Position numbers and translations under genes: made by a program. From the NCBI GenBank assembly GCA_002687175.1, contig NYZP01000034.1, forward strand, positions 27,951-91,950: DNA of 64,000 nucleotides. Reading direction: 5' to 3'. Below are positions 1 through 64,000 of the stretch, piece after piece. The stretch is from Parcubacteria group bacterium (GTDB lineage: Bacteria > Patescibacteriota > Patescibacteriia > Buchananbacterales > UBA6539). The notes under the pieces are model-generated. The model saw nothing but the letters and a program-made list of their open reading frames with translations. It made no database searches and was not told the origin of the DNA. Within the stretch, counting starts at the first letter, position 1, and each line of letters begins with the position of its first letter.

Positions 1-1
1 C

Positions 2-3000
2 TGTGCTCCAATTTATTGTAATAATGATTTTGAATGTCCAAATTTGTCTTGTAATGCCGATAAGGAACAGTTGGTCAGAGACGCCAAGCGGTTTGGTGAT
101 TTACGTGACTTACAGCTTGAGTTAGAAGACTATAAAGATGCTCAAGGTGGTTTTCCAACTTTAGGCGGTGGAACTTATATTCAGGACACCACTTTCTCGG
201 TCTGGCCTTCGTGGCAAAATACTTTAGCTTCGGAACTTGGTATTGGCATTGATATTGATCCACTTAATAAGTTTAAAGGGTGTGGTTTCCATTATTGTGA
301 TCAGAATTTTGATGGAGTTATCACTCCGGGATCAGAAACTAGGTTGTGCGAAATTGGCGACATCACCGCTTGCAGTAGCCAACCAGCCAACTGTTTACCG
401 CTTGATCCTGATCAACAGCAAACGTGTTGGGAAGAAGCCGCTGGCCAGTTTAGCTGTCCAGCAGACATGTTTGTTTATGCTTACCACTCAATTAATGGCG
501 GCGATGCTTATGAGCTGTACACTAATTTAGAATTTGAAGACGGTGAAGATTGGCGCACGGCCATTGACCCACTTTACCGTTTACCACTAACCGGACAAGC
601 GCCTAATGAACCGGAATGTCGGTTACTTGATTTAGAAATTTTTAAAGCCACGGTTTCCGGCAGTACCAAGGCAGCCAGTTGTGAGTTAGCCGGTGGTGAT
701 GCTGACGGTGACGGCATTTGTGATGATATTGATAACTGTAAGCCAACTGTTGATTGTGCCAATCCACTTGATTGTTTTAACCCTGATCAACGCGACAGCG
801 GGGGACTACCAGGGTTAGGTGATGCTTGTGACGTTACTTGTGCTGGTGACGCTGACAACGATGGTGTTTGTGACCAAGAAGATATCTGCCGGACGGTCAG
901 AAACCCAGCTGGAGTTTGTGGTCCTGGTCCTTTAGATGATCTTGGTCAGTGTGATTTTGATGAAGACGGTATTGGTGATGCTTGTGATCCTTGCAGTGAT
1001 ACTGATGGTGACGGTTGGGGGGATGTAAATACCCCGGGCACTGATTTACAAATTTGTCCGGTTGATAACTGTACTGAAGCAGCTGGATTTCTCTCGGCTG
1101 ACCACTTTGGCTACTGTAATGACAATATCACAGCATGTAGTTTAACTGGCACTGATATCTGTGGTGGTTTGGGCCTAGGAGAATGTACTGATTTTGGAAA
1201 TACTTATAATCCTTTGCAAGAAGATTTTGACAACGACCAAGTTGGGTATATTTGTGATGCTTGTTTGGATTTTGATGGTGACAGTTTTGGTGACTACTCA
1301 TTTTATACCGGTAACACAAGCCCTTGGTCAGTGTTTGATTTAACTCCCGATCAATACGAACATTTCCAAGCCTGTGAATCAACAGACCCTAGTTATCAAA
1401 TGCTGGAAAATCAACTGTGGCTATTAGATTTTGATGGTGATGATAACCTTGACAATGATGATATCAGCGGTCCGGAGGGCTACCTTACTTGGTTTAATGC
1501 TGATCCGCGACCATCTTGTCCGGTTGGTGATTGTGATGTTGATTATGATGGTGATATTGACGAAGCTGACAAAACAAAATTCCAAATAATTATAGCTACA
1601 AATTTTGGTGCAGTTGATATTAATAATAATCCAGATCTAGACATTTGTACGGCTGGCCCTAATGGGTATGATTGCTTTGATGAATTTGGTATTGAAGTTA
1701 GTTGTTTTAATCCGGCGGTGCCTATTTGGCAAGATTTGTTTGGTAACGATTATGAAAATAGTCAGGAAGATATTGATTTAGACCTTAAAGGTAATATTTG
1801 TGATGGGGCATCTTGCGGTGATGCGATTAGACAAGGTCCGGTCGAGGGATGTGATTGTGGTGATCCGCTCCATGGAATTTCCAATGACCCTAACAATCCC
1901 GATATTTGTACTGGTTTAAATGGTGCAGAGTGTGAAGTTGGTTATGGTTCAGGGCAAAGCTGTCGTTACTGTGATTTTAGCTGTACTTATACCACGCTGG
2001 TTGGGGCATTTTGCGGTGATGGCACGGTTGATACTGGTGAAGGGGAAGTGTGTGACGAGGGCTCGGCTAATAACACCATCGGCCGATGTGATGCTGACTG
2101 TCAATGGACATTTTGCGGTGACGGTATTGCCCAGTGGCCCAATGGCTCAGGGGTTTTTGAGGTTTGTGACGGTCTTGGCTGTAATGCCACTTGTAGCGAT
2201 ATTCTAACCGGCCCAGCTAATAATGTTTGTGAGTTAAGTGGTGGTTGGATATCGGCTCCTTTGCCAGCCAACGTTACCAGTCGAATTTATACTGCCGGCG
2301 ATTCTTCAGAAAATTTTGACTTTGCCTGCAGTGTCATTGAAAATAACGAAGTTAGTTCAACAATTGATATTGAGAATAATAGTATTCCCAAAATTGGTGT
2401 AGTGTTTGCCGTAGATTTATCTGGAAGCATGGAATATTGTTTAGATGGATCTAATCCTTGTCCCCCAGGAGAACAACGGGTAGATTTTTTGAAAGAAGCT
2501 TTGCCGCCAGTAATTGAAAATATGTACCTTGAACTTGAAGACGTTGAAATTGGTTTAGTTAGATTTAGAAATTTACTAGGCTGGGATTATTTTTCAGATT
2601 GGAAGTGTGATGGTAAGTCACTTTGTGCGGTGGACGACACCCTAATGGATGGTGCCACAGCTTATAGTGGATCGGTGCTAGATTATTTTAACGCCTCAAT
2701 TGCTTCATTTCCGCCAAACGGTGGGACACCAATGACATCAGGTCTTAATATTTCTCGGGATGTTTTGCAAGACTATATTGCCAGTTTTGATTTAGATAAA
2801 AAAATAATAATTTTAATGAGTGATGGATCACCTAATAGAGTACCAAACGCTAAAAATGCGGCCAATACTGCTAAAGCTTTGGGAATAGAAATTTATTCCG
2901 CCAGTTTCGGTGGTGTTGCCTCAACTATGAATTTATTATCTTCAAATTGTTCTGATTCTACTGATCAGGGTTCTTGCGATCCAAGCTCTTGTGGATCAGA

Positions 3001-3430
3001 TTTTTGCCATCAGTCATCTGACAATATATCGTCATTGTATAATGCAATTATATTTGAAATTGAAAATTCATTATTTGATGCATTTAATATTTTTATTGAT
3101 TTAAGCCAAACCAGTAAATCATTGAGCTATAATTTGCAAACCGGTACTGCCACCTACCAAGATGAGATTATAAATTTTGGATCCGATCTTTGTTCAAGTC
3201 CAACACATATTTTTCAACTTACAGACGTTGATGATAATTCAAATATAACGTTTAGCAATACTATGCTCAGGTATTGTCCAGTGGCTGACGCTGATGGCGA
3301 TGGCTTTATTAATGAGTTTTGGAATGGTAATGACTGTGATGATAACGACGCCACGATTAATCCGGGCGCAAGTGAAGAATGTGGCGACAGTATTGATCAA
3401 AATTGTGATGGCGTTGATTTATCATGTTAA
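2..3430 (+). CDS. Giant secreted Cys/Asp-rich surface protein, 5'-partial (frame is open to the window edge), with thrombospondin type-3-like Ca-binding repeats and a von Willebrand factor A domain
   Basis: The ORF 44..3430 continues upstream with no stop from position 2. Repeated DxDxDGxxDxxD/CxD motifs occur throughout. Around aa 780-950 there is a vWA-like MIDAS 'VFAVDLSGSM' motif followed by a 'LMSDGSPN' segment. Stop at 3428-3430. Confidence 0.6.
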   Translation, partial: CAPIYCNNDFECPNLSCNADKEQLVRDAKRFGDLRDLQLELEDYKDAQGGFPTLGGGTYIQDTTFSVWPSWQNTLASELGIGIDIDPLNKFKGCGFHYCDQNFDGVITPGSETRLCEIGDITACSSQPANCLPLDPDQQQTCWEEAAGQFSCPADMFVYAYHSINGGDAYELYTNLEFEDGEDWRTAIDPLYRLPLTGQAPNEPECRLLDLEIFKATVSGSTKAASCELAGGDADGDGICDDIDNCKPTVDCANPLDCFNPDQRDSGGLPGLGDACDVTCAGDADNDGVCDQEDICRTVRNPAGVCGPGPLDDLGQCDFDEDGIGDACDPCSDTDGDGWGDVNTPGTDLQICPVDNCTEAAGFLSADHFGYCNDNITACSLTGTDICGGLGLGECTDFGNTYNPLQEDFDNDQVGYICDACLDFDGDSFGDYSFYTGNTSPWSVFDLTPDQYEHFQACESTDPSYQMLENQLWLLDFDGDDNLDNDDISGPEGYLTWFNADPRPSCPVGDCDVDYDGDIDEADKTKFQIIIATNFGAVDINNNPDLDICTAGPNGYDCFDEFGIEVSCFNPAVPIWQDLFGNDYENSQEDIDLDLKGNICDGASCGDAIRQGPVEGCDCGDPLHGISNDPNNPDICTGLNGAECEVGYGSGQSCRYCDFSCTYTTLVGAFCGDGTVDTGEGEVCDEGSANNTIGRCDADCQWTFCGDGIAQWPNGSGVFEVCDGLGCNATCSDILTGPANNVCELSGGWISAPLPANVTSRIYTAGDSSENFDFACSVIENNEVSSTIDIENNSIPKIGVVFAVDLSGSMEYCLDGSNPCPPGEQRVDFLKEALPPVIENMYLELEDVEIGLVRFRNLLGWDYFSDWKCDGKSLCAVDDTLMDGATAYSGSVLDYFNASIASFPPNGGTPMTSGLNISRDVLQDYIASFDLDKKIIILMSDGSPNRVPNAKNAANTAKALGIEIYSASFGGVASTMNLLSSNCSDSTDQGSCDPSSCGSDFCHQSSDNISSLYNAIIFEIENSLFDAFNIFIDLSQTSKSLSYNLQTGTATYQDEIINFGSDLCSSPTHIFQLTDVDDNSNITFSNTMLRYCPVADADGDGFINEFWNGNDCDDNDATINPGASEECGDSIDQNCDGVDLSC

Positions 3431-3440
3431 ATTATTTTTC

Positions 3441-6400
3441 ATGAAATTTAGAAACAAAATTATTTTTCTACTAATTCCCTTGTTGCTGTTTTTAGGGTTA
3501 CTTGGTTTTGGCTTAACAGTTTTTGCCTTAGACTCTTGTCTGCCGACACAAGAGGGAACTACTCGTGATTGTGCTTTGCAAGAAGGTGTTTGTCAGGGTT
3601 CAGTTGAGTGGTGCTTGGGCGGTTTTTGGCAAGGCTGTGGCGCGCCAAATTATGGTGTTAACTATGAACTGTTTGAACTGAGTTGTGATGATACCTTGGA
3701 TAACGACTGTGATGGGTTAACAGACACCGAAAGTGGTATTGAAGATTCTGACTGTTGGTGTACTGTTGATTTTACACTGGCGGAAACCGAGTGTAATGAT
3801 GGTATTGATAATGATGGTGATACATTTTGTGATTTTGCAGGTTGTTGTGATGATGGCTCTGGTGAGCCACAGGCAAGTTGTAGTGGTACTTGGCTAGAAC
3901 CGGATCTTGGTTGTAACTCTGGCCAAGACAACAGCGAACTTAGTGCTAATACTATCTGTGGTAATCTTGTCTGTGAATTTGGGGAATCGTGCGCCGCTGA
4001 CTGTTCAACCGAAGCTTTTTGTAATGACGGGGTAGATAACGAAGAAAATGGCGAGGCTGATTGTGGCGACTCGGCATGCCTGGGTCAAGCTGACGGCACG
4101 GGCAGAATTTGTTGTTCTGGTGATGCCCAATGTGGCGGCTGTCAATACTGTCAACAAGGTCTACTAACAGAAGAGGCTGAATATGGTAATGGATCTACAA
4201 ATTTTATTAATCGTTGTGAGGTTCAAATAAATGGACCAAGTGGACGTTTATGTAATAATGACTGTTCTTTTTGTGATAATGGTTTTTGCACCAACAGAGA
4301 TGAAGGCGATACTACGGAATGTACCAGTGGATTTGTCTGCGATGAGCCTCCATCAGTAACTGATCCACCAACGGCGTCTTGCATATTAGCGATAACACCA
4401 TTTATTGCAACAACTTTTACTTCTCTTGGTATTGAGGCGGTAAATGGTGGAGCCCCTCCCAACCCAAACACTCTTATTATTTCAAATAGCGGAACCGGAA
4501 TTTTAGACTGGACTGCAACCGTAGATGTTCCCTGGCTTTCTTTAAATATTGCCAACGGTGGCAATGGACCAACAGAAGTTATTGTCTCTTACGATATTAA
4601 TGGCATGTCGGTTGGGTCTAATGTTGGCACAATTACTATTACCGACGATACCGCTACAAACGTTCCATTTTATATAACCATTACTTTAACCATTCAAGCA
4701 CCAACTATAGAGTTATCACCAACATTTTTTGAGGTTGAGGCAATGGAAGGTGATACACCAGCCAGCCAAACCTTGACCATTCAAAATAGTGGTGACGCTG
4801 TTTTAAATTGGCTGGCCGAAAATTTACCGGGCTGGCTTACCATTTTGCCATCTGGAGGAACTGTTACTGATGGTAGTTCAGAAAATGTTACTTTATCTTT
4901 TTCAGATTCTTTAATTCCTGATATTTATACTGATACGTTTGATATTTCAGATCCCAATGCCAGTAATGATCCTCAAACTGCAGATGTTGTATTAACCATT
5001 AATTCAGCACCATTACCAGTAATTTCTCTGTCTCAGACAACTTTTAGTAATTCAGCAGTTGAGGGTAGTAGTAATCCTGCTGATGAAATTTTAACTATCA
5101 CTAATAGTGGTGACAGTGGCTCAATCCTTACTTGGAGTTTTAGTGATAGTCCACCAGCTTGGTTAAGTTTTATTGGAGCTACCAGTGGCACATTAGCCCA
5201 AGGTGAGTCGGACAATGTTACCTTAAGATATGATATTTCAACTTTAAATCCAAGTATTAATAATTTTACTTTTGACGTAGAAGATCCAACGGCGCCAATC
5301 AGTCCTCAGACTGTTTCAGTTGATTTAGAAATTACCGCCGTGCCCGTGGCAACTATTTCACTGACTCCAGGTAGTTTTATAGCTAGTGCTGATGAAGGTT
5401 CCTCGCCGGCTAATCAAATTTTAAATATTGAAAATTCTGGTGGCGTTGGTTCCACGCTTACCTGGTCAGTGAGCAATGATCAGAGCTGGTTAAGTTTGTC
5501 ACCAGCTAGCGGCACAATTACTGCACCCGGTTCTACCAATGTTACTTTAAATTATACAACCGAGGGACTGGTTGATGGACCTCACTCAGACACAATTACC
5601 GTTGACGCCCCCGGTGCTACTAACGATCCGCAAACCGCCAGCGTGGATCTCACAATTATAAATGTTCCAGTCACTTTTCTTTTAACAGTTACTACTGATG
5701 GTGGGGGAACCGGCTCAGTTGTAACTGTTCCCTCAGGAGACATTAACTGTCCAGGAGACTGTAATCAAACTTATAACGAAGGTACTTTAGTTGAGTTAGC
5801 CGCTTCACCTGATGGTGGTTCTACTTTTAGGGAGTGGTCTGCTAACTGTGTAGTTAATGGAAATGGCAACTGTGAAGTTACAATGGATGCTGCTAGAGCA
5901 GTAACTGCCACTTTTGATCCTATTACAGAGTGTAATAATGGTAGTGATGATGATCTAGATGGCGACATAGATCTGCTAGACGGTGGTTGTGATGGTCCAT
6001 TAGACAACGATGAAACAAACTGTGGTGATGCCGTTTGTGAGGGTGGGGAATCTTGTTTAGCCGCTAGTTGTGCGGTCGATTGTGTTGAAGACATCCCTGG
6101 TGGTTGTACTACACTTGCCGGTGATGGGCCTGGTTTTTGTGGCAATGAATTTTGTGATCCAGGTGCTGGTGGTACCAGTGATAATGGTTGGATTTGTCAA
6201 CTTCGTGATTTTGATTGTGCTGGAACTTGTGGCCAGTGCACCGGTAGTGGTAGTTGTGAAATTAATCATAATTCTTGTACCGGCCAATGTTCTCAATGTG
6301 TATTTAATTCTGGTCCGGTATCTTATGATTGTGAGGGTGTATTTGACGAGCAAGATACCTATGGTGACCCGGGCAATAACGTTTTATGTAGTGCTGATGA

Positions 6401-7325
6401 AATTTATGTTGGTGGTGATTGTGCTGGTGTACCATGCACCTGTAATAGTATTGGTGTTTGTGTGTCCACTGCTGATACTGATTTAGATGGTCTGGGTGAT
6501 CCTTTTGATGTTTGTCCGTACGACCCAGACAACGATTTTGACGGTGATGGTATTTGTGCGGTTGGTTGTAATACTGGTTCATCACAGTTTGGCTCCAAGA
6601 CTAATGGGTTTATTTGTGATGCTGGCCCAGGCACCGTTGTTTATGACCAATGTCAGGGTGTTGGTAGTTGCGACAATTCTAACAGTTGTTGGGCGGCTTT
6701 TGGGGCCTCTGATTACCTTAATGTTTATTTAAATGGCACACTGGTGGTTGGAAATTTATATTTACCTGAGGTTGGTGGTTATAAAACTGCCGGTGAAATT
6801 ATTGGTAATGGCGGAAATCCTTATCCTGCCCTACCAGTGAAAGTGTACTTTAAGCCAGCTGATTATAATGTAACCAGTGGTGGTTCTGATGATGTTGTCA
6901 CTTTTGAAGGTTTAACTAATACTTGGTGGGACAGAAATATTAGCGGTGTTTTTATGAGTGTTGATGAAAGTGGTTTGTGCGATCATATCGATTTACCACA
7001 GAAGGCAACAGATTTAACCACAACGCCAACTTTGCCAGTAACTTGCTATACTCAAGATGATGCCAGCGATGGTGGTTTCTTAGGACCACCACCAAGTGAT
7101 TGGCAGGAGGCCTCTTTTGATGATACTGACATCGCACTTTGGCAAATTCCACAACCTGGTAATAACGCTTCAGTACCACTGTTATCAATCTCCTCCTCAC
7201 TCTGGGATGAAACTTATTCAATCTGGGGTCGGGAGTATAGTGACTTTCCAGCTACTTGTGGAGATTCGCCAAAATATTGTGAATTTAGCTTCAGTCATAC
7301 TTATTGTCGATCGGAAGTATTTTAA
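3441..7325 (+). CDS. Giant surface protein: signal/TM peptide, Cys-rich DNDxDG repeats, five tandem Ig-like (BACON/HYR-like) domains, an InlB B-repeat-like domain, and C-terminal thrombospondin type-3-like repeats
   Basis: The track ORF 3294..7325 is in a different frame from the upstream gene. The likely true start is the ATG at 3441, giving 'MKFRNKIIFLLIPLLLFLGLLG' (signal/TM), directly after the upstream stop. The motif 'L(T)IxNSGxxxLxWxxxxxxxWLSxxPxSGTxxxGxSxNVTL' recurs five times. 'GGGTGSVVTVPSGDINCPGDCNQTYNEGTLVELAASPDGGSTFREWS' is a divergent InlB B-repeat, and 'DTDLDGLGDPFDVCPYDPDNDFDGDGIC' is TSP3-like. Confidence 0.6.
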   Translation: MKFRNKIIFLLIPLLLFLGLLGFGLTVFALDSCLPTQEGTTRDCALQEGVCQGSVEWCLGGFWQGCGAPNYGVNYELFELSCDDTLDNDCDGLTDTESGIEDSDCWCTVDFTLAETECNDGIDNDGDTFCDFAGCCDDGSGEPQASCSGTWLEPDLGCNSGQDNSELSANTICGNLVCEFGESCAADCSTEAFCNDGVDNEENGEADCGDSACLGQADGTGRICCSGDAQCGGCQYCQQGLLTEEAEYGNGSTNFINRCEVQINGPSGRLCNNDCSFCDNGFCTNRDEGDTTECTSGFVCDEPPSVTDPPTASCILAITPFIATTFTSLGIEAVNGGAPPNPNTLIISNSGTGILDWTATVDVPWLSLNIANGGNGPTEVIVSYDINGMSVGSNVGTITITDDTATNVPFYITITLTIQAPTIELSPTFFEVEAMEGDTPASQTLTIQNSGDAVLNWLAENLPGWLTILPSGGTVTDGSSENVTLSFSDSLIPDIYTDTFDISDPNASNDPQTADVVLTINSAPLPVISLSQTTFSNSAVEGSSNPADEILTITNSGDSGSILTWSFSDSPPAWLSFIGATSGTLAQGESDNVTLRYDISTLNPSINNFTFDVEDPTAPISPQTVSVDLEITAVPVATISLTPGSFIASADEGSSPANQILNIENSGGVGSTLTWSVSNDQSWLSLSPASGTITAPGSTNVTLNYTTEGLVDGPHSDTITVDAPGATNDPQTASVDLTIINVPVTFLLTVTTDGGGTGSVVTVPSGDINCPGDCNQTYNEGTLVELAASPDGGSTFREWSANCVVNGNGNCEVTMDAARAVTATFDPITECNNGSDDDLDGDIDLLDGGCDGPLDNDETNCGDAVCEGGESCLAASCAVDCVEDIPGGCTTLAGDGPGFCGNEFCDPGAGGTSDNGWICQLRDFDCAGTCGQCTGSGSCEINHNSCTGQCSQCVFNSGPVSYDCEGVFDEQDTYGDPGNNVLCSADEIYVGGDCAGVPCTCNSIGVCVSTADTDLDGLGDPFDVCPYDPDNDFDGDGICAVGCNTGSSQFGSKTNGFICDAGPGTVVYDQCQGVGSCDNSNSCWAAFGASDYLNVYLNGTLVVGNLYLPEVGGYKTAGEIIGNGGNPYPALPVKVYFKPADYNVTSGGSDDVVTFEGLTNTWWDRNISGVFMSVDESGLCDHIDLPQKATDLTTTPTLPVTCYTQDDASDGGFLGPPPSDWQEASFDDTDIALWQIPQPGNNASVPLLSISSSLWDETYSIWGREYSDFPATCGDSPKYCEFSFSHTYCRSEVF

Positions 7326-7361
7326 TTAATAATAATTTTATTAAAAATTAACCATAAATTT

Positions 7362-8195
7362 ATGTTTGACGAAAAACCAATTCAACAAAATTCCGCTATT
7401 TCTCAACCTAGTGACAAGCCGGCCAATCCGCCACAAGATTTACCAATTGGCACACCAATTCCCGCGCCGGGAGCTCCTGACACCAGTGCTGGTCAACCGC
7501 CAAGTCAACCATCACCAGATAAACTGCCCGAAATACCGAAAGACCCGATACCCAGCCCTGATGCCGAGCCTCAAGATATTTTAGAGGGATTAGACAAGGG
7601 TGAAGATAAAGACGACCCAGTCAGAGGTCCGGCCGCTCCAATTGCTCCGCCGCCACCGATTATCGGTGACAAGTCACCAGTTCCCCCAGCGATGACACCA
7701 CCAGAAAAGCCAATCACTAAAGAGCCATTTTTTAAGGCGCACAAAAAGGCTTTCGTCGTTATTATTGTCTTACTGTTAGGCGGTGGTGCCTTAGCCTTTG
7801 GTGGTTACTATGGTTATTCTCTATTAGTAAATCCTGAGCCTACTGTTACGCCACCAGTTAATACCTCACAGACAAATCAAGGAACAACGAACACCAATCA
7901 GACAACTAACACCAATCAAGCTGTTAATCAAAATGCCAATGTTAATCAAGCACCGCCGCAACCAGTTGATACCGACCGTGATGGCCTGACCGACGAAGAC
8001 GAAGCCAAGTATGGTACCAGTCCAACGGAAGTTGATTCCGATCAAGATGGGTTAACCGATCGCGACGAAGTTAAGGTGTTTGATACTGATCCGAACAATG
8101 CCGACACTGATGGCGATACTTACCTTGATGGTGCCGAAGTTAGAGCTGGCTATGATCCAAAAGGTGATGGTCGTTTATTAGAGATTGAACCGTAA
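7362..8195 (+). CDS. Membrane-anchored protein with a Pro-rich N-terminus, one TM helix, a T/N/Q-rich low-complexity linker and TSP3-like Ca-binding repeats
   Basis: TM segment 'VVIIVLLLGGGALAFGG', linker 'TNTNQTTNTNQAVNQNANVNQ', and repeats 'DTDRDGLTDEDE', 'DSDQDGLTDRDE', 'DTDGDTYLDGAE'. Confidence 0.5.
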   Translation: MFDEKPIQQNSAISQPSDKPANPPQDLPIGTPIPAPGAPDTSAGQPPSQPSPDKLPEIPKDPIPSPDAEPQDILEGLDKGEDKDDPVRGPAAPIAPPPPIIGDKSPVPPAMTPPEKPITKEPFFKAHKKAFVVIIVLLLGGGALAFGGYYGYSLLVNPEPTVTPPVNTSQTNQGTTNTNQTTNTNQAVNQNANVNQAPPQPVDTDRDGLTDEDEAKYGTSPTEVDSDQDGLTDRDEVKVFDTDPNNADTDGDTYLDGAEVRAGYDPKGDGRLLEIEP

Positions 8196-8235
8196 AAAAA
8201 GTTAAACTGAACGGAAACAGAGATAAATATTCTTT

Positions 8236-9345
8236 ATGTTTAAATTAAAACCAAAAAAAACTGCAGAAAATTCGGAATTTCAGGCTTTAGCTGGTCAGAC
8301 CGAAAATTCTTCAAAAACCAAACGTCACAAAAAAGATCAAGAGCCTAAACCGCTTGATCCAAAAGTAAAGGAGCAAATTCATGTTATGCCCCAGCGGTTT
8401 TACGTTAAACCAAAAAAGAAACGCACTGGTTTAATTATTATTATTGTGGTGGGAGTTTTGTTGATTGGTGGTTTAGGCGGACTGGCTGTCTATTTAGCTC
8501 TTAATTTAGATAACACAAATCCTGCTCCACCAGTTAATACTAACCAAACCGAAACAACAAATACTAATCAAACTGAATCGGTTAACCAAAACAGTAGTAT
8601 TAACCAGAATGCCAATATCAATAACAATGCTAATGTTAACTTAAATACTAACGTTAATTCTAATACCAACGCTAACGTAAATGTTAACACCAACGTAAAT
8701 CAAAATAGTAATACTAACAGTAATCAAAGTGTTAACACCAACACTAATGAAACACCCGAGCCAGAAATTATCAGTTTAACACCTCTACCCCAAGCACCAG
8801 ACAGTGACAATGATGGCTTAACTTTAGCCGAAGAAAGTTTGTACGGTACTAATCCGGAGCTAGGGGATAGTGATGGTGACGGTTTTCTTGATGGTACAGA
8901 ATTACTTAATGGTTATGATCCAATTAGACCGGGAGTAACTTTAGTTGAAGGTGGTATTTTTACTGATTATCTGCATCAATCATATTCAATAATATTTCCC
9001 AAAAATTGGAGCTTGCAGGAACAGGGAGCGACCAAAGACCAAGTATTGTTCATATCAACTACCGGAGAGTTCATTGAAGTGTTGGTCATACCAAATGCCA
9101 ATAATCTATCTTTGACCAATTGGTATCAACAACAGTTTCCGGACATTAGCGTAAGTCAAACTACAGCAGTTACCATTAATAATTTTTTGGGGTTACGTCA
9201 TCCTGACCAGCGCAGTTATTATCTAGTGGCTAATCAAGATGATGACAATATATTTTTGCTAACTTATAATGTTGGAGAATTTACTAAAACGAATTTTACC
9301 ACCACCTTTCAGACTATGGTAAAGCAGTTCAAATATTTACCCTAA
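8236..9345 (+). CDS. Paralog of the 7362..8195 protein: basic N-terminus, one TM helix, long N/T/V-rich linker, TSP3-like repeats and a C-terminal globular domain
   Basis: TM 'LIIIIVVGVLLIGGLGGLAVYLAL'. The linker 'NTNVNSNTNANVNVNTNVNQNSNTNSNQ' is encoded by an AAT/ACT-rich imperfect tandem repeat (8520-8750). Repeats 'DSDNDGLTLAEE' and 'DSDGDGFLDGTE'. Confidence 0.5.
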   Translation: MFKLKPKKTAENSEFQALAGQTENSSKTKRHKKDQEPKPLDPKVKEQIHVMPQRFYVKPKKKRTGLIIIIVVGVLLIGGLGGLAVYLALNLDNTNPAPPVNTNQTETTNTNQTESVNQNSSINQNANINNNANVNLNTNVNSNTNANVNVNTNVNQNSNTNSNQSVNTNTNETPEPEIISLTPLPQAPDSDNDGLTLAEESLYGTNPELGDSDGDGFLDGTELLNGYDPIRPGVTLVEGGIFTDYLHQSYSIIFPKNWSLQEQGATKDQVLFISTTGEFIEVLVIPNANNLSLTNWYQQQFPDISVSQTTAVTINNFLGLRHPDQRSYYLVANQDDDNIFLLTYNVGEFTKTNFTTTFQTMVKQFKYLP

Positions 9346-9358
9346 AAATTATAAGAAT

Positions 9359-9805
9359 ATGATTAAGTTTGAGGTTAATCAGCAGGCTGGAAAAAAAATT
9401 TCTTTGAAACTCTGGCAAAAATGGATCAGTAAAATTACTAAAACTTTAAAATTAAAGAATGATTTAGAAATTTCTATTGCGGTTGTCGGAGACCAGAGAA
9501 TTAAAAAATTAAACGCCACTTACCGGCAGAAAAATAAAGTAACCGATGTTTTGAGTTTTGGTGCTTTAACTAAAACCAGTAAATTTAATAAAGTTAATCA
9601 GCAATATTTAGGAGAAATTGTTATTGGCTATCAGCAGGCCGTAAGGCAATCTAATAAAATTGGTCATTCAGTTAATCAAGAATTTGAAAAATTATTAGTT
9701 CACGGGTTCTTGCATTTATTAGGCTATGATCACGAAAAAGATAATGAGGCTAAGACAATGGAAAAACTTGAACAAAAAATCATCAGTAAAAATATTAATA
9801 AGTAG
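9359..9805 (+). CDS. ybeY: Endoribonuclease YbeY (rRNA maturation factor)
   Basis: Carries the 'HGFLHLLGYDHEKD' H-x3-H-x5-H metal-binding motif at the expected size of about 150 aa. Confidence 0.8.
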   Translation: MIKFEVNQQAGKKISLKLWQKWISKITKTLKLKNDLEISIAVVGDQRIKKLNATYRQKNKVTDVLSFGALTKTSKFNKVNQQYLGEIVIGYQQAVRQSNKIGHSVNQEFEKLLVHGFLHLLGYDHEKDNEAKTMEKLEQKIISKNINK

Positions 9806-9895
9806 TAAAGTTGTATAAATTATTGGTTAATCTAAGTTGTCTACTGAAATTTAATATGTTAAAGTATTTAATATCATAGTTAATAGGTTATCACT

Positions 9896-11152
9896 ATGGC
9901 AGAAAAAGAAATTATCGTCGGCCTTGATATCGGCTCAACCGCCATTAGATTGGCCGTGGGTCAAAATGTCGGTGACGATGAAGATAAAATTCATATCATT
10001 GGTTCAGCCGAAGTTCCGGCTGAAGGCATTAGCAAAGGTATCATCAGTAGTATTGAGGATGCTGTTTCTTCAATTTCTGCTTGTTTGGAAAAAGCTGAAC
10101 GGATGGTTGGTGTACCATTACAAACTGCCTGGGTAGGAATTTCCGGTAGTCATATAATTTCTCAAGAAAGTCAGGGAGTGGTCGCGGTAGCCAGAAGTAA
10201 TGGCGAAATTTCGGAAGATGATATTGAACGTTCAATCGATGCCGCCCGTATTGTGGCGACACCACCAGATTATGAAATTTTACACGTCATCCCAAAAAGT
10301 TTTACCGTTGATGGTCAGATAGGCATCAAAGATCCTTTGGGGATGACCGGCGTACGCCTGGAAGTTGATACTCAAATTATTCAAGGTTTAAGTTCACAGA
10401 TTAAAAATTTAACTAAGGCTGTTTATCGACCGGGAATTAATATTGAAGATTTAGTGCTGTCAATTTTGGCAACATCCGAAGCGGTGTTAAGTAGTCGACA
10501 AAAAGAATTAGGAGTTGTCGTTATTGATGTTGGTGGTGCGACGACCAGCATGGCAGTATTTGAAGAAGGAGATATTTTACACACCGCCGTGTTGCCGGTA
10601 GGTTCTGATCATATTACTTCGGACATCGCCATTGGTTTACGTATTGCCATTGATACTGCTGAAAAGATTAAGTTGGAATACGGTTCAGCCACCACTGACA
10701 AAATTTCCAAAAAAGACGAGATTGATATTGGTGAATTGGAGGGTCGAGAAAGCAATTTTGTGTCGAAAAAGTATGTCGTCGAGATAACCGAGGCTAGGGT
10801 GGAGGAAATCCTTGATAAGGTTGACGCCGAGTTGAAGAAGATTGATAAAAGTGGTAAACTTCCAGCAGGCGTTATTTTAACTGGCGGTGGAGCAAAATTA
10901 AACGGTTTAGTCGATGCAACTAAGAAAAATTTGCGTTTGCCGGCTAATTTAGGCAAGACTTTTAACATCACCAGCGCTATTGATAAGATCAATGATCCAG
11001 CTTTTTCTACTGCTATTGGCTTAGTTATCTGGGGATCCCAGTTAGTGGGTCAAAAAAGAGGTGGTGGTCTTGGTAAGTTGTTAAATAATCTACCAAACCT
11101 TAAAGGCTTAACAAACCAAGGTAAAAAATGGTTTAAAAAGATAATTCCTTAA
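9896..11152 (+). CDS. ftsA: Cell division protein FtsA
   Basis: N-terminal 'IVGLDIGSTAIRLAVGQ' actin-fold phosphate-1 motif. Length 418 aa, immediately upstream of ftsZ. Confidence 0.85.
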   Translation: MAEKEIIVGLDIGSTAIRLAVGQNVGDDEDKIHIIGSAEVPAEGISKGIISSIEDAVSSISACLEKAERMVGVPLQTAWVGISGSHIISQESQGVVAVARSNGEISEDDIERSIDAARIVATPPDYEILHVIPKSFTVDGQIGIKDPLGMTGVRLEVDTQIIQGLSSQIKNLTKAVYRPGINIEDLVLSILATSEAVLSSRQKELGVVVIDVGGATTSMAVFEEGDILHTAVLPVGSDHITSDIAIGLRIAIDTAEKIKLEYGSATTDKISKKDEIDIGELEGRESNFVSKKYVVEITEARVEEILDKVDAELKKIDKSGKLPAGVILTGGGAKLNGLVDATKKNLRLPANLGKTFNITSAIDKINDPAFSTAIGLVIWGSQLVGQKRGGGLGKLLNNLPNLKGLTNQGKKWFKKIIP

Positions 11153-11155
11153 TTT

Positions 11156-12325
11156 ATGGCTGAAATCAAACCGGAAATTGAAACGTTTGCGAAAATTAAA
11201 GTGGTAGGGGTTGGTGGTTCGGGGGGCGCTGCCATCAATAGGATGGTTCGCTCCAGATTAAAAGGAGTTGAATTTTTAGCGATTAATACCGATGTTCAGG
11301 CTTTACATCATTCTCAGGCTAATACTAAGCTTCATATTGGTAAAATGACCACCAGAGGCTTAGGGGCTGGTATGGATCCAGACATGGGAGGAAAAGCAGC
11401 TGAAGAAAGCCAGAGTGAAATACGCGATCTTTTAAAGGATGCTGACATGGTTTTTATAACCTGTGGTTTAGGCGGTGGTACGGGTACGGGCGCTGCGCCA
11501 ATTATTGCCAATATGGCAAAAGAAGCTGGGGCGTTGACCGTGGCCGTAGTCACTAAGCCATTTACCTTTGAAGGAGTGCAGCGACGTGAAATTGCCGAGC
11601 AAGGTTTTAATAATTTGAAAGACAAGGTAGATGCTATTGTAACGGTGCCAAATGATCGGCTGTTACAAATTATTGATAAAAAAACTTCTTTGCTGGAAGC
11701 TTTCAAAATATGTGATGATGTTTTAAAACAGGGTGTTCAGGGTATTGCTGAGTTAATAACTGTGCCGGGACTAGTTAATGTTGACTTTGCTGACGTTAAA
11801 ACCATTATGTCCGACACCGGTTCAGCTTTAATGGGTATTGGCCAGGGTAGTGGTGACAATCGGGCCGCTGAGGCTGCCAAGTCAGCAATCTCCAGTCCGC
11901 TTCTTGAATTATCAATTGATGGTGCTAGAGGAATTTTATTTACGGTTGTTGGTGGATCAAGCCTGGGAATGCACGAAGTTAACGAGGCTGCTAAAATTAT
12001 TACTCAATCGACTGATTCATCAGCGAAAGTTATTTTTGGCGCCGTGGTTGATGAAGATATGAAAGATGAGGTAAAAATTACGGTTATTGCTACTGGCTTC
12101 ACTGAACGAGACGGCAAGGGGATCAGTGAGTCGGTATTAAATCAAGATTCGGTTTATTCGCCCAGCGAGTTTGTTGCTAATCAAGAACCGGTTGAAGAAG
12201 TGCGCGAGGTTAAACGGGTACCAAAAAAGAAGGTAGCTAAGAAAACTGTTGTTAAAGATGTTGAAAAAACTGCCGAAGAGGAAGAATTAGAAATTCCCGC
12301 CTTCATTAGAAAAAAAATGAAATAA
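11156..12325 (+). CDS. ftsZ: Cell division GTPase FtsZ
   Basis: Tubulin signature 'GGGTGTGAAPIIA' and 'GVGGSGGAAINRM'. K/E-rich C-terminal tail. Confidence 0.9.
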   Translation: MAEIKPEIETFAKIKVVGVGGSGGAAINRMVRSRLKGVEFLAINTDVQALHHSQANTKLHIGKMTTRGLGAGMDPDMGGKAAEESQSEIRDLLKDADMVFITCGLGGGTGTGAAPIIANMAKEAGALTVAVVTKPFTFEGVQRREIAEQGFNNLKDKVDAIVTVPNDRLLQIIDKKTSLLEAFKICDDVLKQGVQGIAELITVPGLVNVDFADVKTIMSDTGSALMGIGQGSGDNRAAEAAKSAISSPLLELSIDGARGILFTVVGGSSLGMHEVNEAAKIITQSTDSSAKVIFGAVVDEDMKDEVKITVIATGFTERDGKGISESVLNQDSVYSPSEFVANQEPVEEVREVKRVPKKKVAKKTVVKDVEKTAEEEELEIPAFIRKKMK

Positions 12326-12413
12326 AACAAGAACAAAACCAATAAAAAAGTAAAATAATAAAAAAAGCAAAAAAGTTCCAAAAAGAAAAAAATAAAGTAG
12401 TGCGAGGTTGAAA

Positions 12414-12445
12414 ATTTATAATAAGACACCAGGTCTTATTTTTTA
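12414..12445 (+). terminator. Rho-independent terminator after ftsZ
   Basis: Stem 'ataagac'/'gtcttat' (12421-27 / 12433-39) with a 5-nt loop, followed by a T6 run. Confidence 0.55.
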
Positions 12446-12520
12446 GTCGCCAGAATGGTGAGCTAAACTTTTTTAGTCGCCAGAATTTCGGGCTAAACTT
12501 TTTTAGTCGATAATAACGGT
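12439..12520 (+). repeat. About 2.5 tandem copies of a 30-bp unit 'ttttttagtcgccagaatNNNgNgctaaac' in the nrdJ upstream region (possible operator/regulatory array)
   Basis: Copy 1 at 12439-12468 and copy 2 at 12469-12498 differ at 4 positions. A truncated third copy 'ttttttagtcga' follows at 12499-12510. Confidence 0.6.
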
Positions 12521-12587
12521 TGACATTTAATAGGTAGAATATTTCTAGCTGGTAAATGCTAATTGTTATACTTTATATATTAAAAAT

Positions 12588-14999
12588 ATGATATTAGGAT
12601 TAGGAGAACAAAAAGTAAAAATAGCAAAAAATGCCATGAAGGTGCTGGAAAGTCGTTATCTTCTTAAAGATGAAGAGGGTAACGTGATCGAAAAACCACT
12701 AGAAATGTTTAAGCGAGTGGCCAGTCACATTATTAAAGCTGAAGATCAATATAAGGTTGATAAAGAAAAGAAGGAACAGTTGGAAAAAGCCTTTTTGGAA
12801 ATCATGATTAATTTGGAGTTTTTGCCAAACAGTCCGACTTTTAGTGGAGCGGGAACTAAGCTTGGTCAACTAGCAGCTTGTTTTGTACTCCCAGTTGGCG
12901 ATTCGATGAATGAAATTTTTGAATCAATTAAAAATACTGCTTTAATACATAAGTCAGGTGGTGGTACGGGATTTGCTTTTTCACGTTTGCGACCGGCCAA
13001 AGACCCAGTTCGCTCAACCAGTGGTATGGCTTCCGGGCCAATTTCCTTTATGAACGTTTTTGATGCTGCTACCGAGACCATTAAACAAGGTGGTACCAGG
13101 CGCGGAGCTAACATGGGAATCCTCAGAGTGGATCATCCTGATATCATGGAATTCATTACCGCCAAAGAGGATAATGATAAATTAAATAATTTTAATATTT
13201 CGGTGGCTATTACTGATAAGTTTATGGAAGCCTTGGAGAAAGATGAAGAGTACGATTTAGTTAATCCTCATGACAATAAAGTTTTTGGTCAGTTAAAAGC
13301 TAAAGAAGTTTGGGCGAAGATTCTCCATCACGCTTGGAAGAATGGTGATCCTGGACTTATTTTTATTGATCAAATAAATCGACAGAATCCAACCAGACAC
13401 ATTGGTTTGATTGAAAGTACCAATCCTTGTGGTGAACAACCATTGTTGCCCTATGAATCATGCAATTTGGGGTCCATTAATTTGTCTAATTTTGTTAAAG
13501 AGAAAAAGATTGATTATAATAGATTGAAAGATGTAATTGAAGTATCGATTAGATTTTTGGACAATGTGATTGACATGAATCGTTATCCGCTTAAAGAGAT
13601 TGAGCAGATGACCAAAAATAATCGTAAAGTTGGTTTAGGCGTGATGGGCTGGGCGGATATGTTGATTAAGCTTGGCATTGCCTATAATTCTACAGAAGCG
13701 ATTGACCTTGCCGATGAACTGATGAGTTTCATTCGAAAACATGCTGATAAAGCTTCAGTGGCTTTGGCTAAAGAAAAAGGAGTTTTTCCAAATTTTGAAG
13801 GTAGTAGTTACGACACTCCTGACAGTGAAGGGATGCGAAATTCTACTCGAACGACAGTCGCGCCAACCGGTACTTTAAGTATTATTGCTTCCTGCTCTTC
13901 AGGGATTGAACCAATTTTTGCTTTAGCTTATGTTCGTCGGTCACACATTGGCAGAAAAGGTGACGATTGGGTTGAGTTAATTGAAGTTAATCCCGAGTTT
14001 GAACGTATTGCTAAAGAACGAGGATTTTACTCTAAGGAATTGATGGAAAAAATTTCGCAATCAAATTCCATTCAAGATTTTGAAGAAATTCCTGATGATG
14101 TTAAAAAAGTATTTGTCACTGCCTACGATACTTTGCCAGAATGGCATGTTCGAATGCAAGCAGCTTGGCAGAAACATATTGATCAAGCGGTGTCCAAGAC
14201 CATTAATTTCCCTAACGATGCTTCGGAAGCTGATGTTGCCAAAGCTTATATTTTGGCCCACGAAACTGGTTGCAAGGGAATTACTATTTATCGTGATGGC
14301 AGTCGGGCAGTGCAAGTTTTATCAACTGGTAAAACCAAAAAAGATGCTAAGGCTACTTCTGACTCGGAAGCGCCGGAACAGCCATTCTATAAAAGAGAAC
14401 GGCCAACAGCAATGCGAGGCACAACCTACAAGAATAATATTTCCTATGGAGATCTATATGTCACCATTAATGATGATGAACAAGGCAATCCGTTTGAAAT
14501 TTTTGCGACTATTGGCAAGGCCGGTGGATTTTTCTCGGCCAAGTCAGAAGCGATTTGTCGTTTAGCCTCCCTTTCTCTAAGGGCTGGTATTCCACCCGAA
14601 GAAGTTATTGCTCAAATCAAAGGGATTCGTGGACCAATGCCATCATGGAGTGAAGGTGGTATGGTGCTGTCATTACCAGATGCTATTGCTCAGATTATGA
14701 TAAGACACATTACTAAAGAACAACCTAAGCTCGGTTTAGAATTTAAGTCACAAAGCAGTGAACAAATTAGCAAAGAGGGCATGGGTCAGCCAGCAGTTAA
14801 CCCAATTGCTAACCCAGTTCCCAGCCCAATACCAGTTGCCGTTGGCACTGGTAATCAAAATGGTAATCCAAACGGGGTAACCATTAAACGTGAAATAGCT
14901 GATTACGGTACGGCTCCAGAATGTCCGGAGTGTAGCAGTATCCTAGAAATTTCTGAAGGCTGTTTAAAGTGTAACGGTTGTGGTTATACACATTGCTAG
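12588..14999 (+). CDS. nrdJ: Class II adenosylcobalamin-dependent ribonucleotide reductase (NrdJ) with a C-terminal Cys-rich tail
   Basis: Active-site region 'NPCGEQPLLPYESCNLGSINLS' and overall RNR class II architecture. C-terminal 'CPECSSILEISEGCLKCNGCGYTHC' tail. The start could alternatively be an internal ATG near 12636. Confidence 0.85.
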   Translation: MILGLGEQKVKIAKNAMKVLESRYLLKDEEGNVIEKPLEMFKRVASHIIKAEDQYKVDKEKKEQLEKAFLEIMINLEFLPNSPTFSGAGTKLGQLAACFVLPVGDSMNEIFESIKNTALIHKSGGGTGFAFSRLRPAKDPVRSTSGMASGPISFMNVFDAATETIKQGGTRRGANMGILRVDHPDIMEFITAKEDNDKLNNFNISVAITDKFMEALEKDEEYDLVNPHDNKVFGQLKAKEVWAKILHHAWKNGDPGLIFIDQINRQNPTRHIGLIESTNPCGEQPLLPYESCNLGSINLSNFVKEKKIDYNRLKDVIEVSIRFLDNVIDMNRYPLKEIEQMTKNNRKVGLGVMGWADMLIKLGIAYNSTEAIDLADELMSFIRKHADKASVALAKEKGVFPNFEGSSYDTPDSEGMRNSTRTTVAPTGTLSIIASCSSGIEPIFALAYVRRSHIGRKGDDWVELIEVNPEFERIAKERGFYSKELMEKISQSNSIQDFEEIPDDVKKVFVTAYDTLPEWHVRMQAAWQKHIDQAVSKTINFPNDASEADVAKAYILAHETGCKGITIYRDGSRAVQVLSTGKTKKDAKATSDSEAPEQPFYKRERPTAMRGTTYKNNISYGDLYVTINDDEQGNPFEIFATIGKAGGFFSAKSEAICRLASLSLRAGIPPEEVIAQIKGIRGPMPSWSEGGMVLSLPDAIAQIMIRHITKEQPKLGLEFKSQSSEQISKEGMGQPAVNPIANPVPSPIPVAVGTGNQNGNPNGVTIKREIADYGTAPECPECSSILEISEGCLKCNGCGYTHC

Positions 15000-15027
15000 T
15001 TAAAGTTTAAATATAAAAGAGAAATAA

Positions 15028-15062
15028 AAACAAACCCCTACTAGGCAGGGTTTGTTTTTTAA
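15028..15062. terminator. Bidirectional hairpin terminator between nrdJ and the convergent minus-strand gene
   Basis: Stem 'aaacaaacccct' ... 'agggtttgttt' followed by a T-run on the plus strand. Confidence 0.5.
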
Positions 15063-15137
15063 TATTATATAAAAAAACGGTAGTAAGCACTTAGCTTGCT
15101 ACCGATGAAGTACAATGAACCTTTGGTTGGTTCTGGT

Positions 15138-15659
15138 TTATGTCTCCTCTTGCCTGTTCTTTGCGAGAGCTTTTTCGAACATTTTTTGCATCTCTTCTTC
15201 CAGGCTCCACCGGGGAATCGGTTCTGCGTACCAGTTAGCGTCGAATAGGAGCTTGGAAAATTCCAGTAACTCTTCCCAGCTTGCGTCGCCATGAGTAAAT
15301 TGGAGAAATCCTACCTCAACTTCAGAGCTGTCCAATTCGACTGTTATCGCACTGAGAAGCGAGCATCCGGGCGGACCCATCGCTATTTCTCCTTCGTTGG
15401 TTAGTGTGGTAGTGGCGAGGTCGAACCAGAGCCAATGAGAGTCAGAAAACTCGAACCGCGGATTACGCCAGTCATCGCTACTCATACTCCGCCTAACACC
15501 AATGACGCCTGGGGCGAATTCCTGAACCTCCGCCGGAGATCCGTAGAAGGTCGGAGGGTCTTCCTCTTTGGCTACTACCAGAAGTTGCTTTCCTGTTAGC
15601 TTTTGCCGTTCTTCGGTATCGGTCATGACCTTTTCCTCTCGAGTCATTTTCACGATCAT
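15138..15659 (-). CDS. Hypothetical protein in a GC-elevated segment with its own promoter and terminator
   Basis: The listed ORF is 15138..15701; the likely start is 'MIVKMTREEK' (15659) or the 'MTDTEE' ATG (15626, preceded by a 'gagga' SD). A minus-strand promoter TTGACA-17-GATAAT lies around 15716-15688, and a minus-strand terminator hairpin at 15066-15110. GC is visibly higher than in neighbouring genes. Confidence 0.45.
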   Translation of the reverse strand: MIVKMTREEKVMTDTEERQKLTGKQLLVVAKEEDPPTFYGSPAEVQEFAPGVIGVRRSMSSDDWRNPRFEFSDSHWLWFDLATTTLTNEGEIAMGPPGCSLLSAITVELDSSEVEVGFLQFTHGDASWEELLEFSKLLFDANWYAEPIPRWSLEEEMQKMFEKALAKNRQEET

Positions 15660-15727
15660 TTTAGTTGACCTAGAACAATATATCTTATTATTATCACGCA
15701 TTATATTTAATTGTCAAGACTATCTTA

Positions 15728-16267
15728 TTGGTTTATAATAATGTAATGAAAAGCGACCTGGGAAAAATCCATGTCTACACTGGTGACGGCAAAGGAAAAA
15801 CCACTTCGTCATTTGGTTTAACCATGCGCGCCATTGGTGCCGGCTATAAAGTTTATATTATTCAGTTTCTCAAAGGTCAGGACTATAGTGAATTAAAGAT
15901 CATAAAAAAATTGCCTAAAGTTGGTTTTAAACGTTTTGGTCTAAAAACTTTTGTTTATCAAAAAGGCACCAGAGTGGACAAGAGTTTAGCCAAGCAGGCT
16001 TTAGACTGGTCATTCAAAATTGTTAAGTCGGGAAAATATGACATGGTAATCTTAGACGAAATATTTCCCGCAGTTTTTTTTAAACTTATTAAAAACAGTG
16101 ACATCATAAAAATTATCAAAGCCAAGCCAGAAAATGTTGAGCTGGTAATGACTGGCCGTCGGGCTCCTGAGCAAGTTATTAAATTGGCTGATTACGTTAC
16201 TGATATGAAAGAAGTTAAACATCCTTACCAAAAAGGCTTGGTGGCCAGGAAGGGGATTGAGGATTAG
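15728..16267 (+). CDS. cobO: Cob(I)alamin (corrinoid) adenosyltransferase, CobA/CobO/BtuR family
   Basis: 'IHVYTGDGKGKTTSSFGLTMRAIGAGYKVYIIQFLKG' matches the P-loop and N-terminal signature of CobA-type ATP:corrinoid adenosyltransferases. The start may be the ATG at 15746. Confidence 0.7.
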   Translation: MVYNNVMKSDLGKIHVYTGDGKGKTTSSFGLTMRAIGAGYKVYIIQFLKGQDYSELKIIKKLPKVGFKRFGLKTFVYQKGTRVDKSLAKQALDWSFKIVKSGKYDMVILDEIFPAVFFKLIKNSDIIKIIKAKPENVELVMTGRRAPEQVIKLADYVTDMKEVKHPYQKGLVARKGIED

Positions 16268-16270
16268 GTT
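16251..16270 (+). repeat. Direct repeat A (20/20 identical with 17998-18017): the 3' end of cobO, encoding '...VARKGIED*'
   Basis: 'aggggattgaggattaggtt' recurs 1.73 kb downstream. The second copy still encodes 'VVARKGIED*' but with synonymous codon changes (gcc agg -> gct aga). Confidence 0.8.
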
Positions 16271-16289
16271 GTAGGAGATTATTGTTGAT

Positions 16290-16540
16290 TGGCATTATCA
16301 TCAAGGTTGTCATAAATTTAGTGGCCCAGCCCTGAAGGGCAGGGCTATCGTGTAATTGTTATAAGCAGGTGACGAGAGTAGTCCCGCCGGAGGCGGGGCT
16401 TTATTGTATATCCCTGGACTAAAGGATTGGCCTGGGCGAAGGTGGGTACTGAGGTAGATCCATCCATCATTTTATGGGTACGGGGGGGTTGAGAAGGTTG
16501 GGGTAGGGTTTGAAATAGTAAGGGAGTTGATGTAATATAG
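16290..16540 (+). other. GC-rich, hairpin-dense noncoding segment at the left end of the insertion
   Basis: Hairpins 'gccc(a)gccct-UGAA-gggc(a)gggc' (16323-16344) and 'ccgcc-gga-ggcgg' (16385-16397), followed by a G-rich tract (16473-16512). Confidence 0.4.
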
Positions 16541-16544
16541 ATTT

Positions 16545-17978
16545 ATGGAAAGAGAATTAAATTACAATCCAGAAGCTGAGGTTCGCAAGGAACGCACTTC
16601 TCTAAGGGAAATTTTTACTTTAGCAAAAGGCAAAATAGTTGAAGAGCTAATAAAATTTTTGTCGAAAAAAGATGACGAAAAAGTTGAAGCATATGTTAAA
16701 AAGGTGGGAAAAATGGCTGATCTTAATAGAGCCACTGGAGATTTTTTTCGTTCACTTATACCACAATCCTTAAATCTCCCGCAACGGGAATATGAGCATA
16801 CCGATGAAAGAAATGTATATGAGCATCTTGTTGACAATGCGCAATCTGTCCAACAACGTCGTCATCAACAACCAGAAACTATCTCTGGAGAATCTTATAA
16901 AGATTATGCAGATAATCTAGATGACCCCAGTCTTTCTGAAGCCTCGGAAAAAATCAGTGCAGTAGAGGAATCTGAAACTGGTGGGGTTAAGACTCAAAGT
17001 GCAATAGCGTCATATTCACAGGAAGGTGGAAAGAATGTAGTTAGAGAATTTGTTTATAATAATTTTCATACAATGAAAGATGGCAGAGCAGTTAGTTTAT
17101 CATATGCCGCACTCTTGATCGTAGATATTAAAAGTGGTCAAGGAATCGAATTAAAACAATTACTGCCTACTGGCTATGAATTTGTTCCTTCTCAACTTAA
17201 CGAGAGGACTCTTGAATTAGTCAAGGAGAAGGGAGAATCAAGCTCAAAGCTCATCTCACGTTTAATGCGTCATGACCTTAAGGAATACAGAGGAACGAAA
17301 GAAGCAAAGGACAATTTTGTCCTTGCAGGGAAAAAGGTGGAGTATGGCGATCTAACTGAAAAAGGAGGTATGCTATCTCTCTTACATGAGATTGCTCATA
17401 GCTGGCAAAGGGCTCATGATTTGGCAGAAGGGCGATATAACTTTGAAGATTTTTATAAAGAAGTTGGCCTGGAAGTAGCAGTGTTAAATTCTATCAGGAA
17501 AGAAGTTGAAGCAGGAGAATGGGAGCAAGAAGATTATCAAAACAGAGTTCTACCCGAGACGATAGCTGACCTAAAGAAGATTGGTGTAGAAATTGACGAA
17601 GATTATTTTTACCAGACAGACAGACCTGGTCGAAAAGGAGAAATTCGGATAAGAAGGTTGGGCGAAGAGCTACCTAGTGGTGAGTACTCATATGATCACT
17701 TTTTTATCAAAACTGATAAACTTGCCCCCTTGGTTGATGATTACGCCAGAGAAGAACGAGATGCCTGGGCTCATGCCATTCGAGTTTTGCGTTTCTTAAG
17801 AAAAAAAGGGATTGATCTTGAACCACAGCTTAAGAGCTCAAAAGATTTTAGAGAAATTATTGACCCCGCTTTAGGCTCGTATCAAAAAAGTTTAGACAAG
17901 GAAGTTGAGTTTTCCGCCGAACCTGAAAGTAGAAAATTTCTTCGAAGAAAATCAATTGACCAAGCAGATGCGGTCTGA
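16545..17978 (+). CDS. Hypothetical 477-aa protein with an HExxH motif ('LLHEIAHSW'), possibly metallopeptidase-like, encoded inside the insertion
   Basis: The ORF is intact. I recognise no family fold beyond the HEIAH motif. GC is intermediate to high. Confidence 0.4.
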   Translation: MERELNYNPEAEVRKERTSLREIFTLAKGKIVEELIKFLSKKDDEKVEAYVKKVGKMADLNRATGDFFRSLIPQSLNLPQREYEHTDERNVYEHLVDNAQSVQQRRHQQPETISGESYKDYADNLDDPSLSEASEKISAVEESETGGVKTQSAIASYSQEGGKNVVREFVYNNFHTMKDGRAVSLSYAALLIVDIKSGQGIELKQLLPTGYEFVPSQLNERTLELVKEKGESSSKLISRLMRHDLKEYRGTKEAKDNFVLAGKKVEYGDLTEKGGMLSLLHEIAHSWQRAHDLAEGRYNFEDFYKEVGLEVAVLNSIRKEVEAGEWEQEDYQNRVLPETIADLKKIGVEIDEDYFYQTDRPGRKGEIRIRRLGEELPSGEYSYDHFFIKTDKLAPLVDDYAREERDAWAHAIRVLRFLRKKGIDLEPQLKSSKDFREIIDPALGSYQKSLDKEVEFSAEPESRKFLRRKSIDQADAV

Positions 17979-17982
17979 AATG

Positions 17983-18017
17983 ACGTGGTTGCTAGAAAGG
18001 GGATTGAGGATTAGGTT
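17983..18017 (+). pseudogene. Displaced partial duplicate of the cobO 3' end (direct repeat B)
   Basis: A short frame 'NDVVARKGIED*' ends in the same 20-bp sequence as cobO. The identity is higher at the protein level than at the DNA level. Confidence 0.6.
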
Positions 18018-18212
18018 ATAGTAAAGTTAATATAGTTTGCTAAATAAAATCGCCATAGTGATAGATGACGATTTTTTTGACAGAAATCAGTTTGATTATT
18101 TTCTTATTTCGTGATAAAACAAGCTTATTATTGCACTTTGAAATTACCATAACACAAATTTGTGTTTACCAATTTAAATCCGGAAGCGGGTAGCTTACAA
18201 GGAGAAGGCACC

Positions 18213-20003
18213 ATGAAAAATGAAGGTGAAGTTGTTAAGCTCTCGCTACCACGAGGGTATACTAAACTACCAGTTGAAGAACTGGAAAGTCTGTACCGCG
18301 AGATCGAGGATCGCCGCACCGATGATGCCGAGCTGGCCGAGACACTTAAGCATCGGTTAAGAAAGGTCATCAGACGTAGGAAAGGGTCTTTAAGTATTGC
18401 TACAACAACTCCGTCAATTGAGCTTGATTCCGGTTTGCCAAGTTTTCCGGTACACAACACCGGAGGTTTGCCGGTTGGCGGGGCGAATTGTCTGCTTGAT
18501 CCGATCTCAATTGTTCATGAACAATGGTTCAGAGTTGTTAAGGAAATTGCCTGCGGCCTGATTGGCCAAACCGATGGGATAACTCCTACATTCAGTATTG
18601 AGGAAGTGCGCGACGACAGAAAGAGTGCCGTCCGCTTTGTAGTTCGTTGGAGTATTCCACGATTTTTGAGTATTGAAGATCTGTTAGGGGTCTTCAAAGT
18701 TACTCAAGAATCTTTTAGGAGCCGTCAGGTGACTGGACACAAAAGCGTTGATCGACCAAAAGCCAGTGGCTGGGAGCAAGTTATTAGCTACTATGACGTT
18801 AATGACCATATTGTTAAAGGCCGCCGAGGTGTCTATTTTGGGCCTGAAGGTGATTGGGATAATCATGCTACTGGCGTAATCGTGTCGCGACAGTTCAAAA
18901 ATACTAGCGAAGCCATGTATCTGCAGTCGGAGTATCCGGACGAATTTCTTTCACGTTGGGCTCAAACAAAACCGAAAAAGTGTGAGACATTCATCGAAGT
19001 TCGACTGCCGTCAGAAAAGGAAAAGTTTACCCAGCAGGAAGACGCCTTGTATCTGGTGGTTCAGTTGGCGTTTTTGTTCGCCAAACAAAAACGTTTAGAA
19101 AAGCGTCTTCTAATGGCCGCTATTTTCAAAGCGCTCAACCGAGTCGGCACCGCGCCGATCGCCAGAGAGAAGCTGTTTGGTATGCGTGAAATTTTAGAGG
19201 CGGTTGAGCGTACTTTGTTACTGCCACTGGAACAACCAGTGCTGGCTCAAGAGCTGGGTATTGTTCCGGAATCCATTCTGGAGGTCGGCGTTAAGGGAGT
19301 GGGCAAGACTTTTCTGGCTCATTACCTGATGGCCGGTGATTACGCGGCCATTTTTGTGGCCATTAATTGCAGTTCGTTGTTGATCGATCTTCAGCAAAGA
19401 GGTGCTTCTATCTTGGAACGGATCGATCAGATTTCCGATGAATGCCAGCTACCGGTGGTGTTGATTATCGATGACATTGATATTGTTCTGGATAAAAAGG
19501 AAAAAACAGTGGCTATGGTACTCAACTGGATGCAAAGTATCCGGCAGAAAGGTTTTTACATTCTGGCCACCACCAACTATCCGGAACGGATCGATGACCG
19601 GATGATGGAACCTGGACGGTTGTCTCGCATCTTGCACGTTGACTTGCCTAATCCACAGGATCGTTGTGGAGTGTTAGACAGCCACACCAAGGATCTACCG
19701 ATTGCCGAAAAAGAACGGCAAGCGGTCATTAAGTGGTTGGCCAAGGAAACCAAGGGCTGGACCCAGCGTTTTCTTTGGGAGTTAGTCCAAGAGGCCGCCC
19801 GTAACTGTGGTTTGGCCTTACTTGGCGGAAAAATTCAAAGTCAGGCTAATGGCACCGAAGTGATGCTCAAGCGGGAGCACTTTGAACAAGCGTTAAAGGA
19901 ATTGTCCCAGCGCATTGATAAGAAAAGTATTGGTGAGGAGAACGATAGGGTTCATAAATTTGTGAGTAAGAAGAGGCAAGAGATTGGTTTTCGGACCGAT
20001 TGA
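18213..20003 (+). CDS. Classic-clade AAA+ ATPase (CDC48/FtsH-like ATPase module) with an uncharacterised N-terminal domain of about 330 aa
   Basis: Walker A 'GVKGVGKT', Walker B 'VVLIIDDID', and second region of homology 'LATTNYPERIDDRMMEPGRLSRILHVDLPNPQDR'. SD 'aaggag' precedes the ATG at 18213 (the track ORF starts at 18162). GC is clearly elevated. A 16-bp perfect palindrome 'aacacaaatttgtgtt' lies about 50 bp upstream. Confidence 0.65.
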   Translation: MKNEGEVVKLSLPRGYTKLPVEELESLYREIEDRRTDDAELAETLKHRLRKVIRRRKGSLSIATTTPSIELDSGLPSFPVHNTGGLPVGGANCLLDPISIVHEQWFRVVKEIACGLIGQTDGITPTFSIEEVRDDRKSAVRFVVRWSIPRFLSIEDLLGVFKVTQESFRSRQVTGHKSVDRPKASGWEQVISYYDVNDHIVKGRRGVYFGPEGDWDNHATGVIVSRQFKNTSEAMYLQSEYPDEFLSRWAQTKPKKCETFIEVRLPSEKEKFTQQEDALYLVVQLAFLFAKQKRLEKRLLMAAIFKALNRVGTAPIAREKLFGMREILEAVERTLLLPLEQPVLAQELGIVPESILEVGVKGVGKTFLAHYLMAGDYAAIFVAINCSSLLIDLQQRGASILERIDQISDECQLPVVLIIDDIDIVLDKKEKTVAMVLNWMQSIRQKGFYILATTNYPERIDDRMMEPGRLSRILHVDLPNPQDRCGVLDSHTKDLPIAEKERQAVIKWLAKETKGWTQRFLWELVQEAARNCGLALLGGKIQSQANGTEVMLKREHFEQALKELSQRIDKKSIGEENDRVHKFVSKKRQEIGFRTD

Positions 20004-20020
20004 TTGTTTACGGCTCGAGT

Positions 20021-20052
20021 CAAATAAGACTTGAGCCATTTTTTTAGAAGGA
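20021..20052 (+). terminator. Terminator after the AAA+ gene
   Basis: 'ggctcgagtc aaataa gacttgagcc' followed by a T7 run. Confidence 0.6.
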
Positions 20053-20161
20053 ATTTATATTAAATATCTAAGTGTGTCTTGACAAATTCGGTAATGTTTG
20101 ATAGTGTTTTATGATGTTAAAAATAGCGGCGGCTGTTCAAAGTTAGAGGAGGAAAATAGCT

Positions 20162-20416
20162 ATGAAAGTCGTAGTAATGAGAAATGCCTTAGATGAGCTG
20201 GGGAAGAGGATGGTTATGGGAATCGTCGAAGCCATTGGTGGTGAAATCCTCAGCGCTCCAGACACCATGGTTGCCTTGGCAAATGACGACTGCAAAGATG
20301 GTCCAAGTATCATTTGCAGCATCATGAAGGATGAGAGACAGACATTTACGGCTGTCGAAGAATTGGCAGGCAAACAAGAGATTGAGGTTGTCAATCTTGA
20401 CTTCATGAAGGTATAA
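20162..20416 (+). CDS. Small (84-aa) hypothetical protein with a strong RBS and its own terminator
   Basis: SD 'agaggagg' lies 8 nt upstream of the ATG. A perfect hairpin terminator 'aggtcgtcaaaa/ttttgacgacct' plus T-run at 20451-20480. Confidence 0.5.
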   Translation: MKVVVMRNALDELGKRMVMGIVEAIGGEILSAPDTMVALANDDCKDGPSIICSIMKDERQTFTAVEELAGKQEIEVVNLDFMKV

Positions 20417-20518
20417 CATTCTTGCAAAATGACCATGCTTTTTAACACAAAAGGTCGTCAAAATTTTGACGACCTCTTTTTTTATTTATGCTATCTACTT
20501 ATCCCCATCACGGTTTAT

Positions 20519-20547
20519 TTGACAGGACATCTCCAGTATTATACAAT
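20519..20547 (+). promoter_or_regulatory. Sigma70-like promoter (TTGACA-17-TACAAT) driving the riboswitch transcript
   Basis: -35 'ttgaca' at 20519-24, a 17-nt spacer, and -10 'tacaat' at 20542-47. Confidence 0.55.
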
Positions 20548-20571
20548 CATATTACCTTAAAAAATAGTTTT

Positions 20572-20760
20572 AATTTCAGGGAAGTGAGGTGTGATTCCTC
20601 CGCTGACCCGCAACTGTGAAACCTCTATCTAAATTAGGTAAGGGGTTAAGCCAGACCACTGAAATTAGAGCTAACTATAATTCACTAAGCTCTTCGAGGT
20701 ACGAGAGTCGGTGATGTCTGATATGGACATTTTCGCTCTCCCTTGAACAGGGAGATTTTT
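20572..20760 (+). promoter_or_regulatory. Cobalamin (AdoCbl) riboswitch with an SD-sequestering terminator-like expression platform
   Basis: 'cagGGAAGtgaGGTGtgAtTCCtccGCTGaCCCGCAACTGTgAA' matches the conserved 5' core of the cobalamin riboswitch. A B12-box-like 'AAGCCAGACCACTG' lies at about 20647-20660. The 3' hairpin 'ctccc ttgaaca gggag' plus U-run (20735-20760) pairs with the 'agggag' SD 9 nt upstream of the ATG at 20766. Confidence 0.7.
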
Positions 20761-20765
20761 AATTT

Positions 20766-22643
20766 ATGAGAACAAAAAGAAATGGTATTCTACCATTCTT
20801 GACTCCTCGGCTCGGAAATAAAAAGTCTAAGACTTTTTATTTCTCTCGCTCTACGTCGTCAATCAAGAATTTTTGTTTAAGCTTAGCGGCCGTGGCAATG
20901 TTGCTGCAGCCGGTTTTAGCTGCCGCCGGAGTTTCTGAAGGCGTTAGCTATTTGGAGGCACAAACTCAAGATCCATGGATTACCATGGCTTTAGTTGCTG
21001 CCGGTGAGTCTGGTATTTCTACCAGTCACTTAACTTCAGTTTCCGGAACTACGGCGACTGACTATGCTAAAACTATTTTAGCTTTAGCCGCAGTTAACGA
21101 AAATCCCGCAACTTTTGGGGTGATTGATTTTGTGGCCGAACTAAAAAGCTATCACCAAGGCGGTCAAATGGGTGATGACAGTTTGATTAACGACGATGCT
21201 TGGTCAATTTTGGCCTTATCATCAGTCGGTGAATCTGGTACGGACGAAATGGAAGATGCCAAAGATTTTATTTTAGACAATCAAAATCCTGATGGTGGTT
21301 GGAGTTGGGGCGTTGGTGGTGCTAGTGATACCAATGACACCTCAGCCATGATCATGGCGTTAATTGAGTCTGGCGTTAGTGCAGGGGACTCAGTTATTAC
21401 TTCAGCTTTAAATTATTTAGAAGAAACCCAAAACGACGATGGTGGTTTTGGTTTTGACGGAGACTCTGATTCTGATTCTGGTTCAGACTCTTGGGTAATT
21501 GCCGCTTTAATTAAAGCCGGCATTAATCCAAACAGTTGGCAAGAGGAAGGTAACAGTCCAATTGACCATCTAGAAACTTTGCAGGATGATGATGGTGGTT
21601 TTTGGTGGGTGCCAGAAGGTGAATCAGAATTTAACAATAAAGCGATGACTGCTTTTGCGGTAGTTGCTTTAAGTGGCTCATCTTATCCGGTTGGTTACTT
21701 TGCCGGTGGTGACGCAGGTCCGCTAGCTGGAACTTTTAGCCTAAGAATTGAAGGGGCTAGTCGCACCATCTGTGACAGTTTTGTTGAAGCGGAAAACGGT
21801 TTAGATATTGTAGAAAACGGTTCAGAAATTTGTGATTACACTTATACTATTGAAGATACCGCTTTTGGTCCTTACTTGTCAGAAGTGGCTGGTGAAGCGG
21901 CTGAAGGTCTTGAAGGTTGGCTTTATCTGGTTGATTATGTTTCACCGCCAATTGGTGCCGCTGATTATGTTTTAGTAGAAGGCGAAGAAGTACTTTGGTA
22001 CTATGGTGAGTGGGGAATTAGTCCACTGCGATTAATTGTTTCCGATGATGAAGTAGATTCTGGAGACAGCACCACAATTACCGTTGAATATTATGAAGAT
22101 GGTTCTTGGCTACCGTTGGCCGGTGCTACTATTAAAGGTGCTGACCAAGACTACACTGCTAACGGTTCAGGACAATTAGCTCTAGGTTTAGATGATGGTT
22201 TTTACAACCTTTACGCCGAAGAAGATGGTTATGTCAGAAGTGCTAAAGTCGGAGTTACCTTTGGCGAGGGAGTTTCCGGAAATATTGGTTTAACCGTTGA
22301 AATTGATCAAGGCGGTGGCGGTGGTGGCGGTGATGGTATTGGTTTAGACATCGATACCAGTAGTATTGACTTTGGTATTTTAAGTCCTGGTGAAATTGCT
22401 GAAAGTATTGTTGGTATCATCGGTAATGTTGGTACTATTGATATCACAGTCAGCGCCTCGGTTTCTGGTGACACACTGTTTACTTCAAATTTAACAATTA
22501 ACGCCGTTGCTCCTAGTCAGTATTCACAAGACTTTAATGCCGGTGAAGGTGGTTCCGCTACTGTCGCCTTAAGTGTGCCAGAAAATTATCTTGGTTCAGG
22601 TGTTAAAAACGGTGAGCTGATTTTTTGGGCCACGCCTCAATAA
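20766..22643 (+). CDS. Secreted protein with prenyltransferase/terpene-cyclase-like (alpha/alpha toroid) repeats plus C-terminal beta-rich domains; first gene of the riboswitch-controlled locus
   Basis: Signal peptide 'LSLAAVAMLLQPVLAAAG'. Repeats 'NPDGGWSWGVGG..AMIMALIESG', 'NDDGGFGFDG..WVIAALIKAG', 'DDDGGFWWVPEG..AFAVVALSG' are of the QxxDGGW type. A poly-Gly tract is present. Confidence 0.55.
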   Translation: MRTKRNGILPFLTPRLGNKKSKTFYFSRSTSSIKNFCLSLAAVAMLLQPVLAAAGVSEGVSYLEAQTQDPWITMALVAAGESGISTSHLTSVSGTTATDYAKTILALAAVNENPATFGVIDFVAELKSYHQGGQMGDDSLINDDAWSILALSSVGESGTDEMEDAKDFILDNQNPDGGWSWGVGGASDTNDTSAMIMALIESGVSAGDSVITSALNYLEETQNDDGGFGFDGDSDSDSGSDSWVIAALIKAGINPNSWQEEGNSPIDHLETLQDDDGGFWWVPEGESEFNNKAMTAFAVVALSGSSYPVGYFAGGDAGPLAGTFSLRIEGASRTICDSFVEAENGLDIVENGSEICDYTYTIEDTAFGPYLSEVAGEAAEGLEGWLYLVDYVSPPIGAADYVLVEGEEVLWYYGEWGISPLRLIVSDDEVDSGDSTTITVEYYEDGSWLPLAGATIKGADQDYTANGSGQLALGLDDGFYNLYAEEDGYVRSAKVGVTFGEGVSGNIGLTVEIDQGGGGGGGDGIGLDIDTSSIDFGILSPGEIAESIVGIIGNVGTIDITVSASVSGDTLFTSNLTINAVAPSQYSQDFNAGEGGSATVALSVPENYLGSGVKNGELIFWATPQ

Positions 22644-22661
22644 AGAAATAAAGAATAAACT

Positions 22662-23177
22662 ATGTTAAAGCGAAGCTGGTTGATCCTGATAATCTTATTT
22701 TTTGGAAGTTTAGTTTTTAGTCAATCAGCTTCTGCCGTAGGTGTTGGTGTAAAACCAAAAGAAGTTCAACTGGACGTTAGAGTAGGGCAAGAAACCACGA
22801 CCGAAATTTTAGTGATTAACATTGCTAAAGAACCGGCTCTTTACCAAGTGACGGCCGATGCCTTGGAAGATGAAATCAGCATCAGCCCTCAAGATTTTAA
22901 GATGGAAGCCGACACCAATAGACTTGTAACTATTATTGTTAAGCTTAAAACGCCGGGACTGTTCAACACTAATTTGTCAGTGGTGGCGCGTCCATTAGGC
23001 GCCGGTGGCTTAACCGCCGCTTCGGGCGTAAAAGTTCCAATAACCATTACTGCTTCGGGATTTCCTTTATGGTGGTGGGGAGCAGGCCTCTTCGTTCTAG
23101 TTTGCTTAAGTTGGTTATTTAGAGTAAAATTAAAAAAGAAACTTAGAAAAGCTAAAATCAGTAACCCAGAACTATGA
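22662..23177 (+). CDS. Cell-surface protein with a signal peptide, a beta-rich domain, and a C-terminal TM anchor with a basic tail
   Basis: N-terminal 'LILIILFFGSLVFSQSASA'. C-terminal 'LWWWGAGLFVLVCLSWLFRVKLKKKLRK'. Confidence 0.45.
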   Translation: MLKRSWLILIILFFGSLVFSQSASAVGVGVKPKEVQLDVRVGQETTTEILVINIAKEPALYQVTADALEDEISISPQDFKMEADTNRLVTIIVKLKTPGLFNTNLSVVARPLGAGGLTAASGVKVPITITASGFPLWWWGAGLFVLVCLSWLFRVKLKKKLRKAKISNPEL

Positions 23178-23629
23178 AGTTAATTGCCAAAATAATTATA
23201 ATCGTTACCATATTTGCTGCTGGTTTTTATATTGGTCAACAAGCCTTGGCACCAGCAAATGGCTCTAAAGTAGTAGGTGAAGAAAATAGTGAACAAATAA
23301 CAGTCAGTTTAATGTTTGACTTTGGTGATGGTGAAGTACGAACTTTTAATGATGTGGTTTTATCAAAGAATGCGACGATGCTTGAACTTTTAGAAAAAGT
23401 AACTACTGACAATGATTTAGAATTTAGGATCACAGATTATGGTGGTGGTTTAGGAGCGTTAATTGAGTCAATTAATAATTATTCATCTGATGCTCGGAAT
23501 AATCGCTATTGGCATTTCTGGGTGAATAATGTTTACTCCGACATTGGAGCCAGTAATTACATTTTAGAAAATAGTGATGTGGTTGAATGGAAATATACTT
23601 TAAATCAATTTAATTTAATAGTTAATTAA
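23174..23629 (+). CDS. DUF4430-like protein (beta-domain of the transcobalamin/intrinsic factor family; putative cobalamin-binding)
   Basis: N-terminal TM/signal. C-terminal 'NRYWHFWVNNVYSDIGASNYILENSDVVEWKY' matches the W-x-F-x-VNG..GA..Y.L..GD.V.W.Y signature of DUF4430. The start overlaps the previous gene (ATGA). Confidence 0.55.
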   Translation: MKLIAKIIIIVTIFAAGFYIGQQALAPANGSKVVGEENSEQITVSLMFDFGDGEVRTFNDVVLSKNATMLELLEKVTTDNDLEFRITDYGGGLGALIESINNYSSDARNNRYWHFWVNNVYSDIGASNYILENSDVVEWKYTLNQFNLIVN

Positions 23630-23635
23630 AAAGTT

Positions 23636-24175
23636 ATGGATAAAAGAACAAAATTGATCATCTCTTTCATCTTAATTGTTCTAGCAGTGGCAACCAGAAC
23701 ATTGCCACATCTTTGGAACTTTGCACCAATTGCGGCCATTGCCCTTTTTGCCGGTGTCTATATGGGCCGTAGTTATGCCTTAATTTTACCACCAGTTGCT
23801 ATGCTGGCTGGTGATATGTTTATTGGTTTTTACTCTTTACCTCTAATGGCCGTAGTTTATGGCAGTTTTATGTTGATTGGCTTGATTGGTGTTTGGATTA
23901 AAAAACACAAGAGTTTAGAAACAGTTATTGCTGCCAGCATTTCCGCTTCAGTGGTATTTTTTCTGGCCACTAATTTAACCTATTGGCAGTTCTCACCTTT
24001 ATATTCTCATGACCTAGCAGGTTTATTGACTGCATTTTCTAGTGCCTTACCATTTTTCCGTAATACTTTATTAGGTGATCTATTCTATACTGGAGTATTA
24101 TTTGGTGCTTACGAAGCAGTTATAATGTGGTCAAAACAGAAGAAATTAGCATTTCAGACTGCAAAAAATATCTAA
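23636..24175 (+). CDS. Small polytopic membrane protein, ECF-transporter S-component-like (putative cobalamin substrate-capture or transport component)
   Basis: 179 aa with about 5-6 predicted TM helices. Last gene of the riboswitch-controlled operon. Terminator at 24197-24228. Confidence 0.4.
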   Translation: MDKRTKLIISFILIVLAVATRTLPHLWNFAPIAAIALFAGVYMGRSYALILPPVAMLAGDMFIGFYSLPLMAVVYGSFMLIGLIGVWIKKHKSLETVIAASISASVVFFLATNLTYWQFSPLYSHDLAGLLTAFSSALPFFRNTLLGDLFYTGVLFGAYEAVIMWSKQKKLAFQTAKNI

Positions 24176-24196
24176 AATAATCTAAAAATATTATAA

Positions 24197-24228
24197 AAAA
24201 CTGTGGATAAGTATCCACAGTTTTTTTA
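24197..24228 (+). terminator. Terminator ending the B12 locus
   Basis: 'ctgtggata agt atccacag' followed by a T7 run. Confidence 0.6.
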
Positions 24229-24395
24229 TAATAAAATTTCTGTTTGTGGTATAATATATGAAGTTAGCTTAGAAGCGTTACAGTTGAATTTAATTTTATA
24301 AAAACTATATGACTTAAGATATTTCTATATAAAATACATTCGCCAAAACAAAAATAAAAATTTTAATCAATTTAATTTAATAAGTAAAAATATTT

Positions 24396-25094
24396 ATGAT
24401 TAAAATTAAAAGTCAGTTATCAAAAATGAGTCAATTTTTTCAAAGCGCGGCCGTAGTTGTAATAGCCTCGCTTTTTGTTATGTCGGTTGTTTATGCCGCT
24501 TCAACTATTGGTACAAACATAACGACCGAAGGTACGGTCGAGGTTTCCGGAGCTCATGCTTCAACCACTGGTTTCATGGTGATCGGTACTGCCTTAGACG
24601 CTACTCTGTCTCCATCAGCTGGTGATTTGTTTGTTTCAAATAACGCTACGGTGACTACATCACTACATGTGGGTAGCAACGCCACTATAACTAACACTTT
24701 AGAAATTAATGGTGCCTATGCTTCGACCACTGGTTATTTAGCAGTTGGTACAGACTTTTCGGCCCTGATGAGTGGTGGTGATATATTTAACTCAGGCAAT
24801 GCTACGTCCAGTGGGAATCTAAGTGTTGGTGGCTTTGCTTCAACAACCGGTTACTTAAAAGTTGGTGGTGGAGTTATTGATATGTCAACCGGAACCCCAA
24901 CTACTACCCCGGGAATATTTTCTCGTGATCGAACGAATTCAACATCAACTGTCAGTGTTGGTGATATTGATGATGGGAGCGCTGCAACTGTAAGCAATGG
25001 TTGTTTAGAAATGGCAGTTGAAGGAGTTTATTATAACTGTATGGTTGACGCCGGTGTTGGTGATCTAAATTGCGTCATTGGTAGATGTAATTAA
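24396..25094 (+). CDS. Secreted repeat protein of unknown function
   Basis: Signal peptide, then three repeats of 'GAxASTTGYLxVGT'. Confidence 0.4.
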   Translation: MIKIKSQLSKMSQFFQSAAVVVIASLFVMSVVYAASTIGTNITTEGTVEVSGAHASTTGFMVIGTALDATLSPSAGDLFVSNNATVTTSLHVGSNATITNTLEINGAYASTTGYLAVGTDFSALMSGGDIFNSGNATSSGNLSVGGFASTTGYLKVGGGVIDMSTGTPTTTPGIFSRDRTNSTSTVSVGDIDDGSAATVSNGCLEMAVEGVYYNCMVDAGVGDLNCVIGRCN

Positions 25095-25132
25095 AACAGA
25101 GAAAATTAATTAACCTTAAATCTTATAATATT

Positions 25133-26734
25133 ATGAGAAAGATTTTCTTGACAATATCAGGGGTTACCATATTTTCTCTGGCCTTAGGTTTGCCTTTGGC
25201 AGCCTTGGCAGCAGTTATAACTTTTGATGGTACTACAACTTTAGCTATGCCTAATGGTAGAAACGTGGATGTACTAACAGGCTCAACTGTTGAGGCCTTC
25301 ACAGTTAATGACGACTCAACTCTTTCACTTGATTTAGCTAGCGATTCCAACGTTAGTTTAGAGGCGACTGATAGCTGGATAATGTCAGTTTCTCCAGAAA
25401 TTGCCCAAAACAGTTGTTCCGGCACAACCGCTTCAATGAACATAACTTCGGCTACGACCCAAACAGTGACTGTTACAATCAGTGGTGACCTTTGTGGTGC
25501 TGCTGGTGGTGGTCCTGGAGGAGGCGGTGGCGGTGGCGGTGGCGGCGGTGTCCCAGCTGTACCACCAACTGAGACCTCGGCGGTGATTAATGGTGGTAAT
25601 GATCAAACGGACAGTGTTAATGTTACTTTAACTTTAGCGGCAACTTCGGCAACTCTTATGTTAGTTTCTAATACCTCCGATTTTTCTGATTCTGACTCCA
25701 CTTGGGAAGATTATGCTACCTCTAAATCATGGACTCTAACTTCTGATTTAGGAACCAAAACAGTCTATGTTAAATATCGCAGTTCCAGTGGCGGTGAATC
25801 AGCAGCTGTTACAGATACTATTGAATTAGTAGCTGCTACTGAACCGGAAAGTTCCGATGTCAGTGGTTCTGCTGGCGGTAGTGTGAGTTTAAGTGATGAT
25901 AGTGCAGCTGTTTCAGTACCAGCTGGCGCTATTACTGGAAGTGGTACAGTTAGTATTACCCCAACCACAAGTTATACTTCTCCTGGCGGCAGTGATAAAA
26001 TTGTTGGTGGTAAAGTTTATGATTTACTCTTAACCGTTGACGGTTCAACAGTGGCTACTTTTGATGAATTTGTTACTTTAACTTTTAGTTACAATGACGG
26101 CGATGTTAGTGGTATTGATGAGTCAACTTTATCGATTAAATATTGGAGTGAGGCAACGGCCGAGTGGCTTGATTTAGGTGGTACTGTTGACTCAGATAAT
26201 AATACAGTTACCGTTGAAACCGCTCACTTTACTCAGTTTGCTATTGTTGGACAACAGTTATCTGGTGGTGGTGAACTTGTAAAATTGGAGTGTGCCGCAG
26301 ATGCTGGTGTTAATGATCCCTGCAAAGCAGTCTATTATTTAGGTGACGATGGTAAGCGGTATGTTTTCCCTAATGAAAAAACTTACAACACCTGGTACAG
26401 TGATTTCTCGTCAGTAACAACTATCAGTGCCGACGATTTAGCTACTTATATGATTGGTGGCAATGTAACATATCGACCAGGAGTTAAATTGGTTAAGATT
26501 CAGACTAATTCAAAGGTTTACGCTATTAGCGGTGGCGGTGTCTTACGTTGGGTATCCACCGGAGAGGCTGCCGAAGGATTATACGGAAGTAGCTGGGCCA
26601 GTATGGTTGAAGATATTCCTGATGCTTTTTTCATTAATTACACTGAGGGGGCTGATATTGCGGAGACTGCTGATTATGATAAAGCGGCCATTTTGAATGT
26701 AGCTGTGGACATTAATACTGATAAAGGCTTGTAA
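25133..26734 (+). CDS. Secreted or surface protein with a poly-Gly tract
   Basis: Signal peptide. 'GGGPGGGGGGGGGGGVPAVPP' is encoded by a GGY tandem repeat at 25507-25548. Terminator at 26752-26790. Confidence 0.4.
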   Translation: MRKIFLTISGVTIFSLALGLPLAALAAVITFDGTTTLAMPNGRNVDVLTGSTVEAFTVNDDSTLSLDLASDSNVSLEATDSWIMSVSPEIAQNSCSGTTASMNITSATTQTVTVTISGDLCGAAGGGPGGGGGGGGGGGVPAVPPTETSAVINGGNDQTDSVNVTLTLAATSATLMLVSNTSDFSDSDSTWEDYATSKSWTLTSDLGTKTVYVKYRSSSGGESAAVTDTIELVAATEPESSDVSGSAGGSVSLSDDSAAVSVPAGAITGSGTVSITPTTSYTSPGGSDKIVGGKVYDLLLTVDGSTVATFDEFVTLTFSYNDGDVSGIDESTLSIKYWSEATAEWLDLGGTVDSDNNTVTVETAHFTQFAIVGQQLSGGGELVKLECAADAGVNDPCKAVYYLGDDGKRYVFPNEKTYNTWYSDFSSVTTISADDLATYMIGGNVTYRPGVKLVKIQTNSKVYAISGGGVLRWVSTGEAAEGLYGSSWASMVEDIPDAFFINYTEGADIAETADYDKAAILNVAVDINTDKGL

Positions 26735-26810
26735 AAATAAATTATTTAAAAAGAAGGTGCCATAATTTGGCACCTTCTTTTTTTTAGTAAAATATTGTAT
26801 AATAATTTAT

Positions 26811-27158
26811 ATGGTTCCTAAAAGTTTAAACAAAAATAAATCAACAAATAGATCATCTCAGTCGCCTCAGTCGACTAACCAACAAATTTTGGAGCTCAGG
26901 AAATTGGTAGAAGAAAATTTAGAAGTTTCAAAAAAGTTGTTAGAGACTAATGATAAACTTAGGCACTGGATTATTTTTCAACGTATTTGGACAGTGTTAA
27001 AATTATTAATAATTATCGTACCGTTAATTTTAGGAGCAATTTATCTACCGCCTTTACTAAGCCAGGCGATAGAACCTTATAAAGAACTCTTAAATCTGGG
27101 TCAAGGGGCTGATAGTTTAAATTTTATTGATCAGCTAAATGAAAAAATTAATCAGTAG
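26811..27158 (+). CDS. Hypothetical small membrane protein
   Basis: One TM helix 'LKLLIIIVPLILGAIYLPPLL'. Confidence 0.3.
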   Translation: MVPKSLNKNKSTNRSSQSPQSTNQQILELRKLVEENLEVSKKLLETNDKLRHWIIFQRIWTVLKLLIIIVPLILGAIYLPPLLSQAIEPYKELLNLGQGADSLNFIDQLNEKINQ

Positions 27159-27486
27159 TCAGTCAACTACAAGTTTGAGTGATTTTACTAAATTTGAACA
27201 ACAGGTCCTAAAATCAGTTAATCAGATACCAATTGGAAAAGTGACGACATATGTCTATTTAGCTCAAGCAATTAATAATTCAAAGGCTTCCAGAGCAGTG
27301 GGTAATGCCTTGCATAAAAATCCTTGGGCACCAAAAGTTCCTTGTCACCGAGTAGTCAGGAGTGATGGTTTAATCGGTGGTTATGGTGGAGGAGTAAAAA
27401 AGAAATTATTACTTTTGCAAAGTGAAGGGATAGAGGTTGAAAAAAATAGAATCAAAAATTTTAAACAATTGTTATACAAGTTTTAA
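27139..27486 (+). CDS. ogt: Methylated-DNA-protein-cysteine methyltransferase (Ogt/MGMT DNA-binding domain family)
   Basis: Active-site motif 'VPCHRVV'. Confidence 0.6.
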   Translation: MKKLISSQSTTSLSDFTKFEQQVLKSVNQIPIGKVTTYVYLAQAINNSKASRAVGNALHKNPWAPKVPCHRVVRSDGLIGGYGGGVKKKLLLLQSEGIEVEKNRIKNFKQLLYKF

Positions 27487-27489
27487 TTT

Positions 27490-27888
27490 ATGTCAAAAAG
27501 AACAGTAAAAATTTTTTCGATATTTGTTGCGGTAGCTATTGTTGGCAGTTTGTTTATATATTTTTTTCGTGGCTACGGTGATAGGTTGGTTAGCAGTTTT
27601 ATTTCGGAAATAACAATCTGTGGCAATATTGTCGATGAAGAAAGTTGCCAAGAAAAAAACTTTTGTGAAGGAATCTACGGTCCTAGTTGTCCCGGCTGTG
27701 AAGACTTGGAATTTAAACGTTGTCAAAGAGTACCATTAAATGCTTTAGTCCAAATGGAAGAGGAAAAAGTTTTATGTCAGGACACGGGAGGTGAGTGGTA
27801 TACCAACAAGTTAGGAAATTTTTGTTTATGTCAACAAGCTGGGTTAAATAAAATTTTTGATAAGGAATTAGGTTGTATTAATAAATAA
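27490..27888 (+). CDS. Small Cys-rich secreted/membrane protein
   Basis: N-terminal TM, then 10 Cys in about 100 aa. Confidence 0.3.
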   Translation: MSKRTVKIFSIFVAVAIVGSLFIYFFRGYGDRLVSSFISEITICGNIVDEESCQEKNFCEGIYGPSCPGCEDLEFKRCQRVPLNALVQMEEEKVLCQDTGGEWYTNKLGNFCLCQQAGLNKIFDKELGCINK

Positions 27889-27901
27889 ATTTGGATCAAC
27901 A

Positions 27902-29003
27902 ATGAAAAATATCAGCGAAAAATTTAATGAGCTGAAAAGTAAAATTTCAGCCACACGGAGGTTACTTTGACCTTAATGGTTTAAAAAAACAGATAAAAAA
28001 GTTTGAAGATGAGATGAGTAAGAAAAATTTTTGGCAGGATCAAGAAAGAGCAAAAAGCGTAAGTCAGCAAGCTGAAAATTTAAAATTAGTGATTGAACCA
28101 TGGGAAAAATTGACTCAAGAAGTTACTGAAAATTTGGAATTTTCCCAAGAAGCTTTGGCCGAAGAAGACACTTCTTTAATTAAAGAATTAACCAAGGATT
28201 ATAATCGTTTAATCAAAAAATTTGAGAAACTGGAGTTTCTCGTTTTGTTTTCCGAAAAGTATGATGTCAACGACGTCATCTTGTCTATTCATGCTGGTAC
28301 CGGAGGAGTGGAGGCTCAAGATTGGACCGAAATGCTTTTACGAATGTACCTAAGATATTGTGAGCGAAAAAAATTAACCACAAAAATAATTGATGAGAGT
28401 CGTGGACAAGAAGCGGGGATTAAAAGTGTTACTTTAGAAATTTCTGGTGCTTATGCTTATGGAAATTTAAAATCCGAAGCCGGAGTACATCGTTTAGTGA
28501 GAATTTCACCATTTGATGCCGAGAAGATGCGCCACACCTCTTTTGCTTTAGTAGAGGTTTTGCCAGTCCTGTCCGATTTAGATCAAGTGGACATTAAGGA
28601 AAGTGAGCTAAAAATTGATACTATGAAGTCGTCCGGTCCTGGTGGTCAAGGTGTTAATACTACTGATTCAGCTGTGCGCATTACCCATTTACCATCTGGG
28701 ATTGTGGTAAAGTGCCAAAATGAGCGATCTCAATTACAGAACAAAAAAACGGCTTTGAAGCTGTTGCAGGCTAAATTAGCTAAATTGCAAGAGCAAGCCC
28801 AAGGCAAAGAATTGGCTAAAATTAGAGGAGAAATACTGGCAGCTCAGTGGGGAAACCAAATAAGGTCTTATGTTTTACAGCCCTACAAGATGGTTAAGGA
28901 TCATCGGACTAATTTTGAGACTAAAGATCCTAGCAGAGTTTTAGACGGGGAACTTGACGATTTTAGTGAAAGTTATCTAAAATACATTAACAGCGCTAAA
29001 TAG
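27902..29003 (+). CDS. prfB: Peptide chain release factor 2 with a programmed +1 ribosomal frameshift
   Basis: ORF0 '[22 protein letters not shown]' ends at the CUU UGA C site (27965-27971), preceded by the SD-like 'ggagg' (27957-61). The +1 frame continues into the annotated ORF 28014..29003, which carries the RF2 'SPF' and 'GGQ' motifs. Confidence 0.85.
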
Positions 29004-29029
29004 TAAAATATGGTAGAAATCTAATAATT

Positions 29030-29965
29030 ATGAAAATTTTAGTTACCGGTGGTGCCGGGTTTATCGGTTCACATTTATGTAAGTTTTTGATAGATCAGGG
29101 AAACCAAGTTGTTTGTTTAGACAATTTTTTCAGTGGTCAAAAAAGAAATATTGAGCCTTTTTTGAATAACTCTAATTTTGAATTAATGGAGCATGATATT
29201 ACTGTTCCCTTTGATGTTGAAGTTGAGCAAATTTACAATTTAGCTTGCCCGGCCTCACCTCTTTATTATCAAAAAAATCCAGTAGAAACTGTGCGGACTT
29301 CAGTCTTGGGAGCGATTAATGTTTTAGACCTTGCCAAAAAATTGGGCGGGATAAAAGTTTTACAAGCTTCTACTTCAGAAGTTTATGGTGATCCGGAAAT
29401 TCATCCCCAAACCGAGGAGTATAATGGCAACGTTAACCCGATTGGTCCACGAGCATGTTATGATGAGGGTAAGCGTTGTGCGGAAACTTTATTTTTTAAT
29501 TATAATCGTGAGCACAACATTCCCATTAAGGTCGTCAGAATTTTTAATACTTATGGTCCGAACATGGCCCTTGATGATGGGCGAGTAGTTTCTAATTTTA
29601 TCACCCAGGCCCTGCGGGGAAATAAATTAACTGTCCATGGTGATGGTAGTCATACTAGATCGTTTTGTTATGTATCTGATATGGTTGAGGGAATATATAA
29701 GATGATGTTATCAACTGATTTTACGGGGCCGGTTAATTTAGGTAATCCTGACGAATTTACCATAAAAGAGTTGGCCGAAAAAATTACGGCAAAACTTGAT
29801 GGCAGTATTTCTTATGACGCGGTGCCAGCTGAAGACAGAGAAGGGGATCCTGAAAGACGTAAACCAGATATTAGTTTGGCTAAGAATAAACTTGATTGGA
29901 AGCCAAATATTAAACTAGACGACGGTCTAGATAAAACTATTAATTATTTTAAAGAAGTAATATGA
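29030..29965 (+). CDS. UDP-glucuronate decarboxylase (UDP-xylose synthase), SDR family
   Basis: '[14 protein letters not shown]' Rossmann motif. 'YDEGKRCAE' is the UXS-type YxxxK region. Confidence 0.6.
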
Positions 29966-30876
29966 AATCATTAGTCACTGGAGGTGCTGGGTTTATTGGT
30001 AGTAATTGCGTTGATGCTTTAATTGATAAGGGTCACGAAGTTATTATCATTGATAATCTTTCAACTGGGAAAAAAGAAAACATAAATTCTAAAGCTAAAT
30101 TTATTGAAGCTGATATAACTAATCTTGAAGAAATTAAACCTCACTTTGAAGGAGTTGATTATGTTTTTCATTTTGCCGCTTTACCGCGTGTTCAAGTTTC
30201 AATTGAAGATCCAATCAGTACCCATAATATTAATATTAACGGAACTTTAAATGTTTTGTTGGCTGCCAGAGATGCCAAGGTAAAACGTTTAGTTTATTCC
30301 GCCTCATCATCGGCTTATGGTGACAATGATCAAATGCCATTGCAAGAAGATTTTTTGCCAGCTCCAATGAGCCCTTACGGTTTGCATAAGTACGTTGGTG
30401 AACATTATGCTCGGTTATTCTCTTTGCTTTATGGTTTGGAAACTGTCAGCCTACGTTACTTTAATGCTTATGGTCCGCGGATGGCTTTTGAAGGATCATA
30501 TTTTACGGTGGTCGCTACTTTTTTATTGCAGAAAAAGCAAGGGAAAATATTAACTATCGTTGGTGACGGTAACCAGACTCGTGATTTTACTTATGTTGGA
30601 GATATAGTAAATGCTAATATTGCAGCCGCCACTAGTACTAAGGTTGGTAAAGGAGAAGTGATAAATATTGGTGCCGGGAAAAATTATTCAGTTAATGAAA
30701 TTGCTAAAAGAATCGGTGGGGAAACTACTAATATTGATCCACGTATTGAACCAAAGGACACTCTAGCCGATAACACTAAAGCCAAGGAATTACTTGATTG
30801 GCAGCCAGAGGTTGATTTAGATGAAGGGTTAAAAAATAGCATTGATTGGTTTGATTCAGTTGATTATATAAATTAA
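29962..30876 (+). CDS. NAD-dependent sugar-nucleotide epimerase/dehydratase
   Basis: '[12 protein letters not shown]' and the 'YGLHKYVGE' YxxxK motif. Confidence 0.6.
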
Positions 30877-30883
30877 ATAAATT

Positions 30884-31423
30884 ATGGATAGAGACTATTT
30901 AGATCAAAGAATTCGTAAAATTCCCAATTTTCCTAAAGAGGGGATTTTATTTTATGATGTTACAACTTTATTTGAAGATGGTGAGGCTTATAAAAAAGTT
31001 ATTGATGAAATGTGCAAGAAATATGAAGGCCAACAGATTGATAAAGTTGTTGGTATTGATGCCCGTGGTTTTTTGTTGGCCTCAACCATAGCCTATAAAT
31101 TAGGTGCCGGTGTATCAGTAGTTCGTAAAAAAGGTAAGTTGCCTTATAAAACACGTTTATCTGTCTACGAGAAAGAGTATGGCCCGGACACTATAGAGAT
31201 GCATGATGACACAATTAAGCCTGGTGAAAAAGTGATTATTGTTGATGATCTGTTAGCTACTGGTGGTACGATGCTGGCTTCAATAGATTTGGTTCAACAG
31301 CTTCAGGGAGAAATTATTGGTATTGATTTTATTATCAATCTTTCTTTTTTGCCAGGAATGGAAAAACTCAAAGATTATCGGGCTCATTTTTTAATTGATT
31401 ACGACAACGAGGATATTAATTAA
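30884..31423 (+). CDS. apt: Adenine phosphoribosyltransferase
   Basis: PRPP-binding 'IIVDDLLATGGTM'. Size 179 aa. Confidence 0.75.
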   Translation: MDRDYLDQRIRKIPNFPKEGILFYDVTTLFEDGEAYKKVIDEMCKKYEGQQIDKVVGIDARGFLLASTIAYKLGAGVSVVRKKGKLPYKTRLSVYEKEYGPDTIEMHDDTIKPGEKVIIVDDLLATGGTMLASIDLVQQLQGEIIGIDFIINLSFLPGMEKLKDYRAHFLIDYDNEDIN

Positions 31424-31427
31424 AAAC

Positions 31428-32219
31428 ATGTCAGAGAAAAATATTAAAATTGGAGTGATTGGTGGTTCAGGTCTTGATGACCCTAAATTGTTAACTGATT
31501 TTGAAGAGCTTGAGGTGGATACTAATTTTGGTAAGCCATCGTCAAAATTAATTTCTGGAAAAATTGGTGATCGTCAAGTAGTATTTATTGCTCGTCATGG
31601 ACAAGGTCATACTATTTCGCCAACTAAAGTTCCGTTTCGGGCAAATATTCAGGCCTTGAAAGACGTCGGCTGTTCGCATATCTTAGCGGCCACGGCTTGT
31701 GGGTCGTTACGTGAAGAATTAAAACCCGGTGATATTATTTTTTTAGATCAATTTATTGATAATACAAAACTAAGAACCATAACTTTTTTTGAAGATTTTA
31801 AGGATAAGGTGGTTCATACTCCAATGGCTGAACCATTTTGTCATAACTTACGTCAGATATTTATTGAAGCAGCTAAAAATTTAAGTTTGTCATTTCATGA
31901 AAAGGGCACAATGGTGACCATTGAAGGTCCGCGGTTTTCCACTAAGGCCGAATCACACATGTTCCGCAGCTGGGGAGCAGATCTTATTAACATGTCTACG
32001 GTACCAGAAGTAAGCTTAGCCAGAGAGATTGGTATTTGTTACAGTTCGGTAGCGATGTCAACTGATTATGATTGCTGGAAAGAAGATGAAGAACCAGTAA
32101 CCTGGGAACAGATTAAAAAAATTATGGATCAAAATTCAGAAAATGTAAAAAAATTATTTTTGGAAGTTATACCCAAAATTAATTTTTATGACTGTAGTTG
32201 TAAAGGGACATTAGGATAA
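31428..32219 (+). CDS. mtnP: 5'-methylthioadenosine/purine nucleoside phosphorylase
   Basis: 'KIGVIGGSGL' and 'FIARHGQGHTISPTKVPFRANIQAL'. The track start 31395 overlaps apt; the ATG at 31428 is more likely. Confidence 0.65.
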   Translation: MSEKNIKIGVIGGSGLDDPKLLTDFEELEVDTNFGKPSSKLISGKIGDRQVVFIARHGQGHTISPTKVPFRANIQALKDVGCSHILAATACGSLREELKPGDIIFLDQFIDNTKLRTITFFEDFKDKVVHTPMAEPFCHNLRQIFIEAAKNLSLSFHEKGTMVTIEGPRFSTKAESHMFRSWGADLINMSTVPEVSLAREIGICYSSVAMSTDYDCWKEDEEPVTWEQIKKIMDQNSENVKKLFLEVIPKINFYDCSCKGTLG

Positions 32220-32239
32220 TCAACAATTAGAATTTTAAA

Positions 32240-33922
32240 ATGATTTTTAGCTCGCCTAAAACTCGAACCATCTTTATTGTTATTTTTTTAGTAGCGACGA
32301 TTCTACGTTTGTGGTCTTTGAGTTCAGCCGACATGTTCAATGATGAAGTTTATTATGGTTTAAGGTCGATTGGCTATATTGATTATGTTGGCCTAACCAC
32401 TCAAACTACGCCAATTGATTGGTTTGATCCTTTACCTAAATGGACTAGGCTTTCTTTTCATGATCATCCACCTCTGGTGTTTTTTATCCAACATATCTTT
32501 TTTAGTCTTTTTGGCGTATCGGTTTTTGTCACCAGATTACCGTTTGTTTTGGCCGGGTTGATTTCTATTTTTTTAATTTTTATAATAAGCAAAAAATTAT
32601 TTGATGAAAGAACCGCCTTGGTCGCTTCGGCTTTAGCAGCCATATTATCTTTGTCGGTTTGGGTTTCACGGCTGGCCTTAATGGAATCAATGGTAATAAT
32701 GCTTATTCTGATAGCTTGGTATTTATTCCTAAAAGTTTTGGAAGATAAGAAGTATTTTTATTATTGGGGCGCAGTAATTGGTCTATGTTTTTTAGCTAAA
32801 TACACAACTTTTCCCATCCTGATTGTTTTTTTAATTTATTTGGCAGTTTATAAGCGTCAGGTTTTCAAAAACTACCGTATTTATTTGAGTCTTCTGTTGG
32901 CGTTAGTTATTTTTAGTCCAGTGTTGATTTATAATATTTTACTATTTCAAAATACTGGACATTTTGATTTACAAATTGCCGCTTTTCTTAATCAAGATGT
33001 GCCTGAATGGCAAACTTTAACTGACAAGATATCTGGGGGGCCAATTGATAATTTTTTGGCTATTGGTCCGGGATTGCTGGGGGCTTTTTCTCCGGCCAGC
33101 TTGACCCTTTTAATTTTGGCGGTATTTTTCTCACTTGTTAAATGGTTGAAGCGAAAAGAGTCCAGCCCGTTTTTGTTAGTTTTATTTTTAGCATTTTATT
33201 TTTTATTATTCATTGCTATCAAATCTCCTCCACGTTTCATTACTCTTATTTTTCCTTTTGTTGTAATTTTAATTGCCTATTGTTTAACAGCGGTATGGAA
33301 TAATACTGATGGTGTGAAAAATATTTTTTTAGGTATTGGAATAGCTTTATTTTTTATTTATGAATTATTTTTTTCAATCAACACCAATTTAACTATCATT
33401 TCTTATGGTCTACCTAACATAACATTTTCGATGGTTAGACCTTTTTCTTCTGATTTTGCGGTGAGTAAGCTTGATAAATATTTAACTGATGAATTATCTG
33501 GCACAACCTCAGCGGTGATTCCACAAAGTGGCAACAATTTTTTGGATGAATTTATTGCTAATCGAGCTAACAAAGTTGATTTAAGTAAAACACCAGCTTA
33601 TACTTTGTTTGTTTATGACACTCGGCTTTCGGAAATCGTGACCCTCTGGCTTTTCGAGAGACGATTTATCTACGACGCCATTCCCACAACTTATTCTGAT
33701 GATTTTATGAAGCTACTTGATGCCAAGGGTCAAAATACTTTTAACAATTACAATATCTATTATATTACCGGTACCACTTTTGCTCAGTGGCGCCAGGCTT
33801 ATGCCGTTAAAACTCAATCAATTGAACTGGAAAATCGTTTAATTTCTCAAGGTTTAGAACCAGACATAATTTACAACAATTCAAATGTACCAATCTTTAA
33901 AGTTTATAAATTTAGTTTTTAA
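32240..33922 (+). CDS. Polytopic membrane glycosyltransferase, GT39/GT83 (ArnT/PMT-like) family
   Basis: About 12 TM helices; N-terminal loop carries the 'DE' and 'DHPPL' motifs. Confidence 0.5.
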   Translation: MIFSSPKTRTIFIVIFLVATILRLWSLSSADMFNDEVYYGLRSIGYIDYVGLTTQTTPIDWFDPLPKWTRLSFHDHPPLVFFIQHIFFSLFGVSVFVTRLPFVLAGLISIFLIFIISKKLFDERTALVASALAAILSLSVWVSRLALMESMVIMLILIAWYLFLKVLEDKKYFYYWGAVIGLCFLAKYTTFPILIVFLIYLAVYKRQVFKNYRIYLSLLLALVIFSPVLIYNILLFQNTGHFDLQIAAFLNQDVPEWQTLTDKISGGPIDNFLAIGPGLLGAFSPASLTLLILAVFFSLVKWLKRKESSPFLLVLFLAFYFLLFIAIKSPPRFITLIFPFVVILIAYCLTAVWNNTDGVKNIFLGIGIALFFIYELFFSINTNLTIISYGLPNITFSMVRPFSSDFAVSKLDKYLTDELSGTTSAVIPQSGNNFLDEFIANRANKVDLSKTPAYTLFVYDTRLSEIVTLWLFERRFIYDAIPTTYSDDFMKLLDAKGQNTFNNYNIYYITGTTFAQWRQAYAVKTQSIELENRLISQGLEPDIIYNNSNVPIFKVYKFSF

Positions 33923-33925
33923 ATT

Positions 33926-34909
33926 ATGAATAGAAGTATGCCCGCCAAAGGCGGGTCCGCCTCTGGCGGAAAACAAAAAATTCTAGTGGCCGGTAGTGTA
34001 GCTTATGATCGGATAATGAATTTCCCAGGGTATTTTAAAGATAATATCTTGCCTAATAAAATTCATATCCTAAACGTTTCTTTTTTTATTCAGGATTTAA
34101 AAGAGAGTTTTGGTGGTACTGCCGGTAATATTGTTTATACTCTAGGACTATTAGGTGTTAAGCCAACTCTGTTAGCCAACGTTGGAGCCAAAGATTTTTC
34201 AGTTTATAAAAAATGGTTTCAAAAAAATAAAATTGATATTTCTAAAGTAAAAATTGTTAAAAATCAACAAACTGCCTCAGCATATATAATTACCGATAAG
34301 GCTGATAACCAGATTACTGGATTTTATCCTGGAGCAATGAAAGATCCAATAACTAAGAGTAAAATTGATTTAGCAAAAGTTGGCTTAGCTATTGTATCTC
34401 CTCAGCACCCGGTTGATATGGTAAATCTACCAAAAATTTTTCGAGCAAAAAAAATTCCTTATATATTTGATCCTGGTCAACAAGTAGCCTCACTGTCTGG
34501 TGCTCAATTAAAAAGCGCCATTATTGGCAGCAAGGTTTTAATTGGTAATGATTACGAAATCGCTCTGATACGGAAAAAAACCAGTTTATCTATAAACCAA
34601 CTTCTTAAAAAAACTAATATTTTGATAACCACCTTAGGGGCCAGTGGATCAATGTTGCGACAAGGGAGCAATACAATTAAAATTCCAGCCGCTAAACGAG
34701 CCAATACTCTTGATCCAACTGGTGGGGGCGACGCCTATCGGGCCGGTCTGATTAAAGGGCTAGTAGATGATTTACCTCTACAAAAAGTAGGTCAATTGGC
34801 TACGGTGACAGCTGTTTATTCAGTTGAAAAATATGGCACTCAAGTCCATAAGTTTACCAAGACTGGTTTAGTCAAGAGGTATCGACAAAATTTTAAAGAA
34901 CCTATATAA
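33926..34909 (+). CDS. PfkB-family carbohydrate/nucleoside kinase (likely adenosine kinase) with an N-terminal palindromic-element-encoded insertion
   Basis: 'DPTGGGDAYRAGLIKG' ATP-site motif. N-terminal 'AKGGSASGGK' is encoded by the palindromic unit at 33941-33974. Confidence 0.6.
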   Translation: MNRSMPAKGGSASGGKQKILVAGSVAYDRIMNFPGYFKDNILPNKIHILNVSFFIQDLKESFGGTAGNIVYTLGLLGVKPTLLANVGAKDFSVYKKWFQKNKIDISKVKIVKNQQTASAYIITDKADNQITGFYPGAMKDPITKSKIDLAKVGLAIVSPQHPVDMVNLPKIFRAKKIPYIFDPGQQVASLSGAQLKSAIIGSKVLIGNDYEIALIRKKTSLSINQLLKKTNILITTLGASGSMLRQGSNTIKIPAAKRANTLDPTGGGDAYRAGLIKGLVDDLPLQKVGQLATVTAVYSVEKYGTQVHKFTKTGLVKRYRQNFKEPI

Positions 34910-34940
34910 TTATTTAGTAATTAAATAACTCCAAGTAAAA

Positions 34941-36203
34941 ATGCCACACGACGTTACTTCCCTCAAATTAGCACCTCAAGGTAAAAAAAGAATTGAATGG
35001 GCAGCTCAAGACATGCCCGTCTTAGAAGAGATAAAAGATCGTTTTACAAAGTCAAAACCCTTAAAAGGTTTAAAAGTTTCTTGTTGCTTGCACGTTACTG
35101 CAGAAACTGCCAATTTAGTTCGGGTGCTAAAGGCCGGTGGCGCTAACGTACTTTTGTGTGCTTCCAATCCACTGTCCACCCAAGATGATGTGGCGGCAGC
35201 TTTAGTTAAAAGTTATGGGATTAAAGTTTATGCCAGAACTGGTGAGGATCGGACAACTTATTATAAACATTTAGAAGCGGCTCTGAAACATAAGCCGGAA
35301 GTAACCATGGATGATGGCGCTGATTTACTGTCATTACTTCACTCCAATAAATACCAAAAACAAGCCCTACAAGTCAAAGGTTCTATGGAAGAAACCACCA
35401 CTGGGGTTATTCGTCTGCAGGCTATGGAAAAAGCGGAAAAATTGATGGTCCCGATTATTGCAGTTAACGATGCTAAAACAAAAAATATGTTTGATAATCG
35501 GTATGGCACCGGACAATCAACTTTGGACGGAATAATCAGAGCAACCGATCTTTTACTGGCTGGTAAAACAGTAGTGGTGGTAGGTTATGGTTGGTGCGGT
35601 CGGGGATTTGCCATGCGCGCTCGAGGGATGGGGGCCAATGTTATTGTAACTGAAGTTGATCAGATTAAAGGCCTAGAAGCCGTAATGGACGGTTTTCGAG
35701 TGATGCCAATGAGTCGAGCCGCCAGCGTGGGAGATTTATTCTGCACCTTAACTGGCGATATTCATGTTTTAAGAAAAGAGCATTTTAAAAAAATGAAAGA
35801 CGGAGCGACTATTTGTAATTCAGGCCATTTTGATGTGGAAATCGATATTCCGGCACTTAAAAAATTGTCTCGTAAATTTAGAAAAAATGTTCGTGATTTT
35901 GTTGATGAATATACCTTGCCCGGCAACAGAAGAATTTATTTACTAGGCCAGGGGAGACTGATCAATTTAGCCGCGGCCGAAGGTCACCCAGCCTCGGTTA
36001 TGGATATGAGTTTTTCAACACAGGTTTTAGCGACCGAGTATGTCTTGAAAAATCACAAGAAATTATTAAACAAAGTTTATTACGTTCCAGAAAAAATTGA
36101 AAATTGGATTGCCAAAGCAAAGTTAAAGTCTTTTGGTATCAGTATTGATAAGTTAACCAAAGAGCAGGAGAAGTACTTAGCCAGCTGGGATATCGGAACA
36201 TAG
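34941..36203 (+). CDS. ahcY: S-adenosyl-L-homocysteine hydrolase
   Basis: NAD site '[28 protein letters not shown]'. 420 aa. Confidence 0.8.
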
Positions 36204-36277
36204 ATAATGAGACCCTGAAACAAGTTCAGGGTCTCATTAAGAGAAATCAACATAGCGCCCCTTTAACGGGGGCGCTT

Positions 36278-36796
36278 TTGCTTAAGCAAAATATGATAAA
36301 AGAACGAAAATTAAATAGATATTCAAACTATAATTATAATTTACCAGGTTATTATTTTATTACGATATGTGTCCAGGATCGTATAAAGTATTTTGGAAAA
36401 ATTGGTGATGGTCGGATGATTTTAAATAAATACGGAAAAATTGCAATTAAATATTTAATGAAAATCCCAAATTTTTATACGAACGTTGCCATTGATGAAT
36501 TTGTGATAATACCAAATCATATTCACATTATTATTGAAATTAAATCCGTAGGGACAGAACAATGTTCTGTCCCTACGGGGGTCAAAAATATTAATTATGG
36601 TTTATTGTCAAAGGTGGTTAAATCCTTTAAAGACGTTACAACCAAAGAAATTCACGGTGCATTGAATGATTACCATTTTCAATGGCAACGTTCCTTTTAT
36701 GATCATATTATTCGAGATGAAAATGGTTTATATAATATTAGGCAATATATAATTAATAATCCTTCGCAGTGGAACAGAGACAGAAATAATGTTTAA
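36278..36796 (+). mobile_element. IS200/IS605-like Y1 (HuH) transposase, REP-associated tyrosine transposase (RAYT)-like
   Basis: HuH 'NHIHIIIE' and catalytic-Tyr region 'RSFYDHIIRDE'. GC-rich hairpins lie upstream at 36212-36270. A 33-bp perfect palindrome sits inside the CDS at 36546-36578. Confidence 0.6.
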
Positions 36797-38171
36797 CACA
36801 AATTCCAAAATTTTTAGATTTTTTTTAATCTGTTTTATTATAGGTGTCGCTCTGGCATCATTTATTGCAATTAATGATTTTTGGTTGTTTTTGATGGGAT
36901 TATTGATAATGATTGGTTCAGTTTTTTTATGGTCAAAAAAATTTTGGCGCTTTATATTTATCGGCGTAATTATTATTGTTGTAGGAATTTGGCGTTATCA
37001 ATTTTCTGTACCAAAAATAGATGAAACAAAAATATCTTTTTATGTAGAGCAACAAGTTTTTTTTAAAGGTCTGGTAGTCAAAGAAGCTGATCAAAGAATT
37101 AACCATACAAAATTAACTGTTGAGGTTCAAGGATTAGAGAATAAAAAAGTTAACGGTAAAGTCTTAGTCGGTGTACCGTTATATCCTAAGTATCAATATG
37201 GTGACTTGGTTAGCATTAGCTGTAAATTGAGGTCGCCCGAGCCATTCAACGGTTTTGCTTATGATCGATATTTGGCAAAAAGTGATATCTACTCTCAATG
37301 TAGCTTCCCTCGAGTTAAATTAATTAGCCGTGGTAATGGAGACTATCTGTTAACTAAAATTTTTGAATTTAAAAATAAATTAAAATTAATCATTAATAAA
37401 AATTTACCAGAACCACAGGCCAGTTTATTTTCGGCTATTTCGTTAGGGTCACGGCGTGGTGTGCCTCAAGAATTGTCTGACAAATTCAGCATTACTGGCA
37501 CTAGCCATTTGATTGCTATTTCGGGAATGCATATTACCATTATCACAGTCATTCTGATGAAAATTGGTTTAGCGCTTTACCTGCCTCGCAAAAAAGTTTT
37601 CTGGTTAGTTACTTTAATGCTAATTGGCTATGTAACGATGATTGGTTTTCCAGCATCAGCGGTTCGCGCTTCCACCATGGGTTTTTTAGCAATGTGGGCT
37701 TTGTATCTCGGTCGACTTAATCAATCGGTGAATGCTTTAATCTTTGCCGCTTTTGTCATGATTTTGGTAAATCCTAAAATTTTGCGTGACGACATTGGTT
37801 TTCAGCTATCTTTTTGTGCGGTTATAGGTTTAATTTATATGTCACCAATGTTTGAGAAGTGGTTGGCAAAAATGCCGTCGTATTTGGGAATTAAAGAATC
37901 GTTACAAATGACCCTGGCGGCTCAGATTACCACTATGCCATTAATTATTTTTAATTTTGGTCGGTTATCTTTAATTGGTCTGTTAGCAAATCTTCTAGTT
38001 TTACCAGTTTTACCTTATTTAATGATCGTTGGTTTTAGCGCTTTATTATTAAGTCTTGTCTTTACAAGCTACAGTTTTTATTTATTTTGGCCAGTATTTT
38101 TTATTTTATCTTATCTAATTAAAGTAATAGAGTGGTTAAGTCTAGTACCGTTAGCGGCAATAAATTTTTGA
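36789..38171 (+). CDS. comEC: ComEC/Rec2 competence channel, membrane (competence) domain
   Basis: 'SHLIAISGMHITIIT' motif with multiple TM helices. Confidence 0.65.
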   Translation: MFNTNSKIFRFFLICFIIGVALASFIAINDFWLFLMGLLIMIGSVFLWSKKFWRFIFIGVIIIVVGIWRYQFSVPKIDETKISFYVEQQVFFKGLVVKEADQRINHTKLTVEVQGLENKKVNGKVLVGVPLYPKYQYGDLVSISCKLRSPEPFNGFAYDRYLAKSDIYSQCSFPRVKLISRGNGDYLLTKIFEFKNKLKLIINKNLPEPQASLFSAISLGSRRGVPQELSDKFSITGTSHLIAISGMHITIITVILMKIGLALYLPRKKVFWLVTLMLIGYVTMIGFPASAVRASTMGFLAMWALYLGRLNQSVNALIFAAFVMILVNPKILRDDIGFQLSFCAVIGLIYMSPMFEKWLAKMPSYLGIKESLQMTLAAQITTMPLIIFNFGRLSLIGLLANLLVLPVLPYLMIVGFSALLLSLVFTSYSFYLFWPVFFILSYLIKVIEWLSLVPLAAINF

Positions 38172-38199
38172 AGAAAAACCGCAGCTTCATTTATATCCT

Positions 38200-39063
38200 A
38201 TGCGATCAAATGTCAAAAAAATTATTATTAGCTTGTTTGCTATTTTGATAGCCACTTTTATGATTATCACTTATGTGATTTTTTTGGCCAGCAAGCCATC
38301 GGATTTAAAATTTTATGTTTTTGATATTGGTCAAGGTGATGCGATGTTGATTAGAACTCCCAGCCATCACAATATTTTAATTGATGGTGGTCCGGACAAT
38401 AGCGTTGTCTATAAGTTAGGGGAGTATTTGCCATTTTATGACCGCACTATTGATTTAATGATTTTGTCACATCCTCACACTGATCATTTAGCTGGTCTTA
38501 ATGAAGTCTTAGCTAGATACAAAGTGAAACATATCTTAACAACTGGAATTTTTTATAAGTCAGCGTTTTATGCAGCTTGGCTTAATAGTATTTTAGAAAA
38601 AAATATATTTATGGAAATAGTAACTAAATCAAAAAAAATTTTTTTGGGTGAAACAGAATTAAATATTATATTACCAAATCAAAACTATATTAATCAAGAA
38701 ATCAAAAATTTAAATAATGCTTCGATTGTGATCAAATTAAATTTTGCCAGCACCTCAATTATGCTAACCGGTGACTACGAAGACGAAGAAAGCCTAGTTG
38801 GTGTTCATGATTTAAATGCTGATATTTTAAAAGTAGGTCATCACGGTTCTCACAATGCTAATAGCTTTGAATTTTTATCTGCAGTTAATCCTGCTTACGC
38901 CACTATTTCTAGCGGTGTTGATAATAAATTTGGTCATCCTCATTTATCAACCCTAAATGACTTAAGTAGCTTAGAAGTTAAGGTTTTTAATACTGCTTTA
39001 GCTGGCGATATTATTTTTAGCTCTGACGGAGAGGTTATTACCTACTACTTGAAAAATAAATAA
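38200..39063 (+). CDS. ComEC-type metallo-beta-lactamase domain protein (split from the membrane domain)
   Basis: 'MILSHPHTDHLAGL', 'VGHHGSHN', and 'KFGHPH'. Confidence 0.65.
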   Translation: MRSNVKKIIISLFAILIATFMIITYVIFLASKPSDLKFYVFDIGQGDAMLIRTPSHHNILIDGGPDNSVVYKLGEYLPFYDRTIDLMILSHPHTDHLAGLNEVLARYKVKHILTTGIFYKSAFYAAWLNSILEKNIFMEIVTKSKKIFLGETELNIILPNQNYINQEIKNLNNASIVIKLNFASTSIMLTGDYEDEESLVGVHDLNADILKVGHHGSHNANSFEFLSAVNPAYATISSGVDNKFGHPHLSTLNDLSSLEVKVFNTALAGDIIFSSDGEVITYYLKNK

Positions 39064-39083
39064 AACCTGTTATAATAGTTAAT

Positions 39084-39461
39084 ATGGAAAACAATAGTCA
39101 CAAAATTTTACTAGTAGAAGATGACCCCACTCTACTAGAAATGTACTCAATTAAGGCTAAAGAGGACGGTTTGAATTTAATAGAAGCCGAAGATGGCTTA
39201 ACCGGTTTAGAGTTAGCCCAACAAGAATTACCAGACGTCATTTTACTGGATATTATGATGCCTAAAATGGATGGTTTTGCGGTTTTAACAGAACTAAAAA
39301 AAGATGAGAAAACAAAAAATATTCCGGTTGTGATGTTAACTAATTTGGGCCAAAAGGCTGACGTTGAAAAAGGGAAAAAACTGGGAGCCGTTGATTATGT
39401 CGTCAAAGCTTCGATGACCCCAACTCAAGTAATTGAAAAAGCTAAATCATATTTAAAGTAA
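39084..39461 (+). CDS. Stand-alone response-regulator receiver domain
   Basis: 'ILLVEDDP' and 'VILLDIMMPKMDGF'. Confidence 0.7.
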   Translation: MENNSHKILLVEDDPTLLEMYSIKAKEDGLNLIEAEDGLTGLELAQQELPDVILLDIMMPKMDGFAVLTELKKDEKTKNIPVVMLTNLGQKADVEKGKKLGAVDYVVKASMTPTQVIEKAKSYLK

Positions 39462-39470
39462 TTGTAAATA

Positions 39471-40073
39471 ATGGCAGATCTAAAAAAGGAAAGAACATTG
39501 GTTATTATTAAACCAGATGGTGTGCAACGGTCTTTAATCGGGGAAATTATAAGACGAATTGAAAGAACCGGATTAAAATTCGTTGCTTTTAAATTTTTAG
39601 TGGCAACCGAAGATCAATGCTGGGAACATTATCACAAGGAAGAAGCTTGGTTTTTAGAAAAAGGTAATAGAATAACCCAAGACAGAAAAAATCAAAATTT
39701 ACCAATCGAGAAAGAGCCTTTGGAATACGGCAAAGATATTATTCAATCAAATGTTGATCTTTTTACTTCCGGACCGGTTTTAGCGATGGTGGTGGAAGGA
39801 AATGGTGCGGTTGGTATTACTAAAAAATTAATTGGCGCGACCGAGCCGACAACTTCTGATGTTGGCACAATTAGGGGTGATTACACGTTGGATTCTTATG
39901 AGCTATCAAGTATTGATAATCGGGCAGTCAGAAACTTAGTTCATTGTTCTGACAGTACAGAAGAAGCTGGTCGTGAGATCAAAATTTGGTTTGATGATAA
40001 GGATATAATTAAATACAGATTAGTTGCAGATCAAATTTTATACGATGTAAATTTAGACGGAATTTTAGAGTAG
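39471..40073 (+). CDS. ndk: Nucleoside diphosphate kinase (long form)
   Basis: 'ERTLVIIKPDGVQRSLIGEIIRRIE' and 'NLVHCSDS' (catalytic His region). Confidence 0.75.
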   Translation: MADLKKERTLVIIKPDGVQRSLIGEIIRRIERTGLKFVAFKFLVATEDQCWEHYHKEEAWFLEKGNRITQDRKNQNLPIEKEPLEYGKDIIQSNVDLFTSGPVLAMVVEGNGAVGITKKLIGATEPTTSDVGTIRGDYTLDSYELSSIDNRAVRNLVHCSDSTEEAGREIKIWFDDKDIIKYRLVADQILYDVNLDGILE

Positions 40074-40170
40074 GTAGATCATATAACATACAGCATGTAG
40101 CAATTAATGTTCAACAAGGCGCAGAAATGCGTTTTTTTGATTATATTTAATCTGGAGAGTTATTTTTATT

Positions 40171-40522
40171 GTCATCCCTGCGAAAGCAGGGATCCAGAAA
40201 TACTATGAGAAGTTACTATACATATATTTTAGCCAGTAAGAGAAATGGAACGCTTTATATTGGTGTTACTAATGATTTAGTCAGGAGAGTTAATGAGCAC
40301 AAAGAAGGTTTGATTAAAGGTTTTACCAGAAAATATAAAGTTAAAATGCTAGTTTATTATGAAGAATTTGATGACATTGGCTTGGCAATTCAAAGGGAGA
40401 AAAATTTGAAGAAGTGGAAGCGCAATTGGAAGTTACTATTAATTGAAAACTTTAATTCTAACTGGGAGGATTTGTACTTCAAGTTATTTTAAATGCTGGA
40501 TCCCTGCTTTCGCAGGGATGAC
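40171..40522 (+). mobile_element. Compact 352-bp mini-element: a GIY-YIG nuclease ORF bracketed by 27-bp perfect inverted-repeat hairpins
   Basis: IR-L 'gtcatccctgcgaaagcagggatccag' (40171-97) and IR-R 'ctggatccctgctttcgcagggatgac' (40496-522). Each is also a GAAA-tetraloop hairpin. Confidence 0.6.
40205..40492 (+). CDS. Small GIY-YIG endonuclease (UPF0213-like)
   Basis: 'YYTYILASKRNGTLYIGVTNDLVRRVNEH' GIY-YIG motif. The true start is the ATG at 40205. Confidence 0.7.
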   Translation: MRSYYTYILASKRNGTLYIGVTNDLVRRVNEHKEGLIKGFTRKYKVKMLVYYEEFDDIGLAIQREKNLKKWKRNWKLLLIENFNSNWEDLYFKLF

Positions 40523-40727
40523 AAATAAAGGAGCAGTACGTTAAATAGTTGCTACAGGCTTTGTGCTATATGTTACATGAAAATAGCCTAAAATAGGCTG
40601 TTTTTTTATTATGGTCGCCAAAAGTGTACTGGACAATGATGGACAGTGGATATCTTATGCTTGACAATGCTGGACAAGATCTTTAAAATTAAGTCAAGTT
40701 GACCAGATTGGTCGCTAAACAAAAACT

Positions 40728-40904
40728 GTGCCAAACTATAATGTTCTAACCCTCGAAGAGGTTGCAAAGATCATGAAGGTAAGCCTTAAAACGGTTTACC
40801 GCTGGGTTGGTTCAAAAAAATTACGGGCAGCGAAGATAGGGCACAAAACATATCGGGTTTTAGAGAAAGATCTAATTAAGTTCATAAACGATCATATGGA
40901 ATGA
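40728..40904 (+). CDS. Unannotated 58-aa excisionase/MerR-type HTH DNA-binding protein (Xis family)
   Basis: 'LTLEEVAKIMKVSLKTVYRWVGSKKLRAAKIGHKTYRV' matches the excisionase-family HTH. GTG start at 40728, stop at 40902-04. Absent from the ORF track, presumably because it is short. Two approximately 17-bp direct repeats lie upstream at 40633-40680. Confidence 0.55.
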   Translation: MPNYNVLTLEEVAKIMKVSLKTVYRWVGSKKLRAAKIGHKTYRVLEKDLIKFINDHME

Positions 40905-40955
40905 ACTGATTAGGTCTTTTTTGCTACCTAATTTTTATAAGTCGTTAGTTAAACA

Positions 40956-41273
40956 ATGTCACCATACTTAAGTAAAAATTACCGCTTCAAGAAAAAGCCA
41001 CGACTGCAATCGCTTCGTGAAGCCGGGCTTTTTGTTGGCTTTTCTATGTTGGCGATAATGTTGACCTTGTTTGTCTTGGGATGGATTGCCTATGCCTTTG
41101 AAGCTCAAGCCGCTTCGGGAATTAACCAACAGCTAAACTACCAGGGTAAGATGACCGATTCGTCTGGGTTGACCGTATCAGATGCTTCATGGAACTTTAA
41201 GTTTGAACCAGAGGCCACCACCGAAGAGATTGTGGTTGAGGATGGAGACACTGTGCAAACAAGTTCACTATAA
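40956..41273 (+). CDS. Hypothetical small membrane protein
   Basis: One TM helix 'LFVGFSMLAIMLTLFVLGWIAYAF'. Confidence 0.35.
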   Translation: MSPYLSKNYRFKKKPRLQSLREAGLFVGFSMLAIMLTLFVLGWIAYAFEAQAASGINQQLNYQGKMTDSSGLTVSDASWNFKFEPEATTEEIVVEDGDTVQTSSL

Positions 41274-41332
41274 CGTGTTATCCTGAACTTGTTTCAGTAT
41301 CTCATTCAACGAGATTCCGAAACAAGTTCGGA

Positions 41333-42967
41333 ATGACAATAAAAAGGTTTAAACTCATGTTTAAAATAAAAATCGCATTACTAACAGTACTGTCCGGAGT
41401 AGTTATGTGGCTGGCCCATAATTATTCTATTTTGTGGTTCGTCTCTTTGATTGGTTTAATTCCAATACTGTATATAGTCTACACCCAAAATTTAAAGCAT
41501 TATCAAAATTTTTTGGTTGGTTTTGTTGCCGGTACTATCATGCTGGCCGGTGTCATGCTGTGGCACTGGAATATGTTGCCGCTTGATTGGGCTGGCATTA
41601 ACAATTCAGCCAGCGAACTATTTTTAGTTTTTTATATCTGGATATTGTCGTCAACTACCGCTGGCCTCATTGGGCTTTGGACATTAGGCTTAGGATATTT
41701 AAAAAGAAATAATTGGTTTGACTTATTATTGGCTCCGGCGTTGTGGGTGGTGATTGAGTTTATTAGATCAATTGTTGTTTCAATTTTGTGGCATGGCGAG
41801 GGCTCGACAATTGGATCACACTGGAGCATATCTTTTGTTGGTTATGATCTAGCAGCAGCAAATTTTTTGTTACCATTTGGGGCCATCGGCGGCGTGTACA
41901 TTTTAAGTTTCATCGTTATTCTGTTTAACCTACTTTTATTTTTTTATTTCAGAGATTATTTAGAAAAACAGAATTTAACAATTCATTATAAATTAGCCGG
42001 GGTTGTTATTTTAGTTATTGTTATTTTTAACATTGGCAATTCAATTATTCGTCATCAGTCAGAGCCAGAAAAAATTGTTCCAGTGGCTGTGGTTAATACT
42101 TACTTAGAATCATTTTCGCGAATAACCAAAGATCAGTTTGGAGATATCACTGATAGCCATAAGGCTCTGCTTAGCACTATCAAAAAGGAGAATCGTTCTC
42201 CTAAAATAATAATTTTTCCTGAAGACTCAAGGTTCTTAGTTGGTTTAACAGTTGCCGAAGAACAAAATTTTTTAAAAGAAATATTTAATGATCAAGAAGT
42301 TTTAATTATTGATTCTGCAAGAATACCCAAAGAAGAAGGCAAACCAGTAGCTTTAACTTTTAATTTTTTAAACATCACGGAAGATCAAATCGTTTTTTCT
42401 GATAAACAATTTTTAATACCACATGGTGAATACATTCCTTATTTAAGCGCCGGTATTCTTAGATTAACCGGCAATGGCGAATGGGTAGATAATTTCAGTG
42501 CCTCCCGTGGATTTTCCAAAGGGAAAAATGTAAAATTAGTTGACTTTATGGATTTTAAAATTGGTGCCTTGGCCTGCTCCGAAGCAATGTCATTATCATT
42601 TAATCGTAAACTGGTTGATCAAGGAACTGGTTTTATTATAAACATAGCCTCACACTCATTATTTAACGGTTCAAAAATTTTGTATAATCAGATTTTAAAC
42701 ATGGGCAAGTTACGGGCTATTGAAAATAATCGATACTACGTTCATGCCGGAAATTTTGTTCCTTCGTTTGTTATTGATAATCAAGGCAGGTTAGTTCAAG
42801 AGTCTGATTGGGGAGAGGATTCATTAATTTATCAAGATATTGCGATTATTGAAAGTGATTCTTTCTACAACCGTTTTGGACGCTGGATCTTTTCTGGATT
42901 ATTCATACTAATTATCTTCATAGGTCTATTAGTTAGATTAAAGCCTAAATTTGGGAAATATATCTGA
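41333..42967 (+). CDS. lnt: Apolipoprotein N-acyltransferase-like (TM domain plus CN-hydrolase domain)
   Basis: Six to seven N-terminal TM helices. C-terminal nitrilase-fold domain with a Cys in 'IGALACSE'. Confidence 0.5.
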   Translation: MTIKRFKLMFKIKIALLTVLSGVVMWLAHNYSILWFVSLIGLIPILYIVYTQNLKHYQNFLVGFVAGTIMLAGVMLWHWNMLPLDWAGINNSASELFLVFYIWILSSTTAGLIGLWTLGLGYLKRNNWFDLLLAPALWVVIEFIRSIVVSILWHGEGSTIGSHWSISFVGYDLAAANFLLPFGAIGGVYILSFIVILFNLLLFFYFRDYLEKQNLTIHYKLAGVVILVIVIFNIGNSIIRHQSEPEKIVPVAVVNTYLESFSRITKDQFGDITDSHKALLSTIKKENRSPKIIIFPEDSRFLVGLTVAEEQNFLKEIFNDQEVLIIDSARIPKEEGKPVALTFNFLNITEDQIVFSDKQFLIPHGEYIPYLSAGILRLTGNGEWVDNFSASRGFSKGKNVKLVDFMDFKIGALACSEAMSLSFNRKLVDQGTGFIINIASHSLFNGSKILYNQILNMGKLRAIENNRYYVHAGNFVPSFVIDNQGRLVQESDWGEDSLIYQDIAIIESDSFYNRFGRWIFSGLFILIIFIGLLVRLKPKFGKYI

Positions 42968-43260
42968 ATCCTTGACTAATTTAATTAGATAGATTATCAT
43001 AATTAAAACTATGACTTCCCAACGAATTAACATTTCGACTGCGCTCAGTGCAGGCATTATTATTAACATTATTATCCAGCCTTTAGGTGGAAGTCTTTCG
43101 ATGAAGTAAACACTAAGCAATACGATCTGACAGACCTTCCACCAGGAAGGTTTTTTTGATTGTTTTGCTTGGGCAGAACATATACTTAGGAGGAGGGCAC
43201 CTGCTCTTTGTCACAACTTAACCAGAAACTTTGGAAAATTTACAGAAGGAGAAACATAAC

Positions 43261-43890
43261 ATGAGTTCAGGTAGTCTTTTAATGAATGACGTTCCCGACG
43301 GGAGTGTAGCTACTCGTTTTCAAACTGAAGACTATATTAAGGCGATGATCGGTACCATTGATTTTGGTGACGTAACGATTGGACCGGAAATTGTAACAAA
43401 GGTTTTCCACCGTTGTCAGGAATTGGCAACTCAAGGAGTTACCTTTGACGAAGCTCAAGCTTCGTTTATACTACTGGTCTTGGAAGAATTTGGTTTAGAG
43501 TTAGCCCAGTTCAAATGCTTGTCCGGTCAGGTTACAGTATCTTTTGGCGAGGACAGAGAATCGATATGTGACGCAACCATAAAGGTTGATACCGGCGTCG
43601 ATGAGCCAAAGCATGTAGCTTATGAGGATGCTACACCAGTTAGAGCCTTAAACGGTGCTTTGCAGAAAGTTGTTGTTTCTTTAGCTGACGGGATTACCTT
43701 AGGCAATGTTGTTAAGGAACGTATTCCAACTTCTGATGGCGCTCCAGAGGTTTATCGGGCTACTATTACCTTGGAAAATTGTACTGATACGTGGACCTCT
43801 GTTGGCGTTGGACCGAACCTGATTGAGGCCTTTATTAAGGCCTTGCTCGATGGCTATCGCTATGCCGCTTATCGGCACAATTTGCCATAA
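43261..43890 (+). CDS. Hypothetical protein with a LeuA-allosteric-domain-like C-terminus
   Basis: 'TDTWTSVGVGPNLIEAFIKALLDGY' resembles the GxGPxxAxxxAL motif of the 2-isopropylmalate synthase regulatory domain. SD 'aaggag' precedes the ATG at 43261. Terminator at 43899-43937. Confidence 0.35.
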   Translation: MSSGSLLMNDVPDGSVATRFQTEDYIKAMIGTIDFGDVTIGPEIVTKVFHRCQELATQGVTFDEAQASFILLVLEEFGLELAQFKCLSGQVTVSFGEDRESICDATIKVDTGVDEPKHVAYEDATPVRALNGALQKVVVSLADGITLGNVVKERIPTSDGAPEVYRATITLENCTDTWTSVGVGPNLIEAFIKALLDGYRYAAYRHNLP

Positions 43891-43956
43891 TCCTGGTTAA
43901 AATGCTCATAGCTGGTCACTTTTTAGTGATCAGCTTTTTTTGTGGAAAAGTAAGAT

Positions 43957-44010
43957 TTTCCGCCAGAGGTAGCCTGTCCGTCCTCTGGCGGAGATGCGCC
44001 TATGGCGCAG
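43957..44010. repeat. Intergenic GC-rich palindromic units (CCGCCAGAGG...CCTCTGGCGG; GCGCC-tat-GGCGC)
   Basis: 10-bp stem 'ccgccagagg'/'cctctggcgg' (43961-70 / 43982-91). Same family as the in-frame units at 33941 and 63188. Confidence 0.6.
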
Positions 44011-44255
44011 ACATCCATAAATTAATATAAATTACTAATATAGATGTGGGGTTGACATCATCTGCCAGTCTGTTAACCTAACTATATGAGATTTATTGCT
44101 CGAACAAACCTACTGGGTTTACTGCTAGCCAACAGCTAGGTGGTTTGAGTTGTAGATAAAAAATACAAGTAATCAATCATCTAGTTCAAATCTGGGCTAG
44201 TTTTTTTGTTGTTTGAAATTGAATTGATCTTTTAACAAAAAGAGGAGAATATATT

Positions 44256-44636
44256 ATGGCCAGTATGGAGTCTTGCTGGGAACTAGCTGATGTTAGATTA
44301 TCTACTGTTAGGTGTGGAGAACAAATGGTTTTTGTTAATCTAAGATTTGGTCAGGAAAATCATAATGATACCTCAAATGACAGCTGTCTTTTTTCAGCCG
44401 TGATTAAAGCTATTGCCAGAGCAACAGACATTGAACTATCTTTGATTCAATTTAATGTCCGGCAGGTAAATGATCACGAGGTAGAAGTTCACGCTACAAT
44501 TCGCAGCAATGGACAATTAACTATTGTTACTGGAATTGATAATGATATTATCTCAGCTTTTGCCAAGGTGGTGGTTGCGGCTGTTAACCGTTCTTTAGAG
44601 AAAAATAAGACGCCAGGATTTATACCTGGATGTTAA
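44256..44636 (+). CDS. Hypothetical protein, LeuA-allosteric-domain-like (paralog-like of 43261..43890)
   Basis: 'GQLTIVTGIDNDIISAFAKVVVAAVNRSL'. Confidence 0.35.
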   Translation: MASMESCWELADVRLSTVRCGEQMVFVNLRFGQENHNDTSNDSCLFSAVIKAIARATDIELSLIQFNVRQVNDHEVEVHATIRSNGQLTIVTGIDNDIISAFAKVVVAAVNRSLEKNKTPGFIPGC

Positions 44637-44689
44637 ATAGAAGATATTTTTGACCGTGTTCGTATTTATTACAGCCCGGTCTTTTTTTA

Positions 44690-44756
44690 CCCCCCACTTT
44701 TTTAATAAAAGTGTGGGGGTTTATTTGACCACGTCGTTCGCGAACGACGTGGTTGA
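44690..44756 (+). terminator. Two consecutive strong hairpins (terminators) after the 44256..44636 gene
   Basis: 'cccccac(t)ttt..aaaagtgtggggg' and the 26-bp perfect palindrome 'ccacgtcgttcgcgaacgacgtgg'. Confidence 0.5.
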
Positions 44757-44786
44757 CAAATTTTTTATATTTGTTAGAATTTAATT

Positions 44787-44940
44787 TCAACGGCGGCCTG
44801 TTGTAGTCGAAAGCTAGTGAGAGAGGTCTCTCCTCCTGGGTTCTAAGAGATCTGATGCTTTCTGAGCGTCTTCTGGAATTACAGACGCTTACCGACAAGA
44901 CTCCAGGCCGCCGTTCCTTATTTGTTCTTTATTTTTTTTG
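44787..44940 (+). ncRNA. Candidate structured small RNA with its own promoter, a 12-bp terminal closing helix and a 3' U-tract
   Basis: Promoter TTGACA (44753-58), 16-nt spacer, TAGAAT (44775-80). 5' 'aacggcggcctg' (44789-800) pairs with 3' 'caggccgccgtt' (44904-15). Internal hairpins are present. U-run at 44932-39. No plausible ORF; the minus-strand track ORF 44620..44898 is likely spurious. Confidence 0.35.
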
Positions 44941-45041
44941 GACTCTATCCATTAGCTGGCTGGTCGTGAAAGGTGCCTCTGAAATTCTTCACAAGGGGTG
45001 AAGATTATTAAAGAGGTTCACGGAACCCAGGAAAGAGTCCT

Positions 45042-45111
45042 CGGCGTGTAGCTCAGGAAGAGCGCCTTGCTTGGGGCAAGGAGGTCGTAGGTGAAAATCC
45101 TGCCACGCCAA
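45042..45111 (+). tRNA. tRNA-like element, possibly tRNA-Pro(UGG), with an atypical T-loop and a short D-loop (could be a pseudo-tRNA or att remnant)
   Basis: Acceptor 'cggcgtg'/'cacgcca' (C1-A72 mismatch), U8 A9, D-stem gctc/gagc, anticodon stem ccttg/caagg, loop 'cuUGGgg' (T33, G37), variable 'aggtc', T-stem gtagg/cctgc. The T-loop is 'tgaaaat' rather than TTCRANY. Confidence 0.3.
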
Positions 45112-45392
45112 CTCAATCTTCCGGTCCTAGACAAATTAGTCTAGGACCTTTTTTTATTTGACATATTTTTTTCAATGATATAGTCTTTATATATAGTATG
45201 AAAAAAGCAATTTCTGAAAATTTAGCCCATAAGTGGTTTTTCGTCACTTATTTTACTGACCGAACAGGTTAGCTGGCTTTATTTATAGTAATTGTTTAAA
45301 CAAAAACTTAAAAAATAAAGTCAACTGACCGACATAAGGCCAGTTTTTTGTTTTTTGGGAGTAGCATGGAACCTTATAACAGGGAGGAAAAA

Positions 45393-45866
45393 ATGGAAAC
45401 TCAAGCCGAAGGAGATATTGTGGGGTTCGAAGTCCAACTGGGTAGTGCTGTTTGTAGTGTTTTAACTACACTGCCAGATAAGAATATTACTGACCGGGAG
45501 TTGGTGATCAAGAAGGCCTTACTTTATGTCTCGGTTAATGGGTCACAAAGGGCCAAGGCCAATAAAACTATTCGTCAGTTAGTGGCGGCAACACCAGTTT
45601 GTTACGGCGTACTGCGCAAGAATACGTTTTGGCGAATAGTTTTGGACTATTTGACTGTTGAAGAAGCGGTTCAGGCATATTTGGTACGTTTCCCAAAAAC
45701 CTTGACTGATCGACAACGTCAAAGTATCATTGACTATTTGGTTGACGAAAGAAAGTTTTCATTCGAGTTAGTCAATCAGTGCATGGTTAAGTTTGGCCGC
45801 CGTCGACGAATTGGCTACAAACATAGCTGTACCCGTAAAAGTCATCATGGTTTTGTATCCAACTAG
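45393..45866 (+). CDS. Hypothetical protein
   Basis: SD 'agggagg' precedes the ATG at 45393 (the track ORF starts at 45348). Basic C-terminus. Confidence 0.35.
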   Translation: METQAEGDIVGFEVQLGSAVCSVLTTLPDKNITDRELVIKKALLYVSVNGSQRAKANKTIRQLVAATPVCYGVLRKNTFWRIVLDYLTVEEAVQAYLVRFPKTLTDRQRQSIIDYLVDERKFSFELVNQCMVKFGRRRRIGYKHSCTRKSHHGFVSN

Positions 45867-45879
45867 GAGGATAGTTTAT

Positions 45880-46074
45880 ATGAGTGGAACGTGTTTGGTG
45901 ATCAAAAAAGGTCAAGAGGATCTTATTGAGAGAGTGTTATCGGCTGCTTTTCCCGGCCTGGAATTTGAACCAGTTACTAACGATTCGAAGCATATGCTTC
46001 GGGTCAAAGGTGATTCCGACCAAGTCGGAGAAGTTCGTTCTTTGTTTAATGGAGTAGAGCAAGTTGCCTACTAG
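45880..46074 (+). CDS. Hypothetical small protein (64 aa)
   Basis: SD 'aggagg' lies 8 nt upstream of the ATG at 45880. Terminator hairpin at 46083-46113. Confidence 0.35.
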   Translation: MSGTCLVIKKGQEDLIERVLSAAFPGLEFEPVTNDSKHMLRVKGDSDQVGEVRSLFNGVEQVAY

Positions 46075-46154
46075 AAGCTTATGTCCAGAGTGTTTAACAT
46101 TCTGGACTTTTTTTATAATTGACATTGCTTTTTTTGGGTGATAAAATATAAATG

Positions 46155-46417
46155 AACTTCACTTTCATGATTGGTAAAAGTTTTGGGACAACCTGTGATA
46201 GTAGGGATTCTATAGCGGATGCAACTGTGGTTGTTAACCTGCGAACCCAAAGGTCAAACGCAGCAAATCTTACGTTAAAGTGTATCATATACTTTAAAGG
46301 TAATATTTACTGACACGGCTGGCTTTCACTTAGCCAAAATCTTTGGCCAGTTATAAGTGGAGTTCTATAATTGGGAATTCTACCAATAAAACCTGAATTT
46401 ACCAGGTTTATTTTTTT
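46155..46417 (+). ncRNA. Promoter-to-terminator noncoding transcription unit of about 260 nt (candidate sRNA or cis-regulatory leader of the downstream gene)
   Basis: TTGACA (46119-24), 17-nt spacer, TAAAAT (46142-47). Terminator 'aaacctg aattta ccaggttt' plus T9 (46388-46417). No ORF longer than a spurious minus-strand one. Internal hairpins, e.g. 'ctgcg..cgcag'. Confidence 0.35.
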
Positions 46418-46422
46418 GCCTT

Positions 46423-47208
46423 ATGGATAAAGATTTAAAAAAACTTATCGAGATTTCTCAAAGCGGGGGAGCGGTTTTAAAAAAGTATTTTGGAAAAAAG
46501 CTTGATGTTATTAATGAAAAGTATAATGCCTCTGACTTGCAAACCACCGTCGATCTAGAATCCGAAAAAGTTATTATTGATCAGCTTAAAAAATATTTTC
46601 CTGATTATAATATTTTATCGGAAGAAGTTGGCAAGATTGACAACGGTTCTAAATTTACTTTTGTTATTGACCCACTTGACGGTACAAACAATTTTGTTTT
46701 GGGAATAGCTAATTTTACCTCGGTCATTGGTTTACTAGAAGGAGACAAAGGAATTATGGCGGCGGTTAATAGTCCAATGACTAATGAAACATTTTATGCG
46801 GCCAGTGGCAGGGGGGCGTTTTTAAATGGTAAAAAAATTAAGGTTAATACTGAATCAGACATGACGAGGTCAACAATCTCCCATGAAGTTGATTATCATC
46901 ACGACCAAACCAGAACGCTTAATATTAGGCACGAACTAGGTGCAAATATTAAGGTAAAGCGATTGTTAACTGACTGGTCTCCACAGTTTATGATATGTTT
47001 GTTGGCAGCTGGTCGGCTTGAAGGTATTATCAGAGAAGAAGGTGAGATTCATGATTATGTGGCTGGTAAAATAATTGCCCGTGAAGCTGGCGCTAAAATA
47101 ACAGATTATCAAGGTAAGCCGGATCAAAGTGATAAAACTGATAAATTTATTATGAGTAATGGTACCCAGGTTCATGACAGGCTGATTGAAGTAGTAAATA
47201 AAAAATAA
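46423..47208 (+). CDS. Inositol monophosphatase family protein
   Basis: 'VIDPLDGTNNF' and 'EE.G' motifs. Confidence 0.7.
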   Translation: MDKDLKKLIEISQSGGAVLKKYFGKKLDVINEKYNASDLQTTVDLESEKVIIDQLKKYFPDYNILSEEVGKIDNGSKFTFVIDPLDGTNNFVLGIANFTSVIGLLEGDKGIMAAVNSPMTNETFYAASGRGAFLNGKKIKVNTESDMTRSTISHEVDYHHDQTRTLNIRHELGANIKVKRLLTDWSPQFMICLLAAGRLEGIIREEGEIHDYVAGKIIAREAGAKITDYQGKPDQSDKTDKFIMSNGTQVHDRLIEVVNKK

Positions 47209-47218
47209 TTCTAAATTT

Positions 47219-47818
47219 ATGTCCAAGTTTCCTTATCCTAAAAATGATGCCGCTACTGACGCACCATTAATCGACGTCATTAAAAAACGTTGGAGTCCTT
47301 TGGCCTTTTCTAATAAACCAATTGAGCCAGAGAAGATTCAAGCTTTACTTGAGGCTATGCGTTGGGCTCAGTCATCACGCAATGAACAACCGTGGCGGTT
47401 GATCTATGCTACCAAAGATGATGCTGAAGATTTTGAACGACTATCTTCTCTTTTAACCGAAGGTAATAGTTGGGCCAAGGATGCTTATTTTTTAGCATTA
47501 GGCTGTACAGTACCAAATCACGTTTATAAAAATAAACCAAACCGGATGGCCATGTACGACACTGGAGGAGCAATTAGTAATATTTTTCTTCAGGCGGTTG
47601 GTATGGATCTAGTGGCTCATGAAATGGGTGGTTACGATAAAGAAGCCGCCTACAAAGTTTTGGAAATTCCCCAGGACATTATTGTTACGGCAATGATAGC
47701 CATTGGTTATCCTGGTGATGAAAGTAAGATTGACCAAGACAAACAAAAAAAGCGTTTTGATCAACATCAAGAACGCAAGGATTTACCAGAAGTAGCTTTT
47801 AAAGGTAAGTGGCAATAA
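47219..47818 (+). CDS. Nitroreductase family protein
   Basis: 'KRWSPLAFSNKPI' and 'RNEQPWRLIY'. Confidence 0.55.
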   Translation: MSKFPYPKNDAATDAPLIDVIKKRWSPLAFSNKPIEPEKIQALLEAMRWAQSSRNEQPWRLIYATKDDAEDFERLSSLLTEGNSWAKDAYFLALGCTVPNHVYKNKPNRMAMYDTGGAISNIFLQAVGMDLVAHEMGGYDKEAAYKVLEIPQDIIVTAMIAIGYPGDESKIDQDKQKKRFDQHQERKDLPEVAFKGKWQ

Positions 47819-48252
47819 AAAATATGGACAAATTATTTCCCAATGAAGAAGTTATCGTATCTGAATACTTTGACGTACATCAAGATTGGGAAGTGCCAAT
47901 TCCTGGATTTTTTATTCTGGCGGCTAAGAGAAAAGTTAGATCAATCGCCGAATTTACCGACGATGAGTCTAAGGAATTTATTTTTCTAGTAAGAAGTATC
48001 CGGCAAGGAATGAAAGAAGTTTTAGATATTAATGATGTTTATATTTTTCAAAATGAAGACACTGAACATAATTTTCATCTTTGGATATTTCCTCGCTATG
48101 ATTGGATGGAAAAGTTTGGTCGAAAGATAGAGTCAGTAAGGCCAATTATGTTATATGCCCAGAAGGAAATGATAGATGAAAAAACGGCCCAAGAAGTTAA
48201 GACGATGGCCGCTATGATGAATGATTATATGAAAGAGAATTTTAATAAATAA
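47809..48252 (+). CDS. HIT-like hydrolase (weak)
   Basis: 'HNFHLWIFPR' resembles the histidine-triad region. Confidence 0.3.
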   Translation: MAIKNMDKLFPNEEVIVSEYFDVHQDWEVPIPGFFILAAKRKVRSIAEFTDDESKEFIFLVRSIRQGMKEVLDINDVYIFQNEDTEHNFHLWIFPRYDWMEKFGRKIESVRPIMLYAQKEMIDEKTAQEVKTMAAMMNDYMKENFNK

Positions 48253-48296
48253 AAAATAGGGTATTAAAAAAATAATGACAGGTTATTATCCCATCA

Positions 48297-48506
48297 TTAT
48301 TTTTTTGTTTCCTTATTTTTCTTTGCCTTGTCCCTATTGTTGGACTTAGCAAGATTCTTTAGACAGCTGGTGCAAATGGATATTTTTTTGCCATCAATTT
48401 TTTTAGACTGAAGGTTTAATTTTTGTCGTCTGATGGTTTTAACCTGAGAATGACTTTTCCAGTTTGCTTTTAATGGCTGCCGTTTACAGATATCGCACTG
48501 AGCCAT
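48297..48506 (-). CDS. rpmB: Ribosomal protein L28
   Basis: 'MAQCDICKRQP...SHSQVKTIRRQKLNLQ...ICTSCLK' matches the L28 family. Confidence 0.7.
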   Translation of the reverse strand: MAQCDICKRQPLKANWKSHSQVKTIRRQKLNLQSKKIDGKKISICTSCLKNLAKSNNRDKAKKNKETKK

Positions 48507-48588
48507 AAATTTAATGATTATTAATTTATACTTTATCCTAGCAGATTTATTTTAATAAATCAAGTCCCTGTGTTATTATATAAGTATT

Positions 48589-49239
48589 ATGGAAGGAATT
48601 ATTTTTCTAATTTTTATTGTCACCTTTATTTTAGCGGTTATTTTTCATGAGGTGGCTCATGGCTGGGTGGCTAACTATTTTGGTGATGATACTGCCAGAA
48701 TCTCTGGACGCTTATCATTAAATCCAATTGTTCATATTGATCCAATTGGTTCTATTTTGGTTCCGGTTTTATTGTGGATTTCATCAACCGGTTTTTTATT
48801 TGGTTGGGCTAAACCAGTACCGGTGAACCCTCATCGGCTTAGAGGTGGTGCTCAGTCTTATCGTTTGGTGACCATGGCGGGTATATTTACCAATTTGGTC
48901 TTAGCAGTCGTGGCGGCTTTAGTTTTAAAGTTAACAACTCAATTTTTATCAATCCCAACTAATAATTTAGGAGTAACTTTTTTTACGGCTATGTTACAGA
49001 TCAACCTGGTTTTAGCGGTTTTTAATTCTTTGCCTTTGCCAGGATTTGATGGATTTAATTTTTTAACCACCTTTAGCTGGTTTTCTGGCTTGGTTAAGCG
49101 AACACCGTTGGCTGATCCGATGTTTATGGCTCGGTATGGTTTGTTTGCCTCTATATTGTTGATTTTTTTATTTATGCCATTTATTGGAGCAATTTTTTCT
49201 TTTGTTTTTGGCTGGTTTATCCTCATATTTGGCTTATAA
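48589..49239 (+). CDS. Site-2-protease family (M50) membrane metalloprotease
   Basis: 'FHEVAHGW' HExxH within a TM helix, and the 'NSLPLPGFDG' LDG-type motif. Confidence 0.65.
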   Translation: MEGIIFLIFIVTFILAVIFHEVAHGWVANYFGDDTARISGRLSLNPIVHIDPIGSILVPVLLWISSTGFLFGWAKPVPVNPHRLRGGAQSYRLVTMAGIFTNLVLAVVAALVLKLTTQFLSIPTNNLGVTFFTAMLQINLVLAVFNSLPLPGFDGFNFLTTFSWFSGLVKRTPLADPMFMARYGLFASILLIFLFMPFIGAIFSFVFGWFILIFGL

Positions 49240-49261
49240 TTATCTTTACCTCTAAAATTCT

Positions 49262-49300
49262 AATCGGGGTTGACGACATCAGTAAAATTAGTTAGTATAC
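49262..49300 (+). promoter_or_regulatory. str operon promoter candidate
   Basis: 'cggggTTGACGacatcagtaaaattagtTAGTATact'. The 'cggggttgac' motif also precedes tuf at 52866. Confidence 0.4.
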
Positions 49301-49355
49301 TTTTGTATTTATAAACTGCCATTAGGGCAGATTTTTAAGACCAAAATTTTAAAAA

Positions 49356-49832
49356 ATGCCTACAATCAATCAGTTAATTAGAAAAAAGAGAAAGTCTCAG
49401 CCTAAGAAAGCCAAAACTCCGGCTTTAAGGTTAGTTTCTAATACCTTAAAACGTAAAAAGAAAGAGAACCCTAAGGGGGCGGCTTTTAAGCGTGGTGTTT
49501 GTTTGAAAGTTACTACTACTACCCCAAAGAAACCAAACTCAGCTTTAAGAAAAATTGCTAGGGTTCGTTTATCTAATGGCATGGAAGTTACCGCTTACAT
49601 TCCTGGTGAAGGACATAATTTACAAGAGCATTCAGTGGTTTTACTTCGTGGCGGTCGAGTTAAAGATTTGCCTGGTGTACGATATCATATTGTACGTGGT
49701 GTTTACGATACCACCGGGGTTGATGGCCGTAAACAAAGCCGAAGTTTATACGGGGCTAAGAAAAGTGCTGGTGGATCCAAGGCCAAAGCTCCGGCGACTG
49801 AGGTTGCTCCAGCAGAAGCTAAAACAGAATAA
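49356..49832 (+). CDS. rpsL: Ribosomal protein S12 (with an N-terminal insertion and an A/K-rich C-terminal tail)
   Basis: '[59 protein letters not shown]'. Confidence 0.9.
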
Positions 49833-49835
49833 TAT

Positions 49836-50300
49836 ATGCGTGGAAAAACTCCAATCAGAAAAATTAAACCTGACCCTAAATATCAAAGTGTTAATATTGC
49901 AAAACTTATTAATCAAGTGATGCGCAAGGGCAACAAATCAACTGCCCAAAAAGTTGTTTATGACTGTTTTGATATTATTAAAGAAAAGACCAAAAAAGAT
50001 CCTTTGGAAATTTTTGATGGAGCTTTAAGAAATCTTGGTCCGGAAGTGGAAGTTAAGTCTCGACGAATTGGTGGCGGTAACTATCAAATTCCAGTAGCGG
50101 TAGTTGGTAACCGTCGCAACACCTTGGCCTTTCGTTGGCTGATTGGTGCTGCTAATGCTCGTAAGGGTGCGCCGATGAGACAAAAATTAGCCGATGAATT
50201 GATTGCCGCTTTTAATAAAGAAGGTGCTGCTATTAAAAAGCGTACCGATATTTATAAGATGGCTGAATCTAATCGTGCCTTTGCTCACTTTATTCGATAA
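49836..50300 (+). CDS. rpsG: Ribosomal protein S7
   Basis: 'GKKSTAQKVVYD...VEVKSRRIGGGNYQIPV'. Confidence 0.9.
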   Translation: MRGKTPIRKIKPDPKYQSVNIAKLINQVMRKGNKSTAQKVVYDCFDIIKEKTKKDPLEIFDGALRNLGPEVEVKSRRIGGGNYQIPVAVVGNRRNTLAFRWLIGAANARKGAPMRQKLADELIAAFNKEGAAIKKRTDIYKMAESNRAFAHFIR

Positions 50301-50316
50301 ATTTTTTTAATAAATT

Positions 50317-52428
50317 ATGGCTCGTGACTACACTCTAGATAAAACTCGTAATATTGGAATTATCGCACACATTGACGCCGGTAAGACTACTGTCACCGAG
50401 CGTATTTTGTTTTACACTGGAAAAAAACATAAAATTGGTGAAGTTCATGAAGGTGAAGCGGAGATGGACTGGATGGAACAAGAGCGTGAGCGGGGAATTA
50501 CCATTACTTCGGCCGCGACAACTTGCTTTTGGGCACCTCGTGGTGAGGAAGACAATAAATGCCGAATTAATATTATTGATACACCTGGCCACATTGATTT
50601 TACGGCCGAGGTTCAGCGTTCACTCCGTGTATTGGACGGTGGCGTTGTGGTGTTTGACGGCGTAGCTGGTGTAGAACCACAATCAGAAACGGTTTATCAT
50701 CAAGCCGAAAAGTTTAAAGTTCCCTTGATGGCGTTCATTAATAAGATGGATCGAACCGGTGCTGATTTTTATTCTGATTTAGATGGTATTAGAGACCGGC
50801 TTACCAAAAATGCTTATCCGATTCAGTTACCCATTGGTGCTGAAGACAAATTTTTAGGAGTGATTGATTTATTAACTCAAAGAGCTTACATTTTTAAAGA
50901 CGATATGGGTAAGGAAGTTGAAGAAACTGATGTCCCTGATGACATGAAAGAAAAAGCGGATAAGTACCGAGCGGAAGTTATTGAAGCAATTGTTCAGCAT
51001 GATGAAGCTTTAATGAATAAATATTTGGGCGGTGAAACCGTTGAGCTTAAAGATTTAAAAAGAGTTTTACGACAAGCCACTATTGATAACGAAATAATGC
51101 CAGTTTTAGTTGGCTCGGCTTTAAAAAATAAAGGTGTCCAGCAGTTACTTGATGCTGTTTGTGACTATTTACCAAATCCTTTAGAGATTCCACCAGTCGT
51201 CGGTTTTCATCCAAAGAACGAAGAGACCGAAGAAAAACGTGAAGCTAATGATGATGATCCTTTTTCCGCTTTGGCTTTTAAAATTGCCGTTGATCCTTAC
51301 GTTGGTAAGCTCTGTTTTTTTAGAGTTTATTCCGGTACTGTTGAAGCAGGTTCTTATATTTTAAATTCCTCAACAGGTAAAAAAGAACGAATTGGTCGGA
51401 TCGTTAGAATGCATGCTAACTCTCGCGAAGAAGTAAAAAAAGTTTATGCCGGGGAAATTGCTGCCGGCGTTGGCTTAAAAGATACTTTCACGGGACATAC
51501 TTTATGCGATGAAACTAACCCTGTAGTGTTAGAATCGATTACTTTTCCTGATCCGGTTATCTCAGTCGCCATTGAACCAAAGACTAAAGCTGATCAAGAA
51601 AAAATGGGTCTAGCACTACAGAAACTGGCTGAAGAAGATCCAACCTTTGTGGTTAAAGGAGATGAAGAAACCATGCAGACAATTATATCTGGTATGGGTG
51701 AACTTCACTTGGAAGTTTTGGTTGACCGAATGAAACGAGAATTTAAAGTTGAAGCTGGTGTTGGTAAACCACAAGTTGCTTTTAAAGAAACTATTAAGGC
51801 CGAGGCTGATGCGGAAGGTAAATATATTAAACAGTCTGGTGGTCGTGGCCAATATGGTCATTGTTTAATCAAGATTGAACCTCAAGGTCAAGGTGAAGGA
51901 TTTGAATTTATTGATAAAGTTAAAGGTGGTACTATTCCTAAAGAGTATATTCCAGCCATCAAAAAAGGAATTAAAGAAGCTATGGACAAAGGAGTGATTG
52001 CTGGGTATCCTTTGATTGATATTAAAGCCACTGTTTACGATGGATCTTTCCATGAAGTTGACTCCTCGGAAGTAGCTTTTAAAATTGCCGCTTCAATGGC
52101 CTTACAAGCTGCTGTTAAAAAAGCCAATCCAATTCTACTTGAACCAATGATGAGAGTTGAAGTGATTACCCCAGAAAGTTTTATGGGAGATGTGATTGGT
52201 AACTTGAATTCTAAACGTGGTCAGATTGAAGAAATGCGTGATCGAGGTCAAACAAAAGTGATTGATGCTAGAGTTCCCTTGGCCGAGATGTTTGGTTATG
52301 CCACTGAGCTTCGCTCAATGTCTCAAGGTAGAGCTTCTTACAGTATGGAATTTGACGATTTTGGTGAAGTACCATCAAACGTTGCTGAGGAAATTAAAGG
52401 TCAAGATAGTAAGCCAACTAAAAAATAA
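50317..52428 (+). CDS. fusA: Elongation factor G
   Basis: '[14 protein letters not shown]' and 'DTPGHIDF'. 703 aa. Confidence 0.95.
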
Positions 52429-52469
52429 TTTTTATTTTGTGGAGGGCTAAGTAATAAATATTTAAACTT

Positions 52470-52847
52470 ATGCCTAATTCCTTTGACAAGATCATTAACT
52501 TGATCAATAAAACTGGAGACAACTGTGTTGTTTTAGATCATCAAGGCAATCCTGCTTATGTGGTGGTTAAATTCGATAAATACCAGAGTATGATTCTCAA
52601 TAAATCAGAAGTAGCTGGATTAACCGAGGATGAGCTATTGGACAAAATCAATCGCGATGTAGCAACTTGGAAAGCCAATCAGGATGCCGAGGATCAAGAC
52701 AATTGGCAAGCGGTAAATAGTGCTGTTGAAGAGATAAAAATTAGCAGAGAGATTGATGATACGGACAATAAATTGCTTAATAAAGCAAAAAATGATCAGG
52801 ATAAAAATGACACTGACGAAAAATACTATTTTGAGCCGATTGATTAG
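52470..52847 (+). CDS. Acidic hypothetical protein inserted between fusA and tuf
   Basis: 125 aa with a D/E/K-rich C-terminus and no recognisable motif. Confidence 0.4.
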   Translation: MPNSFDKIINLINKTGDNCVVLDHQGNPAYVVVKFDKYQSMILNKSEVAGLTEDELLDKINRDVATWKANQDAEDQDNWQAVNSAVEEIKISREIDDTDNKLLNKAKNDQDKNDTDEKYYFEPID

Positions 52848-52865
52848 TCTTTATTCGTTGCCGAA

Positions 52866-52905
52866 CGGGGTTGACATCTCGTAGCAATTTATTATATACT
52901 CAAGA
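52866..52905 (+). promoter_or_regulatory. tuf promoter candidate
   Basis: 'cggggTTGACAtctcgtagcaatttattATATACt' (-35 at 52872-77). Confidence 0.4.
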
Positions 52906-53010
52906 GTGCATTTTATTAAATCATTATTAAATATTAATACGATCTGTTCTGGTAAAATAAATTTCAGAACTGGTTCATAAAAGATCGTAAAAAAGGGAAA
53001 ATTTAAAAAT

Positions 53011-54201
53011 ATGGCAGATAAATTCGACAGAAGTAAACCTCATCTTAATGTTGGTACAATTGGTCACGTTGACCATGGTAAAACAACTTTAACGGCGGCA
53101 CTTTTAGCTTACCTAAACAAAAAGGGTAATAAAGCTAGTGACAAGTCAGTTGATCAGATTGACAGTGCACCAGAAGAAAAAGATAGAGGAATTACTATTG
53201 CCACCGCTCATGTTGAGTATGAGAGTGACTCTCGTCACTACGCTCACATTGACTGTCCAGGTCACGCTGATTACGTTAAAAACATGATTACCGGTGCTGC
53301 TCAAATGGATGGTGCTATTTTAGTTGTTGCCGCTACTGACGGCCCAATGCCTCAAACTCGTGAGCACATTTTGCTGGCCAGACAAGTTGGTGTACCAGCG
53401 ATGGTAGTATTTCTAAATAAAGTTGATCAAGTTAAAGATCCTGAGTTAATTGATCTAGTTGAGGAAGAAATTAGAGATCTTCTTAAAAAATATGAATTCC
53501 CAGGAGATGAAGTACCAATCATCAGAGGCTCAGCTTTAAAGGCATTAGAAAATCCTGACGATGCTGAAGCTATTAAACCAATGGAAGAGTTAGTTAAAGC
53601 AATTGATGAATATATTCCAGAACCTACTCGGGATGTTGATAAACCTTACTTAATGGCGATTGAAGATATTTTTTCAATTGAAGGTCGTGGTACCGTTGTT
53701 ACTGGTAAAATTGACCGTGGAATTATTAAGGTTAATGAAGAAGTTGAAATTGTCGGACTTCGGGACACTCAAAAAACAACAGTTACAGGTGTTGAGATGT
53801 TTAACAAGTCATTAGATGAAGGACAGGCTGGAGATAATGCTGGTATCCTGATTCGTGGAACCAAGAAGGATGAAGTCGAACGCGGACAAGTTTTGGCTAA
53901 ACCAGGTAGTATTACTCCACATACAGAATTTGAAGGTGAAACCTATATCTTAACCAAAGAAGAAGGTGGCCGTCACAGCCCATTCTTTAAAGGTTACAAG
54001 CCACAATTTTATATTGGTACGGCCGATGTAACCGGTGATGTTGAATTACCAGAAGGTGCTGAAATGGTTATGCCAGGTGACACTGTTAGCATTAAGATCA
54101 AATTAATTAAAGCAGTTGCCTTGGAAGAAAAACAACGATTTGCTATTCGAGAAGGTGGAAAAACTATAGGCGCTGGTGTGGTAACTAAAATTATTAAATA
54201 A
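53011..54201 (+). CDS. tuf: Elongation factor Tu
   Basis: '[18 protein letters not shown]' and 'DCPGHADY'. Confidence 0.95.
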
Positions 54202-54273
54202 AAAATTTGTAGCGATCCCGAGAAATCGGGGTCGCTACTTAGATTAAATATAAACTAATGTTCTTTCAACCAG

Positions 54274-54639
54274 ATGGCAATTAAGAAAATTCCGGTTTCC
54301 TCTCGTAAAGCTGATGAGGAATCCGAAGAAGGTAAACAAAAAATCAGAATTAAAATTAAAGCTTACGATCATAAAATAATTGATCAGTCTACCAAGACAA
54401 TCATGGAAACGGTTGAGCGTACCGGGGCTAAAGTTTTAGGTCCTGTACCTTTGCCAACCGAGAAGAAAAAATACACTGTTATGAAATCTTCGTTCGTTCA
54501 TAAAGATTCACGTGAACAGTACGAGATGCGTATCCATAAAAGACTACTAGACATTGTTAACCCGGGACCGAAGACCATTGATTCGTTACAGAATTTAAAC
54601 TTACCAGCTGGAGTAGACGTTGAAATTAAAATGGCCTGA
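54274..54639 (+). CDS. rpsJ: Ribosomal protein S10
   Basis: '[16 protein letters not shown]...' at the head of the S10 operon. Confidence 0.85.
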
Positions 54640-54814
54640 CATTAGGCAAAATAATCTTTAGAAATATAGAGAAAGCTTCCGATCACCAGATTGAGAAAAA
54701 CCTCTGTAGTTCCCAATGATTATTCAAGGAGATTAAAAACTTATAAAATTAAAGCCATACAATTCGCCAAGATTTAATCTGGCTTCTTGAGGCAGATTTT
54801 TATTTTTAATAAAT

Positions 54815-55660
54815 ATGAAATTCATTCTTGCAGAAAAAAAAGAAATGACCCAGAAATTTGAAGAAAACGGAACAGTAATTCCGGTGACTAAGGTTATTGC
54901 AAATCCTTGTGTTGTAACACAGCTTAAGGACATTAAAAAAGACGGCTATACTGCCGTTCAAATTGGTTTTGGTAGTAAGAGGAATTTATCTAAATCGGTC
55001 AAAGGACATTTAAAAAATTTAGGCAACTTTCGTTATCTTAAGGAATTTAAAATATCCGATGAAGACGCTAAAAAGTTAGCCGTTGGTAATAAAATAACAG
55101 TTAATATTTTTCAATCAGGTGACAAGGTTAAGGTATCCGGCACCTCTAAAGGTAAAGGTTTTCAGGGGGTAGTGAAACGTCATGGTTTTCATGGTTCTCT
55201 GGCTTCTCATGGTCACAAAGATCAGTTAAGAATGCCGGGGTCAATTGGCGCTACTGGACCAGCCCATGTTTTTAAAGGTAAAAAAATGCCAGGTCAAATG
55301 GGTAATAGCCAAGTAACGGTTACAAATTTAGAGATTGTTGAGATTGATTCTGATAAAAATGAAATTTTTATAAAAGGTGCTGTTCCGGGAGCCCGGAATA
55401 ATTTACTATTAATTTCTGGTGTTGGTGATTTAGTAATTGAAGAAGAAAAGTCAGTTGACGATTCAGGCAATAGACAAGAAACAACCACAGAAAATGAAGA
55501 TAAAGATACTAAGGATTCTGTCGAAGCAAAAAAATCACCAGAAGTTGAGTCTAGCAAAAAAGAAGATGAACCAATTAAAGATTCTGTTGAGAAACAAGAG
55601 ACTACGGAAGTTAAAGCAGAAGAAAAAAAGCCAGAGGCTAAAATTGAGGCCAGTAAATAA
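54815..55660 (+). CDS. rplC: Ribosomal protein L3 with a C-terminal K/E-rich extension of about 70 aa
   Basis: 'SKGKGFQGVVKRHGF' plus the C-terminal KE-rich tail. Confidence 0.85.
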   Translation: MKFILAEKKEMTQKFEENGTVIPVTKVIANPCVVTQLKDIKKDGYTAVQIGFGSKRNLSKSVKGHLKNLGNFRYLKEFKISDEDAKKLAVGNKITVNIFQSGDKVKVSGTSKGKGFQGVVKRHGFHGSLASHGHKDQLRMPGSIGATGPAHVFKGKKMPGQMGNSQVTVTNLEIVEIDSDKNEIFIKGAVPGARNNLLLISGVGDLVIEEEKSVDDSGNRQETTTENEDKDTKDSVEAKKSPEVESSKKEDEPIKDSVEKQETTEVKAEEKKPEAKIEASK

Positions 55661-55663
55661 TTT

Positions 55664-56446
55664 ATGGAAAAAGTAACGGTTTACAATATTAAGGGTGAAA
55701 AAGTAAAAGAAATGGATTTAAATCCAGACATTTTTGGTCTGGAAATAAAACCAGAATTAGTTCAACAGGCCGTTATAGCTCAACAGGCAAATTCTCGACA
55801 AAATTTGGCTCACACTAAAGATCGTAGCGATATTCGTGGTGGTGGTAAAAAACCATGGCGTCAAAAAGGTACTGGTCGAGCACGACACGGTTCAATTCGT
55901 TCACCACTATGGATAGGTGGTGGAGTAACATTTGGTCCCAGAAAAAATAGAAACTATTCAACGAAGATTAATAGAAAAGCCAAGAGTAAAGCAATGCTAA
56001 TGAGTTTATCTGACAAAGCTACTAATCACAAAATTGTGCTTTTAGATAAGCTGGAGCTTGAAGAAGCTAAAACTAAAAAAGTTTTTGAAATGTTACAAAA
56101 TTTAAAATTACGACAGAAAAAGGAAGTTCAAAAAAAGTCCAAACAAACTGAAAAAAAAGAGGCTGATAAAAAAGCAGTCAATAAAGTTAAAAATAAAAAG
56201 CCCTCAGTTAAAAGTGTTTTAGTGGTTCTGCCAAGCAAAAATGATAAGGTTAAAAGAGCTACTAGCAACATTAATAAAGTGGACACTATTTTAGCTGATA
56301 GTCTCAACGTTGTTGATATCTTAAAAAATCAATATTTATTATTACCGGTTGATTCACTGGAAAAAATTAAAAAAACTTTTATTTCCGTTTCAGCGCCAAC
56401 TAAAGTTAGTGCAAAGGCTGAGATTAAGGCGAACAAGAAAAAATAA
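55664..56446 (+). CDS. rplD: Ribosomal protein L4 (K-rich C-terminal extension)
   Basis: 'RGGGKKPWRQKGTGRARHGSIRSP'. Confidence 0.85.
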   Translation: MEKVTVYNIKGEKVKEMDLNPDIFGLEIKPELVQQAVIAQQANSRQNLAHTKDRSDIRGGGKKPWRQKGTGRARHGSIRSPLWIGGGVTFGPRKNRNYSTKINRKAKSKAMLMSLSDKATNHKIVLLDKLELEEAKTKKVFEMLQNLKLRQKKEVQKKSKQTEKKEADKKAVNKVKNKKPSVKSVLVVLPSKNDKVKRATSNINKVDTILADSLNVVDILKNQYLLLPVDSLEKIKKTFISVSAPTKVSAKAEIKANKKK

Positions 56447-56450
56447 TTAT

Positions 56451-56996
56451 ATGGGAATTTTTGATAAATTTAAAAAACAAGATGACAAACGCCAATCAGA
56501 TAGTAAAGCTGATGATAAAGTTGCTAAAGTAGCTGAACAAAAACAGCCAGAAGAGTCAGCTGGTAAATCAGCTAAAGAGAAAATTGATTCGCCAAAAATT
56601 GATTCCCCGGTGAAAAAGGTAAAATCTGATAAGGTAAAACCAAATGTTGCTAAACCAGGTAAAGTAGCCACTGACAAAAAAGGGAAATCAGATGTTATAA
56701 AAGGTAAGACCGCTCAAGCTTACAAAGTCTTAGTCAAGCCGTTAGTAACCGAGAAGGCTAGCGATTTGGGAGTTTTAAATAAATATGTTTTTGCAATTGC
56801 TGTTGGTATGAATAAAATAGAGGTTAAAAAAGCAATTCGTACAATTTATAAAGTTGAACCAGTCAAAATTAATATAGCTAATTTTAAGGGAAAAAATGTT
56901 CGGTATGGACGTGTTAAAGGTAAAACTAAATCATGGAAAAAAGCCGTGGTAACCTTAAAACCCGGCGATAAGATTGAAGTTTACGAAGGAGTTTAA
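56451..56996 (+). CDS. rplW: Ribosomal protein L23 with an N-terminal K-rich extension of about 85 aa
   Basis: The L23 core '[13 protein letters not shown]...[17 protein letters not shown]' sits at the C-terminus. The start is likely the ATG at 56451, directly after the rplD stop (the track ORF begins at 56349). Confidence 0.8.
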
Positions 56997-56998
56997 AT

Positions 56999-57844
56999 AT
57001 GGGTATTAAAGTTTACAAACCAACTACTCCAGGTCGCCGAAAAACATCGGTTGATACTTTTTCTGATATTACCAAAAAACGACCAGAAAGAAAGTTAACT
57101 AAGATTAAAAAAAGACAAGGTGGTCGAAATGCTCAAGGTAGAATTACCGTTCGTCATCGAGGTGGGGGAGCAAAACAGTTTTATCGTTTAATTGATTATA
57201 AGCGAAATAAGTTTGATATGCCGGCCACTGTGAAAGCCATTGAATATGATCCAAACCGTAATGCTCGTATTGCTTTGGTTGAATATCAAGATGGTGAAAA
57301 ACGTTACATTATTTTACCAGTTGATCTTAAAGTTGGTGCTCAGGTTATTTCTTCAGAAAATCGGACAGAAATTCAACCTGGTAACCGTATGCCTCTTGAA
57401 CATTTGCCTTTAGGTTCAATAATTTATAATATTGAGATTACTCCTGGCAAGGGTGCCCAGTTAGTTAGAACGGCCGGATCTAATGCTAAATTAATGGCCG
57501 TTGAAGGAAAGTATGCTACAATCAGAATGCCTTCAGGAGAGGTTAGGTTAATTTCTAAAAAATCTCATGCCACCATTGGTCAAGTTTCTAACCCCGATGC
57601 GATGCATATCAGAATTGGTAAGGCTGGTCGTAAAAGACATATGGGTATTAGACCAACTGTTCGTGGTAAGGCAATGAATCCTGTTGATCATCCTCATGGT
57701 GGTGGTGAAGGAAGTAATCCAATTGGTCTTAAGGCACCAAAAACACCTTGGGGTAAAAAAGCCCTTGGAGTATTAACTAGAAAGAAGAAAAAATATTCTG
57801 ATAAATTTATTGTTAGAAATCGTAAAAAGAAGAGAAGAAAATAA
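56999..57844 (+). CDS. rplB: Ribosomal protein L2
   Basis: '[17 protein letters not shown]' and 'HPHGGGEG'. Confidence 0.95.
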
Positions 57845-57856
57845 TTATTTAAAAAT

Positions 57857-58195
57857 ATGCCAAGAAGTTTAAAAAAAGGTCCATACGTTAATGAAAGATT
57901 ATTAAAAAAACTCAAGAATTTAAAGCCGGGTGACAAAACGGTGGTAAAAACTTGGGATCGTGCCTGTATGATAACCCCAGAGATGGTTGGTTATACAGTG
58001 GGAGTTCATAACGGCAAAACACACGTTCCTGTTTTAGTTATCGAAAATATGGTTGGTCATCGCTTAGGTGAATTTTCACCAACCAGAAAGTTTATTATTC
58101 ATGGTGGTAAAATTGCTAAGGAACAACAAAAAGCGGCAGCCCAAAAAGCCGCTGATGATAGAAAGAAAGCCTTAGCTGCAGACGAAAAGAAATAA
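57857..58195 (+). CDS. rpsS: Ribosomal protein S19 (C-terminal A/K extension)
   Basis: '[10 protein letters not shown]' and '[11 protein letters not shown]'. Confidence 0.9.
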
Positions 58196-58205
58196 TTACA
58201 GATAA

Positions 58206-58856
58206 ATGGTAAAAGATGATAAAAAATTAAATAAAGATGTAGCTAAATCCGATAAAGCTAAAGTTGCTGTCAAGCAAGAAGCTAAAGCTGTAGAAAAAAA
58301 GGATGACAAGAAACAGACAATAGTCTCGGAAGTTAAGGCTAGTGCACGGTTTATTAAAATTGCACCACGCAAGGTTCGTTTAACGATTAATCAGTTAACA
58401 GGTCTAGAGGTTGAAAAATCTTTAGATCACTTAAAATTTGTACATAAAGGTGCGGTGAAGCCAGTTACCAAATTAATTAAATCAGCTATTGCTAATGCGG
58501 AAAATAATTTTAAATTAGATAAAAAGGATTTATTTATCAAAAAAATTGCGGCTGATGACGGCCCAATTATTAAAAGATTTAAACCAAGAGCTTATGGTCG
58601 TTCAGCCCCAATCAGAAAAAGAACCAGTCATATTTCGTTAATTTTAGGTGTTAAGGAAGGGGCCAAACTAAGAGTTGATACTAAAAAGGCTGATAAACAA
58701 GTTAAAAAAGAAGAAAGCAAAAAAGAGGAAGTTAAAGTAGTAAAACCAGAGGAAGTTAAGAAAGAAGGACCAAAGGGAAGCAATAAGGGACCAGAAGAAA
58801 AAGGTCAGAGCAAAGAAGGATTTTTAAAGGGAATGTTTAGGAGAAAAACAGGTTAA
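58206..58856 (+). CDS. rplV: Ribosomal protein L22 with N- and C-terminal K/E-rich extensions
   Basis: Core 'ARFIKIAPRKVRLTINQLTG...' located centrally. Confidence 0.8.
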   Translation: MVKDDKKLNKDVAKSDKAKVAVKQEAKAVEKKDDKKQTIVSEVKASARFIKIAPRKVRLTINQLTGLEVEKSLDHLKFVHKGAVKPVTKLIKSAIANAENNFKLDKKDLFIKKIAADDGPIIKRFKPRAYGRSAPIRKRTSHISLILGVKEGAKLRVDTKKADKQVKKEESKKEEVKVVKPEEVKKEGPKGSNKGPEEKGQSKEGFLKGMFRRKTG

Positions 58857-58870
58857 TAATTAAAATTACT

Positions 58871-59548
58871 ATGGGACAAAAAGTACATCCAAAAATATTT
58901 CGTATCGGCGGTGTTTACACCTGGAATTCAAAGTGGTTTTCTAAACGAGACTACGCTAAGTTTTTGCAGCAAGATATTTTAATTAGAAAATTTTTAAAAA
59001 GTGAATTAAAGGAAGCAGCAATATCTCAAGTTGAGATAGAACGTTCAGCTACTGTAACCACAGTGATAATTCATTCTGCTAAACCAGGCATCATCATTGG
59101 CCGTGGTGGTCAAGGCGTTGAACAATTAAAGAAAAAAGTTAAGGCTAAATTTTTGGAGCCCAAATCAAGTTTAAATATAAATATCAAAGAGATAACTAAC
59201 CCAAACATAGAAGCAGAACTTGTTGTTCAGTCTATTATTATAGATTTGGAAAAAAGAATGCCTTACCGTCGTGTAATGAAACAAGCTATTAACCGCGTGG
59301 AAAAAACTGAAGCTAAAGGTATTAAAATCATAGTTGCTGGAAGATTAAATGGTGCGGAAATTGCCAGAACAGAAACTTTGACTTCTGGTAGCTTACCATT
59401 ACACACCTTAAGAGCTGATATTAATTATTCCAGAGGAGTTGCTAGAACAACTTATGGTGCCATTGGTGTTAAAGTATGGATTTATCGTGGAGAAATATTT
59501 AAGAAAGACCAAGGCAAGAGCAATGAGTCACTAAATAAGACCAAGTAA
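58871..59548 (+). CDS. rpsC: Ribosomal protein S3
   Basis: '[13 protein letters not shown]' and the KH domain. Confidence 0.95.
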
Positions 59549-59550
59549 TT

Positions 59551-59955
59551 ATGTTATCACCCAGAAAAGTAAAACATAGAAAATGGCATAAAGGTGTTTT
59601 AAGAGGTAATGCAACTTCTAATACTAAGATTAATTTTGGTAAATACGGAATAAAAGCCATGGGTAATTGTTGGTTAACTGCTCGTCAAATTGAGTCTGCT
59701 CGTAGAGCAATGACCCGTTTTGTTAAGCGTGGCGGTAAGATTTGGATTCGAGTTTTTCCTGATAAGCCAGTTACCAAAAAAGGTGAACAATCAACTATGG
59801 GTTCCGGTAAAGGAGCTGTTGATCATTACGTAGCAGTTATTAAACCAGGAATGATTTTATTTGAAATGGATGGTGTACCAGAAGATGTAGCCAAACAGGC
59901 CTTGCATTTGGCCGCTTATAAATTACCCGTCAAAACCAGTTTTGTTGTTAAATGA
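59551..59955 (+). CDS. rplP: Ribosomal protein L16
   Basis: '[15 protein letters not shown]'. Confidence 0.95.
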
Positions 59956-60062
59956 TAACTAGGTTGTAGCTTTTTAGCTTCTTAAGTTTTTAGGGGACTG
60001 GATCAAGTTCAGTAAAACAAAGTTTAAGAATCTAAAAAGCTAATAACCTAAAAACCTAAACT

Positions 60063-60311
60063 ATGAAGTATAAAGAGTTAAAAAATAAATCAGATAAAGA
60101 GCTTAATAAAATTTTGACTGACTGGCAGGAAAAATTAAGAGATTTAAAATTTAAAACAGCGGCTGATCAGTTGAAAAATATAAGAGAACTTAGAGATGTA
60201 AAAAAGACTATTGCTAAGACCATCTTTCTATTAAGCCAGAAAAATAAAGATAATGTTCCCGCGAAGGTAATCCAGATAAAAGATCAATCCAGTGATAATA
60301 AAACTAAATAA
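60063..60311 (+). CDS. rpmC: Ribosomal protein L29
   Basis: 'ELKNKSDKELNKIL..KLRDLKFK'. Confidence 0.8.
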   Translation: MKYKELKNKSDKELNKILTDWQEKLRDLKFKTAADQLKNIRELRDVKKTIAKTIFLLSQKNKDNVPAKVIQIKDQSSDNKTK

Positions 60312-60316
60312 TTTTT

Positions 60317-60577
60317 ATGACTACCGAAGATAAAAAAGACCATAAAAAGGTAACCAAAAGAAAATTTGAAGGAATTGTGGCTTCTGATAAAGGTGACAAA
60401 ACTATTATTGTTGAAGTCAGAAGAACAAAAATTCATTCAAAGTATTTAAAAAGATTTATTGTTTCTAAAAAATATGCTGTTCATGATCCGGCAAACAAGT
60501 ACAAGGTCGGTGATAAAGTTTCATTTGTTGAAACTAGGCCTATCAGTAAAAATAAACGGTGGATAGTTATTAACTAG
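60317..60577 (+). CDS. rpsQ: Ribosomal protein S17
   Basis: 'KFEGIVASDKGDKTIIVEV'. Confidence 0.85.
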   Translation: MTTEDKKDHKKVTKRKFEGIVASDKGDKTIIVEVRRTKIHSKYLKRFIVSKKYAVHDPANKYKVGDKVSFVETRPISKNKRWIVIN

Positions 60578-60591
60578 CCGTAAGATAAATT

Positions 60592-60963
60592 ATGATTCAA
60601 GTCCAAACAATGTTAAAAGTCGCTGATAATACTGGTGCTAAAAGGCTGCAATGTATTAAAGTTTTAGGTGGCACCAAAAGACGCTACGCCCATGTCGGTG
60701 ATTTAGTGACAGTTTCAGTTAAAGAAGCAGTACCACACAGCACGGTCAAGAAGGGGGAAGTATTGCATGCGGTGATTGTTCGGACGAGAAAAGAAATCAG
60801 ACGGACAGATGGTTCTTACGTTCGTTTTGGTGACAACGCTGCGGTGATTATTGATAAAAAAAGTAAAGAGCCTAAGGGTACCAGAATTTTTGGTCCTGTT
60901 GCTCGAGAGTTAAGAAACAAAGGATTTAGTAAAATTATATCATTAGCACCTGAAGTTTTATAG
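60592..60963 (+). CDS. rplN: Ribosomal protein L14
   Basis: '[17 protein letters not shown]'. Confidence 0.95.
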
Positions 60964-60968
60964 AATAT

Positions 60969-61277
60969 ATGAGAATTATAAAAGGCGATAAAGTAAAAAT
61001 ATTAAGTGGTAAAGACAAGGGCAAGATTGGTAAGGTATTGCAGATTTTTAATAAGAAAAATAGAGTAACAGTGGAAGGTGCTAATTTACTTTTTAAAAAT
61101 GTCCGTCCTAAAAAGCAAGGGGAAAAGGGACAACGAATTCAGTTTCCTTCTCCACTGATGGTTTCCAATGTAGCATTGGTTTGTCCGAAGTGTAATAAAC
61201 CAACCAGAGTAGGTTTTAAAATTTTAGAAGGCAAGACTAAAACTAGATCTTGCAAGAAATGTAAACAAACTATTTAA
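60969..61277 (+). CDS. rplX: Ribosomal protein L24 with a C-terminal CxxC...CxxC zinc-ribbon tail
   Basis: KOW 'IKGDKVKILSGKDKGKIGKV'. C-terminal 'CPKCNKPTRVGFKILEGKTKTRSCKKC'. Confidence 0.85.
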   Translation: MRIIKGDKVKILSGKDKGKIGKVLQIFNKKNRVTVEGANLLFKNVRPKKQGEKGQRIQFPSPLMVSNVALVCPKCNKPTRVGFKILEGKTKTRSCKKCKQTI

Positions 61278-61279
61278 AT

Positions 61280-61825
61280 ATGAGTAGAATTAAAGAAAAA
61301 TATAATAAAACAGTTATTGCGGCATTAACCGAGAAGTTTGGTTATAAAAATAAAATGGCAGTACCAAAAATTGAGAAGGTAGTGGTTAACGTTGGTACCG
61401 GTCGTGGTTTAAGCGATTCAAAGTTTAATCAAGTTGTTGAAGATACTTTGCAGAGAATAACTGGTCAAAAACCAGTTAAAGGAAGTGCCAAAAAATCAAT
61501 TTCTAATTTTAAAATCAGAGCTGGGCAAACTGTTGGTATGACTGTTACTTTACGTGGTCAAACCATGGATCACTTTATTGATAAGCTAGTTAATATTACT
61601 TTACCTCGAGTTAGAGATTTTCGTGGTTTAAATCATAAATCAGTTGACTCGCAGGGAAATTTAAATATTGGTTTTACCGAGCACATTGCTTTTCCAGAGA
61701 TTAAGTCTGATGAGGTTGAAAAAATTCATGGATTAGAGGTTGCAGTGGTGACTAGCGCTAAGACTAAAGAAGAGGGTTTAGAATTACTAACACTTTTGGG
61801 TTTTCCCTTCCAAAAACAGGAGTAA
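61280..61825 (+). CDS. rplE: Ribosomal protein L5
   Basis: 'RDFRGLN' and '[12 protein letters not shown]'. Confidence 0.95.
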
Positions 61826-61827
61826 AT

Positions 61828-62013
61828 ATGGCAACATCAGCTAGAATAGCAAAATCAAAAAAGAAAGCTAAGTTTACCACGCGGGTAGTACATCGTTGTT
61901 GGCGTTGTGGTAGAAATCGAAGTTATATGAGAGACTTTAATCTATGCCGAATTTGCTTCAGAGAACTGGCCAATAATGGCCAAATACCCGGTGTTAGAAA
62001 ATCAAGTTGGTAA
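61828..62013 (+). CDS. rpsN: Ribosomal protein S14 type Z (zinc-binding)
   Basis: 61 aa with '[20 protein letters not shown]'. Confidence 0.9.
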
Positions 62014-62036
62014 GATAAACTTTAAATAATATTTAT

Positions 62037-62438
62037 ATGACAGACCCAATTGCTGACATGCTTACAAGAATAAGAAACGCCCAGGCCGTTAGAAAGCCAG
62101 AGGTTGTTTTACCATTTTCAAAATTAAAAATGGCTGTCGCGGAAATTTTAAAAGAACAAGATTATATTAGAAAGATTGAAAAAATTGAAAAAGGTAATAA
62201 TGGTGGTAACCATGAAGAGCTGAAGTTAATTTTGAAATATCAAGGTAGTCAACCAGCCATTTCCATGTTAAAGAAAATAAGTAAACCGGGCCGTCGAATC
62301 TATGTTACGGCTGACAAATTACCAGTAGTTTTAAATAATTTTGGTATTGCCATTATTTCTACTTCTAATGGTCTAATGACCAATAAAGAAGCCAAAAAGA
62401 AAAAATTGGGTGGCGAAGTAATTTGTGAAATTCATTAA
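62037..62438 (+). CDS. rpsH: Ribosomal protein S8
   Basis: 'MTDPIADMLTRIRNA'. Confidence 0.95.
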   Translation: MTDPIADMLTRIRNAQAVRKPEVVLPFSKLKMAVAEILKEQDYIRKIEKIEKGNNGGNHEELKLILKYQGSQPAISMLKKISKPGRRIYVTADKLPVVLNNFGIAIISTSNGLMTNKEAKKKKLGGEVICEIH

Positions 62439-62991
62439 TATTATGAGTAGAGTAGGCAAACAACCAATAAAGATTCCCGAAGGCGTTGACGTTAAAGTTG
62501 AAGATTTTAACGTGAAAGTTAAAGGACCAAAAGGTGAGTTAAATCAACAAGTTCATCGCTTAGTTAATATTGATCAAAAAGATAATGAATTAATGGTGTC
62601 GGTAAAAAATCCAGAGGAAAAATTACAAAAATCTTTATGGGGATTATTCCAAAGATTAATTGTCAACATGATTACTGGTGTTACTGAAGGATATTCAAAA
62701 AAATTGGAAGTCAATGGTGTTGGCTATAAGGCAGCCGTCGCTGGCGACATTTTGAATTTGCAGCTTGGCTATTCTCATCCAATTGATTATAAAATTCCTG
62801 AAGGTATTAAAGTTGAGGTGGAAAAAAATGTTATTACTGTTTCCGGAATTGATAAACAACAAGTTGGCCAAATTTCCGCAGAGATTAGAGCAAAAAGAAA
62901 ACCAGAACCTTACAAAGGTAAAGGTATTAAATATGCTGACGAGGTGATCAGAAGAAAAGTTGGTAAGACCGCTTCCAAAGGGGCTGAATAA
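62425..62991 (+). CDS. rplF: Ribosomal protein L6
   Basis: 'SRVGKQPIKIPEGV'. Confidence 0.95.
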   Translation: MKFINIMSRVGKQPIKIPEGVDVKVEDFNVKVKGPKGELNQQVHRLVNIDQKDNELMVSVKNPEEKLQKSLWGLFQRLIVNMITGVTEGYSKKLEVNGVGYKAAVAGDILNLQLGYSHPIDYKIPEGIKVEVEKNVITVSGIDKQQVGQISAEIRAKRKPEPYKGKGIKYADEVIRRKVGKTASKGAE

Positions 62992-63002
62992 AAATTATTA
63001 CT

Positions 63003-63392
63003 ATGGCTAATAAAGAAAAAATTAAATTAGAGAAGAAAATTAGACGTAAAGGCCGAGTGCGGGTTAAAATTTCGGGAACCGCCAAGAAACCAAGGCTTAA
63101 TGTTTTTCGTAGTTTAAAACATATTTTTGTTCAATTAATTGATGATCAGAAAAGTGTTACGGTAGTTTCAGTTAAAGACTCCGAGATTTCCGCCAAAGGC
63201 GGATCCGCCTCTGGCGGAAAAGAAAGTAAAGTCAAAAAAACTGACATTGCATTTAAAGTAGGGGAACTAGTTGCTGTTAAAGCTAAAGAAAAAGGAATCA
63301 CCGAAATTGTTTTTGATAAATCTAGTAATAAATATCATGGCCGCATTAAAGCTGTAGCTGAAGGAGCCAGAAAAGGCGGCTTAATTTTTTAA
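63003..63392 (+). CDS. rplR: Ribosomal protein L18 carrying an in-frame palindromic-element insertion ('AKGGSASGGK')
   Basis: L18 core 'RLNVFRSLKHIFVQLIDD' and 'KVGELVAVKAKEKGITEIVFD'. The palindromic unit at 63188-63221 is identical in sequence family to 33941-33974. Confidence 0.85.
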   Translation: MANKEKIKLEKKIRRKGRVRVKISGTAKKPRLNVFRSLKHIFVQLIDDQKSVTVVSVKDSEISAKGGSASGGKESKVKKTDIAFKVGELVAVKAKEKGITEIVFDKSSNKYHGRIKAVAEGARKGGLIF

Positions 63393-63396
63393 AATT

Positions 63397-63960
63397 ATGG
63401 CAGATAATAAAAAAACCAGTAAATTTGGTAATGATAAAAGAGGTGGACGAGTAGTTGATCGTGAGTTTGATCAGGTTATCGTTGATATTGCCCGAGTGAC
63501 TCGAGTAATGGCTGGAGGCAAAAGAATGAGGTTTCGTGCTTGTGTGGCCATTGGTGACCGAAAAGGTAGAGTAGCCCAAGCCGTGGCAAAAGGAGCAGAT
63601 GTTACCTTGGCGGTTAATAAAGCAGTCGCTAAAGCTAAAAAGGTGATGATAACTGTACCAATCGTTAATGGTACCATTCCTCATCGAGTTGATATCAAGC
63701 TTGGTGCCGCTAAACTTTTGATCAAGCCGGCTCCTAAAGGAACAGGAATTATTGCTGGCGGAGCTGTGAGAACAGTTCTAGATTTGGCTGGTATTGCCGA
63801 TGTGGTGGCAAAAATATTAGGAACTAATAATAAGATTAACAACGTTAAAGCAACCATTGAAGCATTAAAAAGATTGAAACGAGTTGAGAAAACACCGGCT
63901 CAAGTTAAAGAAGAGCAGAAAAAAGTTGTTGAAACTGTTGAAAAAACCAAATCAGTATAA
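63397..63960 (+). CDS. rpsE: Ribosomal protein S5
   Basis: 'VVDIARVTRVMAGGKRMRFRACVAIGD'. Confidence 0.95.
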   Translation: MADNKKTSKFGNDKRGGRVVDREFDQVIVDIARVTRVMAGGKRMRFRACVAIGDRKGRVAQAVAKGADVTLAVNKAVAKAKKVMITVPIVNGTIPHRVDIKLGAAKLLIKPAPKGTGIIAGGAVRTVLDLAGIADVVAKILGTNNKINNVKATIEALKRLKRVEKTPAQVKEEQKKVVETVEKTKSV

Positions 63961-63963
63961 AAT

Positions 63964-64000
63964 ATGTCTGAACTATCCCTACACAATTTAAAGGTAAATA
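63964..64000 (+). CDS. rplO: 3'-partial ORF, probably ribosomal protein L15 (no L30 gene between rpsE and this ORF)
   Basis: 'MSELSLHNLKVN' resembles L15 N-termini, and the position follows rpsE. Confidence 0.35.
   Translation, partial: MSELSLHNLKVN

What the first reader, a model, noticed from the sequence alone, without database searches (positions are those of the whole stretch)
40620..40910. Unannotated Xis-family HTH gene preceded by iteron-like direct repeats, next to the GIY-YIG element
A 58-aa ORF (GTG 40728..40904) encodes a clear excisionase/MerR-type HTH ('LTLEEVAKIMKVSLKTVYRWV...'). It is missing from the ORF track. Upstream, 'tggacaatgatggacag' (40633-49) and 'tgacaatgctggacaag' (40664-80) form direct repeats that resemble recombination-directionality-factor or repressor binding sites. 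Together with the neighbouring mini-element, this looks like the scar of an integrated element.
Basis: partly seen in the sequence, partly recalled or inferred. Interest (0 to 1): 0.5.

Follow-up and report, generated by a model that had tools for sequence, protein, structure and literature searches.

The report
Conserved small BldC-like regulator with operator
The small gene is real and the repeats in front of it are real, but it is a vertically inherited DNA-binding regulator of a Patescibacteria (candidate phyla radiation) bacterium. The repeats sit on the gene's own promoter, and the locus is not the leftover excisionase of an integrated mobile element.

Summary
GTG 40728..40904 (+) encodes a 58-aa protein that passes Pfam HTH_17 (56 bits, cut-off 27) and TIGR01764 'excise' (44 bits, cut-off 28.8). 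A 17-nt direct repeat (15/17, 31 nt apart) lies upstream.

The 'scar of an integrated element' reading does not hold. In 15 related Patescibacteria/Buchananbacteria loci the gene keeps the same position: ComEC-MBL-response regulator-NDK-HTH-small membrane protein. No integrase was found from 20.7 to 49.3 kb by Pfam scan; 49.4-64 kb was read by eye as the ribosomal-protein/EF-G/EF-Tu operon. No att-like flanking repeat and no close viral relative were found. The GIY-YIG mini-element is absent from all relatives outside this marine population.

The repeats are conserved in all 20 homologous loci. They resolve into four GACAWT units spaced one helical turn apart. The proximal pair overlaps the -35 (TTGACA) and spacer of a near-consensus sigma-70 promoter.

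The predicted fold is closest to Streptomyces BldC bound to direct repeats.

Best reading: a BldC/Xis-fold regulator that binds head-to-tail to its own promoter and autoregulates a two-gene operon. This is a new member of a known kind, of modest interest.

The parts
40728..40904 (+). Gene for a 58-aa stand-alone winged-helix DNA-binding protein (HTH_17 / MerR-Xis fold, BldC-like), GTG start
   Evidence: Pfam HTH_17 56.2 bits. TIGR01764 43.9 bits. 91 homologues. Codon-position differences 0.17/0.05/0.51. AF2 model pLDDT 88.8 with a beta-alpha-alpha-beta-beta-alpha fold. Top PDB fold matches are BldC 6AMA/6AMK.
40629..40645 (+). Distal operator repeat CTGGACAATGATGGACA. It holds two GACAWT-type units that start at 40632 and 40642.
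   Evidence: Conserved as GACAAT-N4-GACAAT upstream of the gene in the close relatives.
40660..40676 (+). Proximal operator repeat CTTGACAATGCTGGACA. Its units start at 40663 and 40673. It overlaps the -35 hexamer and the spacer of the promoter.
   Evidence: TTGACA(A/G)T-N3-(G/A)(G/T)ACA is present at this position in all 20 loci.
40661..40689 (+). Sigma-70-type promoter: -35 TTGACA (40661-40666), 17-nt spacer, -10 TAAAAT (40684-40689). The inferred transcription start is near 40696.
   Evidence: 11 of 12 consensus matches. The -35 hexamer, a 17-18 nt spacer and TAnAAT are conserved across the loci. The transcription start is inferred, not measured.
40646..40660 (+). Block GTGGATATCTTATGC between the two repeats, abutting the -35. 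It is conserved as GTGnATAACTTATnn in about half of the relatives. Its function is unknown; it resembles a DnaA box (TGTGnATAA) and could be a UP element.
   Evidence: This is a lead only.
40579..40612 (+). Intrinsic terminator (12-bp stem plus T-run) that insulates the HTH promoter from upstream transcription. It corresponds to the ndk terminator of relatives.
   Evidence: The same arrangement, with the terminator about 22 nt before the distal repeat, is seen in L001-L007.
40956..41273 (+). Downstream partner gene: a single-pass membrane protein (MSPYLSKNYR..., basic tail plus TM helix). It is probably co-transcribed with the HTH gene. It is 105 aa here, about 50 aa in most relatives, and fused to a surface protein of more than 1100 aa in L010 and L013.
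   Evidence: No terminator was detected between 40904 and 40956. No Pfam family matches.
40164..40529 (+). Neighbour that is not part of the system: the GIY-YIG mini-element. It holds a 95-aa GIY-YIG ORF (ATG 40205..40492) between 34-nt inverted repeats, each carrying the hairpin ATCCCTGC-N4-GCAGGGAT.
   Evidence: Absent from all 20 homologous loci. Present in the contigs of the same marine population that span this interval, L022-L025.

Best explanation
The 58-aa ORF is a genuine, vertically inherited chromosomal gene of a marine Patescibacteria (Parcubacteria/Buchananbacteria-type) bacterium. It encodes a stand-alone winged-helix protein of the MerR/Xis fold (HTH_17). Its closest characterised analogue is Streptomyces BldC.

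The upstream 'iteron-like' repeats form a conserved operator. It consists of four GACAWT units in direct orientation, one helical turn (10 bp) apart within each pair, with the pairs 31 bp apart start to start. The proximal pair overlaps the -35 hexamer and spacer of the gene's own near-consensus sigma-70 promoter.

Inferred mechanism:
- Monomers bind the units head-to-tail and cooperatively, as BldC, Xis, Apl and RdfS do on direct repeats.
- Binding occludes or distorts the -35/spacer, so the protein negatively autoregulates a two-gene operon: the HTH gene and a small single-pass membrane protein gene.
- The distal pair nucleates or stabilises the complex.

The protein is not a recombination directionality factor. 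The GIY-YIG mini-element upstream is a separate, recent insertion.

What is shown: gene reality, fold, synteny, conservation and position of the motif, and absence of recombinase or att sites. What is inferred: that this protein is what binds the repeats, the head-to-tail stoichiometry, and the sign of regulation (repression).
For: **Gene and fold**
- HMM support and purifying selection on the ORF.
- AF2 model with pLDDT 88.8. The best PDB fold matches are BldC-DNA complexes 6AMA/6AMK (TM 0.73-0.86, rmsd 1.3 A over 50 residues, 30% identity), ahead of RacA, Pukovnik Xis and RdfS.
- BldC is also the best natural sequence hit in the PDB (E = 0.008).
- In that alignment BldC's DNA-contacting Arg30 and Lys36 (PMC5859096; numbering from my recollection of the BldC sequence) correspond to R25 (invariant) and K31 (conserved in most sequences shown) of this family.

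**Operator**
- The repeat is non-random (1 of 2000 shuffles). Its exact core is unique in 64 kb.
- The motif lies in + orientation upstream of the HTH gene in all 20 homologous loci, usually in two copies. It is almost absent elsewhere in about 216 kb.
- GACA, GGACA and the -10 T-A--AAT are invariant columns in otherwise diverged intergenic DNA.
- The proximal copy coincides with TTGACA-N17-TAAAAT, 11 of 12 consensus matches. A promoter this close to consensus does not need an activator, which favours repression.
- Literature: BldC binds 2 or 4 direct repeats one helical turn apart as head-to-tail multimers (PMC5859096). RDF-fold proteins bind direct repeats one turn apart and can act as repressors or autoregulators (10.1101/784983; PMC12266134; PMC11963761).

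**Not a mobile element**
- Conserved synteny, and the HTH-membrane gene pair persists at HTH identities down to 49-70% in four more distant loci.
- No recombinase domains, no att-like repeats, no close viral relatives.
- The GIY-YIG element is absent in relatives.
Against: - No binding experiment or protein-DNA model was possible. The repeats could be bound by another factor.
- The units (TGGACA/TTGACA) are themselves -35-like hexamers, so part of their conservation is promoter conservation.
- The distal-proximal distance varies from 30 to about 210 bp among genomes and is not always in helical phase. That is awkward for a simple continuous filament.
- The protein fails the curated BldC family model: NF033787 scores 26 bits against a cut-off of 77.
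- Only 64 kb of this genome and about 8 kb per relative were scanned. A wider regulon, or an integrase further away, cannot be excluded.
- The extreme conservation of the protein suggests a role beyond autoregulating one small operon.
Confidence: 0.62

Rival explanations
1. First reader's reading. The protein is an excisionase or recombination directionality factor. The repeats are its binding sites in an att arm. Together with the GIY-YIG element the locus is the scar of an integrated mobile element.
For: The protein passes the TIGR01764 'excise' domain model. It hits PHROG excisionase families at domain level. Xis-type RDFs bind direct repeats one helical turn apart (10.1101/784983). A small selfish element lies 100 bp upstream.
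Against: The chromosomal position is the same in 15 genomes, and the HTH-membrane gene pair is kept in four more distant loci. The protein is more conserved than the flanking housekeeping genes. No recombinase was found in 20.7-49.3 kb. No att-like repeats were found and no close viral homologues. The GIY-YIG element is absent from every relative. The repeats coincide with the gene's own promoter.
Confidence: 0.04
2. The repeats are not an operator for this protein. They are promoter architecture (tandem -35-like hexamers, UP-like DNA, a second weak promoter) or the site of a different regulator. The HTH protein acts elsewhere, for example as a global BldC-like or nucleoid-associated regulator.
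For: All four units are TTGACA/TGGACA-like. The scan also flags a weak promoter, TGGACA-N17-GACAAT, formed by the repeats. The very high conservation of the protein fits a global role. An additional conserved block (GTGnATAACTTAT, DnaA-box-like) next to the -35 shows that another factor may act here.
Against: The GGACA within the spacer and the distal copy, which has no -10 of its own, are conserved without any promoter function to explain them. Other consensus promoters in the window lack the AAT-N3-GGACA feature. The motif is confined to this gene's upstream region in about 216 kb, which is the classic signature of an autoregulated transcription factor. The neighbouring response regulator is receiver-only, with no DNA-binding domain.
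Confidence: 0.22
3. The HTH protein and the downstream single-pass membrane protein form a functional pair beyond simple co-transcription. The basic cytoplasmic tail of the membrane protein might sequester the regulator, or tether it and its DNA to the membrane (anti-sigma-like or RacA-like logic). Alternatively the pair is a toxin-antitoxin-like module with a small membrane toxin.
For: The gene pair is conserved at HTH identities down to 49-70% even where upstream synteny is lost. The N-terminal ~50 aa (basic tail plus TM helix) is retained even where the rest of the gene is lost. RacA is among the fold neighbours.
Against: There is no evidence for a protein-protein contact. The 58-aa protein has no domain beyond the wHTH. 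Vertical inheritance, single copy per locus and fixed synteny are untypical of toxin-antitoxin modules. In some genomes the membrane protein is simply the anchor of a giant surface protein.
Confidence: 0.1

Closest known systems
BldC (Streptomyces; PDB 6AMA, 6AMK; NCBIfam NF033787), a MerR-like stand-alone wHTH developmental regulator
   Same: - Similar size: 58 aa here, 68 aa for BldC. Both are a stand-alone wHTH with no dimerisation or effector domain.
- BldC is the best fold match (TM 0.73-0.86, 30% identity) and the best natural PDB sequence match.
- Equivalents of the DNA-contacting Arg30 and Lys36 are conserved.
- The candidate sites are 2+2 direct repeats one helical turn apart, with an AT-rich part and a G/C part. 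This resembles BldC's AATTxxxx(C) repeats at whiI (2 repeats) and smeA-sffA (4 repeats).
   Different: - It fails the curated BldC model (26 bits against a cut-off of 77).
- Different phylum: Patescibacteria, not Actinobacteria.
- The unit sequence is GACAWT.
- The sites sit on its own promoter, so the inference is autoregulation. BldC has a mapped regulon of developmental genes.
- DNA binding is untested here.
Phage/ICE excisionases of the HTH_17 fold (Pukovnik Xis gp37 4J2N, L5/D29 Gp36, RdfS 8DGL, 186 Apl)
   Same: Same fold and same Pfam/TIGR domain. They bind direct repeats cooperatively head-to-tail. Several also act as transcriptional repressors or autoregulators (D29 Gp36, RdfS, Apl).
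   Different: There is no partner integrase, no att sites and no mobile-element context. The gene is vertically inherited and syntenic, and has no close viral relatives.
Classical MerR-family activators
   Same: The N-terminal wHTH fold is shared; MtaN, BmrR and HiNmlR appear as weaker fold hits. The operator lies within a promoter spacer.
   Different: There is no coiled-coil or effector domain. The repeats are direct, not palindromic. The spacer is 17 nt rather than 19-20 nt, so a spacer-untwisting activation mechanism is unlikely.
Plasmid iterons
   Same: 17-nt direct repeats in non-coding DNA.
   Different: Only two copies are present. There is no Rep initiator gene and no origin signature: cumulative GC skew is monotonic. 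The repeats coincide with a promoter.

Membership tests
Pfam HTH_17 (PF12728) / TIGR01764 'excise' DNA-binding domain | Score above the curated cut-off over the full domain | tested here: met
   56.2 bits against 27, residues 6-55 matching profile positions 1-49 of 51. 43.9 bits against 28.8.
Functional excisionase / recombination directionality factor | Cognate tyrosine or serine recombinase encoded nearby in the same element | tested here: not met
   No Phage_integrase, Recombinase or Resolvase hit in ORFs of 90 aa or more from 20.7 to 49.3 kb. 49.4-64 kb was read by eye as the ribosomal-protein/EF-G/EF-Tu operon (translations), with S12, S7 and EF-G confirmed. None was found in the flanks of L002, L003 or L022. 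Sequence beyond the window was not available.
Functional excisionase / recombination directionality factor | Location inside a mobile element bounded by att repeats, with patchy distribution among relatives | tested here: not met
   Fixed synteny NDK-HTH-membrane protein in 15 loci. No att-like direct repeats bracket the locus. No close homologues in viral contigs.
Functional excisionase / recombination directionality factor | Stimulates excision by bending att DNA | not testable with these tools
   This needs a recombination assay.
BldC family (NCBIfam NF033787 HTH_BldC) | Score above the curated subfamily cut-off | tested here: not met
   26.1 bits against a cut-off of 77.
BldC family (structural/mechanistic definition of PMC5859096) | Stand-alone MerR-like wHTH without coiled-coil or effector domains | tested here: met
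   58 aa with a beta1-alpha1-alpha2-beta2-beta3-alpha3 fold. The top fold hits are 6AMA/6AMK.
BldC family (structural/mechanistic definition of PMC5859096) | Binds direct repeats about one helical turn apart as head-to-tail multimers | not testable with these tools
   Candidate sites with the right geometry exist: units at 40632, 40642, 40663 and 40673. Binding itself was not tested.
Classical MerR regulators | C-terminal coiled-coil dimerisation and effector-binding domain, with a palindromic operator in a 19-20 bp spacer | tested here: not met
   The protein ends after the wHTH. The spacer is 17 nt and the repeats are direct.
Iterons of a replication origin | Array of three or more repeats next to a Rep initiator gene and an AT-rich unwinding element | tested here: not met
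   Two copies only. No Rep gene is nearby. There is no skew inflection.
MADS defence system protein MAD1 (NF047737 / PADLOC mad1) | Score above the equivalog cut-off, and presence of the other MADS genes | tested here: not met
   33.6 bits against a cut-off of 80. The PADLOC mad1 hit is domain-level only. The neighbours are housekeeping genes.

The most novel reading that the evidence does not exclude
This ultra-conserved 58-aa BldC-like protein, its four-unit operator and the adjacent 'MPYLSxNYR' membrane anchor form a lineage-wide regulatory module of Buchananbacteria-type Patescibacteria. In some genomes the anchor heads a surface protein of more than 1100 aa. The module would control, or be controlled by, the cell-surface or host-attachment apparatus. 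The DnaA-box-like block next to the -35 might couple it to the replication state. If so, it would be one of the very few identifiable dedicated transcription-factor/operator pairs in these reduced, uncultured episymbionts.
Probability: 0.15. Interest if true: 0.55.

Novelty: new member of a known kind. Interest (0 to 1): 0.3.

Why it matters
**Annotation.** A real, strongly conserved regulator gene is missed or truncated by gene callers because it is short, starts with GTG and has no obvious Shine-Dalgarno sequence. 'Excisionase family' labels on such stand-alone HTH_17 proteins wrongly suggest mobile elements.

**Biology.** Patescibacteria have very few recognisable transcription factors and almost no defined cis-regulatory sites. 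This locus offers a testable factor/operator pair: a 58-aa protein and a ~50-bp operator with four phased units on a consensus promoter. The material could be synthesised and tested in vitro without cultivating the organism. It would also extend the BldC/Xis head-to-tail binding mode to a new phylum.

It does not change any general concept.

Tried and rejected
- **Integrase and att search.** Pfam scans of all sizeable ORFs from 20.7 to 49.3 kb found only housekeeping, surface-protein, Y1_Tnp-like and GIY-YIG domains. A direct-repeat search over 30-50 kb found nothing att-like. The one exact 17-mer (39204 and 43492) lies inside two coding regions that both encode GLELAQ.
- **Viral relatives.** None were found.
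- **Source-contig look-ups.** Exact-sequence look-ups with the 58-aa protein and with Lnt found nothing. The look-up with the 105-aa ORF worked.
- **5'-UTR hairpin.** GACCAgatTGGTC at 40701-40713 looked conserved with compensatory changes in a few relatives. Its folding energy is no better than shuffles (z = 0.07) and it is absent in several loci, so I dropped it.
- **Rfam.** There is no known RNA family in 39.9-41.5 kb. Only chance miRNA-like hits to hairpins appeared.
- **Second direct repeat.** D2 (TGGTCGCCAAA / TGGTCGCTAAA) is not conserved in L001 and I treat it as chance.
- **DnaA-box idea.** TGTGnATAA is enriched near the gene, but 7 of the hits lie in the conserved C-terminal coding sequence of ndk. 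Only the copies abutting the -35 remain as a lead.
- **Regulon search.** No further copies of the motif were found in the window or in the flanks of relatives. A TTGACAGGACAT promoter at 20519 belongs to the AdoCbl riboswitch gene and has a different geometry.
- **Downstream protein.** It has no Pfam family, and only a handful of indexed homologues were found.

Full report

Yes. The + strand carries an ORF, GTG 40728..40904, of 58 aa: MPNYNVLTLEEVAKIMKVSLKTVYRWVGSKKLRAAKIGHKTYRVLEKDLIKFINDHME.

- It scores 56.2 bits on Pfam HTH_17 (cut-off 27), matched end to end.
- It scores 43.9 bits on NCBIfam TIGR01764, the 'excisionase family DNA-binding' domain (cut-off 28.8).
- A protein search found 91 homologues at 57-98% identity. 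Those that carry an organism name are all from Patescibacteria, Parcubacteria or Candidatus Buchananbacteria MAGs.
- Across 12 loci, pairwise differences by codon position are 0.17 / 0.05 / 0.51, so the ORF is under strong purifying selection.
- The GTG start is conserved. Several relatives have an in-frame stop just upstream, which fixes the N-terminus.

Gene callers do miss the gene. Four independent assemblies of the same marine population that span the interval (L022-L025) have no call between the GIY-YIG gene and the next ORF. NCBI has a 43-aa version starting at an internal ATG (P0066, 'CMI53_05405', Parcubacteria group bacterium). That version lacks strand 1 and most of helix 1 of the domain.

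The direct repeat is also real.

- Its copies are 40629-40645 (CTGGACAATGATGGACA) and 40660-40676 (CTTGACAATGCTGGACA), 15/17 identical and 31 nt apart.
- Only 1 of 2000 shuffles of the 120-nt intergenic segment gives a repeat this good.
- The exact core GACAATNNNGGACA occurs nowhere else in the 64 kb.

**2. What are the repeats?**

Each 17-mer contains two GACA-type units 10 bp apart. That gives four units in direct orientation at 40632, 40642, 40663 and 40673, with spacings of 10, 21 and 10.

The proximal 17-mer begins with TTGACA (40661-40666). It is followed after 17 nt by TAAAAT (40684-40689). This matches 11 of 12 positions of the sigma-70 consensus and is by far the best promoter in the region. 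A 12-bp-stem terminator (40579-40605 plus T-run) lies about 22 nt upstream of the distal repeat.

I fetched 20 homologous loci.

- Every one has GACA(A/T)(T/A)-N3-4-(G/A/T)(G/A/T)ACA in + orientation upstream of the HTH gene, usually twice.
- There are almost no other hits in about 216 kb on both strands.
- Anchoring on the proximal copy gives a strikingly uniform architecture in all loci: TTGACA(A/G)T-N3-(G/A)(G/T)ACAT-N6-7-TAnAAT.
- In an alignment of six diverged intergenic regions, the GACAAT, GGACA and -10 positions are invariant while the flanks are not.
- In the closest relatives the distal copy reads GACAAT-N4-GACAAT.
- The distal-proximal distance is 30-31 bp in six loci, counting the window. 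Elsewhere it is expanded to 50-210 bp by AT-rich, sometimes tandemly repeated, DNA.

Other consensus promoters in the window do not share the AAT-N3-GGACA feature. One of them is validated by an AdoCbl riboswitch starting at its predicted transcription start.

So the repeats are a conserved, gene-specific cis-element superimposed on the gene's own promoter. This is what an autoregulatory operator looks like.

**3. Is it a mobile-element scar?**

No.

- *Synteny.* In 15 loci the order ComEC-metallo-beta-lactamase-receiver-only response regulator-NDK-HTH-'MPYLSxNYR' membrane protein is conserved. In L002 and L003 it is preceded by PfkB and AdoHcyase, exactly as in the window.
- *Gene pair.* In four more distant loci (HTH 49-70% identical) the upstream synteny is lost, but the HTH-membrane protein pair is kept.
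- *Conservation.* The HTH protein is the most conserved protein of the neighbourhood: 76-97% identity, against NDK 37-78%, MBL 38-61%, ComEC 44-76% and the response regulator 63-78%.
- *Recombinases.* Pfam scans of all ORFs of 90 aa or more from 20.7 to 49.3 kb found no integrase, recombinase or resolvase. I read 49.4-64 kb by eye, without a family scan, as the ribosomal-protein/EF-G/EF-Tu operon (translations). One search confirms S12, S7 and EF-G.
- *att sites.* No att-like direct repeats bracket the locus.
- *tRNA.* The only tRNA (Pro, 45042-45112) has no duplicated fragment.
- *Viral relatives.* No close relative exists in 2.9 million viral contigs.

The GIY-YIG gene (95 aa from ATG 40205) lies between 34-nt inverted repeats, 40164-40197 and 40496-40529. 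They are 94% complementary and each is itself a hairpin. This element is absent from all 20 homologous loci, including L001, whose HTH is 96.6% identical. It is present in the contigs of the window's own population that span the interval (L022-L025). It is therefore a recent, independent insertion between ndk and the original terminator. It does not touch the operator or promoter.

**4. What is the protein like?**

The AlphaFold2 model, built with a 41-sequence alignment, is confident (pLDDT 88.8). It shows the beta1-alpha1-alpha2-beta2-beta3-alpha3 winged helix of MerR/Xis proteins.

Foldseek against the PDB ranks the Streptomyces BldC-DNA complexes 6AMA and 6AMK first (TM 0.73-0.86, rmsd 1.3 A over 50 residues, 30% identity). 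A viral small-terminase HTH, RacA, mycobacteriophage Pukovnik Xis and RdfS follow. By sequence, BldC (E = 0.008) and Pukovnik Xis (E = 0.014) are the best natural PDB hits.

In that alignment BldC's Arg30 (in TVTRW) and Lys36 correspond to R25 and K31 here. The residue numbers rest on my recollection of the BldC sequence. The paper identifies these as the base-contacting residues (PMC5859096). R25 is invariant and K31 is conserved in most sequences shown.

BldC is a 68-residue stand-alone MerR-like wHTH. It binds two (whiI) or four (smeA-sffA) direct repeats one helical turn apart as cooperative head-to-tail multimers. Each repeat has an AT-rich part read through the minor groove and a C-G pair read by Arg30. 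Read on the bottom strand, the units here are CATTGTCC, which has the same flavour as BldC's CATTTGCAC and GATTTCCCC. That is a resemblance, not a test.

Related Xis-fold proteins (186 Apl, D29 Gp36, RdfS) also bind phased direct repeats and act as repressors or autoregulators.

**5. Most likely mechanism**

Shown:
- a near-consensus promoter;
- four phased direct-repeat units, two of them on the -35/spacer;
- a BldC-like protein encoded immediately downstream;
- exclusive co-occurrence of motif and gene.

Inferred:
- The protein binds the units head-to-tail. The distal pair supplies cooperativity, as a continuous five-protomer filament across the degenerate middle unit in the 31-bp arrangement, or by bending or looping where the spacer is expanded.
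- It competes with sigma region 4, or distorts the spacer, and so gives negative autoregulation.
- The promoter's closeness to consensus argues against a need for activation.
- The downstream gene starts 52 nt after the HTH stop with no terminator between, and 20-50 nt in most relatives. It is probably co-transcribed and co-regulated.

The downstream gene encodes a basic cytoplasmic tail plus one TM helix. It is about 50 aa in most genomes, 105 aa here, and is the N-terminus of surface proteins of more than 1100 aa in L010 and L013. It has no Pfam family.

I put about 0.6 on the autoregulation model as a whole. I put more than 0.95 on 'real conserved chromosomal wHTH gene with a conserved cis-element' and about 0.9 on 'not an RDF'.

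**6. Rivals**

(a) RDF or scar of an integrated element: see section 3; about 0.04.

(b) The repeats are promoter architecture or the site of another factor, and the protein acts elsewhere as a global or nucleoid-associated regulator. The units are -35-like, a further conserved block (GTGnATAACTTAT, overlapping a relaxed DnaA-box TGTGnATAA) abuts the -35 in about half the loci, and the protein's conservation is extreme. About 0.22.

(c) A functional HTH-membrane protein pair, by sequestration or tethering, or as a toxin-antitoxin-like module. About 0.1.

These are not fully exclusive of the main model.

**7. Comparison with known families, and novelty**

The protein is a member of the HTH_17 / 'excise' domain family (tested, met). 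It is not a member of the curated BldC subfamily (26 bits against 77; tested, not met). It is not a classical MerR (no coiled-coil or effector domain, direct repeats, 17-nt spacer). It is not a functional RDF by context, and the repeats are not iterons.

It most probably works like BldC. I found no paper describing this Patescibacteria family or its operator.

Verdict: a new member of a known kind. It is useful as an annotation correction and as a rare, experimentally tractable transcription-factor/operator pair in the candidate phyla radiation, but it is not conceptually surprising. Interest 0.3.

Noticed in passing
window 40164-40529: GIY-YIG mini-element. A 95-aa GIY-YIG ORF (ATG 40205..40492) is flanked by 34-nt inverted repeats (94% complementary), each containing the hairpin ATCCCTGC-N4-GCAGGGAT and ending in GGGATGACA. 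It is absent from all related loci but fixed in this marine population. A second terminator (40116-40135) lies between ndk and the element.
   Followed up: partly
window 36207-36238, 41282-41298, 41312-41338: A family of REP-like hairpins shares the loop/stem core (C/T)(C/T)GAAACAAGTTC(A/G)G. One follows the AdoHcyase stop. Two sit at the junction between the truncated membrane-protein gene and lnt; the last ends in GGAATGACA and contains the lnt ATG. It has the same ...GG(A/G)ATGACA tail as the GIY-YIG inverted repeats.
   Followed up: partly
window 36278-36796: A 172-aa ORF with a weak Y1_Tnp (IS200-like / REP-associated tyrosine transposase-like) domain (23.4 bits, cut-off 23) lies between AdoHcyase and ComEC and overlaps the ComEC start. 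Relatives have a minus-strand 103-114-aa ORF at this position instead. It may be linked to the REP-like hairpins.
   Followed up: no
window 40646-40660 and the equivalent position in L008, L012-L018: A conserved block GTGnATAACTTATnn abuts the -35 of the HTH promoter. It overlaps a relaxed DnaA-box (TGTGnATAA). The distant locus L019 has TTATACACA upstream and a perfect TTATCCACA inside a palindrome in the 5' UTR. Many other TGTGGATAA hits near the gene lie in the ndk coding sequence. It is unexplained.
   Followed up: partly
window 40956-41273; L010 from 4190; L013 from 4192: The gene after the HTH varies greatly in length: about 50 aa (tail plus TM) in most genomes, 105 aa here (first 84 aa conserved), 228 to over 299 aa in L002 and L001, and over 1100 aa in L010 and L013. 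The N-terminal 50 aa are always retained. No Pfam family matches.
   Followed up: partly
L010 about 3735-3945; L003 5890-5960: In some relatives the DNA between the distal and proximal operator copies is expanded by AT-rich tandem repeats. L010 has about six copies of a 31-nt unit, and L003 has two copies of a 23-nt unit.
   Followed up: no
window 43000-46400: A stretch of low coding density has large intergenic gaps. It holds two stand-alone LeuA_dimer-domain ORFs (43231-43890 and 44256-44636), tRNA-Pro (45042-45112) and several unassigned ORFs. Relatives have full-length LeuA-like synthase genes, and similar small ORFs, downstream of the HTH pair.
   Followed up: no
window 20519-20717: A consensus promoter (TTGACA-N17-TACAAT, with GGACAT directly after the -35) is followed by an AdoCbl riboswitch (20553-20717, 57.6 bits). 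Both lie upstream of a 625-aa prenyltransferase-toroid-like surface protein; a downstream ORF in the same gene run (23174-23629) carries a DUF4430 domain.
   Followed up: no
window 39204-39220 and 43492-43508: An exact 17-nt direct repeat, GGTTTAGAGTTAGCCCA, lies 4288 nt apart. Both copies are in frame and encode GLELAQ, one in the response-regulator gene and one in the 219-aa LeuA_dimer-like ORF. This is probably coincidence and is not att-like.
   Followed up: partly

What the first reader, a model, noticed from the sequence alone, without database searches (positions are those of the whole stretch)
63188..63221. Second copy of the in-frame palindromic unit, inside rplR
See the finding at 33941. 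This copy encodes 'SAKGGSASGGKE' within L18 between the N-terminal and core regions. It is recorded separately because tolerance of an insertion in an r-protein is notable in itself.
Basis: seen in the sequence. Interest (0 to 1): 0.5.

Follow-up and report, generated by a model that had tools for sequence, protein, structure and literature searches.

The report
Tiny double-hairpin insertion inside ribosomal L18
A 30-base GC-rich palindrome has inserted in frame into the ribosomal protein L18 gene of a marine Parcubacteria genome; it belongs to an apparently undescribed family of tiny double-hairpin elements found across many uncultivated bacterial phyla.

Summary
Window 63189-63218 (TCCGCCAAAGGCGGATCCGCCTCTGGCGGA) consists of two adjacent 15-nt hairpins, each with a 6-bp stem and a 3-nt loop. 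It lies in frame in rplR and encodes SAKGGSASGG. The closest L18 relatives lack exactly these 10 residues. An empty site reads GAA ATT|AAA GAC, against GAG ATT|30 nt|AAA GAA here, with no target duplication. AlphaFold places the insert in a low-confidence loop of an otherwise normal uL18 fold, and this loop is the most length-variable part of L18 in relatives.

The unit is not private to this genome. Of 80 confidently coding copies, 63 are read as SAxGGSAxGG (p=1e-16). Flanks show a T-N^N-A site preference. Distant lineages have been hit independently in the same loops of L18 and of Mfd. No neighbouring gene recurs. Inherited copies decay like their flanks.

The best reading is a non-autonomous, selfish mini-element. 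It is translated and tolerated as a flexible loop, like Rickettsia palindromic elements and mitochondrial GC clusters, but smaller and cross-phylum. How it moves is unknown. No Rfam family or paper in the searched library matches it.

The parts
63003..63392 (+). rplR (ribosomal protein uL18), 129 aa, the host gene
   Evidence: Pfam PF00861 E=1.1e-35. PDB uL18 chains match at E about 1e-29. The gene lies in an L5-S14-S8-L6-L18-S5 operon. The AF2 model matches ribosome-bound uL18 with TM 0.72-0.80.
63189..63218 (+). 30-nt double-hairpin unit, in frame, encoding S63-G72 = SAKGGSASGG
   Evidence: It is exactly the segment missing from the 119-aa relatives and from the empty site in L123.
63189..63203 (+). 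hairpin 1: TCCGCC-AAA-GGCGGA
   Evidence: Perfect 6-bp stem with a 3-nt loop. The outer pair covaries across the family: T-A 88, C-G 25.
63204..63218 (+). hairpin 2: TCCGCC-TCT-GGCGGA
   Evidence: Together with hairpin 1 it can also form one long hairpin, -24.2 kcal/mol as RNA, z=-5.1.
63186..63188 (+). 5' flank of the insertion site (ATT, Ile62)
   Evidence: The empty site in L123 reads GAA ATT|AAA GAC. In the family, the base two positions 5' of the 30-mer is T in 100 of 124 copies.
63219..63221 (+). 3' flank of the insertion site (AAA, Lys73)
   Evidence: In the family, the base two positions 3' of the 30-mer is A in 98 of 124 copies.
33941..33970 (+). sister copy CCCGCC-AAA-GGCGGG + TCCGCC-TCT-GGCGGA, encoding PAKGGSASGG at the N-terminus of a PfkB-family kinase (ORF 33926..34909)
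   Evidence: It has the same two loops as the rplR copy. The outer pair of hairpin 1 is changed on both sides (T..A to C..G). NCBI starts this protein at the ATG at 33938, directly before the unit.

Best explanation
The segment is one copy of a very small, non-autonomous, GC-rich 'double-hairpin' DNA element of 30 nt: two 15-nt hairpins that together form a near-perfect palindrome. It inserted into rplR between Ile62 (ATT) and the following Lys codon (AAA). It added exactly 30 nt and made no target-site duplication.

Shown:
- It is an insertion.
- The same element occurs in unrelated genes and in intergenic DNA of more than 120 species from several phyla.
- Its flanks show a T-N^N-A preference.
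- No particular gene travels with it.
- Inherited copies decay.

Inferred:
- The element is selfish DNA that an enzyme encoded elsewhere, or a hairpin-dependent replication/repair process, copies into new sites.
- Copies inside genes persist only where the product is harmless. The length is a multiple of three and no frame contains a stop. In the commonest frame the unit becomes a flexible Ser/Ala/Gly loop (SAxGGSAxGG), and surviving copies lie in surface loops or inter-domain linkers.
- In uL18 the unit is therefore translated into a disordered loop extension and has no function of its own.

The transposition chemistry is not known. Recognition of single-stranded hairpins by an HUH/Y1-type enzyme is only a guess.
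For: **Insertion, exact 30 nt, no duplication**
- In L18, filled and empty sites align codon for codon.
- In Mfd, the filled site CCG AAA AAT|30 nt|AAA AAC matches the empty site CCG AAA AAC|AAA AAA, and 47 of the 51 closest Mfd lack the unit.

**Dispersed family**
- My tally of the record titles gives 53 CPR, 17 Omnitrophota, 13 PVC, 11 labelled 'uncultured Gammaproteobacteria', 5 FCB-group and 4 Chloroflexota.
- Host genes include DnaE, DnaG, UvrA, UvrB, Mfd, RecG and PheT.

**Evidence that the unit is translated**
- 63 of 80 coding copies are in the SAxGGSAxGG frame, against 7 and 10 in the other two (p=1e-16).
- The K/E...S orientation outnumbers R/G...F by 23 to 9, p=0.02.

**Independent hits**
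- P0001, P0103 and P0069 carry the unit in the same L18 loop. Outside the loop they are only 43-51% identical, and each has closer unit-free relatives.
- Mfd was hit twice, one codon apart, by two variants.

**Structure of the element**
- The outer pair covaries.
- Variants with changes on both sides of a pair exist: CCCTCC/GGAGGG, CCCGCT/AGCGGG, and CAGCC/GGCTG in all four arms.

**Decay after insertion**
- In an orthologous Mfd trio the unit is 87-93% identical against 76-91% for the flanks, with stem-breaking changes.

**Other points**
- No protein family recurs in more than 5 of the 120 loci.
- In uL18, pLDDT is below 50 for residues 67-73 inside a core that is mostly above 90.
- The two window copies share both loops, although the loops vary widely across the family.
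Against: - Copy number per genome is low. There are 2 copies in 64 kb here and a handful per MAG among the hits, which is unusual for a self-propagating repeat.
- No mobilising enzyme, and no presence/absence polymorphism between near-identical strains, has been seen, so mobility is inferred from distribution only.
- Conservation of one 30-nt sequence across phyla needs either frequent horizontal transfer or a conserved recognising machine. Neither was shown.
- 7 of 125 copies have a 5-nt direct repeat around a 32-nt version of the unit (0.5 expected), which the 'no duplication' model does not explain.
- Translation of the unit is inferred from frame statistics, not observed.
- Coding calls came from a simple longest-ORF rule.
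- The search pattern fixed the stems, so stem conservation cannot be read from the 124 exact copies.
Confidence: 0.62

Rival explanations
1. The same element spreads without a dedicated transposase. A break or a stalled fork is repaired by copying a hairpin-forming unit from another copy (ectopic templated repair or template switching), helped by T/A microhomology at the flanks. In this view the element is a by-product of repair rather than a transposon.
For: - There is no target duplication, and the flank preference T-N^N-A is palindromic.
- No linked gene was found.
- Copy number per genome is low.
- Some copies have short direct repeats or lie in short tandem repeats, as slippage would give.
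Against: It does not explain how the identical 30-nt sequence first reaches genomes of different phyla. Insertions are exactly 30 nt with clean ends in every case examined, which is more orderly than expected of repair accidents.
Confidence: 0.2
2. The hairpin is a functional nucleic-acid signal kept in place by selection. Candidates are an mRNA structure that slows ribosomes or marks an RNase site in the spc operon transcript, or a binding site for a DNA- or RNA-binding protein.
For: - The predicted structure is very stable: -24.2 kcal/mol as RNA, z=-5.1, and it also folds as DNA.
- The stem pair covaries.
- The L121 copy keeps pairing through a G-U.
Against: - Copies occur in unrelated genes, at any position, and in intergenic DNA.
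- Most L18 genes lack it.
- Inherited copies accumulate stem-breaking changes at the rate of their flanks.
- There is no Rfam match.
- T runs precede and A runs follow the hairpin, so it is not a terminator on either strand.
Confidence: 0.08
3. The peptide is what matters. SAxGGSAxGG would be a selected flexible linker that arose convergently or was shuffled as a protein module, and the DNA palindrome would be incidental.
For: There is a strong bias for the Gly/Ser/Ala frame and for the hydrophilic orientation. In FCB-group bacteria the unit lies at fixed loops of the T9SS C-terminal domain.
Against: - Codons are invariant across phyla (always TCC GCC nnA GGC GGA ...), and the DNA is palindromic.
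- 17 of 80 coding copies use the other two frames, and about a third of copies are not confidently coding.
- A peptide under selection would show synonymous variation.
Confidence: 0.04
4. The unit is not translated. Ribosomes hop over it, as with the 'byp' GC-rich elements of Magnusiomyces mitochondria, or it is removed from the RNA.
For: It is a stable GC-rich hairpin inside a coding region of an AT-rich genome, which is the setting known for byp elements (my own knowledge of Lang et al. 2014, cited within PMC4478555).
Against: A bypassed element would have no reason to prefer one reading frame or one orientation, yet 63 of 80 copies use one frame. The length is always a multiple of three, and no copy inside an ORF carries an in-frame stop.
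Confidence: 0.03
5. Artefact or ancestral sequence: an assembly error, or an original L18 segment lost in relatives.
For: None beyond the low copy number.
Against: The gene is identical in four independent assemblies. The unit is absent from all the closest relatives and present in only two distant ones.
Confidence: 0.02

Closest known systems
Rickettsia palindromic elements (RPE; Ogata et al. 2000, as summarised in PMC10969869)
   Same: Both are dispersed palindromic repeats that insert in frame into unrelated housekeeping genes and are translated as extra peptide segments compatible with the fold. Both are non-autonomous, with the mobilising activity unknown.
   Different: RPEs are about 100-150 bp, form ten families and are confined to Rickettsia. 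This unit is 30 nt with a different sequence, and one and the same sequence occurs in many phyla.
Mitochondrial GC clusters and double-hairpin elements (yeast GC42 and the 48-nt cluster in var1/rps3; Allomyces DHEs; PMC4478555)
   Same: Both are short GC-rich hairpin elements in AT-rich genomes, with conserved stems and variable loops. Both show evidence of horizontal spread and can lie inside a ribosomal-protein gene. The two-adjacent-hairpin architecture is as in DHEs.
   Different: Yeast clusters are flanked by AG or ACT duplications and are mostly intergenic. Here there is no duplication, and about two thirds of copies are in ORFs. This family is bacterial and cross-phylum, not organellar.
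REP / REPIN elements mobilised by RAYT transposases (PMC3733652)
   Same: Both are 20-40-nt GC-rich palindromes. REPINs are likewise doublets of hairpin-forming units, and a trans-acting enzyme mobilises them.
   Different: REPs are extragenic, carry a GTAG or CGTC tag and occur in tens to hundreds of copies per genome, with species-specific sequence. This unit has no such tag, is mostly intragenic, is low-copy and is the same across phyla.
Very small dispersed repeats of heterocystous cyanobacteria (SDR; Elhai et al. 2008; from my own knowledge, not re-read here)
   Same: Both are mobile-looking units of only about 21-30 nt that can lie inside conserved genes and nest inside larger repeats. 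Here the unit nests in a 185-nt repeat in L008.
   Different: The sequence and the lineages differ. SDRs are not reported as predominantly in-frame coding insertions.
[quoted passage not shown]
   Same: Both are coding DNA with dyad symmetry that is patchily distributed across distant microbes.
   Different: PARCELs are tandem arrays of a 25-residue amphipathic motif in proteins of unknown function. This is a single 10-residue Gly/Ser/Ala unit inserted into ordinary genes.

Membership tests
Ribosomal protein uL18 (Pfam PF00861), host gene | Sequence match to the family profile above the curated cut-off | tested here: met
   122.9 bits against a cut-off of 27.8, E=1.1e-35, covering residues 8-129.
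Ribosomal protein uL18 (Pfam PF00861), host gene | uL18 fold and position in the operon | tested here: met
   The AF2 model has mean pLDDT 88.6 and TM 0.72-0.80 to ribosome-bound uL18 chains. The gene lies between L6 and S5.
Rickettsia palindromic elements | Dispersed palindromic repeat inserted in frame in unrelated ORFs | tested here: met
Rickettsia palindromic elements | Length about 100-150 bp, sequence of one of the RPE families, Rickettsia host | tested here: not met
   The unit is 30 nt with an unrelated sequence, in a Parcubacteria MAG.
REP/REPIN (RAYT-associated) | Short GC-rich imperfect palindrome, often as a doublet | tested here: met
REP/REPIN (RAYT-associated) | Extragenic location | tested here: not met
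   80 of 127 copies are confidently inside long ORFs. Both window copies are in ORFs.
REP/REPIN (RAYT-associated) | Conserved GTAG or CGTC tetranucleotide at one end | tested here: not met
   The flank and unit consensus T-n-TCCGCC...GGCGGA-n-A has no such tag.
REP/REPIN (RAYT-associated) | RAYT (Y1 transposase) gene in the same genome | not tested
   Only 8-kb pieces of the host genomes were held. No family recurs near the units, but RAYT genes need not be adjacent.
MITE | Terminal inverted repeats plus a target-site duplication | tested here: not met
   Filled and empty sites in L18 and Mfd show no duplication. Only 7 of 125 copies have a 5-nt flanking repeat.
Mitochondrial GC clusters / double-hairpin elements | GC-rich hairpin(s) in an AT-rich genome, conserved stems, variable loops | tested here: met
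   The window is 33-46% GC. About 20 different first-loop and 15 second-loop sequences were seen.
Mitochondrial GC clusters / double-hairpin elements | Short flanking direct repeat (AG/ACT in yeast) | tested here: not met
Translational bypass ('byp') elements | Not decoded, hence indifferent to reading frame | tested here: not met
   Frame bias of 63:7:10. This is indirect evidence.
Intrinsic terminator | GC-rich hairpin followed by a T run | tested here: not met
   No terminator-like site in 62400-64000. In the family, T precedes and A follows the hairpin on both strands.
Any Rfam family | Covariance-model match | tested here: not met
   Only chance-level hits at E of 0.45 or higher. Nothing at gathering score at either copy.

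The most novel reading that the evidence does not exclude
The unit is an active, cross-phylum mobile element of only 30 nt. It would be among the smallest mobile elements known. An as-yet unidentified, horizontally shared enzyme that recognises the two CCGCC/GGCGG hairpins would insert it blunt, without duplication, at T-N^N-A sites. It would be continually re-seeding coding regions of ultra-small uncultivated bacteria (CPR, Omnitrophota) and their neighbours. This would make it a new class of transposable 'nano-element' and a marker of gene flow between these phyla.
Probability: 0.3. Interest if true: 0.75.

Novelty: new variant of a known kind. Interest (0 to 1): 0.58.

Why it matters
In-frame selfish palindromes are textbook only for Rickettsia and for some mitochondria. 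Here the same behaviour appears with a much smaller unit that is identical across CPR, Omnitrophota, PVC and other phyla.

- Such units add 10-residue loops to essential proteins: uL18, DnaE, DnaG, UvrA, UvrB, Mfd and PheT.
- They can mislead alignments and start-codon calls. The kinase here is annotated as starting right at the unit.
- They raise similarity scores between unrelated homologs. The two distant L18 proteins reached the top-120 list only because they share the unit.
- Repeated independent hits at the same loops give a natural map of where proteins tolerate insertions.
- If the element is truly mobile, its enzyme and its route between phyla are unknown and worth finding.

Tried and rejected
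- **Rfam.** A permissive search around the unit and a gathering-score search over the whole window gave no family.
- **Literature.** I searched by sequence and peptide strings, by CPR/Patescibacteria plus palindrome terms, and by in-frame palindromic elements. Nothing describes this unit. One search failed on a term-length limit.
- **Decayed copies in the window.** None with up to 8 mismatches.
- **Single 15-nt hairpins as the basic unit.** Rejected. In the loci most 'singles' are the intact half of a decayed double.
- **General target-site duplication.** Rejected, apart from an unexplained minority.
- **A linked transposase or other recurrent neighbour.** All-against-all BLAST of 2408 ORFs from the 120 loci found none shared by more than 5 loci.
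- **Phage carriage.** Only 5 hits in 2.9 million viral contigs. I did not examine these further.
- **L084, L085 and L088 as orthologous copies.** Rejected. Only about 10 nt of flank are alike.
- **Strain-level variants without the unit.** I looked in the 90% clusters of L18 and of the kinase and found none.
- **Terminator function.** Rejected.

Full report
**1. The observation**

Window 63189-63218 reads TCCGCCAAAGGCGGATCCGCCTCTGGCGGA. It consists of two adjacent 15-nt hairpins, each with a perfect 6-bp stem and a 3-nt loop. Together they form a near-perfect 30-nt palindrome centred on GGATCC. The unit starts exactly at codon 63 of the ORF 63003..63392 and encodes SAKGGSASGG.

The ORF is ribosomal protein uL18:
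- Pfam PF00861 matches at E=1.1e-35.
- PDB uL18 chains match at E about 1e-29.
- It lies in the usual L5-S14-S8-L6-L18-S5 gene order.

The second copy, at 33941-33970, differs only in the outer pair of the first hairpin, where T..A has become C..G, a change on both sides. It follows an ATG of a PfkB-family kinase ORF directly.

The two copies are far beyond chance. No match is expected in shuffles, and no further copy exists in the window even with 8 mismatches allowed. The rplR gene with its unit is 100% identical in three other independent metagenome assemblies, one of them from Tara Oceans. The genome is a marine 'Parcubacteria group' MAG from a 0.1-0.22 um size fraction.

**2. It is an insertion**

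PDB uL18 sequences align with an 11-residue gap at the unit. Among the 120 best L18 homologs out of 5.8 billion proteins, the closest ones are 119 aa long and 72-76% identical outside the loop. They lack exactly SAKGGSASGG.

At DNA level the sites line up codon for codon:
- Filled site here: GAC TCC GAG ATT | 30 nt | AAA GAA AGT.
- Empty site of P0004 (L123): GAC GCT GAA ATT | AAA GAC GCC.

The gain is exactly 30 nt and nothing is duplicated.

I repeated the test on an unrelated host gene, Mfd of a Giovannonibacteria MAG:
- Filled: CCG AAA AAT | 30 nt | AAA AAC.
- Empty (77% identical relative): CCG AAA AAC | AAA AAA.
- 47 of the 51 closest Mfd lack the unit.

**3. Where it lies in uL18**

An AlphaFold2 model built with 53 homologs has mean pLDDT 88.6. 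Only residues 67-73 fall below 50. The insert lies between a short helix (60-65) and the long helix 79-96, that is, inside the globular domain and not at the N-terminal tail. The model superposes on ribosome-bound uL18 with TM 0.72-0.80.

The same loop is the length-variable part of L18 in these lineages. About 20 of the 120 homologs have other extra residues there. Two of those that I looked at, P0002 and P0039, carry other GC-rich hairpin-forming inserts after the same E-I/V-K. I could not compute contacts with 5S or 23S rRNA, so solvent exposure is inferred, not shown.

**4. The unit is a widespread family**

I scanned one genome per species (185,579 species) for CCGCCNNNGGCGGNTCCGCCNNNGGCGG. 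My tally of the record titles:

| Group | Loci |
|---|---|
| CPR/Patescibacteria | 53 |
| Omnitrophota | 17 |
| PVC (Kiritimatiellae, Verrucomicrobiota, Lentisphaerae, Planctomycetota) | 13 |
| Labelled 'uncultured Gammaproteobacteria' | 11 |
| Ignavibacteriota/Bacteroidota | 5 |
| Chloroflexota | 4 |
| Unclassified | 11 |
| Others | 6 |

One hit, in a 75% GC Nocardioides, is probably chance. Only 5 hits came from 2.9 million viral contigs.

The consensus is T-n-[T CCGCC nnA GGCGG A T CCGCC Tnn GGCGG A]-n-A. Two positions in each loop are free: about 20 first-loop and 15 second-loop variants were seen. The outer pair of hairpin 1 covaries: T-A 88, C-G 25, T-G 4, C-A 5.

Variants with changes on both sides of a stem pair exist: CCCTCC/GGAGGG, CCCGCT/AGCGGG, and CAGCC/GGCTG in all four arms. 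Other double-hairpin families with different stems (CACCC...GGGTG) also exist. The double unit, not the single hairpin, is the basic form.

**5. Behaviour in genes**

Of 127 copies, 80 lie in an ORF that is clearly the longest at that place. Of these:
- 63 are read as SAxGGSAxGG.
- 7 are read as PPxADPPxAE.
- 10 are read as RxRRIRLxRK.

The bias has p=1e-16. No frame of the unit contains a stop. A TT^AA-type target would allow two of the three phases, so the bias is best explained by selection on the translated product. Within the favoured frame, the orientation giving K/E...S outnumbers the one giving R/G...F by 23 to 9, p=0.02.

Hosts include DnaE, DnaG, UvrA, UvrB, Mfd, RecG, PheT (two units), ArsA, HsdR and an amylase. 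The unit usually lies between Pfam domains. In FCB-group bacteria it lies at two fixed F^N junctions of the T9SS C-terminal sorting domain.

**6. Repeated independent hits**

Three of the 120 L18 proteins carry the unit in the same loop:
- P0001 (this window).
- P0103: GAA ATT | TCCGCCAAAGGCGGATCTGCCTCAGGCGGA | AAA GAG, the identical codon junction.
- P0069, from a GC-rich CPR: AAG AAG | unit | AAG GCA.

Outside the loop these three are only 43-51% identical. Each has many closer unit-free relatives. The simplest reading is three separate gains.

Mfd was hit a second time in another lineage, one codon upstream, by a variant unit, CCGGCC CTA GGCCGG TCCGCC GCG GGCGGA. A site preference (T-N^N-A; here ATT^AAA, AAT^AAA, ATG^AAA, TTT^AAT) combined with a selection filter would give such hot spots.

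**7. Selfish rather than functional**

Several results point to a selfish element rather than a signal kept in place:
- In the three orthologous Mfd genes that inherited the variant unit, the unit is 87-93% identical and the flanks 76-91%. The changes break stems (GGC to GAC; TCC GCC to TCG GTC), so the hairpins are not protected once inserted. This rests on a single trio.
- No protein family recurs in more than 5 of the 120 loci.
- In a Kiritimatiellae MAG the unit is nested in a 185-nt intergenic repeat.
- T precedes and A follows the hairpins on both strands, the reverse of a terminator, and no terminator-like site is found.
- The RNA and DNA folds are strong: -24.2 and -15.4 kcal/mol, z about -5. 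That follows from palindromy alone.

**8. What remains open**

- The mechanism of spread is unknown.
- Copy number per genome is low: 2 in this 64-kb window, and 2-5 exact copies seen per MAG. This fits poorly with a vigorous transposon.
- A minority of copies (7 of 125, with 0.5 expected) have a 5-nt direct repeat around a 32-nt version of the unit. Some unrelated loci share about 8 nt of flank.
- Identity of the sequence across phyla calls for horizontal transfer or a shared recognising enzyme. Neither was shown.
- I found no description of the unit in Rfam or in the searchable literature. That is not proof that none exists.

**9. Comparison and verdict**

The unit behaves like Rickettsia palindromic elements, which insert in frame and are tolerated by the fold. 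It also behaves like mitochondrial GC clusters and double-hairpin elements, which have conserved stems and variable loops, and one of which lies in a ribosomal-protein gene. It fails the defining features of each family: size, sequence, host range, flanking duplication, the REP tags and extragenic location.

I file it as a new variant of a known kind. The tolerance by uL18 is explained by the loop's variability. The more interesting result is the cross-phylum family and its recurrent hits at the same protein loops.

Noticed in passing
window 16268-16544, hairpins at 16328-16346 and 16383-16397: A 280-nt intergenic stretch upstream of ORF 16545..17978 holds a single hairpin, CCCGCC-gga-GGCGGG. 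Its stem is the same as the first hairpin of the kinase copy. GCTTTATTG follows it, and a second hairpin, AGCCCTG-aaggg-CAGGGCT, precedes it. No Rfam family reaches its gathering score there. It could be a terminator or a leader structure.
   Followed up: partly
window 20553-20717 (+): AdoCbl (cobalamin) riboswitch, Rfam RF01482, 57.6 bits.
   Followed up: no
window 40174-40193 and 40500-40519: The same 8-bp-stem hairpin, ATCCCTGC/GCAGGGAT, occurs twice 326 nt apart. The loops, gaaa and tttc, are reverse complements of each other, so the two are an inverted pair bracketing a short segment.
   Followed up: no
window 36205-36239 and 36546-36578: Two long perfect palindromes with 15-bp arms lie just downstream of ORF 34941..36203: TAATGAGACCCTGAA...TTCAGGGTCTCATTA and CCGTAGGGACAGAAC-aat-GTTCTGTCCCTACGG.
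   Followed up: no
L132:1051-1440 (P0002) and L133:1140-1553 (P0039): Two other CPR L18 genes carry different GC-rich, hairpin-forming in-frame inserts after the same E-I/V-K. One encodes AGSPRSLQAAGS. The other is a 57-nt insert folding at -41.9 kcal/mol. The loop is therefore a general hot spot for GC-rich palindromes.
   Followed up: partly
L121:5061-5088 and L088:756-783: Double hairpins of another sequence family (CACCC-nnn-GGGTG). One lies in the rplR-rpsE spacer of the genome whose L18 also carries the unit.
   Followed up: no
L008:4569-4752 and 6390-6572: In a Kiritimatiellae MAG the unit lies inside a 185-nt intergenic repeat, next to another palindromic repeat, GTCATTCCGAGCGTAGCGAGGAATC. 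Spurious ORFs over that repeat read '...HSERSEES...'. The same flanks recur in L003, L072 and, in a Verrucomicrobia MAG, L039.
   Followed up: partly
L041, L060, L101 (Ignavibacteriota); L055, L030 (Bacteroidota): In FCB-group bacteria the unit lies within the T9SS C-terminal sorting domain at two fixed junctions...VQF|unit|N/D..LASGVYFY and ...NPF|unit|NP... In L030 a TGA in the first loop ends the ORF.
   Followed up: partly
window 33926-33940: The kinase ORF has two in-frame ATGs (33926 and 33938). NCBI's protein MAF14285.1 starts at the second, directly before the unit, so the unit may have landed right after the original start codon (MKQKILVAGS... without it).
   Followed up: partly
one search hit list: P0103 and P0069 reached the top-120 L18 hits only because they share the 10-residue unit with the query. 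Outside the loop they rank 118th and 119th of 119. Such units can distort similarity searches and trees.
   Followed up: yes
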